Below, one piece after another: positions 1-64,000 of a stretch of 64,000 bases of DNA. The position numbers and the translations under genes are program-made. The stretch spans positions 9,535,190 to 9,599,189 of the forward strand of contig NC_085846.1 in assembly GCF_035594765.1 (NCBI RefSeq). The letters run 5' to 3'. Origin of the DNA: Anolis carolinensis. Its lineage: Eukaryota. The notes under the pieces are model-generated. The model had not been told where the DNA came from. It was given only the letters and a program-made list of their open reading frames with translations, and did not search any database. Numbering within the stretch: position 1 is the first letter of the stretch; each line of letters opens with the position of its first letter.

Positions 1-204
1 GACTCAGAGCAACTCACACGGAGACAAGCCCAATACAAATCACATAACATCATAAAATCAAACAGTTAAAACAACAAGCATCTCATTTAAAAACAAATTA
101 AACAGGTCATAGTTTTAAAAACATAATTAAGAGCAGGAAATATATTCCACTTTAACATTAGGAAAAAAATCCTGACAATAAAGCCTGTTCAGCAGTAGAA
201 TATA

Positions 205-351
205 TTGCCAAGGAAGGTGGTGGAAGCTCCTGCACCGGTTTTAAACAGAGGCTGGATGGCCATCTGTCAGGAGTGCTTTGAATGTGTTTTCCTGCATGGC
301 AGTAGGCTGGACTACATGGCCCTTGGGGATCTCTTCCAACTCTATGATTCT
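205..351 (+). mobile_element. CR1 LINE 3' terminal fragment
   Basis: Ends in CTTCCAACTCTATGATTCT, a typical CR1 tail. Confidence 0.6.
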
Positions 352-523
352 GGAGCTTCATGTCCTGATGGCAGTGCGTCAGCTTACACTACAATGGGCA
401 AAACTAGCTACCTATTAAGAAAACTTTTCTGGGGGGAAATAGAGAGAAAATTTTAATTTTGGCACAATTGTGTGCACAAGTGAGCATGAGGTCTGTGGTT
501 AAAGCAGAAGAAATGGTACATAC

Positions 524-612
524 AGGTTGCAGAGGCTCTTGCAGGCTTGATAAGGCCATCACCACTTCGTCGCTCTCTGTAGTTGGAGCATCACTCTCCA
601 CTTCCTCCGAAG
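524..612 (-). CDS. RPGRIP1: RPGRIP1 exon ([18 protein letters not shown]...)
   Basis: 89 nt; resembles mammalian SEVSEAQTTDSDDVIV that precedes the RID domain. Confidence 0.85.
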
Positions 613-1132
613 CTGTAAGCAAGAATGGAGAAGACAGAGGTCCTAAGAAACTGTGTCCACTCCTGGGCCTTGGTTTGATTGTACTGATGATCCAAAGTTT
701 TTAATAAAGGCTTGGTTTCCTCATATTGAGAACAGGATACACTTGTGTCTCAAGGTGTACCTACATGCTGGAATTAATGTAGTTTACTGTATATACTCGA
801 GTATAAGCCTAGTTTTTCAGCTCTTTTTTTAGGACTAAAAAAGCCCTCCTTGGCTTATACTCGGGTGAGGATCCTGGTTGGCTTATATTTGGGTCAGCTT
901 ATACTTGAGAATATATGGTACATTTATTATTTTTCTATATTATTATTGGTATTATTACATTTATTATTTTACTCTATTATTATTACATTTATTATTGTAC
1001 TCTTATTGTTGCTACTATTACATGTATTTTACTCTATTATTATTATTATTAATATTTATTATTTCACTCTGATATTATTATTATTACATTTATTATTCTA
1101 CTCTGTTTATTATTACATGTATTATTTTCCTG

Positions 1133-1182
<50 letters not shown>

Positions 1183-4100
1183 GCATGTATTATTTTACTC
1201 TATTATTATTAATTAAATATAAATCTTTATTAGAAGTTTCCATATATATGATAAAATAGCATTGGGGAAAATAAAGAATAAAAAGAGAAAAATAGGGGGG
1301 GTAGTGAGGGGGCAGATAGAGGGGAGACAGGGATGGAGGAAAAGAAAAAGAAGAAAAAAAGATAAAAAAAAGAAAAAAAATTAATTAAAATAGGACTTCC
1401 AGGTCAACCGGTGGGATTGGTCTTCTGCTCGTACTTCTTTCTCCTTCTTCATCCAATCTTTTTCCTTTTGTGTGTGTGTATATCTGAATGTGTGACCTCT
1501 TTTTTATTCGTTTATCCTTTCTCCTTCTTATTTATGTAGTTCTCCACTTGTTGCCAATTTGTTTCTTTTCTTGGCTTTCCCTGTTGTTTAGACATTAAAA
1601 AGGTTAATCTGTCCATATTTTTTATTTCTAAAATTTTAGTTAGCCAATCTGTTTTATTAGGAATTTCTTTTTTGTCTCCAAAATCTCCCATATATAATTC
1701 TAGCTGCCGTTGTTAAGTATGTTATTATCTTTTCTTCATTTGAACCTGGGGGGAAGTTTGAAATGCCTAATAGGTATATTTCAGGTGTTTTGTTAAACTT
1801 TTTATCCAAAATGATTTGTGTACTCTCATGGATTTTTGTCCAGAATTCTTTTGCTCTTTTACATGTCCACCAAATGTGGAAGTATGAACCCCCTTCCTCT
1901 CTACATTTCCAGCATTTTGAGCTCATACTCTATTATTATTAAAAGGATACATAAGCATAGTTACATTGAAGAAGATAAGAATAATGATTTAATCAGTTAG
2001 ACAGTCTTATCTTAAATTAGGTAAGGTAAAGGTTTCCCCTGACGTTAAGTCCAGTCATGTCTGACTCTGGGGGTTGGTGCTCATCTCCATTTCTAAGCCG
2101 AAGAGCCGGCGTTGTCCGTAGACACCTCCAAGGTCATGTGGCTGGCATGACTGCATGGAGCGCCGTTACCTTCCCGCCGGAGCAGTACCTATTGATCTAC
2201 TCACGTTGGCATGTTTTCAAACTGCTAGGTTGGCAGAAGCTGGAGCTAACAGCGGGTGCTCACTCCGCTCCAGGGATTTGAACCTGGGATCTTTCGGTCT
2301 GCAAGTTCAGCAGCTCAGTGCTTTAACACACTTTGCCACTGGGGCTTGATGTAAATACAGTAGAGTCTCACTTATCCAACATAAACGGGCCAGCAGAATG
2401 TTGGATAAGCGAATATGTTGGATAATAAGGAGGCATTAAGGAAAAGCCTATTAAATATCAAATTAGGTTATGATTTTACAAATTAAGCACCAAAACATCA
2501 TGTTAGACAACAAATTTGGCAGAAAAAGTAGTTCTATACGCAATAATGCTATGTAGTAATTACTGTATGAATTTAGCACCAAAATATCACGATGTATTGA
2601 AAACATTGACTACAAAAATGCGTTGGATAATCCAGAATGTTGGATAAGCGAGTGTTGGATAAGTGAGACTCTACTGTATTCAAAAACATTTAACCTACTG
2701 ATGCCTCAATTAATGTAATTTTTTGCTATCTATTTTTATTTCTGAAATTTCCCACCCTCGGCTTATACTTGAGTCAATGATTTCCCAGGGGGTTTTTTTT
2801 GGTGGTAAAATTAGATGCCTCGGCTTATATTCGGGTCGGCTTATATTCGGGTATACACGGTAATTGGCATGGCTGACTGCTATGAAATCCTGGGAGTTGC
2901 AGTTTTACAAGGTCTTTAGCTTTCCCTGTCAAAGGAAATTGGTGCTTCAACAGACTACAGAGCCCAGGATTTCATCACATAGTTAACAGTTAATGTAATC
3001 TCAAATTGCATTAATTCCACACTATAGTTACAGTCCTAGTCCTTGTTGGTTGCACCCAATACCTGGTTTCTTTGACATGCCTGCTTCCGCCTCCATGCTT
3101 GATCCAGCGTCTGATCCCCGTTGATTTCTCGCCGCGGCTTCTTCTTCCAAAGCCAGGATTTCTTCCCCTTCTTCTCTTATCTCTTCTAGCAGCACCTGTC
3201 CAGACACAGGTTGGGATGAACAAATGATGGTAGGGGAAAATCAGGCATGGGCAAACTTGGGCCCTCCGGGTGTTTTGGACTTCAACTCCCACCATTCCTA
3301 ACAGCCTCAGGTCCCTTCCTTTCCCCCCTCGGCCGCTTAAGCGGCCGAGGGGGGAAAGGAAAGGGCCTGAGGCTGTTAGGAATGGTGGGAGTTGAAGTCC
3401 AAAACACCCGGAGGGCCCAAGTTTGAGCACATGATGATAGATACATTTAGATTTTTCCTGTTAGCAAAATGTTGTTGATGCCAATCTCGTACCTCCTGAG
3501 CATCTTCATCCTCATCCTCCTTTATCACGGGTCTTGTGGGCTTCACCACAGGACTCACTTGGACTTGTGTGGACTTGGGTCCATTTGCCAGCTTGGTGTG
3601 TTTCAGAGTCCGTTTCTCCGCCTCAGGTAGGCTCAGACGTGGCTTCTTCCTCTGGAGACTGGAAGGCAAAAGGCCCGCATTGCTTTCTCTTGGCTTCTGA
3701 AAGGACATTGGAGAAAAGCAGACTCAATATTTCAAAGTTTATGAATATCTATAGTAATACTATTAATATTATAATATAATATAACATATGATATGATATG
3801 ATATATTATGGAGCCCCTCATGGTGCAGCGTGTTAAAGTGCTGACCAAAAGGTCATAGGATTGAATCCGGGGGGCAGAGTGAGCACCCACTGTTAGCCCC
3901 AGCTTCTGCCAACCTAGCACATCCAAATGTGAGTAGATCAATAGGTACTGCTCCAACGGGAAGGTAGTGGCGCTTCACGCAGCCATGTTGGCCACATGAC
4001 TTTGGAGGTGTCTACGGACAACACCGGCTCTTCGGCTTAGAAATGGAGATGAGCACCAACCCCCAGAGTCAGACATGACTGGACAATGTCAGGGGAAAAC

Positions 4101-7100
4101 CTTTACCTAATATAATATAATATAATATAATATAATATAATATAATATAATATAATATCTAATATTAATATATTGGTAATACTATAATATTACTAATAAT
4201 AATACTATTTGGACAACACCGCTCAAAGAAAACTCAGTATTCTAGAGACTGCAATCCAAAAGAATTAATTTTCTTCAAGCTCTGTAGAATTAATGAAATT
4301 AGACACCGCATTAACTACCATGGTTCAATGCATTGGAGTTATGAGAGTTCTAGTTTGTTGATTCTATTTGGTAAAGAAGGCTCAAGACTCTGTAATAATA
4401 AATATTGTATATAAATATTGTAATAAAATATTGTAATAAAATATATTACAATATAAATATTGTAATAAAATAAATAAATAATAAAACTGCAGCTAGCATT
4501 GTATCAGGGCAGCTAAAGTGCTGTCGAACTGCATTCATTCTACAATGTAGATGCAGCCTAGGAGATGCTAGGACTCATCCAAAAAAAGAAACTCAGTGTC
4601 CCACTGGAGTCCAGCAACTGGGATGGATTCCTCAGCTAAGTTTTTATCACCTGGTTCCTCAGCCTGGCTTGTTTCGTCTCAATCTGCTGCTCCATAGGCT
4701 TCAAATCTGTGGGTTTAAGTACACCAGCCTCTTCTGGAGGCACATAAAGAAGGCTCCACTCCAGACTCAGGCAGATGGATCCGTTGGGCTTGCCGGCCGG
4801 GTCCAAGAGGACAAAGTCTCCTGGAGGAGGGGGAAACAACAGGGATGGATGAGAAAACACATGGTTCTCCTGGCGATTTGAGTGGAAGTTGACCATAATA
4901 TCATATTGGAGGATCTAGAGATTCTTAGAAAGGTTAAAGGGGGGGGGGTATTTGTGTTTTTGTGTGAGTCCAGAGCCCCTTATGAAATTCAGAGAGAGAG
5001 AGGTACCAAATGCTCAGGTCCACACAGTCTCTATGTACTCAGCCAGAAAAGTCAGCCACAGCAGAGCACTTGATGAACCATCCTGGGCACAGCATATTAT
5101 TTGAGAAGAGCACAGAAATGCTGGACCACTCTCACAATCACCGTATCAGGCTACACAGAAAAGCCATTGAAATCCACATGCATGTGAGCAATTTCAACAG
5201 AAAGGAGGAAACCAAGAAAATGAACAACATCTTGCTACCAGAATTTTAAAAAAACTCTAACATCAGGACAGTAAATAAAGAACAACACCCAGAACATAGG
5301 GAAATGCCAGACAAGAAACAATCAGGGGCAACTGACACCTAACAAAGGATTCCCCAGCCAGGCTTTGAAGCAGCAAGGCTATTCAGTCCTAATCAAGATG
5401 GCCAATTGCAACATTCACACTTGCCTCCAACAGACAAGAGTTCTTCCTCCCACCCTGGACTTTCCCCTCTTGCCTAGTTTCTAACAGGCCTCAGAACCTC
5501 TGAAGATGTCTGACATAGATGTGGGCAAAACATCAGGAGAGAATGCTTCTGGAACATGGCCATATAGCCCATAAAACTCACAGCGATTCAGTGATTCTGG
5601 CCATGAAAGCCTTCGACAATACATCATTTTAATTGGAAAGTTTCAGAGCAACTTCTCAGTCCAATTCAAACCAATTCAGTAACTCCAGACAAGACTGTTT
5701 GCTAACTGAATGATCTGTTAGGTTCAATGAAGTTGATTCCCAGGAAAGTAGCAACCTGTCGTTGCACTATGTGCCTACTTAAAGATAAACCCCCATGAAT
5801 TCAATGAAGCTGACTCTTTTGTAAGCAGATACAGATGTTCAGAAGTTTGCAGAAGTTGGTTAAGCACATAAGGATTCGCTGATGGATTGGACCGTTCCCC
5901 TTTGTGTTGACGAAAAGGGGAAAATATCAAAAGGGATTCCTTCAGACATTCGTAGGTGCAAAGATTGCAGAGGCACCAGTCTCTCACCTGAGATGCTGCG
6001 TCCATTGGCTAGTGGCAGGAGTGGGATTTGGGCTTTGCCCAGGTAGTTGCCGGGTTCCTCATCCTCATCATCGAATACATACACCCACAGGCTCTCCACA
6101 AGCAAGTAATGGTGCAGCTCAGGGGTGACGCGCACAACAAAGGGTTGCAGGTCCCCAAAGTGTGGGTTGTTGCTTGCAGGGATGATGACCGTGTCGTGGT
6201 CTGGGAAGGTAAAGAACTGGTACATGGCGTAAGGGCTGGGCTGAGAACCAAGCCAGCGACTACGTAAGCCGGCGCATCCTTCAATCCGCACACGGACCTC
6301 ATTCCGGTTTGTTCCCTGAGCCTATCAGGGGAAAGAGAGAATGAAGTCGGAGTCAAGGAAAATCCCCAGGAGATCCAACTCATTTGAACCTGGTATCCAC
6401 TCATTATAATGTGTTGGGGGGTAAAGAACTCATTGGGACTTTTTTGTGTATCACTAGCAGGACTTCATAAAAAGAGTTGCAGGAGACCACAAAGGCCATC
6501 CAGTTCAACCTTGTTCTACCATACAGGAAATCCAATCAAAGCACTCCTGACAGGTGGCCATCCAGCCTCTGCTTAAAAACCTGCAGAGAAGGAGACTCCA
6601 CCACACTCAGGAAGTTCTTCTCAATGTTTAGGTGGAAACTCTTTTCCTTTAGTTTGAACCCATATGACCTCCTTTCAGATATTTAAACATGATTATCATA
6701 TTTCCTCTTAACCGTGTCTTCTCCAGGCTAAATATATACAGCTCCCTCAGCCATTCTTTATTAGGTTTGGCTTCCAGACCTTTGTCCATATTTATTGCCC
6801 TTTTTCTGACATGTTTTGGCTTGTCAATATATTTCTTGAATTGTAGTGCCCAGAACTGGACACAGGTGAGGTTTGACCAAAGCAGAAGAGAGTGGAACTA
6901 TGAATACCTTCAATGAAGGTGCTATAGTCTTATTGATACCGTTTAGAATCATATTGGATTTTTAGCTGCTGCATCACACTGTTGGCTTGTGTTCAGCTTG
7001 CAACCTAATAAGATCCCTTTCACACATACTGTTTTCATGGCAGGTGCTATCCATCCTATGTCTATTTTTTTCTGCCTAAGTGCAATATCTTACACACTTT

Positions 7101-8252
7101 TCTCTTTTTAAATTCATATTGTTAATTTTCATAAAGTTGTGTCATCATTTGTTACAATAGTTTCATGCCTTTCCTCCAAGGAGCCCAAGCCTATCTAAAT
7201 CCTCATCTACACTGTTATATAAAAATCCAAATTATCTGCTTTGAATTGGATTACAGTAGAGTCTCACTTATCCAACACTCATTTATCCAACATTCTGGAT
7301 TATCCAACACATTTTTGTAGTCAATGTTTTCAATGCATTGTGATATTTTGTTGCTAAATTCGTAAATACAGTAATTACTACATAGCATTAATGTGTAATG
7401 AACTACTTATTCTGTCAAATTTGTTGTATAACATGATGTTTTGGTGCTTAATTTGTAAAATCATAACCTACTTTGATGTTTAATAGGTTTTTTCTTAATC
7501 TCTCCTTATTATCCAACATATTTGCTTATCCAACGTTCTGCCAGCCCGTTTATGTTGGATAAGTGAGACTCTACTGTATATGGCAGTTTAAAGCAGATAA
7601 TGTGGATTATTTGCTTTGATAATCTGGATTATATGGCAGTATAGAAGGGGCCTATAAGACCAAATCTCCTTATGAGTTTGCCTGACTTTTACAGGAAAGG
7701 ACTTTCTTCTGGCCCCACCACCATCACAGATATGTCCACTGGAGACACAGGAGAGAGTGTACTAACTTCTGAGATGTGTTTCCTATTTCTCTTGTGGGTT
7801 TTAAACCATACTCTCCAGTTTTCTTCCTTTTTGTTTTGTTGTAGATGCTATGAGAAATAGAACACCAAATAAAGCTGCTGCTTTTCAATCCAAAGCCAAT
7901 CCTTTGCTTCTTACCCCTTCCTTTTGCCAGTGCAATTGGACCGCGGTGGAGCGTGGTACTCCGGCAGAGAGGTAACCCAAAGCTTTGGTCCGTTGGTGGT
8001 GCAGCCTCAAGGTCTCTTCTATAGGAAAACGAAACCTCACCCAATATTCCAGAAGACCGTAATCTGCGCCATTGGCACCTATAGTGACAGAGGAGGGTAC
8101 GATGTTGAGAAAAGCAAGGCAGGGAAATTGCAGTGGTATGAGAAGTGGGAACGGCATAGCAAAAGACTAATTTTGCTTCACAGGGCCTTTTCAAATTACA
8201 TTATGGCTGAATCTACACTGTTTCAAGCCTTGAGGAGTGGTAGGAAACAACT

Positions 8253-8297
<45 letters not shown>

Positions 8298-10509
8298 TTT
8301 GGAACTACATTATATGGTGAGTGTAGACCCATATAATGCAGTTTAACTCAATTGAACTGCCTTATATGGTTCTACGTTAACCACATAATACAATTTCAGA
8401 CTGCATTATATGACATCCTAAGGAAGCTAGGGTTTGTAGTCTGGTGAGACACTGGAGCTGTCCAGTTGAGATTTTTAAATATCCCTCCCAAAAATGTAAT
8501 TCCAGGAATCCATACAGTGTCATCAACACATTTAAAGTACAGTAGAGTCTCACTTATCCAACACTCGCTTATCCAACGTTCTGGATTATCCAACGCATTT
8601 TTGTAGTCAATGTTTTCAATACATCGTGATATTTTGGTGCTAAACTCGTAAATACAGTAATTACTATGTAGCATTACTGTGTATTGAACTAATTTTTCTG
8701 TCAAATTTGTTGTATAACATGATGTTTTGGTGCTTAATTTGTAAAATCATAACCTAATTAGATGTTCAATAGGCTTCTCCTTAAAATCTCTCATTATCCA
8801 ACATATTCGCTTATCCAACGTTCTGCCGGCCCGTTTATGTTGGATAAGTGAGACTCTACTGTATATACAAAATCCCTTATCTGCAGGAGACACATTCTTG
8901 AATGTCGAAACTGTAAACTGGATGATAGTAATTAAATGAATGATTTATGCTATCAGTTAGCATAGAGTTGTCCTGGCCGACTTAGGATAGTTCTCTTGAA
9001 ATTTTCTATATTTTCCAGGGCAATTCTATGCTAACTTCCAATGGAAACGTATCATAGAATTGCCTGGAGGACCTAGAAATTTTATAGAGGGCACGTTGTG
9101 TTGCATGCAGGATTCCTCAGCTTCTTGATATCTGGACTGTGAATTAACCATATACAGTAGAGTCTCACTTATCCAACACTCACTTATCCAACGTTCTGGA
9201 TTATCCAACACATTTTTGTAGTCAATGTTTTCAATATATCGTGATATTTTGGAGCTAAATCCATAAATACAGTAATTACTACATAGCATTACTGCGTATT
9301 GAACTACTTTTTCTGCCAAATTTGTTGTATAACATGATGTTTTGGTGCTTAATTTGTAAAATCATAACCTAATTTGATGTTTAATAGGCTTTTCCTTAAT
9401 GCCTCCTTATTATCCAACATATTTGCTTATCCAACATTCTGCCGGCCCGTTTATGTTGGATAAGTGAGACTCTACTGTAGTTCCTCACCTCTCCCAGTGA
9501 ATCACTACAGAAGGAACTATCCTTACCATGCAGCACCGCTGTGGCATGGACTTGCTCCCCGGTGCCCAAGGCTTCACCAAAACGCAGCCGGCAGGAGGCC
9601 AGGGTGGCGTGGTCAACAGCAGAGGCAAGGTGGAGCTCGAGGCGACAAGCTGCCTCTTGCAGGTACTGCAGGAAGAAAGGCTCAGCCCGGACAACATACT
9701 GGGATGTGAAGTCATACCGGGGCCGAATGCCCCGCACTACAGGGGTGCAGTGGGTCTCAAAGTCATAGAAGGAGTATGTGCAGAAGGTGGCGGGCTCTGC
9801 GTCCCCCAGGAAACGTTGTGCCTCAGCAGAGAGCACAGCACCAGAGATGTGCAGCTCAAAGAGGTTCTCTCCACGTCGCAACTGCGGGGCCTTGTCAGGG
9901 TCTGTTCCCAAGGATGCATCGACTTCACCCATTCGGAACGGGACAGCCCTAGTTCCATAGGCGATATCCTTCAGCTGCTCTGAAGGGCAGAACAGAAAGA
10001 GGCATGCCTACAGTAGACCTTTCCAAACATTTCATGTTGGTGGCACACTTTTTAGGCTTGCATCATTTCGCGACACGGTAATTCAGTTTTATGAGCAAAC
10101 TAGAGGTGAAACTAAACCCATAAAAGAGATACAGACACAGACAGAAAGTGTAATAACAAAGTGTGTGAGAACACAACACATCTTATGAAAATCTGTCATT
10201 TGTAATTTTAAAAAACATATCATTTATTGCTTTTTTCACCTAAACTCAGAGGTTTCTCATTAGATTTGCGCGAAACACCTACACACTGCAGCTGGCACAC
10301 AAAAACGGGTCATGACACACAGTTTGGAAAGTTCTGCTCTACACTTGCCACATTCATAGTGTAACAGCATTCTTCCTTGACCAAATAAGTTGCACATACA
10401 GAGCAGCAACCAGAAATATGGGGGAAAGGGAGCAGGGAACGGAAACAAATGGAAACAGGATTATCTCCTATTCGTACTGTATTCATGCAACAGATACAGT
10501 TAATTTTAA

Positions 10510-10560
<51 letters not shown>

Positions 10561-13500
10561 TTATTTGATGACACAGCAAACAAGATAGATATGCTGGATT
10601 TCGTATCACAAAATCACAAGTCGAACACTTCCCAAGTGTCTAAGACTGTGTGATGTATTTTCGGATGATGCACGCAGATCCCAGTCGGGTGGCCTTTTGC
10701 AGTTGGCAGATCGTAATTTTGTCAATGTCTATTGTTTCCAAAATTATTATATACTACTTTTTTCTCTAAAAGAGACCCAAAGCTGTGAATAGTGATATAA
10801 ACAATACAATAGACATTTAAAAGCTAAAGACAATAAACATTAAACAACATGGGCAGGAGGCTGTACTCACCTGAAAGAGAAGCATAAAAGTTGAGGTGGC
10901 ATCCCTAATTCTGCACAAACATGGGATGGGATTCAACAAGGGACATGTTGGTATGATGCTAAAGCTATGCTGATCAATTTTGGAAGATATGAAAATATAC
11001 CATACAATTACAAGAAATACTATGTCTCAGTAATGTGGAATTAGTAGGGGGTGGAGGGAGAACGAGGCTTTTCAAGGCTGTGCTCTCACTCTGAGGTTCC
11101 TTCCCTTCATCCTGAAAACTACACAGGAGTGTCTAATCTCAGGAACACGGAAAGAACTGATTCTATGGGTCTACTTCAGTTATGATTAACCACCAGGATT
11201 CAGATCTAAGAGAGAATGATTGTGCCAAAGAGTATATTTCTTCTATCCACCATACCTTCAAGTTGGCGAATACGGGAGCTACGTAGATCCAGAAGCTGGG
11301 CCATGTTCTCTTGCTTCTCCTCACGCTCCTGCTTCTCTCTATTGGCCTGCAGCAGCACCCCTTCCAGCTCTGCCTAAACCCAGGAATCCCCAAAGAAAGC
11401 ATGATACAGTCAACTTTCAGCCACTCTATGGTCAAACTCTGACAGAAGTTGACCATATAGCCATGCTACGTAGAGGACCTAGAGATTCCTAAATAGAACA
11501 TATTAATAAAAACTATGTATTACAACTGTTGGAGACTAGCCCAGAGGGGGAGTAAAGGAGAGAATTCCAGGACAGCAATAAAACAAGCCTTTTATTATCA
11601 CAGCTGATGATAAGACAAAACAGCCGTAAGTACCCACATTTGTGGGTCCGTACAATGCAAATGGCCGTTGCAAAGCATGTCGTAGCAAACAAAGAATATA
11701 TGTGTCTTGGCTTATCTAAAACTGACCAATGGCTGAGGGTCTTCCTCACCTTCCACACCTACATGGCACAAGTGATACCAATGACCTAACTTGTTTACTC
11801 TGAGCTTTCTTCTCCCTTGGGAACTTCCTGGAGAAAGGCACCAGCTCACAGGAAGGGAGAGGTCACAGGCCCTGTGTTGCACATACTACTTTGGTTCATA
11901 GTAAAGGTAAAGGTTTCCCCTGACGTTAAGTCCAGTCATGTCTGACTCTGGGGGTTGGTGCCCATCTCCAATTCTAAGCCGAAGAGCCGACGTTGTCCGT
12001 AGACACCTCGAAGGTCATGTAGCCGGCATGACTGCATGGAGCGCCGTTACTTTCCCGCTGGAGCGGTACCTATTGATCTACTCACATTTGCATGTTTTCA
12101 AACTGCTAGGTTGGCAGGAGCTGGAGCTAACAGCGGGCACTCAAACCGCTCCCGGGATTTGAACCTGGGATCTTTCGGTCTGCAAGTTCAGCAGCTCAGT
12201 GCTTTAACACACTTCGCCACCAGGGCGAAGCACTTTGGTTCATACAAAGTGCTTATATTGTCCATGTAAAGGATATATGATATATGCAGAGGCAAAGCTA
12301 CATAGGCAATAGTTATTTTCTGGCTTATGGTCCCTACAAAACTGCAATTGTGTTGGGCTGACTGTACACAGAACATGCCTCCAGACCAGTTAAGCATTTC
12401 AAGATAATGCCTTATTTGTAAATCCCCTCAACCTGGAAGTCCTCCAAGAGCTCACTCTCCCATCGGCAGGACATTTCACCTGATAGTCCCGGTTGATGCG
12501 GTGTTGCAGAATGAGCATGTCCCGGGTTTTTTCCAGCTCTAACGCAGTCTCCGCATGAGCAGCCTCCGTCTCATGCAGTTTTCGATTTAGACTCTGTTGG
12601 CTAAATACCTCTTCCTTCTCCATCGATATCTCCATCTCTCCCTCTAGGATCAGGGGCTGCAAGGCAAAGGAGAACAGAAATATCATCATTTGAAATAGGT
12701 TGCCAATTGCCCTAATTATAGTTAAGACCTTTTTTTCAAAACCAGGAGGGTTTTGGCTGTTTCCCTTGGCTGTTTCCTTCCCTCTCACTGTGGTCTACAC
12801 AAGCTCACTCTGCTAAACTTGGTTAACCCCAAAACCTACCTGAATTTGATGGGAATGAGGCTCTTCCTCTCTTGATGGGTTTTCCACAATGGTTGACTTC
12901 TCCTGCGGGGAGCCAACTTCCTGAGCAGTTGTGAGGAGCAGGCTCACTTCGTGTTTCAGCTCCTCATTGTGAGCTTTTGGGAAGAGAAAAAGGTTTGGAA
13001 GAGATAATAAGTCATTCATCAAAATAGGTTTTGGCTGGGGCTGATCATTCCCTTGTTATGACTTTGTCCTCCTTAATCCCCAAATGTTTTATCATAATGC
13101 ATGGGATATTTGTTTATTTGCATCACTGGTTGTGTTTGCACATTGCAATACATCATTATAAGGTTAATTAAAACCTGAGTTGTTGTATATTTTCCGGGCT
13201 GTATGACCATGTTCCAGAAGTATTCTCTCCTGACGTTTCGCCCACATCTATGGCAGGCAACCTCTGAGGATTCCTGCCATAGATGTGGGTGAAACATCAG
13301 GAGAGAATACTTTTGGAACATGGCCACACAGCCCGGAAAACATACAACAACCCTGTGATCCCGGCCATGAAAGCCTTCAACAACAAATTGAAACCTGGTT
13401 TGTTCTGTTGTGAACAACCCGCTTCTGCTAAAAAGCTATGCTCAACCAGCCACAAACCACAATCAGAAGCCATGGGTGTTGGTTAGTGTTTTTGGATCAT

Positions 13501-16500
13501 GAATTCTGGCTTGTTTAAATCCTGTTTGTCCTTGGCTTGTTTCTACAGCCACCAATCCTGAAACAGGAGCCAAGAAATGAGGATGGCAGAGAAAAAGACC
13601 AGAAATGGACCACAAACTTTGTTTATTGTGATGTCTCAACAAAGCCCCAAAATCAATCCTCATAGAGGCTTGGAAGTTTGAAGCCCAAGTCGGGGTGAGC
13701 ACCCGACCATCAGCCCAGCTCATGGTCCACCTAAGCCGTTCGAAAACAGCTGAGCTGTGAGTAGAGAAATTAGGCACTGCTTAAGCGGGGAGGTATTTTG
13801 CAGCACCATAAAAATGCTGGCAATCAAATAACAAGAAGGAAAATTCTGCGATCAAAGGGCTTATCATAGCAGATGGAGCAACAGCACCCCCCTGTGGCCG
13901 GAATCTAGCATAACCTCCAGATGCCGAAGTTAGAAAAAATGCCAATACACTATACCTCTATCGGTTGTCTGGCCTGTATGTCTAATGACATTGAATGTTT
14001 GCAGTGTATGTGTGTGCTGTGATCTGCCCTGAGTCCTCTTTGGGTGAGAAGGGAAGAATATAAATGCTGTAAATGATAAATAAACAAATAAATAAATAAA
14101 TAATGCCAGTTGGCAGCCAACCCCTCACCTATTTCTTTTTCTAGCTGCTCCTCAAGCTTTTTCTTCTCCGCAGTCACCAAGATAAGTTGAGCTTCTGGGC
14201 AAGGAGCATTGTCCTTCTGGGGCACCTCATCTACGTTTTGCTGGGCAGTGGTCATGCAACTAAAGACACACAGATCAAGCCAGGAGGAAACTCACATGAT
14301 TTCGTAGGATTGAGCCATGGTAGTTGACATGTTGTCAAACTTCATTAATTCTACAGTATAGATGTCCCCTGTGGATTTGATTGCACTTTAACTGTCATCA
14401 TACAAAATCCTGGTATTTATAGTGAGGCTATCTAAACTTAGATAACTTTAGAGCTTTATTCAATGGGATGCTAAGTCCCTCACCAAACTCACGATTCCAT
14501 AGGATGGTGCCATGATAGTTTTGTTTTTGTTTGTTTTTTTCATGTCAGGAGCGACTTGAGAAACTGCAAGTCACTTCTGGTGTGAGAAAATTGGCTGTCT
14601 GCAAGGACATTGCCCAGGGGACGCCTGGATGTTTTGATGTTTTTACCATCCTTGTGGGAGGCTTCTCTCATGTCCCCGCATGGAGCTGGAGCTGATAGCG
14701 GGAGCTCATCCGTGCTCTCCCCCAGTTGGATTCGAACCTGACAGCCTTCAGGTCAGCAACCCAACCTTCAAGTCACAAGGCTTTAATTCATTGTCATGAT
14801 AGTTAAAGCAGCATCAAATTGGTCTAATAGTTTGGTGCAGATACACCCTGTGTTATGTTTACATCAAAAGAATATGACAACAAATGGCAAATTTCAGGGG
14901 CTATAAATGTTTAAAAGAGGATGGGTAGGAAATCTCACCTCTCCAGGAGTTTGTCATAATCCATCTTCAGCAAATCTCGTTCGGTCTCCAGGTCCTGGAC
15001 GCGCTCCTGAAACTAAGCAAGGTACAGACCCTCCTATATCTCATAGAGGAAAACCAGGACATATGTCCCGAGCAACATCAGAGCGCAATCAAAAGTTTCC
15101 AAGTCTTGGATTAGCAAAAAGAGAGTTTAAGGGATGTACTGTCTACAGGGTAAATCAACTTTGGCATGGTGATTTGAGTGTTGAACCACACTTTGGGAAC
15201 TAGGGTTTGGATTCCTGCTTGGCCATTAAAACCCACTGAGTGACCTTGGACAAGTCACACACTCTCAGTGTCAGATAGGAGCATTTTAGGTTTGCCATAA
15301 ATCAAAAGTGACTTAAAAGCACACAACACAACTCTCCTACAGGATGGTCCCAGATGTCCTCTTACATCTTTCAGGGTTCCCTGCAAGGGAGAAAGGATTT
15401 CCAGCTGACTCTCTAAGGCTGTGACTTTCTGGGTCTCCTCTTTCAGGTGGGCGTTGAGCTCCTCAACCTGAGCCAACAAGGCCTCACTGGTTGACCTCAA
15501 TGCATCTTGGTTCTGGGGGGGAAAAAGAAAGACAAAAAAAATCACATGAGATTTGCATGGGTTCCTAGACTTGAATTTGAATCTCATTCAATAGAGTTTG
15601 GAAAGTTACCTGCTGGAGATGAGTCTCATAAGCCTAGTGGGAGAGAAAATAAAGTGATGCATTAATGGGGCATGACCTGCAGGGAAGAAGGGAATTTTTT
15701 TTTGTGGGATTGGTATTTGCAGTTTCATTTATCCACATCCAGCAAAATATGTCCTTTCTATGCATTTTTTAGATACTCCAGAGTGACTATATTTTATTCA
15801 TTTATTTTATTCATTCATTAGGGTACACTAATAATTTTCACAAATCATTTAAAAGTCTTGGAACGTACCCCCTGTGGATAAAGGGATCTTATAGTATAGG
15901 TTTGTAATATAGGTTTTCTCTGATCCAGACTTGGTGAAGGCAATTCTATTTTGCAGGGCTGTTGTTGTTAAACTCATAATTGAAAGCCCATATGTGGTCC
16001 CAGGCAGCATCTGGCCTATCTGTATTCCAGATTATTTTAAGAAGTGTTTAGAATGACAGAAAACAATGGGGATAGATAGAAAAGCCAGCTTCACAATGAG
16101 TTGGATTACAAGTCCCATAATTCTGGGGATGATGGGTGCTGTGGTTCAAACATTCTGGAGATTGCCAGGCTGGGAAAAGCTTGTATAGAGGTACAAGGAG
16201 AGTTTGCAAGTGACAAGTTTGAAGTAACAGGACTTACCTCCTGTAAGCCAGCAAACTGGGCTTTGGTTAGCACTAGTTCTGAATTCTTTGTCCTTAAAAG
16301 CTTCTGGAGCCGGATCAACTCCACATTGTCTTGGATGGCAGCCCTGGTAGATCAAAGGAAAGAAAAGTGGGTATGGATCTGAACACACAGACACCAAATT
16401 ATTTCCATCACCTTCACCTATTGAGTTAAAAATGATTATTTATGTTAAGACTGAAACAAAATCGCCACTGTCAAGCAATTCCTGCTGATCCAGATGGATA

Positions 16501-19500
16501 TTCAGAAATCTGAAATAATATATTTTCAGTGAAAAGTCGGCCCTCCACATTTGTTGGGCTTAGGGCTGCAGGACCTCCATGAAAGTTGAACAATCTCGAA
16601 TAAAAAAACACTACTTTCTTTAAATCTGAGAGAATACCTTCCTAGGGATCAATCTATACAGTAGAATTAATGCATTGTCGAAGGCTTTCATGGCCGGAAT
16701 CACTGGATTGTTGTGAGTTTTCCAGGCTGCGTGGCCATGTTCCAGAAGCATTCTCTCCTGACGTTTCGCCTCACAACCTCTGAGGATGCCTGCCATAGAT
16801 GTGGGTGAAACATCAGGAGAAAATGCTTCTGGAACATGCCCATACAGCCTGGAAAACTCACCACAACCCAGAATTAATGCAGTTTGACACCGCTTTAGCT
16901 ACCTAGGATTCCACAGAATTGAGTTAAAGTGTTGTCAAACTGCATTAATTTGACTGTGCAGATGCATTTTGGGAGTTAGCCATATTAGCCATAGAGAGAC
17001 TATATTAATCAAATCTGCAAATAATCAAATCCACAAAACTTGCTTGCAAATACTAAAGACCCCAATCTTTCAGTTTCCACAGTCAGTTACTTAGCTCTGA
17101 AAGTGCCCTCCATTCCCTAGATCTAAATCAGTTTCACACTATTTTTGAACCAATTAACTGCTCCATGGAACAAGCTGCTCTTGGTCTTCACAGACTTTAA
17201 TTAGCTTTCTAATTAGAAGAGTCAGCTTCAACCTTGTTTTTATTTTTTTTAAAACACGTGTAATATCTATGGCTCTTCCTTGGAGCAAGGAAGGATGGGT
17301 GATAATTATGCTGTTTAGTCTCTTAACAAACACACATCCATATCATCCTTACAAATTGGATGGTACACATTTGGGTGGCCCAAAGACAATGAATTTAGGT
17401 GGGAAAAGAAGCAGTACCGACGTTCCTGGACTTCTTCATGGCGCTGCTGATAGTGGGTGCTTTCTGGGTCCGTCGCTTTGCCAAGCGGGGAAGTGGACTC
17501 CCGGTCTAGTCCCAGTTCTGCCAGAACCAGACTGTGGTGGCTCCTAAAGGAAGAATTAAAGGAGATTCAACTCTCTAGGAAAATAACAACGGGAGAAGAT
17601 AGCAATCAACATTCAACAGTGTCATGGTTGGAAATCGGGGGGCCCTCCACAAGTTGTTGGACTACAACTCCTAGCAACTACCATAGTCAGTGGTAGGAAT
17701 GCTGGGAGCTTCAATCAACAACATCTGGAGAGTAATGTGGTTCTCACCAAAAGATTTGAACCAGGCTCATTATATTGCAGTCTTCAAATCGAAACACAAC
17801 ACTGGGGAATAATTACTTTTCTGGGCTTCAACTCACCAGAATTGCCTTGGTCGGGGAATTCTGAGAGTTGTAGTCTAAAAAGGTAAGCTTTGGTGATTCT
17901 GGTTGCGGTGTTTCCTTTCCTGGCACTGTTGGAAAAATGTCATCCTGCACTGCTTAAGTCTCTATGGTTAGATAGGAAGCCTAGAAAAGAGTTAGGGACA
18001 CCTTCCCCAGTTCCATGCATGCTCTGATTAGGCTTTACTATTGTTTGCTCCTTCCTGCCCTATTTAGGTCAACCCACCCTTTTGATGCTTTAGAAATGTG
18101 ATCTCTCCTAGGGTTGACATAACTTCCCCAATTTGGCTTTTGGAATGTTTATGGCCCTAGAGAAGAAGCGACCCACGAGGTTTGGTCGCCATTCCATCTT
18201 CCTGCTTTGTTCCAGAGAGAGGACACACTCTGTCCGCTCCTATTAGTCAAGATGTAGCTATCTAGATCTTTGTTATTTTAATCCGTCTATGTGTATTAGA
18301 ACAGGATTAGATTAGATAGTTAGCTCCGAACCTTTTCTATCCATCAATGGATTTCTTTTTGCCTCAATAAATGCTTTTAAACTTTAAAGCTAACTTTGCA
18401 TTCCTTTGCCTTCCTGAAGACACAGAGGCCTTCCGAAACTCACACCACGCGTAAGTCTCACTGCTGCATTTTACTCTGCTATTTTAATGGGAATTTACCT
18501 CATAAAGAGGGTGATTAGAGCTTAGCGGTTCATCAATTCCCAACAGGCACAACTTTACATTGTGAGCAAGGCAAACCTGTTGCAGGTCCCCACTGATCCA
18601 CAAAAAATGTGGTGGACAAGAGGCAAGCAACCCAAGCTGTCTCCACAATGCAGAATTATAGCAGTTTGATCCCACATTAACTGCCACGGCTCAATGCTAT
18701 GGAATTATGTGGGTTGTCGTTCTGTGAGATACTTACCCTTCTCTTTTAGAGATCTCTGAGGCCACAACAAACAACAAACTCCAGTATTTCTCAGGAAAGT
18801 GCTATGGCAGTTGAAGTGACATCAAACTGCTACGATTCTGCAGTGTGGATGGTCTCCTAGTAAAGTTGCGAATGAAAAATAAGACTCACAGTCTTTCCAT
18901 CTCTGCTCGGGATCCCTCCAGAACATGGTCCCCATATCTTGGAGGGGCTGTGTGGGTTGGTCTGGCCACTGGCCCCTGCATCCGCATCCCTGTTGACACA
19001 AGAGGAGAGAATTACAAACTGGAAGTTGTGTCTCCCAGTTCTTGCTTTGTATGATGGAAAGCTACTCTGGACTGTCCAAACATCTTTGGACCTGGTGGGA
19101 GTTGATCCAGGTCAAGATAAATGTCTAGTCCTCCAAAGGTTTTGGACTAGAAACAAGAGAGCAAGTAAAGAAAACCAATGTCTACTTACGGATCTTCTCA
19201 TATTCTTAATCCAGGAATTCCTAACCTCTAGCCCTCTAGGAGTTTTGGGCTTCAGCCCCCAAAAGCCTCAGATGCCTTGACTAATGATCAGAGATTCTGG
19301 GATCTGAAGTCCAAAACACCTGGAAGACCAGAGTTTGGGTAACACTCTTCTAGGACTTTTTCATCAATGATGTTTTGAATGATGATGTGACCGTTCCCAC
19401 AGAACTCTGATATGGGTTTTCCTTGTGACATTTATGGGTGTGAGAGTGAATGTTTCTCACCTCGTCCCCTCCACCATTTCTTTTGAGATAAAAAAGACCC

Positions 19501-22500
19501 CTAAAATCTGGATCAACCTATCCATGAGTCAATGATGGAAATGCTCTGTGGTCCACATCATGTTGGGTGATGGAAGTGGAGCAGAATGGCAGCCAATTTT
19601 AATAGGGAGCGAATGCATAAGCATCTCCTCTTGTTTCATATACAAACAATGAAGGGTCGAACCTGACTTTGACATTGCCAAAAGGTCGATATCTTCCAGA
19701 GTTCCCAAGGGCAACAAATCAGCCTAACAGATGAAAGACTGGCCTCATGGTACACATAAGACCTATTTTCCAAGACCGGTGCAACTGCCTAACACTGCTT
19801 TCTGAAGTTACAAACTCATTATAAACAGTAGAGCCAACCCTAAAAATGAAGCCTGTTGTCTTTACCTTTAGACCCAAAAATGAGAATTTGACCATCCAAG
19901 AAATGGACACAACTTCACCCCAAACCCTCTTACCTTTGGCTAGCCTCTCTGGCACCCGCCCAACAGCAGTGTTTGCCCGTCGAAGTCCTGTGTTAACCCT
20001 GGGGGTGACATAGCTATATGGACAATGCCGTCCACAGCCCTGAAGCTGCAGCTGTTGCTTGTAAAAGAGGAGACGGTTCCTCAGCCCCTCGTTGTGTCTC
20101 TCCAGCTCCCGAACCCGTTCCTGCATCTCTTCCAAATCTTCCTCCAGGTCTAGGTTTCGTCCAGTACTGCGAACCCAGCTCCCTGGTCTCCCGTCAAGTT
20201 GAGCTCGCTCGTGGCTGAGTCTTGAGAGCTTGGTGCCCATCCTGGGAGAAGAAAATATTTATCAAGAAAGACACCAACTTCGCTTGCCAAGAGAAGGACC
20301 CCTGTATTCTGGAATATAGACCTAGAAAGTAAGTTTTTGAATTTAGGGTCATTGTCTGGGCTTCTTTGCCAGGGTGTGAATCACTGCTTGAGAAGAATGT
20401 TGACCAAACTGGAAAGGATCTGTAGAAGAGAAGACTGATGAAAGAACTGAAAAAGGAATCATGATAAAAATGAAAAGAGATTAATATTCATAGACTTTGT
20501 TCTCTTCCCATCCATAATAAAGTTGTGTGTGCTTTGTTTGTTTCTCCACTTTGCAGAGTCTTGCAATCCTTGCATTCTGCCACTAGAAGGCACTATGGTA
20601 CAATTGGCCTCGGTCTATGTCAGTGGTTCCCAATCTGTGGTTCTTCCCAAATCAGCTCCCACAATTCCTAACAACTGGGTGAAGAGGGAGTTGAAGTCAA
20701 AAACACTTGGAGGACCAAAGGTTGGGAGCCACTGGTCTAGGTGAAAATAATGCAATGTGCTCAATGGCGGCATCTGGTGGCAGAATTCAGTATTAGGCCT
20801 AACTGAATTATTAGGTAGTTTTAAAAAAAACGATTCGTCTAAAATATGATAAATAGCACATTAATTAATGGGAAAAATTATCAATCACACCACCAAGATG
20901 ACCGAAAGGTAATTCACAATGCACTTCACATTAAGCAACAATTATAATTTTGAAATTCTTATAATCTTTAATACCTTTTGATTCTGTCCTCTTGTTTTCG
21001 GGCAAACTCTTTGAGCAGTAAATTTTCATCATGAAGTCGTAGAAATCCATCCTCCAGCTCTGTGCGGGTCACTCGGGCAATCTGACGTCGTGTCCTTGCC
21101 AATGAGCGTGACCCTGAAAACAAGAGATAAGGGAAGATTTTAATCAACTATTAGCAAAACTTGAAGAGTTGCGAGAATCCTGCTGTAAAAAATTGTTTTA
21201 GGGGAGAGCCAGGATGGTGCAGTGACTTAGACACTGGACTCTGACTCCCGACACCAGGGTTCAGCACCCTCTCTGGATAAATCCTGTCAAGAAAAACCTA
21301 TGATGGGTTTACTTCAATGTCACCATAAGTTGCAAATAACGTGAAGGCACACAGCAACAATTTCTTGGTCTTTGTGAATTTTCTTTAGGTCTAAAAATAT
21401 TAAAAGCACCAGGTTCTGTCTCATCTTGGACACTAAGCTAGCTAGGACTTGGTTGGGAACTGCCAAGAAATAGCAAGTTCTGTAGGCTGCATTTAAAAGG
21501 AAATTAATGGCAAACCATTTCTGAGTATTCCTTGCCCATGAAATCCCCTGAAATTCATGGGATCACCATGTCAGTGGACAGCTTGAAAACACCCATTCAC
21601 ACATTCTGTTTACTATTTTATTGGTTGTTCCTATCTCAATCCAGTACATTCTTAACCTCCTACAGTAAATCCACATTTCAAAATGATTTTTGTATGGTTG
21701 TTTGTATTAAAGTGCAAAATTAATTGCCTTATAGTTGAACTAAGAATGCATAGCTGCTTACCGTGTCTATTGCCAAAGCTAATTTTACATTCTTGCTGCC
21801 TGTTCCAGCTATATGAGGCCAGCGGAGTAATAATGATTATATGCTTCATATGACAAACATGGTGAAACAATGAACTGCTTGCCATGACTTCCTATTGCCT
21901 ACCTTTCAATAAGGATTTCAGCACAGGGGGTTTCACTGGGATGACAGCAGATGACGAGACATCTAGAAGAAAGGAGGCTCATTATCAGTGTAGAACATCA
22001 TCAAAGGGCATATGTTTTATTTATGGTGAGAGAGAGATGATCACATAGACTGGCACTATTCAAAGTGATGGCCCATGGACCGGTGTCAGTCCGTGAGTTG
22101 TTGGTCTTTAGAGTGTTTCAAGGAAAGTAAGAAACAAAGGTAGCCCATGGAATCAAATTTTGTTATGTGGCTTCAGCTTCCACAAACCTCAGGTTCGGGG
22201 TCTGGCGTGTATAACTTCAAAGAACCAAATAAGACACAGACAGGTTGAAGGCAATGATCAGAGGTGTTATTCTCCCTGGCCAAAAAGGATGTCAGCTGAA
22301 GCAGAGCTCAAAAAACCCTAATATATCGCAATTACGAACCTAGAGGTTTATTTACAGCACTTTGACTACCACATTGGCTTCTGATTGGTCTGAAATTGTG
22401 CCACCTAGGATCCATTTCTTGATAGGTTCTTGGCTCTGTCCGAAGTCATTGCCGGTTGGTTCTAGTCATAGTGAGAAATTTAATAAACTGTTATTGGATT

Positions 22501-23613
22501 ATTTTGAAGGCTTGCATGCATTTATTTATCAACTCAGGACAGGGGTTCAAGTGGAAAGGAATGAGGTGAGTAAGAGATAATGGGCCAAAATGGGTTTTGA
22601 TGTCTCAACTCTGGTTGATACAATGGGTGTCAGTCAAGTAACCAAATTTGTTCTCAGTGTGTTGATAATTTCAATGGAGACCCCAAGGAGGGGATCCGAT
22701 TTGGAAATATAGGAAAGGAAATGTTCCCAGGAATGAAATCAAATCCTATCAGGGAAACCAGAAAAAGACCCAGCAATTCTTTCATAAGTACATTGTATAT
22801 GTTGTGTTTCTTCCTGGGGTATTGTGAAAGGATTATGATAACGAATGTGTACCTAGCCATCCTCTGAGGTATGTATGGTGATTGTGCAACATTCCAGGGG
22901 CTTCAGTAAAAGACAGTCTGAAACTAGGAATGAAGTCAACATGGACTCCCTAATTCATCTTTATGAAATTGCAGACTATGGGGGTGATCACGTTGGGGTC
23001 CGGTTTTCAACAACAATATGGTACCAGTTTCTGGCCAAACTTCCACATTAGATTGCTTAAGAAGCACTGACAGAGATTAAACTTTGGGTCCCGAGTCAGG
23101 ACAAAGGCAGGATACGATATTCATTCATTAAAGTTGTTGAGTGATATCCTCAGAGATTTATTTTCAAAACCTTCCATGTATACCCAAATCTGTGGTGCTC
23201 AAGACTCTTCATATACAATTGTGGAACAAAATGGCATCCCTTATATAAAATGACAAATCAAAATTAAAAATATTATCAAGACATGACTACCATCTGAAGA
23301 ATGTGCATGGACAGTGCAATTTTCACTCTGCTTGCAGGGGAGAAAAAACAAGATTTTAGTGCTTAAGGGAGTGTAGAAGACCTCTCTAGCAAAGAATTCA
23401 AAAATGTTGGCTTCTGGACATGCCCACTCTTTAGGAAGTGTTCCTATCTTACAGTGTGGCAGTCACAGAGAGTCCTTTTCCCCAGATGCCCTTTCCCATC
23501 AGTATCGTGACCTCATATGACTGACCTTGTATGGCTGCTATCACCGAGGGCTTCTGGTTGGTGTCTCGGACTGGCAGGTCCCCCGCTGTTTCATCCAACA
23601 GGAGCAGAGACAT
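524..23613 (-). CDS. RPGRIP1: RPGR-interacting protein 1 (coiled coil + two C2 domains), 21 coding exons in window, 3' end outside window
   Basis: 21 GT-AG exons join in phase (3279 nt, 1093 codons). Motifs [53 protein letters not shown] match RPGRIP1. Head-to-head with HNRNPC as at human 14q11.2. Confidence 0.93.
1213..1925 (-). mobile_element. 5'-truncated L1/Tx1-clade LINE
   Basis: KCWKC...HIWWTC zinc-knuckle ORF end; 17-bp TSD TACTCTATTATTATTAA at 1196 and 1926. Confidence 0.8.
2021..2345 (-). mobile_element. Sauria SINE
   Basis: (ACCTTT)n tail on minus strand; six near-identical copies in window. Confidence 0.85.
2358..2676. mobile_element. ~320-bp pogo/Tigger-like MITE
   Basis: TIR CAGTAGAGTCTCACTTATCCAAC, TA TSD; ten copies in window. 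Confidence 0.88.
3063..3195 (-). CDS. RPGRIP1: RPGRIP1 acidic exon ([12 protein letters not shown]...MSKKP)
   Basis: 133 nt, phase 0-1, open. Confidence 0.75.
3242..3428. mobile_element. Palindromic MITE (probably hAT-derived)
   Basis: Near-perfect inverted repeat centred on CTTAAG; relatives at 54081-54240 and 56095-56240. Confidence 0.75.
3493..3696 (-). CDS. RPGRIP1: RPGRIP1 exon (KPRESNAG...EDAQE)
   Basis: 204 nt, phase 0-0; alternative in-frame donor at 3559. Confidence 0.75.
3810..4108 (+). mobile_element. Sauria SINE
   Basis: Same family, tRNA-like head, ACCTTTACCT tail. Confidence 0.85.
4109..4157. repeat. (AATAT)n microsatellite
   Basis: Direct observation. Confidence 0.95.
4651..4820 (-). 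CDS. RPGRIP1: RPGRIP1 exon ([16 protein letters not shown]...)
   Basis: 170 nt, homology to GDFNLTDPAEKPNGSI. Confidence 0.9.
5030..5622 (+). mobile_element. Penelope-like element 3' fragment
   Basis: End of GIY-YIG region (EKSATAEHL...RKAIEIH) plus shared 3' tail. Confidence 0.8.
5988..6321 (-). CDS. RPGRIP1: RPGRIP1 exon, second C2 domain
   Basis: 334 nt; [24 protein letters not shown]; an alternative in-frame acceptor would start at 6315. Confidence 0.92.
6475..7130 (-). mobile_element. Degraded CR1 LINE fragment
   Basis: Reverse complement of CR1 3' region, similar to 205-351. Confidence 0.6.
7254..7576. mobile_element. pogo/Tigger-like MITE
   Basis: Same TIRs, TA TSD. Confidence 0.88.
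7915..8078 (-). CDS. RPGRIP1: RPGRIP1 exon ([20 protein letters not shown]...)
   Basis: 164 nt, phase 1-0. Confidence 0.92.
8253..8293. repeat. (CAT)n microsatellite
   Basis: Direct observation. Confidence 0.95.
8540..8861. mobile_element. pogo/Tigger-like MITE
   Basis: Same TIRs, TA TSD. Confidence 0.88.
9155..9477. mobile_element. pogo/Tigger-like MITE
   Basis: Same TIRs, TA TSD. Confidence 0.88.
9527..9979 (-). CDS. RPGRIP1: RPGRIP1 exon, first C2 domain
   Basis: 453 nt; [35 protein letters not shown]. Confidence 0.93.
10510..10560. repeat. (ATT)n microsatellite
   Basis: Direct observation; also 1135-1182. Confidence 0.95.
10561..10741 (-). mobile_element. R4/Dong-clade LINE 3' fragment
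   Basis: Encodes [25 protein letters not shown]-stop; abuts (TAA)n. Confidence 0.65.
11256..11373 (-). CDS. RPGRIP1: RPGRIP1 exon (AELEGVLL...[13 protein letters not shown])
   Basis: 118 nt, phase 0-1. Confidence 0.9.
11901..12224 (-). mobile_element. Sauria SINE
   Basis: Same family. Confidence 0.85.
12480..12656 (-). CDS. RPGRIP1: RPGRIP1 exon (…[26 protein letters not shown])
   Basis: 177 nt, strong family motif. Confidence 0.9.
12840..12973 (-). CDS. RPGRIP1: RPGRIP1 exon ([10 protein letters not shown]...HQIQ)
   Basis: 134 nt, phase 1-0. Confidence 0.83.
13177..13385. mobile_element. Inverted pair of Penelope 3' termini
   Basis: ~80-bp inverted arms of the Penelope tail. Confidence 0.75.
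14129..14259 (-). CDS. RPGRIP1: RPGRIP1 exon (CMTTAQQ...QLEKEI)
   Basis: 131 nt, phase 2-1. Confidence 0.82.
14541..14790 (-). mobile_element. tRNA-derived SINE (second anole family)
   Basis: Near-identical to 62680-62937; poly-A tail and B-box GGTTCGAATCC on minus strand. Confidence 0.75.
14939..15012 (-). CDS. RPGRIP1: RPGRIP1 exon ([24 protein letters not shown])
   Basis: 74 nt, homology to FQERVEDLEKE. Confidence 0.9.
15366..15512 (-). CDS. RPGRIP1: RPGRIP1 exon (NQDALRST...LQGTLKD)
   Basis: 147 nt, phase 0-0. Confidence 0.9.
15610..15633 (-). CDS. RPGRIP1: RPGRIP1 24-nt micro-exon (AYETHLQQ)
   Basis: Matches mammalian AYETLLQK; ag/gt flanks. Confidence 0.88.
16238..16343 (-). CDS. 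RPGRIP1: RPGRIP1 exon ([16 protein letters not shown]...GLQE)
   Basis: 106 nt, homology to VELIRLKKLL. Confidence 0.9.
16675..16871. mobile_element. Inverted pair of Penelope 3' termini
   Basis: Same structure as 13177-13385. Confidence 0.75.
17418..17543 (-). CDS. RPGRIP1: RPGRIP1 exon ([12 protein letters not shown]...EEVQER)
   Basis: 126 nt, phase 2-2, open frame. Confidence 0.8.
18890..18989 (-). CDS. RPGRIP1: RPGRIP1 exon (GMRMQGP...[21 protein letters not shown])
   Basis: 100 nt, phase 1-2, donor gtgagt. Confidence 0.85.
19934..20241 (-). CDS. RPGRIP1: RPGRIP1 exon (MGTKLSRL...PERLAK)
   Basis: 308 nt, within ORF 19719-20240, donor AAG|gtaag. Confidence 0.9.
20975..21113 (-). CDS. 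RPGRIP1: RPGRIP1 exon ([33 protein letters not shown])
   Basis: 139 nt, canonical splice sites, family homology. Confidence 0.9.
21903..21962 (-). CDS. RPGRIP1: RPGRIP1 candidate 60-nt exon ([20 protein letters not shown])
   Basis: tcttctag acceptor, AAG|gtaggc donor, open and phase 1-1; no recalled homology. Confidence 0.6.
23526..23613 (-). CDS. RPGRIP1: RPGRIP1 first coding exon ([17 protein letters not shown]...); exon extends to 23636
   Basis: ATG at 23613; acceptor ttgttctag before 23636; donor G|gtcag, phase 1. Confidence 0.88.
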
Positions 23614-25655
23614 GTTTAGATAGGAAGGGATGGGGCCTAGAACAAAGACAAAATTACAAAGTTGGGCATGGTCAAGTCCCATTCTCCTGAACTGATCAAC
23701 TCTCAATGATGTGGAACAAATGGGATTCAATTATACCAAAGTTTTGCAGATGGAAACCTGGATACATGTAGCATCCAAAGGTGCATCTAAGATGTAGCAT
23801 GAATGCAGTTTGACAGCACTTTAGCTGCCACAGCTCAATGCAATGAAATCCTGGAAGTTGTAATTTAGTGAAGCACTAGCAATTTTTAACAGAGAAGGCT
23901 GCAGACCTTGCAAATCTAGAATTCACATAATTGTATAGCATAGAGCATGGCAGTTAAAGTGGTTTTAAACTGCATTAATTCTGCAGTGTAAATGCACTCC
24001 AAGTGTGGTCAAGATGGCAAATGCTACTCCTGAGGAAGAATACACAAACTAGGAGATGTGCAGCAGTTTTCTATTGTCTGAGCCTAATGGGAAGGGCATG
24101 ACTTTCCTCCCTCTTTGTTGGGTCAGTGGAGCAGGAACAACTGATTTCATTTTGCAGAAACTGAAGTTTGCTGAGGACCATGCAGTGGCTATAATAAGTC
24201 CAAAAAATCTGGTTTTATGTATTTTCCATTTAACCTGTGTATTAGCCACTGAGGCTATAATATAGTGACTGCAGACCAATTCTTGGTCGGATGATCTGCC
24301 ATTCCTCATGCCCTGCCACTCTCATGATGGTCACCTGGACTTGTAAGAGGTAAGTTTTGATTTAAAGATATTAGTGTATAGGCTAATATCTATACATTGT
24401 TATTGATATTATAAGATATTAGGAATTGTGGGAGTTGAAGTACAAAACACCTGGAGGGCCAATGTTTGCCCATGCCTAGTATAGACATATAGATGTCTAT
24501 ATGATATAAGCCTGCACATGCTTTTAAAAAGCACTTTTGATTAGTCTACCTACAGGTCTATCATTAAAATTAATAAGACTAACCCTGACTAGGAACAGAT
24601 ATTTTTTTAGTGGTGACCCAACACTCCTTTGCAATTTCGAGCCAGCTCAATCTCACAACCTCTGAGGATGCCTGCTATAGATGTGGGCGAAACATCAGGA
24701 GAGAATACTTCTGGAATATGGCCACACAGCCCGAAAGACATACAACAACCCTGTCAATCTAGGACAGTTTTTAATATGTTCAAAAACATACTTTCCTTAA
24801 AAAAAAACTTCTCTCACTTGTTTGGTGCTATTTGGCAACTGCTGCTATATTTCATTTTAATTGGCTTCTCCGTCAAGGCAACAGAGATGTTTTAAAACAC
24901 ATCAGCCAACAACCCCTTTCCTTCAGGAGGGATAGCTACTTCGCAACTACAAAAGGGAGAGAAATGAAAGAGCTGGTGAACTGAATGGTGTTTCGAAATT
25001 ATATGTACGCGTGTGATTTTATTTAAGATCAAAGTCAAAATCTCCCACTCTTTTTCCACCCGCCAGCCCCAGGCTTTTGAAGTTCTTCTCTCTGCAGCCA
25101 GTTGCTAAAAGCGGAATTTACTCCACTGCATAACTCTCCCTCTTTCACGCCCACTTCTTCATCTGGTATATATAACTCCTCTCTTTAACTCTCCTCTTCA
25201 CGTCTCCTCTGCCTGCCTCTTTCTATGGCCTGGAGAAACGCTTTATCTTCCCAGCTCCACAAAACTGTTAGAGTCAGGACAGATTTGCTTCTCATCACTA
25301 CTAATCTCTTGCCATCTGTCATCCAAACTAGCAGTTTTAAAGGCACGTCCGCATACTCTCCTCCCAACCAGAGCGTGGACTTCAATGCCCAGAACTTGCA
25401 AAACCATAACTCCCATGATTCCATAGCACTGAGCCACTGCAATGAAAGTGATGTCAAACTGCATTAATTCTACAGTGTAGATGGTGCTTGTTAACATGGA
25501 GCTAACAATACTGTTTCTGTCCTCTCCTAGCTTATTGTTGTTGACTCTCCTGTTTTTGATCTTGCTATAACATTTAAGACCAGGCATTGAAATAGATATA
25601 TTTTCAGTCAGGAAGTGTCACATCCCATGAACACACACAGCTTCCTTTTTTCTTA

Positions 25656-26059
25656 CCTTGTTTCCCCTAAAATAAGACATCCCCAGAAAATAAGGCCGAA
25701 AATAAGACTTTCGGCCTCCCCCGAAAGTAAGACCTAGCAAAGGTTTTGTTTGGAAGCATGCCCGTCAAACAGAACACCAGAGCATGCAGGATCAGTAAAT
25801 GTACGTATCACAGAGTGTTGTACATGGAAATAATGGTAGTAACAAGAAATTCTTGATAGTATTCACAGTTTGTCTGGTTATGATGATTTGTGATGACAAC
25901 TACTGAACAGTATATAATAAATGTTCATTTTTTTTGGTTCAACAATAAATGTGAATTCTTCTTCATGGAAAAATAAGACATCCCCTGAAAATAAGACCTA
26001 GAGCATCTTTGGGAGCAAAAATCAATATAAGACACTGTCTTATTTTCAGGGAAACATGG
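25656..26059. mobile_element. Tc1/mariner-type MITE
   Basis: TIRs CCTTGTTTCCCCTAAAATAAGAC / GTCTTATTTTCAGGGAAACATGG, TA TSD. Confidence 0.75.
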
Positions 26060-26259
26060 TATTCTCTGAAGCTGCAAAACTGTATCACAACCTTGTGTAA
26101 TCTCCTTCAATTGATTCCAATGGGATACAGAAAAATGGCATAAATACCAACATTTCTCTTTCCAGTCTGGAAAGAGCGGCTGTATTGTATTTATTTATTA
26201 TTTGGTGTGATAGAGACATTTTTCATAAAGAGCTGCCATGCCTAACAATGCATGTGCCA

Positions 26260-26570
26260 TAAAACACCACACAGTTGCTCAAAAATATCATTTTAACTGC
26301 AACATTGCACAATAAAATCAACTGTATATCATAAAGCTATGGAAAACAAAGTTATTTCTATCCCTAAATGTTTTATAAATAACTTTATTCTTAATAACAA
26401 TATGGGGGGAAACAACGCATGTAAAACTCCACGCTGTTGCTCAAAAATAACATTTTAACCAAACATCATACAATAAAATCAATTGTATATCATAAAGCTA
26501 TGGAAAACAAAGTTATTTGTATCCCCAAATCTTGTGTAAACAACTTTATTCTTTATAATAATATGGGGAG
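26260..26570. repeat. Two-copy tandem duplication, ~162-bp period
   Basis: Shared GTTGCTCAAAAATA...TGTATATCATAAAGCTATGGAAAACAAAGTTATTT...AATATGGGG. Confidence 0.85.
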
Positions 26571-27113
26571 AAAGCTGTTTCACCAACCCATATGGTGTAA
26601 TGATTTGATGATTGAAGTAAAACCCCAGAGACCTGGGTTCAAATCTCTGCTCAGCCATGGAAACACATTTGGTGAACTTGGATAAGTCATAGCCTTTCAG
26701 CCTCAGAGGAAAACAAAGTTAATCTTCTCCCCCAACAAATCTTGCCAAGGAGATCCCCATGATGTCTTAGGATTGCCGCAAGTTGGAAATAACTTGAAGG
26801 CAAGCAATGTGGGAGACAACCATTTTTTTCTTAGTTCTACAACTCTGGGGCTGCCATCAAAATGGATGGATGAACAGGCAGTTCTGCATCAAACAGCAAA
26901 TTGAGGTCAGCTCTATTACTCCATGTTACATAAAAGGAGTATAATTTTAGCAACAAAGAATATGTGGTGAGTTTATTAGTAACCAAAAGATTTACATTCT
27001 TTACAAGGGGCCCTGGAGAACTCAACAAGATTTGCATTGTTTATAGGTTATTTATAAAACTAGGAAACAAGGAGCTGACAACAGTTTCCAAAACAATATG
27101 GCATTTGTAACTA

Positions 27114-27919
27114 CAGGCAAACCCCAAGTTACAAACATCTGACTTAACAAACGTCTCATAGTTAAGAACGGGGGTGAGACAATAGGAAGTGAGAGAAATC
27201 TATCCCTCAGAAGGGAAATTCACTTCGGAAAGGGTGTCTCCACTGGAGGTTTCTCACCAATGCTCGTTTCCATCACAAACCATTTTTTTTTCAAAATCCA
27301 GTTATCACAGGGCAGAAAGTGAGGTGAAATCTTCTAAACAGGGACACAGACAGTAAAGAAAACACCACAGAGGTGTTAACCTTTCCCTGTGCTATCCAAA
27401 GCTTGCATAAATATATACAGTAAAGGTAAAGGTTTTCCCCTGGCATTAGGTCTAGTTGTGTCCAACTCTGAGAGTTGGTGTTCCTCTCCATTTCTAAGCC
27501 AAAGAGCCAGTGTTGTCTGTAGATGCCTCCAAGGCCAAGCGGCCGGCATGACTACATGGAACGCCATTACCTTCCCACTAAAGCAGTACCTATTGATCTA
27601 CTCACATATGCATGTTTTCGAACTGCTAGATTGGCAGAAGCTAGGGCTAATAGTGAGAGCTCACTCCGCTCTCCGGATTCAAACCAACGATCTTTCAGTC
27701 AGCAAATTCAGCAGTTCAGTGATTTAACCTGCTGCATCAACGGGGGCTCCATATATATACAGTACATACATACATACACACACATGCACAAACAGATACA
27801 CACACATGTATATATGGCTATAGTTACACTTTAAAATGTATCTATTCCTATTTACATACAAATTCAACTTAAGGACAAACGTACAGGATTTATCTTGTTT
27901 GTAACTTGGAGACTGTCTG
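27114..27919. mobile_element. pogo-like non-autonomous element hosting a Sauria SINE
   Basis: TIRs CAGGCAAACCCCAAGTTACAAACA / TGTTTGTAACTTGGAGACTGTCTG, TA TSD. Confidence 0.72.
27421..27750 (-). mobile_element. Sauria SINE nested in a pogo-like element
   Basis: Same family; TSD ATATATACAGTA. Confidence 0.85.
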
Positions 27920-28029
27920 TACCCAGAAATCCCATCTTGAGTTTTGCTAGATATGGAAAGTCAAGAATCAGACGCACATAATGGTCCTTTCAAGATCACA
28001 GATATTTCCTAGTAAACTATTTAGCTATA

Positions 28030-28338
28030 CAGTAGAGTCTCGCTTATCTAACATAAACAGGCCGACAGAACATTGGATAAGTCAATATGTTGGATAATAA
28101 AGAGAGATTAAGGAAAAGCCTATTAAACATCAAATTAGGTTATGATTTTACAAATTAAGCAACAAAACATTATGTTACACAACAAATTTGACATAAAAAG
28201 TAGTTCAATACACACTAATGTTATGTAGTAATTATTGTATTTATGAATTTAGCACCAAATATTACAAAGTATTGAAAACACTGACTACAAAAATGTCTTG
28301 GATAATACAGAACATTGGATAAGCGAGTGTTGAATAAG
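28030..28338. mobile_element. pogo/Tigger-like MITE, right TIR damaged
   Basis: Same family. Confidence 0.8.
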
Positions 28339-28781
28339 TTTTATGTTGTTACAGATTTTCAAATGAATTGTTTCCTGTTTTACCAACAAATAACAAAACA
28401 CAACTACTTTTCGTTACTTTTAAGTGAAGTTTTGGGAAATCAACCCATTCAAAAGGTGGTGCTGAAGAAAAGGTCTATGGATACCATGGATTGTCAAAAA
28501 AGACAAATAAAACTTGACCTAGAAGCCAAGGCTGGATCTACACTGCCATATAATGCAGTTTGAACTGCATTATATGGTCAGTGTACAATTTAAAGTGCAA
28601 TATATTTGGGTTTACACTGTCCATATGATGCAGTTCAAACTGCATTATATGGCCATGCACACCCAGCCCAAGATGACTAAATTGAGACTTTCATTTTTTG
28701 GCCATATCATGAGAAGATATGACTTGCTTAAAAAAGACAATAGTGTTTGGATAGGAAGAAGCTGGTAGAAAAATAATAATA

Positions 28782-29077
28782 CAGTAGAGTCTAACTTATC
28801 CAACATTCTGGGTTATCCAACGCATTTTTGTAGTCAATGTTTTCAATATATCGTGATATTTCATAAATACAGTAATTACAACATAACATTACTGAGTATT
28901 GAACTACTTTTTCTGTCAAATTTGTTGTATAACATGATGTTTTGGTGCTTAATTTGTAAAATCATAATCTAATTTGATTTTTAATAGGTTTTTCCTTAAT
29001 CCCGCCTTATTATCCAACATATTCGCTTATCCAACGTTCTGCTGGCCCATTTATGTTGGACAAGTGAGACTCTACTG
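28782..29077. mobile_element. pogo/Tigger-like MITE
   Basis: Same TIRs, TA TSD. Confidence 0.85.
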
Positions 29078-31469
29078 TACCACACTTGCAGCAATTGACA
29101 TATCCTAAGGAGAAAGGAGGAAAGTAGGAGAAACAGGGAGAAACTGGGACATTTGAAAAACAGCCAAAAAAAGGGATGGCAGAGGATTAATCCGGACCAT
29201 TCCTGCCAAATTCGGACAGTTAGGTGCATACACATCTTTGTTGGGTCATACCTTGACCACTCGGCTAATATATTTAAACAAAACCAATTCCAAGCTTACC
29301 TCCCTGTTACATATGGGTCAAGACAGAAATAAATCTTTGCCTCCTTTCCAAGATCTCCAGCATATCCCCTAGTTCATCTTCCTCTCTCTCTCGGTTACAT
29401 CTGCTTGACAGGTTCTGCATTTTGGTTTCTCGGTGAATCATGTTAGACGTTATCTGGAAGGAAAGATGAAATCCCCTTGTAATCCCGGCCTGTGTAATCT
29501 CATTAGCGTGCGAAGAAGGAAAGCCACTTTGGGCCACGAGAGGCAAGGCTGATGGATGAGTCAACGCTTAGGTGGTGACATGATGACAGTTACAGTTGGC
29601 CCCCCACATTCGTGGTTTTGATCATTGGTAAAATCCACAGAATTTTAAAATGTTTAGTTGTAAAGAGATAGCATACAGTTATGTTAAAAACAGGGGCAAC
29701 ATTAGACACAAAATTCAAAACAAATTAACAATTAATTTGCATCTTAATGTATACATTAACAATTAAAGTTCAACTCAATTGCAAGATCTATGCATCAGTT
29801 CAATATTGGCAGCAAAAAACGTATAATTTCTATGTCCACTCTCCTATTGTGAACAGTTAAAATGGATTAGTCCAACAGCTCAAAAGTTGGTCCAGAGTTT
29901 GAAATTATAAGATTTCAAATTTTGGATCTATAACAAATGGATACCTAACTGAAGCAAACAGATCTCCATGTGTTTGTCAGATTAATATTCTCAATAGGTT
30001 CAGTTTTTTACAACAGCAATTCCTTGAATCCAAGAAGAGATCTCAGGGTATTGTCAAACTTGTGACCCTCCAGGTGTTTTGGACTTCAGCTTCCAAAATT
30101 CCTGGCCACTGGACAAGCTGGCTAGAGCTTCTGGGGGTCGAAGGCCCAAACATCTGGATGCCCACAAGTTTGACACCTCTGATCCATGCTGTAGAATGCA
30201 GTTTGAAACCACTTGAACTGTTGTGGCTCAATGCTAGGGAATCCTGGTCTTTGTAGTTTGGTGAAGCACCAGCACTCTTTGACAAAGAAAGCTAAATGCT
30301 ATATAAAACCACAACTCTACAGATTCCATAACATTGAGTCATGGCAGTAAAAGTGGTCTCAAACTGCATTAATTCTACAATGTAGAATATGCACCCTCGA
30401 TTGTGCATTTCCAAAACTTGGCAATTTCCAAGAGTGCTCCAGCCAAGAGAATTGAAATTGGTTTTTATGTTTAACTGTTGAATTTGATCCTGTGAAGCTG
30501 CAAAATCCATAGTTCAAATCGCAAGGGAGAAGTGGTCTGTGAATGCAGATACACGCAGGGAAGATGCACGTTTCAACTTCCTGTATATGTCCTTCAGCTT
30601 CTTGTTTCGGCTTGAAATATTACAAAAAAGTGTTGTAGATGTGAGGAAAGTTCCCACGGGCTCTCAGACCCAATATACAGAAGGGAAAAAAGACAATTTT
30701 AGGAGAATCATATTTGGGGGGGGGGGGGGGGAAATCAATACATATTTAGAAAATTAGATTTTCATCTAGTCTGTTGATATGGACAGATGCAGGTCATTTT
30801 CTCACATTTACTGCACTTTGATATGATTTTAACTGCCATAAATACAGAAATGTATTTGCAGTTTTTGGCAGTCTTGGCAGTTTTATGAAATGCTAATGTT
30901 GCCTATCAGAGTGTACTATGGACTTTGCCAAATTATAAATTCCAAGAAATGATGCAGTTTGACACCACTTTAACTGACATTGCTCAATGCTAAGGGAATC
31001 CAAAACTCTCATTATTCCATATCAATGAGCCACAGAGGTAATGTGCAGGAATTCTACATTATAGATCAGTATTCCCAACCTGTGGTCGTTTTTATGCCTG
31101 TCAATGGGGTTATATGGGGTGCTGATTCAGAAAATTGTATTAGATAGACTACATCAGCTCTAGTTTATTAAATATCGTTTTATGTGGCGACTACTGGATG
31201 GCATATTATTATTTTTTATTTATTAGCGACATTTATATTCTGTCCTTCTCACCTCAAAGGGTTCTCTATGTTCTGTATCGGAAATTAGAGCTAATGTTGT
31301 CTATCCAATGCAATTTTCTGAATCAGCACCCCAAATAACCAAACCGAATCTAAAGGTGACCAAAAACTGTTTCGTAACCCTTTTGGTACTAATGTTGGAG
31401 AGTAGTCCCTTGTCAAAGTGGTCCTTGGTCAAAAAAAGGTTGGGAATCACTGCAGTAGATAAACCTTAA

Positions 31470-31982
31470 GAAAGTGTGACTTCCTGAAGGAATGTATTAA
31501 AAATAACTCATTCTATGCAGTGAAAAAGAGAAAACCCTAGTTTCTTACATACAACCAAACCACATTTGCCTGCAGGTGAATTGTGCATTCAAAGAGACAA
31601 AAAACACACAGAGAGCAACTGTAATTCAAGAGGATGAAAGTACCTTTTGTTTCTGTGTTTCTCTAATCAAAACCATAGCAATGGAAGAATAACTATAATG
31701 AAACCTCAGGGTCCTATGTAAAAAACCCTGGCTGTTTTATTTTGCACTTACATAACTGGCTACATTGCTGTCTGCTACTCCCACCCACATAGAAGTTAGT
31801 GGTTGCTTATGGTTAGTAGTAGTTCTGTGCTAAGCAAGGGCTGGGGATGTTTGCACATCGTTTGTATATGAGTGTCAGAAAACAAAACAACTGACCACAG
31901 AAAAGAAGATGTGGCTCAGAAAGATCAAGGTCTAAGCCAAGCAAGCAAGCGAGAGAGTATGGTGCTGAGAGACAGCAGCAAG
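31470..31982 (+). promoter_or_regulatory. Putative GPCR promoter and non-coding first exon
   Basis: Perfect donor AAG|gtaagt at 31982/3; acceptor tttctctccag at 32849; ETS (ACTTCCTG 31479) and RUNX (ACCACA at ~31559 and ~31894) motifs. Confidence 0.5.
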
Positions 31983-32462
31983 GTAAGTGCTCTCAATTAG
32001 AACTAATTAAGAAGCAAAACTTAAATTGAGCTAAGAAATCAGTTGGATCTTATCAGCAATAAATCGATATCTCTTGGCTTATTGAAAGTTTTCCAGCAAA
32101 TAATCTGCAGCATATTCATATTAGGCACATCTACTCTGTAGAATAAATGTGGTTTGATACCACATTAACTGTCATTGTACAACACTATGTAATCCTGAGA
32201 TTTGTAGTTTGGTGAAACACCAGCAAAGACTGAATACCTCATAACTACAACTCTCTTGAGTCCATAGCATTGGACCATGGCAGGTAAAGTGGTGTCAAAC
32301 TGCATTAATTCTACAGTGTAGATGCACCCTGGTGTATACATGTGGAGTGGATAAATATGCACAAGTTAGACCAGGACTGCGTTCTTTATTTTACATATTT
32401 CACATGTAACTATATCTATGGTTGGTGTAGAGTATATGTGTATGTAAGAACTATGTCATCTA

Positions 32463-32805
32463 CATTAGAGTCTCACTTACCCAACATAAACGGGCCGGCA
32501 GAGCGTTGGATAAGTGAAAATGTTGGATAATAAGGAGGGATTAAGGAAAAGCCTATTAAACGTCAAATTACGTTATGATTTTACAAATTAAGCACCAAGA
32601 CATCATGTTTTACAACAAATGGACAGAAAAAGCAGTTCAATACATGATAACGTTAAGTAATAATTACTGTATTTACGAATTTAGCACCAAAACTTCGCAA
32701 TGTATTGAAAAACTGACTACAAAAACATTGACTACTAAAAGGCAAACTGCGTTGAATGATACAGAACGTTGGATAATTGAAGGTTAGATAAGCGAGACTC
32801 TTCTG
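32463..32805. mobile_element. pogo/Tigger-like MITE
   Basis: Same family, in putative GPCR intron. Confidence 0.82.
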
Positions 32806-33077
32806 TACTTCCATGTCTGAGTGATCCATTTTTCTATCTTTCTCTCCAGATCTAGAGAACACCAAATTTAAAAAATATAACTAGAATTAAAACTGGATGA
32901 GGAGGAAGTGCAATGTGTCTCTGATAAATGAAAGAACTGAGTTTTTTTTTCTGACTCCTTTTGTGTGCGCCCTCCAAATGATTTCCAATTTCAGCAAAAA
33001 CCTGGACCCTTTGCCCCACTTCTGAGACAATAGGAACTGGGATCTATCAGAAAGCCCGCTGAGGATCATTTGGACTC

Positions 33078-34073
33078 ATGGATAATAACACCTTGCTATG
33101 CCAACCCGTGCTCTTTAATACCACCAAGTACTTTAAAATCCCCTTATACTCCATCGTGGTGGCTACTGGTCTGCCTCTGAACTGCTTGGCTCTCTATGCC
33201 TTGATCCACCAGATGAAGAAGTCGGTCATCCTCTCCGTTTACATCACGAACTTGGTCTTGGCCAATCTCTTGCAGATCCTGACCCTCCCATTCTGGATCT
33301 ACCACAGCTACCAAGACCACCATTGGGGTTTAGGGGAGGAGTTCTGCATTGTGTCTGCTTTAGCTTTTCGCACCAATTTCTATGCCAAAAACTGCTTCTT
33401 GTGCCTGATTGCCATGGAGCGATACCTGGGCCTTGTACATCCACTGATGTTCCAGAGGCTGCAGACGATTCGAGGGGCCGTCAAGATGAGTGTCGCCACT
33501 TGGTTTGTGGTGACCGTTTTGTGTGCCACCGGCATTGCGCTCCAGGTCAAGAATCCAAACCGAAGTCAGGACAATTGTCTGGATGATTCTGTACTGGACA
33601 AAGGCTATGCCCGGTTTAAGGTGAGCATCATTGGCTTCTCCTTCTTCATCCCTTGCCTTATGATGGGCTTCTTCTACTTCAAGGTCCTCCTCGAGCTCCG
33701 GAAGGTCGTCTCTTTGGAGAAGAGAGTTAAGAAGCAAATCTATGGCTTTGTCTCCCTCATCATTGCCACTTTCTTCCTTCTGTTCATGCCATACCAGTTG
33801 ATTTCGTCTTTCAGGTTCTACAGCGAACTGATGACCAAAGGTGACAATGGCCAGCTCTGCGAATTTGTGAAAGATCTTTTCATCTACATGCAGGTGACCT
33901 TGTGCCTAAGTACTTTGGACAACATCTTGGACCCGCTTCTTTATATCCTGCTCCTCAAGGATATCCGGGCAGAGCTCAAGGATACACTCAGTATCAAGGT
34001 TCACAGGACAGGACATTTGAACAAATCGGAAGAGCGAGATATATCTCTATATTTTACCAGCGAACAGATGTAA
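33078..34073 (+). CDS. Class A delta-group orphan GPCR, GPR4/GPR65/GPR68/GPR132-like, 331 aa
   Basis: Seven hydrophobic helices; GLPLN, TLPFW, C3.25, ERY..VHP, F-x-P-Y, DPLLY; N-glycosylation sequons; N-terminal/ECL3 and TM3/ECL2 Cys pairs; in-frame stop just upstream. Confidence 0.92.
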   Translation: MDNNTLLCQPVLFNTTKYFKIPLYSIVVATGLPLNCLALYALIHQMKKSVILSVYITNLVLANLLQILTLPFWIYHSYQDHHWGLGEEFCIVSALAFRTNFYAKNCFLCLIAMERYLGLVHPLMFQRLQTIRGAVKMSVATWFVVTVLCATGIALQVKNPNRSQDNCLDDSVLDKGYARFKVSIIGFSFFIPCLMMGFFYFKVLLELRKVVSLEKRVKKQIYGFVSLIIATFFLLFMPYQLISSFRFYSELMTKGDNGQLCEFVKDLFIYMQVTLCLSTLDNILDPLLYILLLKDIRAELKDTLSIKVHRTGHLNKSEERDISLYFTSEQM

Positions 34074-34578
34074 GGTTTAATAGTTGATGACATTCACTAT
34101 CTTTCAGATTATATGGGTGAACCTATCTGTAGAAGAAATGCAGTTTGGCATCACTTTAAGATGTCATTACTCAATGTTATGGAATCCTGGGAGCTGTAGT
34201 TTTACAAGAATTGTATTCTTCTCTGACAAAGAGTGCTGTTGGTGCCTCACCAAACTACAAATCCCAGGATTCTAGGTTGATTTTTAACATCTTGGAAAAC
34301 TGTCCAAACTTTACATATTGATACTTGGATTCCAATATAATGATGGTTCATATGTCGCAGTTATCACAATTAAAACAATGTAGGTTGAGTATTTTTATCT
34401 GAAATGCTTGGTACCAAAAGTGTTTGGGGTTGCAGATCCCCCCCCCCCCCCCCCCCGATTTTGGAATATTTGCAAACACATAATGAAAGATATTGGAGAT
34501 GGAACTCAAATCTAAATACAAAATTAATTTATGTTTCATGTACCTCTAATGGACATAGCTTCAAGGCAGTTTTACATA

Positions 34579-35230
34579 CAGTAGACTCTCAGTTAACTGG
34601 AATGCAAGCAACTAGCAACTAGCAACTACGTAGCAATTGGCAAAAAAATTGAAGAAATATCGTAGAGATTCACTTATCCAAGCCTCTGGATTATCCAAGC
34701 CATTTTTGTAGTCAATGTTTTCAATATATCATGATATTTTGGTGCTAAATTCATAAATACAGTAATTACAACATAACATTAATGCGTATTGAACTACTTT
34801 TTCTGTCAAATTTGTTGTATAACATGATGTTTTGGCGCTTAATTTGTAAAATCATAACCTAATTTGATGTTTAATAGACTTTTCCTTAATCCCTCCTCAT
34901 TATCCAAGATATTCGCTTATCCAAGCTTCTGCCGGCCTGTTTAGCTTGGATAAGTGAGACTCTACTGTAATACTTTACATAAAAATTAAAATCAGTTATA
35001 ATAAAACTGTGTTACATTAGGTTTAGTTTGCTGTTATTGTTCTAATTTGCTTCAAATACTGTATTTCAATATTCATACTAAGTCAAAATGGAATTTATGG
35101 TATGGTATAGTATGGGGTATAGTATCAGTTAGGCCTATTTTAATAGTAACCCTCAACCAACCAGAAACTCCATTTATCTGGCATCTACCAAACTGAATGG
35201 CTGCCAGTCAACTGAGAGTCTACACTACTG
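34579..35230. mobile_element. Older pogo-like MITE (host of nested MITE)
   Basis: TIRs CAGTAGACTCTCAGTTAACTGG / CCAGTCAACTGAGAGTCTAC, TA flanks. Confidence 0.7.
34661..34967. mobile_element. pogo/Tigger-like MITE nested in a related element
   Basis: Same family. Confidence 0.82.
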
Positions 35231-55701: not shown

Positions 55702-57033
55702 AATGACGTATTGTTTTTAGAAGGCTGGTCTGTTGTCATCTGTGCCTTTTCTGTCTCACACAGACACCCACCTGGGGGCATTTCACGCAAAATAGAGGTA
55801 TTTTTCAGCTGCAACATCACACAGGACTGCTGGGTCAAAGGCTCAAAAGCCTAGTTTTAAATATACCCTCTTTCCCGGAAAATAGGACCTAACCGGAACA
55901 TGCTTTTTCAGGATGCTCGTAATATACTAGTAAGCGCCGCTACCCCAAAAATAAGCTCCAGTTAAGATTGTCAGCCAGCTAAACACATGTAGTAGGTCTG
56001 TTGCAATACATGAATGAACCCTCTTCATCCTGGAAAAGAACTCTCTGCCCTGGAGTGTGGTGGAGGCTTTTAAACAGGCTGGATGGCCATTTGTGGGCAA
56101 ACTTGGGCCCTCCAGATGTTTTGGACTTCCAACTCCCACCATTTCTAACTGCCTCAGGCCCTTTCCTTTTCCCCCTCAGCCGCTTAAGCGGCTGAGGGGG
56201 AAAAGGAAGGGGCCTGAGGCTGTTAGGAATGGTGGGAGTTGATGTTGCCATTTTAATATGCCCTTGGTGTATAATGGGACTTGAGCTTTGAAACAAATCC
56301 TTAGTAGGTGTATTATAAAACCAGCTTTGACGCAAAGGTAGTGCGACATCCTACATCCACTCCCATGGTAATATGCACATTTGTCGTGGAACGGCATGAA
56401 GTGATGTTGCATCAAGCAGACACATGCCTTCCAAAAGTGGATCACAAGGAAACTAATCCTGAATGGCAGTTGCTCCCACGCTTCTCGTAAGCCTCATCTC
56501 TGCATTGACTTGGGGACCTATTCGTGTTACATAATAATAGTGCTTTTAGCCATGTTATCCATTCTATGAGATCCTGGGATTGGTAGCTTAGGAAAGGGTG
56601 TGTTAGAATCCTCAGCCAGTGCTCTAATATCTCACCAAAGTACAAATCCCTTGATACCATGGGATGGAGCTGTGTAGTATATTTCCAGAGTGAATGCATT
56701 ACAAGGTCAGTATAAGATTTATAACTTAGTCTAACATTTATAAATTATACTTTTCCTCCAGTGGCTTACATAACTAGCCATCAAAATGTCTGATCTTCAA
56801 TGTGTGTACATTGTCAGGTTGCATATCAAACAAAGAATTTATTTGAATATAGAAGCTGCTATCTTGGAGACTGAATTTCTTTACTATGATTGACATTGGC
56901 CTAAGATTTCACACAGCTCCAGGAATAATATGGACTTGGTTGTCTCTCTATTATTTACTCTTTGAATATTATACCCTTTGTTGGATTATTACATGGAAAT
57001 TGTAACTTTACTTTTGATATTCTGAAAGTAATT

Positions 57034-57277
57034 TCTTTATATATATAAAAGGGTAATGAAATTTCAGCCTAGGACAAAACAACAAAACTACACATCCCAG
57101 AAACACTAAACTTGGCAGCACAACCCCTCATCCATGCTTCTACGTTCATACAACAAAAAGCTCCAGCTACTCCAGAAAACGGCCAGGCTTTGAGACTGCA
57201 AGGCTATTCACTGCTATTCCACCTGGCCAACAAAGGATTCCCATAAGCCACAGCAACGCGTGGCCGGGCACAGCTAG
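57034..57277 (+). mobile_element. Non-autonomous Helitron
   Basis: 5' TC-TTTATATATATAAAA; 3' GCCAC..GTGGC hairpin then CTAG|T. Confidence 0.7.
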
Positions 57278-57544
57278 TATGTAATATAGTTTGAAGTAAC
57301 TTACACTCAGGTAAAGTTGTAGAAACCAGATTTGTGTTACATTCCTTGTGAGTTACACAAGAGTTTACATTGACGACTCCATACATTTCATAGGGCTTCC
57401 TAAGCAAGGAATACTCAGGTGGTTTTGCCCATTCCTTCCTCTGAGATGCACCCTAAAGCACCTGGGATTTGTCTCCCATGCAAGTGGGAGACAAGCTAAA
57501 CTGACCCTGCTTAGCTTCCAAGATGCGACAGGAGCAGGCATCTT

Positions 57545-58303
57545 TAGGACTTACAGACCAAGACTTACAAAACCCACAAAGAAAATCCAACAAATGCTAT
57601 GTTCAGCAAAGGACAAGAGGGATCCTCTCACCTCTGTAGGAGTCTACCATATATTATGCAGCTGTAGACAAGTCTACATAGGGAACACCAAACTCAGCAT
57701 TGCCCAAACAAGAATCAAGGAACATGAGAGGCACTGCAGACTAACTCAACCAGAGAAGTCAGCTGTAGCGGAGCACTTAATGAACCAACCTGGACACAGC
57801 ATGTTATTTGAGAACACAGAAATGCTTGACCACTCGAACAACCACCATGTCAGACTACACAGAGAAGCCACTGAAATCCACAAACATGTTGACAATGAAA
57901 ATAAACAAAATCTGGCTACCAGTATTTTAAAAAGACCTCTAACATCAGGCCAGTAAATAAATAACAACACTCAGAAGATTGGAGAATTCCAGACATTAAA
58001 CTATCAGAGCCAGCTAACACCACCCAACAAAGGATTCCCGCAGGCAGGAAGAAACCAGACTTTGAAGCTGCAAGGCTATTCAATGCTAATCAAGCTGGCC
58101 AAATGCACCATTCACACTTGCCTCAAGCAGACAAGAGTTCTTTCTCTCACCCTGGACATCATTCCACAGATATATGAACCTCACTGACCTAGTTTCCAAT
58201 ATACCTCACAACCTCTGAGGATGCCTGCCATAGATGGGGCAAAACCTCAGGAGAGAATATTTCTGGGACATGGCCAAACAGCCCAGAAAACTCACAGCAA
58301 CAC
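57545..58303 (+). mobile_element. Penelope-like element, GIY-YIG endonuclease end
   Basis: GVYHILCSCRQVYIGNT...RIKEH motif. Confidence 0.88.
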
Positions 58304-59254
58304 AAAACATAGCATGTTTGACAGCTTAAGAAAAGTGAACATGGGTCAAATCCCAGTCTGACTACAAACTACTAGACCATCCTTCAGCACATGGTTTGCA
58401 TTTACAGGCACTGGTCCTGTAGCCAAACACATGGATAGTGGAGGCTTTACTTCAACTAATTAGAAGGAGTTTCCAACCTGATCTTTATCCACATCCCTTC
58501 AGTTGCATATGGAGGTCAAGATTACTGGATATCTTTTTGCTCTTCAAAATTCAGTTAAGACAGTGAACTCAGGCCCTCTCCACACAGCTGTATAAAATCC
58601 ACATTGAACTGGAATACGTGGCAGTGTGGACTCAGATAACCCAGTTCAACGCAGATATTGTGGATTATCTGCCTGGATATTCTGGGTTATATGGCTGTGT
58701 GGAAAGGCCCTCAGTTAACAAGAGTGCATCTACAGTGCATGGTTCCAAGTACCTGAAATTTTTATTTTGTTATTGCTGTAATGCTCTCCTTATTGATTTC
58801 TCATTTTCAGACATTTGTTAAATGTGTAGTCACTGCATTCATGCTGGATTGTAGCCAGAGTTAAATTCCTTTAGTTAAATCCTACTGTCAACAATGGGAC
58901 AAGTCATTTTGTACGTGCGGAATATCCTTCCTTTCCACGACTTAATTTCATTTTTCAAACCACCGGCAGCCCATACATAATTCCGAACTCTTCTCTCACC
59001 AAACAAACAAACATAATCCTATAAGGATTTACTGAAAATCTGATTCCATCCGGGGAGATTTGCCATTGGGAAAAAAGCGCGCGTAAAATCCTATGGGAGG
59101 AAGGCAAGAAAGGCTCCCAAGAGTGTCTTTGTTTCAGCGAGAGCGCTAATTGGCTCATTTGAAATGTGCTCTCCGTCTTGGATAGGATAACACTCTTTTG
59201 GCGCCTGAACACAGTAAAGCGGAAGGAGTCGGGAGGGAGAGGGGGGTGTTCCGT

Positions 59255-59289
59255 GGTTTTCATTCTGGTCCGACTTCTTTCTATTTAAA
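59255..59289 (+). promoter_or_regulatory. H4 site II (HINFP element) and TATA
   Basis: GGTTTTCATTCTGGTCCGA then TATTTAAA. Confidence 0.8.
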
Positions 59290-59317
59290 GGCTGGCCTCC
59301 GCTGCTGTAAATCGTAA

Positions 59318-59656
<339 letters not shown>

Positions 59657-59695
59657 GGAGTTCCCTTGAAACCCAGATTTCTCCAAAAAGTGATC

Positions 59696-59742
59696 TCAAC
59701 GGCCCTTTTAAGGGCCACCCACACTTTCAAGGAAAGAGCAGT
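59696..59742 (+). terminator. Histone 3' stem-loop and U7 HDE
   Basis: GGCCCTTTTAAGGGCC-ACCCA at 59701; purine-rich GAAAGAGC downstream. Confidence 0.93.
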
Positions 59743-60194
59743 TCTCACTCATTAGCACGGATTGTAGATCTCTTACCTGGAATGGACCAAAAGTTAAGAG
59801 TGAGCTGAGAGATTTGTGATGTTTAAATTACTTTAATTGACTTGCATGTTTAATATCCGTTTTTATATTTGTGTAGCATGATTTTTAGATTGCATTGTCT
59901 TAATGTGGGTGGCTTTGTGTCTCCATCGAGAGATACAAGTGAAGTATAAGTAAAATGAGAACTTAAGGGTGAATCGCCTTTTCATATTGCTCCATTGTTC
60001 TAATGACCAGGAAGGATTGTATAGAAACTTTGAAACATGCATTTAGGCTTCTCAGTTTCAATATCTGCAATATTACAGAACAGCAACTAATAATAATACT
60101 TTATTTTTCTATCCCGCCACTATCTCCCTGAAGGGACTTGGGTGGCTAACATGGGGCCAGGCCCAAAAACAAGACATGAACAGAGTTGAAAAGT

Positions 60195-60730
60195 AAGACA
60201 CTGCCAGTATTTAAAAAAACTAAAATCAGGACAGTAAATTAAGAACAACACTCAGAAGATTGGAGAACCCTAATGTGTTGTCAAAATCCACAATCATGTA
60301 GACAATTTCAACACAAAGGAGGAAACCATGTAAACGAACAGTCTGGCTACCAGCATTAAAAAACTCTAAAATCAGGACATTAAATAAAGAACAACACTCA
60401 TAAAACAAGGGAACCCCTGACAAGAAACAATCAGGGCCAGCTAACACCTCCCAACAAAGGATTCCCCCAGACAGCAACCACCCAGGCATTGAACCTGCAA
60501 GGCCATTCAATGCTAATCAAGGTGGCCAATTGCAACATTCACACTTGCTTCAAACAGACAAGAGTTAATTCTCTCAACCTGGACTTTTTACAGATATATA
60601 AACCCCACTTGCCTAGTTCCCAACAGACCTCACAACTTCTGAGGATGCCTGCCATAGATGTGGGCGAAACGTCAGGACAGAATGCTTCTGGAACATGGCC
60701 ATATAGCTCAGAAAACTCACAGCAACCCAG
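60195..60730 (+). mobile_element. Penelope-like 3' fragment
   Basis: Shared 3' tail, partly duplicated. Confidence 0.78.
60636..60676 (+). ncRNA. Minimal type I hammerhead ribozyme motif in a Penelope 3' end
   Basis: CTGAGGA-T-GCCTGC(CATAGAT)GTGGGC-GAAA-CG-TC-AGG: core, stem II and palindromic ACGT stem III. Confidence 0.65.
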
Positions 60731-61035
60731 AAATATAAATAAAATGAGAAGTAATAGGGTGAACACATAATCTCGTCTTCTGATTCCTCAACTGTTCTAA
60801 AGACCAGAAAGGATTTTGTATAAATTTTAAAGTGAGATGTATTTACGCTTTTAAAGTCTATGACAGCTTTTTGATTAATTTCCACAATGTCTGTAATATT
60901 ACAGAACAGCAACAAATTATCAGCTAAAATCTAGCCTCATCGTCTCCACCCTCCGTCCCCTTTTCCATAATAATAGCAATAATGAAGTCTACGAAAAATT
61001 GCACTACTTCTGTCTCAAAAAGTCAAAATCAATTC

Positions 61036-61108
61036 TGCCGAAACCCGGGATCGAACCAGGGACCTTTAGATCTTCAGTCTAACGCTCTCCCAACTGAGCT
61101 ATTTCGGC
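61036..61108 (-). tRNA. tRNA-Phe(GAA)
   Basis: 73 nt GCCGAAATAGCTCAGTTGGGAGAGCGTTAGACTGAAGATCTAAAGGTCCCTGGTTCGATCCCGGGTTTCGGCA; T4/T5 Pol III terminators downstream. Confidence 0.98.
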
Positions 61109-61369
61109 TGCCATACAACACATTTTTTAACATCCAGCTTTAGAAAAGTTGTAGATTGTAAGTCTTTATAAAGTTGTTTTTAACTTCCTCGAGTTGTGTC
61201 CCTCTAAAGTAATTCCTTACGAGATTGTAAATTTATATGCAGATTAGTAAAGGAACTCGCTACTTCCACGTGTACTTCATGATAGGAAAAGCATGACACA
61301 CAGTCACGATAACAATAAAGAAAGCTCTGTGAACAGTGCTACCGTTAAGAGGAGCGGGAAACACCTCTC

Positions 61370-61573
61370 CCGCCAATACAATCTTCATCTAGCCAAGGAG
61401 AGTGAAATTAACCAATAGAAAACAAGGGGATAGAGATTCAACCAATAGGAGCGCAAGGTTTGAAGTACTGCGTTTTCTTGTCCTGATATCCAATAGTATG
61501 AGGGCGGAATGCTTTCCAACCAATAGGAAACGCTCTAGTGAATGCCTTCATTTGCATACGCGAGGTATAAATA
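61370..61573 (+). promoter_or_regulatory. H2B promoter: five CCAAT boxes, octamer, TATA
   Basis: CCAAT at ~61373, 61412, 61442, 61490, 61520; ATTTGCAT 61550; TATAAATA 61566. Confidence 0.88.
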
Positions 61574-61622
61574 CAGGGCGAGACGTTGTCTCTGGCACTC
61601 TGTTCTTTGGCTGTTGAAGTGA

Positions 61623-62021
<399 letters not shown>

Positions 62022-62055
62022 GGACCCCATCCATCCAAACGTTCCCTAAATGAAC

Positions 62056-62100
62056 CCAAAGGCTCTTTTAAGAGCCACCCACTTTTGCAACAAGAGAGCT
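62056..62100 (+). terminator. Histone 3' stem-loop and U7 HDE
   Basis: GGCTCTTTTAAGAGCC-ACCCA at 62061; AAGAGAGCT downstream. Confidence 0.93.
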
Positions 62101-62539
62101 AAAGTTACTGGAAAAATTTAGGGGTGATAAAAATGCAAACTGACAAATTCTACTCGCTATTAAATAGTATCTTGCTTTTATATCTGGAGACAGTTTCTCG
62201 GTATGTTTTCTATTCATTGGCTCAACCTGAAATTATATGTTGCCAAGGTAAGGGGTAGATCTATACACTCTTCAAAGGCATTACATTCTGTCATGCAAAC
62301 TAAGGTTTGGCAGTGGTTAAGGATGGGAGACCCAAATATGAATTCGTTTCAGAGGGAGGAATGGACCAAACCACCTCATGATTATTTGCCAGTGTAAGAA
62401 AATTCTGAAACTTTTCCCTCTTAAATACACAGCCCAGAGCAGTTAGGTTTTTAACAACTGGCTGCTAATAAGAGGCAAATGGCATGATTCACCCACCATT
62501 GCCTTGTGTCTCTTTAATAAGGAAAACTCAGAAGTACAG

Positions 62540-63612
62540 GGTGCTGTGAACTTTCCGGCTGTTTGGGTTCTAGAAGCATTCACTCCTGACGTTTCTCCCA
62601 CATCTATGGCAGGCATCCTTGAGGTTGTAAGGTCTATTTGAAACTGGGTCTATTTGAAACTAGGTCAGTTTTTTTTTCTTGTCAGGAGCGACTTGAGAAA
62701 CTGCAAGTCGCTTCTGGAGTGAGAGAATTGACCGTCTGCAAGGACGTTGCCCAGGGGACGCCTGGATGTTTTGATGTTTTTACCATCCTTGTGGGAGGCT
62801 TCTCTCATGTCCCCGCATGGAGCTGGAGCTGATAGAGGGAGCTCATCCGTGCTCTCCCCAGGTGGGATTCGAACCTGGCAGCTTGCAGATCAGCAGCCCA
62901 CCCTTCAAGTCACAAGGCTTTAACCCACTACTCCATTAGGGTCAGTGAGGTTTATATATCTGAAATGTACAGGGTTGGAGAACTCTTTGTCTGTTGGAGG
63001 AAAGTGAATGTTGCAATTAATCACCTTGAATGGCATTGAAAAGCCTTGCAATTTCAAAGCCTGGCTGCTTCCTGCCTGGGGGAATCCTTTGTTGGGAGGT
63101 GTTAACCTGGCCCTGATTGATTCATATTTGGAATTCCTCTGTTTTTTAAGTGGTGTTCTTTATTTCCTGTCCTGATTTTAGAGTATTTTTTAATACTGGT
63201 AGCTGGATTTTGTTCCTGTTCATGGTTTCCTTCTTTTCTGTTGATATTGTCCACGTGCTTGTGGATTTCAATGGCTTCTCTGTGTAGTCTGACATGGTGG
63301 TTGTTAGAGTGGTCCAGCATTTCTGTGTTCTCAAATAATATGCTGTATCCAGGTTGGTTGACCAAGTGCTCTGCTATGGCTGACTTCTCTGACTGAGTTA
63401 GTCTGCAATACCTTTCATGTTCCTTGATTCCTATTTGGACAATGCTGCTGTGTTTGGTGTTCCCTCTGTAGACTTGTCCACAACTGCATGGTATACGGTA
63501 GACTCCTGCAGAGGTGAGAGGATCCCTCTTGTCCTTTGTGTTGGATTTTCTTAGTGGGTCTGTAGATGGTTTGTAGGTTGTGTTTTTTCATCCGCTTCCT
63601 TATGCGGTCAGA
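62540..63612 (-). mobile_element. Penelope-like element with nested SINE (62680-62937)
   Basis: GIY-YIG region ORFs 63102-63615; SINE flanked by GGTCAGT. Confidence 0.85.
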
Positions 63613-64000
63613 CACCTCATGATTCTTTGCCAGTGTAAGGAAAACCTGTGAAACTTCTTCCTCTGAAATATACTGCCCACAGCAGTTAAACGTTCACCAA
63701 TCATCTACTATCGTAGTAAGCATACAAAGGCAAACTAGCATGATTCATCCACTATAGTCTTTGCTGTCTCTAATGTGACTTAAATTCATAGAAATATGGG
63801 GTTGGCCATTGGCAGGGCAGCCAACCTGAACAGAAGTATGACCAACATTAACTAACAATAATATGTATACACACATGCATATATACATATATACAATATA
63901 ATTTACAATACTATATAATATTATAATATATTGTATATGCATATAATATTAATAATATTATTTTTAATACAATATAATACTAATAATACAATATAATAAT

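What the first reader, a model, noticed from the sequence alone, without database searches (positions are those of the whole stretch)
33264..33932. Orphan GPCR with a rewired sodium pocket (N2.50, K3.39, D7.45, D7.49)
Seen: numbering from C90=3.25, R115=3.50, W142=4.50 and P286=7.50 gives Asn63 at 2.50 (LANLL instead of ADLL), Lys104 at 3.39 (normally Ser), Asp281 at 7.45 (normally Asn) and Asp285 at 7.49. The frame is otherwise intact. Known: D2.50/S3.39/N7.45 coordinate the allosteric Na+ in class A GPCRs; engineered S3.39K/R mimics Na+ and stabilises the inactive state; GPR4/65/68 use a buried D2.50-E4.53-D7.49 triad for proton sensing, and here 4.53 is Val and H6.52 is Gln. Inference: complementary charge changes give a built-in Lys-Asp 'ion', suggesting a Na+-independent, low-basal-activity or atypical (scavenger/biased) receptor rather than a standard proton sensor.
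Basis: partly seen in the sequence, partly recalled or inferred. Interest (0 to 1): 0.78.

Follow-up and report, generated by a model that had tools for sequence, protein, structure and literature searches.

The report
Orphan receptor with built-in lysine ion
This is an intact, selectively maintained lizard gene for an unstudied cell-surface receptor, absent from humans, in which a lysine kept in every tetrapod copy found sits where most such receptors bind a regulatory sodium ion.

Summary
Observation confirmed. window:33078-34073(+) is an intact single-exon 331-aa class A GPCR of Anolis carolinensis. Gap-free alignment of TM2, TM3 and TM7 with GPR4 gives N63=2.50, K104=3.39, D281=7.45, D285=7.49, V145=4.53 and Q240=6.52.

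The gene is real: omega is about 0.2, and orthologues lie between RPGRIP1 and HNRNPC in alligator and rhea too. It is not GPR4, GPR65, GPR68 or GPR132. It belongs to a fifth lineage of that group, probably the orphan tentatively named 'GPR201' in 2019 and never studied.

Its tetrapod branch (salamander, platypus, possum, turtles, crocodilians, ratites, squamates) forms a 100/100 clade. K3.39 is invariant there (49/49) and absent from the 146 next-nearest protein clusters, which mostly carry S.
- **7.45:** N became G on the same stem.
- **2.50:** D/E fell to 18%, against 97% in relatives.
- **Counter-charge:** every complete sequence keeps at least one acid at 2.50, 7.45 or 7.49.

So only K3.39 defines the family. 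N2.50 and D7.45 are lineage-specific, and D7.49 is ancestral.

The most likely mechanism is a tethered Lys-Asp pair replacing Na+, as seen in the GPR151 structure (2026) and in engineered S3.39R receptors. This is inferred, not measured. The G-protein microswitches are intact, so nothing points to a decoy. I class it as a new variant of a known kind. Another first-stage note of this scan covers the same stretch.

The parts
33078..34073 (+). Single-exon ORF (331 aa plus TAA) of the orphan class A GPCR
   Evidence: Pfam 7tm_1 1.1e-38. AF2 model shows seven TM helices plus helix 8, pLDDT 80.2. dN/dS about 0.2.
33264..33266 (+). N63 = 2.50 (AAT); normally Asp
   Evidence: Variable in the clade: N 29, H 9, D 8, S 2, E 1.
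33273..33275 (+). Q66 = 2.53, invariant polar residue of the clade (49/49)
33387..33392 (+). K104 = 3.39 (AAA) and N105 = 3.40 (AAC). K is invariant in 49/49 and replaces the Na+-ligand Ser. N replaces the Ile of the P-I-F core in 45/49.
33417..33425 (+). E114-R115-Y116 (ERY; 3.49-3.51), an intact G-protein microswitch
33510..33512 (+). V145 = 4.53. The 'apEx' acid of the GPR4/65/68 triad is absent.
33795..33797 (+). Q240 = 6.52 (His in GPR4/65/68)
33918..33920 (+). D281 = 7.45 (GAC). Lineage-specific: the clade majority is Gly and the relatives have Asn.
33930..33944 (+). D285-P-L-L-Y289 (7.49-7.53). D7.49 is present in 42/46 and is the most constant candidate counter-charge for K104.
9396..9932 (-). 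Synteny anchor: RPGRIP1 exon (first C2 domain)
   Evidence: Pfam PF11618 2.6e-47. The same neighbour is present in alligator L006 and rhea L010.
48069..48326 (+). Synteny anchor: RRM exon of the HNRNPC-type gene
   Evidence: Pfam RRM_1 5.6e-14. It is 98% identical to the downstream RRM gene in L006 and L010.

Best explanation
The ORF encodes a functional orphan class A (delta-branch) GPCR. It is the Anolis orthologue of a fifth lineage of the GPR4/GPR65/GPR68/GPR132 group that has no human counterpart. In the fish and shark members the ion pocket is canonical (D2.50, S3.39, N7.45, D7.49). On the stem of the tetrapod members it was rebuilt once: S3.39 became Lys and N7.45 became Gly, which I infer makes room for the long side chain. 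After that, D2.50 was no longer needed as an ion ligand and drifted (N, H, S, D, E), but every sequence keeps at least one acid at 2.50, 7.45 or 7.49. I infer that the Lys ammonium group sits where Na+ normally sits. It would be salt-bridged to D285 (7.49) and, in Anolis, also to the derived D281 (7.45). That would give a covalently tethered, Na+-independent clamp on TM2-TM3-TM7 that favours the inactive state, and activation would have to break or re-partner this ion pair. The G-protein microswitches (ERY, Y5.58, DPxxY, P34.50, helix 8) are intact, so it most likely still signals through G proteins. Conserved basic residues at the pocket mouth (K/R5.39, K/R6.58, R3.33) hint at an anionic ligand. 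Shown here: gene integrity, selection, phylogeny, synteny and residue states. Inferred: the geometry of the Lys-Asp pair and its effect on signalling. The confidence of 0.6 is for the whole statement including the inferred ion pair. The shown parts alone (a real, selected gene of a fifth lineage with invariant K3.39) I put at about 0.9.
For: Intact ORF and 7tm_1 match. Best solved relatives are GPR4, GPR132, GPR68 and GPR65, and the AF2 model matches GPR4/GPR68 structures with TM-score 0.8-0.9. Purifying selection: NG86 omega is 0.20 against A. sagrei (dS 0.20) and 0.26 against Sceloporus (dS 0.57); ML GY+F3X4 omega is 0.18-0.19. Careful tree (bootstrap/SH-aLRT): the fifth lineage has 98/89 support and is separate from GPR132+GPR4/65/68 (97/95). 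The K clade has 100/100 support and a species-tree-like order: salamander, then mammals, then sauropsids. Tiliqua has this gene plus separate GPR4 and GPR132 genes. The order RPGRIP1 / GPCR / HNRNPC is conserved in alligator and rhea. K3.39 is 49/49 in the clade against 0/145 in the other nearest clusters. D/E at 2.50 is 9/49 against 139/143. N7.45 is 1/46 against 92/122. By parsimony S->K happened once. All 46 complete sequences keep at least one acid at 2.50/7.45/7.49, and each loss of D7.49 (gecko paralogue SKDN, Salvator NKDA, salamander EKGN) comes with an acid elsewhere. The states were re-read directly from genomic DNA of 9 species. Precedents: in the GPR151 cryo-EM structure K3.39 contacts D2.50 at 3.0 A and overlaps the Na+ site (PMC13167728), and engineered S3.39R lies in the Na+ site of inactive alpha1A-AR, EP4 and D2 (PMC10282093).
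Against: No coordinates of the AF2 model were available, so K104-D281 and K104-D285 distances were not measured. The ion pair rests on analogy with GPR151 and engineered receptors, where the partner is D2.50, which Anolis lacks. The 'at least one acid' rule is not statistically established: there are only 3-5 independent losses of D7.49, and the sign test gives p 0.25-0.5. There are no functional data for any member. Engineered S3.39K/R receptors are largely locked inactive, so how a natural K3.39 receptor activates is unexplained. Identity with 'GPR201' rests on matching taxon pattern and tree position, not on matched accession numbers.
Confidence: 0.6

Rival explanations
1. Tethered-cation proton sensor. 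The buried K3.39-Asp pair, rather than a Na+ held by D2.50/D7.49, is the pH-titratable lock. Protonation of D7.49 or D7.45 at acid pH releases the Lys and lets TM7 move, so the receptor senses protons without Na+ and without the E4.53 triad.
For: The receptor sits in the GPR4/65/68/132 supergroup. In those receptors, protonation of the buried D2.50/D7.49 pair is thought to release Na+ (PMC11724869). GPR151 is the only other natural K3.39 receptor I found, and it is described as proton-sensitive (PMC8744809 abstract). Colubrid snakes acquired an acid (D) at 4.53, the triad's third position. H81 in ECL1 is conserved in 46/48.
Against: The triad is absent in Anolis (N2.50, V4.53). There are only three extracellular His, against 9-10 in GPR4 and GPR68. 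H6.52 and H1.28 are absent (Q240, F13). GPR132 lacks the triad and is a poor pH sensor, and adding E4.53 did not convert it (PMC7948426). There is no assay.
Confidence: 0.2
2. Atypical, scavenger or arrestin-biased receptor. The Lys lock keeps the G-protein site closed, and the receptor acts as a ligand sink or signals only through arrestin.
For: Engineered S3.39K/R receptors favour the inactive state. GPR151, with K3.39, is described as activation-resistant. The C-terminal tail has Ser/Thr sites.
Against: R3.50 is present in 48/48, E3.49 in 46/48, Y7.53 in 46/46, P34.50 in 45/47 and Y5.58 in 36/46 (present in Anolis), and helix 8 is predicted. By my own knowledge, known decoy chemokine receptors have a degenerate DRYLAIV motif. 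GPR151's resistance was attributed also to its VCF motif and N-terminal plug, which are absent here.
Confidence: 0.1
3. K3.39 has a role unrelated to the Na+ site, for example contacting a deeply bound anionic ligand or simply packing TM3 against TM2/TM7. The variation at 2.50 and 7.45 would then reflect general relaxation of an unimportant pocket.
For: Conserved basic residues at 5.39, 6.58 and 3.33 suggest an anionic ligand. 2.50 and 7.45 change often, at least 6 and at least 13 times.
Against: 3.39 faces the TM2/TM7 core in all solved class A receptors (established knowledge). Absolute invariance of K together with A3.38, Q2.53 and near-invariant N3.40 and D7.49 indicates a constrained polar core, not a relaxed one.
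Confidence: 0.08
4. Decaying copy or assembly artefact.
For: None found. The older protein model P0001 differs after residue 307.
Against: The ORF is intact in Anolis and in 45 other full or near-full sequences. Omega is about 0.2 with unsaturated dS. The same residues occur in an independent A. carolinensis record and in A. sagrei. The stretch is held in runs from seven studies. The A. sagrei C-terminus supports the unspliced ORF.
Confidence: 0.02

Closest known systems
GPR4 / GPR68 / GPR65 (proton-sensing GPCRs) and GPR132 (G2A)
   Same: Closest solved relatives by sequence (E 5e-35 to 5e-27, about 28-30% identity) and by fold (TM-score 0.8-0.9). They share the DPxxY motif (D7.49), N3.35, the C3.25-ECL2 disulfide and the N-terminus-TM7 cysteine pair. 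All fall in one supergroup with 100/98 support.
   Different: This gene is on a separate, fifth lineage (98/89), outside the GPR132+GPR4/65/68 clade (97/95). It has K3.39 instead of S, N2.50 instead of D/E, V4.53 instead of E (GPR132 also has V), Q6.52 instead of H, N3.40 instead of I, and few extracellular His. It lies at RPGRIP1-HNRNPC, not at the GPR4/65/68/132 loci.
'GPR201', tentative name for a new orphan in the vertebrate GPCR cartography (Sci Rep 2019, PMC6504862)
   Same: That orphan is described as branching with GPR4, GPR68, GPR65 and GPR132, without a human orthologue. One subtype is found in gar (7 duplicates), fishes, one reptile and two marsupials. This matches my tree and the tandem gar copies.
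   Different: The paper gives a name and taxon list only. It reports no residues, no sodium pocket, no function and no synteny. I could not match accession numbers, so identity is probable, not shown.
GPR151 (natural K3.39 receptor; cryo-EM, PNAS 2026, PMC13167728)
   Same: It has a natural Lys at 3.39. In the structure the Lys contacts an acid of the Na+ pocket (D2.50, 3.0 A) and overlaps the Na+ site. It is also an orphan.
   Different: It is an unrelated branch of class A. I did not compare the sequences here: it appeared in neither the top 60 solved chains nor the top 150 clusters. GPR151 keeps D2.50 and has VCF instead of DRY plus an N-terminal plug. The lizard receptor has N2.50, keeps ERY, and would have to pair K3.39 with D7.49/D7.45. 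This would be a convergent second case.
Engineered S3.39R/K thermostabilised receptors (alpha1A-AR, EP4, D2, M2 and others)
   Same: A basic side chain at 3.39 placed in the Na+ site mimics the ion and stabilises the inactive state (PMC10282093).
   Different: Those are laboratory mutants in a pocket otherwise unchanged (D2.50, N7.45, N7.49). Here the surrounding pocket co-evolved (G/D7.45, variable 2.50, N3.40, Q2.53) since before the amphibian-amniote split.

Membership tests
Class A (rhodopsin-like) GPCR, Pfam 7tm_1 | Significant match to the 7tm_1 profile above the gathering score | tested here: met
   133.7 bits against a cut-off of 30.5, residues 35-289
Class A (rhodopsin-like) GPCR, Pfam 7tm_1 | Seven TM helices plus helix 8, with reference residues N1.50, R3.50, W4.50, P5.50, P6.50, P7.50/Y7.53 and the C3.25-ECL2 cysteine pair | tested here: met
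   AF2 helices 17-46, 51-78, 87-120, 131-157, 175-209, 215-252, 257-292 and 294-319. N35, R115, W142, P192, P238, P286, Y289, C90 and C167 are present.
Proton-sensing GPCRs sensu stricto (GPR4, GPR65, GPR68) | Buried acidic triad D2.50 - E4.53 - D7.49 (PMC7948426) | tested here: not met
   N63, V145, D285: only one of the three
Proton-sensing GPCRs sensu stricto (GPR4, GPR65, GPR68) | Placement inside the GPR4/65/68 clade | tested here: not met
   It falls in a separate lineage (98/89). The GPR4/65/68 representatives form their own clade with 100/99 support.
Proton-sensing GPCRs sensu stricto (GPR4, GPR65, GPR68) | The two His conserved in all three receptors, H1.28 and H6.52 | tested here: not met
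   F13 at 1.28 (counted from N35=1.50) and Q240 at 6.52
Proton-sensing GPCRs sensu stricto (GPR4, GPR65, GPR68) | Activation by extracellular acidification | not testable with these tools
   Needs a cell assay
GPR132 (G2A) | Placement in the GPR132 clade; E2.50 and S3.39 | tested here: not met
   The GPR132 clade (Xenopus P0061, Tiliqua P0068) is separate at 100/97. Tiliqua has both genes. The query has N2.50 and K3.39.
Fifth lineage of the group ('GPR201' of PMC6504862) | Branches with GPR4/65/68/132; no human orthologue; found in gar, fishes, reptile and marsupials | tested here: inconclusive
   Tree position and taxon pattern agree and gar has tandem copies. The paper's Ensembl identifiers could not be matched. 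Absence from human rests on the paper and on general knowledge, not on a search here.
Natural tethered-cation Na+-site receptors (GPR151 type) | Lys at 3.39 | tested here: met
   K104, by gap-free TM3 alignment; 49/49 in the clade
Natural tethered-cation Na+-site receptors (GPR151 type) | Lys side chain occupies the Na+ site and contacts a pocket acid | not testable with these tools
At least one acid at 2.50/7.45/7.49 in 46/46 sequences is indirect support.
Natural tethered-cation Na+-site receptors (GPR151 type) | Partner acid is D2.50 | tested here: not met
   Anolis has N63. The candidate partners are D285 and D281. Turtles and crocodilians do keep D2.50.
Atypical / decoy receptors | Degenerate DRY and missing G-protein microswitches | tested here: not met
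   E114-R115-Y116, Y200 (5.58), Y289 (7.53) and P122 (34.50) are present and conserved

The most novel reading that the evidence does not exclude
The tetrapod members of this orphan lineage are Na+-independent proton (or anion) sensors. In them a buried, covalently tethered Lys3.39-Asp7.49/7.45/2.50 ion pair replaced the mobile Na+ as the titratable lock. This would be a second, independently evolved solution to GPCR pH sensing, convergent with GPR151 and derived from the same ancestor as GPR4/65/68. The free variation at 2.50 (D, E, N, H, S) and 7.45 (G, D, S, N) would then tune the pKa and set-point in different reptile lineages.
Probability: 0.2. Interest if true: 0.8.

Novelty: new variant of a known kind. 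Interest (0 to 1): 0.55.

Why it matters
D2.50 and the Na+ pocket are among the most conserved features of class A GPCRs. How Na+ controls activation is mostly studied with point mutants. This clade is a natural experiment dating from before the amphibian-amniote split. The ion was replaced by a tethered Lys, the neighbouring Asn gave way to Gly, and the otherwise near-universal D2.50 then became dispensable. The receptor has nevertheless stayed under purifying selection with intact G-protein switches. Comparing the natural states (DKGD turtle, NKGD skink, NKDD anole, HKDD snake, SKDN gecko, and DSND fish as the 'before' state) could show what D2.50 does beyond binding Na+, and how a receptor activates when its 'ion' cannot leave. 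It also adds an uncharacterised fifth member to the proton-sensor/G2A group. That member is missing from humans, mice and the usual pharmacology panels, which matters for anyone reconstructing how GPCR proton sensing evolved.

Tried and rejected
- **Run kinds:** all runs are listed as guesses ('RNA?'). Small runs holding 30-45% of the words are suggestive of RNA or capture libraries only.
- **Papers:** Katritch 2014 (PMC4106411) is not held. A search for 'GPR201' in the cartography paper's supplement found nothing. The first free-text literature search was noise.
- **Compensation test:** the independent-pairs test of whether loss of D7.49 is compensated by another acid is underpowered (p 0.25-0.5).
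- **Synteny by tblastn:** the 10-kb flanks of the lizard, snake, turtle, possum, platypus and gar loci did not reach RPGRIP1 or HNRNPC exons, so synteny is shown only for alligator and rhea.
- **ESM Atlas:** it returned only generic GPCR clusters.
- **Other window ORFs:** Pfam found nothing in 41616-42161, 45272-45757, 57348-57956 or 61548-62030.
- **Rejected readings:** 'it is GPR4' (the database name 'GPR4-like'), because true GPR4 is a separate gene in the same species; 'it is GPR132', for the same reason; and pseudogene (omega about 0.2).
- **Spliced models:** The turtle and rhea annotated models are spliced, and I used only their single long ORFs by reference.
Full report
**1. What is in the sequence**

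window:33078-34073(+) is an uninterrupted 331-codon ORF. It has an ATG, a TAA stop, and an in-frame stop 18 nt upstream of the ATG. It matches Pfam 7tm_1 at 133.7 bits.

Its best solved relatives by sequence are GPR4 (5e-35), GPR132 (5e-32), GPR68 (1e-29) and GPR65 (5e-27). An AlphaFold2 model built on 46 homologues has mean pLDDT 80.2 and pTM 0.77, with seven TM helices plus helix 8. Its nearest solved folds are GPR4 and GPR68 complexes, with TM-score 0.8-0.9.

The genome is Anolis carolinensis. A UniRef record of that species is 306/307 identical over residues 1-307.

**2.

The HMMER alignment with GPR4 has no gap in TM2, TM3 or TM7. Counting from R115 (3.50), P286 (7.50), N35 (1.50), W142 (4.50) and P238 (6.50) gives:

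| Residue | Position | Codon coordinates |
|---|---|---|
| N63 | 2.50 | 33264-33266 |
| K104 | 3.39 | 33387-33389 |
| N105 | 3.40 | 33390-33392 |
| E114 | 3.49 | 33417-33419 |
| V145 | 4.53 | 33510-33512 |
| Q240 | 6.52 | 33795-33797 |
| D281 | 7.45 | 33918-33920 |
| D285 | 7.49 | 33930-33932 |

The codons were read directly. The finding's coordinates span exactly N63 to D285.

The residues are not private to this assembly. The independent A. carolinensis record and A. sagrei have the same four, and 20 public runs from seven studies hold the stretch or part of it.

**3. It is a live gene**

- Pairwise NG86 dN/dS is 0.20 against A. sagrei (dN 0.041, dS 0.203) and 0.26 against Sceloporus (dS 0.57).
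- A codon model (GY+F3X4) gives omega 0.18 over eight tetrapods and 0.19 over five squamates.
- The word search found 46 proteins, including the Anolis record itself. The others come from squamates, turtles, crocodilians, kiwi and rhea.
- In alligator and rhea the gene lies, as in the window, between RPGRIP1 (minus strand; Pfam C2-C2_1 and RPGR1_C) and an RRM gene of HNRNPC type. Rhea also shows SUPT16H beyond RPGRIP1. Another first-stage note of this scan on the same stretch (s1-621367) describes the same arrangement.

**4. Which receptor it is**

Databases call it 'GPR4-like', 'OGR1-like' or 'probable GPR132'. It is none of these.

A profile search of 1.84 billion representatives, followed by naming of representatives and a careful ML tree, gives the picture below. 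Support values are ultrafast bootstrap / SH-aLRT.

| Group | Support |
|---|---|
| Supergroup containing all of these receptors | 100/98 |
| GPR132 + cyclostome genes + GPR4/65/68 | 97/95 |
| Fifth lineage | 98/89 |
| Tetrapod clade within the fifth lineage | 100/100 |
| Sauropsids within the tetrapod clade | 100/95 |

The fifth lineage holds shark, ray-finned-fish and frog 'GPR4-like' genes plus the tetrapod clade. The tetrapod clade is made of Pleurodeles (basal), possum plus platypus, and sauropsids. This order mirrors the species tree, as expected for orthologues.

The skink Tiliqua has this gene (P0007) together with separate GPR4 (P0211) and GPR132 (P0068) genes.

A 2019 survey of vertebrate GPCRs (PMC6504862) noted a new orphan branching with GPR4/65/68/132. 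It tentatively named it GPR201, with one subtype in 'gar (7 duplicates)/fishes/reptile(1)/marsupials(2)' and no human orthologue. The position, the taxa and the tandem gar copies fit, so this is probably that clade. I could not match identifiers, and in the held literature the name appears as a receptor name in no other paper.

**5. The pocket, family-wide**

I aligned all hits to the family profile and read the key columns.

| Position | Tetrapod clade | 146 next-nearest clusters |
|---|---|---|
| 3.39 | K 49/49 | K 0/145 (S 122, G 12, A 4, T 4, N 2) |
| 2.50 | D/E 9/49 (N 29, H 9, D 8, S 2, E 1) | D/E 139/143 |
| 7.45 | N 1/46 (G 25, D 15) | N 92/122 (G 1, D 0) |
| 3.40 | N 45/49 | N 0 |
| 2.53 | Q 49/49 | Q 10 |
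| 7.49 | D 42/46 | D 79, N 40 |

The fish members of the same lineage have the canonical D-S-N-D pocket. By parsimony S->K happened once, on the same stem as N->G at 7.45. Position 2.50 then changed at least 6 times and 7.45 at least 13 times.

The state strings below are read in the order 2.50, 3.39, 7.45, 7.49.
- Turtles and crocodilians are D-K-G-D.
- Most lizards, platypus and possum are N-K-G-D.
- Anolis is N-K-D-D and Sceloporus is D-K-D-D.
- Snakes are H-K-D-D.
- A gecko paralogue is S-K-D-N, Salvator is N-K-D-A and the salamander is E-K-G-N.

All 46 complete sequences keep at least one acid among 2.50, 7.45 and 7.49. Whenever D7.49 is lost another acid is present, but with only 3-5 independent events this is not significant (p 0.25-0.5). 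The states were re-read from genomic DNA of nine species.

**6.

The specific quartet, however, is not one co-adapted unit.
- K3.39 is the invariant.
- D7.49 is inherited from the ancestor of the whole group.
- N2.50 is one of several tolerated states.
- D7.45 is a late addition in pleurodont iguanians. Snakes and a few others also have it.

**7. Mechanism: shown and inferred**

Known from papers:
- D2.50, S3.39, N7.45 and N/D7.49 form the Na+ site.
- In receptors with D7.49 the ion is bound by both acids, which is thought to favour low basal activity (PMC11724869).
- S3.39R is used to mimic Na+ and was seen in the Na+ site of inactive alpha1A-AR (PMC10282093).
- In the GPR151 cryo-EM structure a natural K3.39 contacts D2.50 at 3.0 A and overlaps the Na+ site (PMC13167728).

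Inferred here: K104 occupies the Na+ position and pairs with D285 and D281. Gly or Asp at 7.45 accommodates or stabilises it. With the ion covalently supplied, D2.50 lost its constraint.

Consequences, also inferred: no Na+ allostery, a stabilised ground state, and an activation step that must break or re-partner the ion pair.

R3.50, E3.49, Y5.58 (Y200), Y7.53, P34.50 and helix 8 are intact. A G-protein-coupled receptor is therefore more likely than a decoy.

Conserved K/R5.39 (46/46), K/R6.58 (42/46) and R3.33 (31/49) suggest an anionic ligand.

The receptor is not a standard proton sensor. The triad is broken, H6.52 and H1.28 are absent, and there are only three extracellular His, of which H81 alone is conserved.

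A non-standard, tethered-cation proton sensor remains possible. GPR151 is described as proton-sensitive (PMC8744809 abstract), and colubrid snakes gained D4.53.

**8. Limits**

- No expression or functional data exist for any member.
- Absence from eutherians and neognath birds is based on PMC6504862, on general knowledge of the human repertoire, and on what my two searches returned. It is not based on a dedicated search.

**9. Verdict**

This is a real, conserved orphan receptor of a little-known fifth lineage of the GPR4/65/68/132 group. Its defining trait is a natural Lys at 3.39 in a co-evolved, Na+-free pocket. That makes it a new variant of a known kind and a convergent second case after GPR151. 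It is of moderate to good interest as a natural experiment on the class A sodium site.

Noticed in passing
L004:10001-11050 (Pantherophis); proteins P0025, P0029, P0031, P0038: Colubrid snake orthologues carry Asp at 4.53, the position of the third acid (E4.53) of the GPR4/65/68 proton-sensing triad. They also have H2.50, K3.39, D7.45 and D7.49. Viperid and elapid copies have V or L there.
   Followed up: partly
Proteins P0019, P0022, P0024, P0026, P0032: Squamates have a second paralogue clade of this gene (two copies each in Eublepharis, Elgaria and Euleptes). The gecko copies have S2.50, D7.45 and N7.49. I did not check whether Anolis has a second copy elsewhere.
   Followed up: partly
window:33996-34073 and residue 134 (33477-33479): The older Anolis protein record P0001 (332 aa) diverges from the window ORF after residue 307 and has I instead of V at 134. 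The A. sagrei end (...ISLYFTSEQM) matches the unspliced window ORF, so the older model probably carries a spurious 3' splice.
   Followed up: partly
L009:10001-10984(+) and L009:18134-19333(-) (spotted gar): Two tandem fish members of the same lineage lie 7 kb apart. Both have the canonical D2.50, S3.39, N7.45, D7.49 pocket, H6.52 and E3.49. This fits the 'gar (7 duplicates)' described for GPR201.
   Followed up: partly
L008:15533-21182(-) (platypus): Another annotated 7tm_1 gene (370 aa, running off the locus) lies 4 kb downstream of the platypus K3.39 gene on the opposite strand. It did not match the family profile as a single long ORF, and its identity was not determined.
   Followed up: no
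window:32600-34600: Four small runs of one study (116-177 million letters) hold 30-45% of the sampled words of this 2-kb stretch. That is far more than shotgun DNA of that size should give for a lizard-sized genome, so they are probably RNA-seq or capture libraries.
   Followed up: no
I left them out of every later search.
   Followed up: no
window:19719-20240(-): A coiled-coil ORF matches the 5' part of the RPGRIP1-type gene in the alligator locus (54% over 104 aa) and weakly in rhea. RPGRIP1 therefore seems to start about 13 kb upstream of the GPCR, head-to-head with it.
   Followed up: partly
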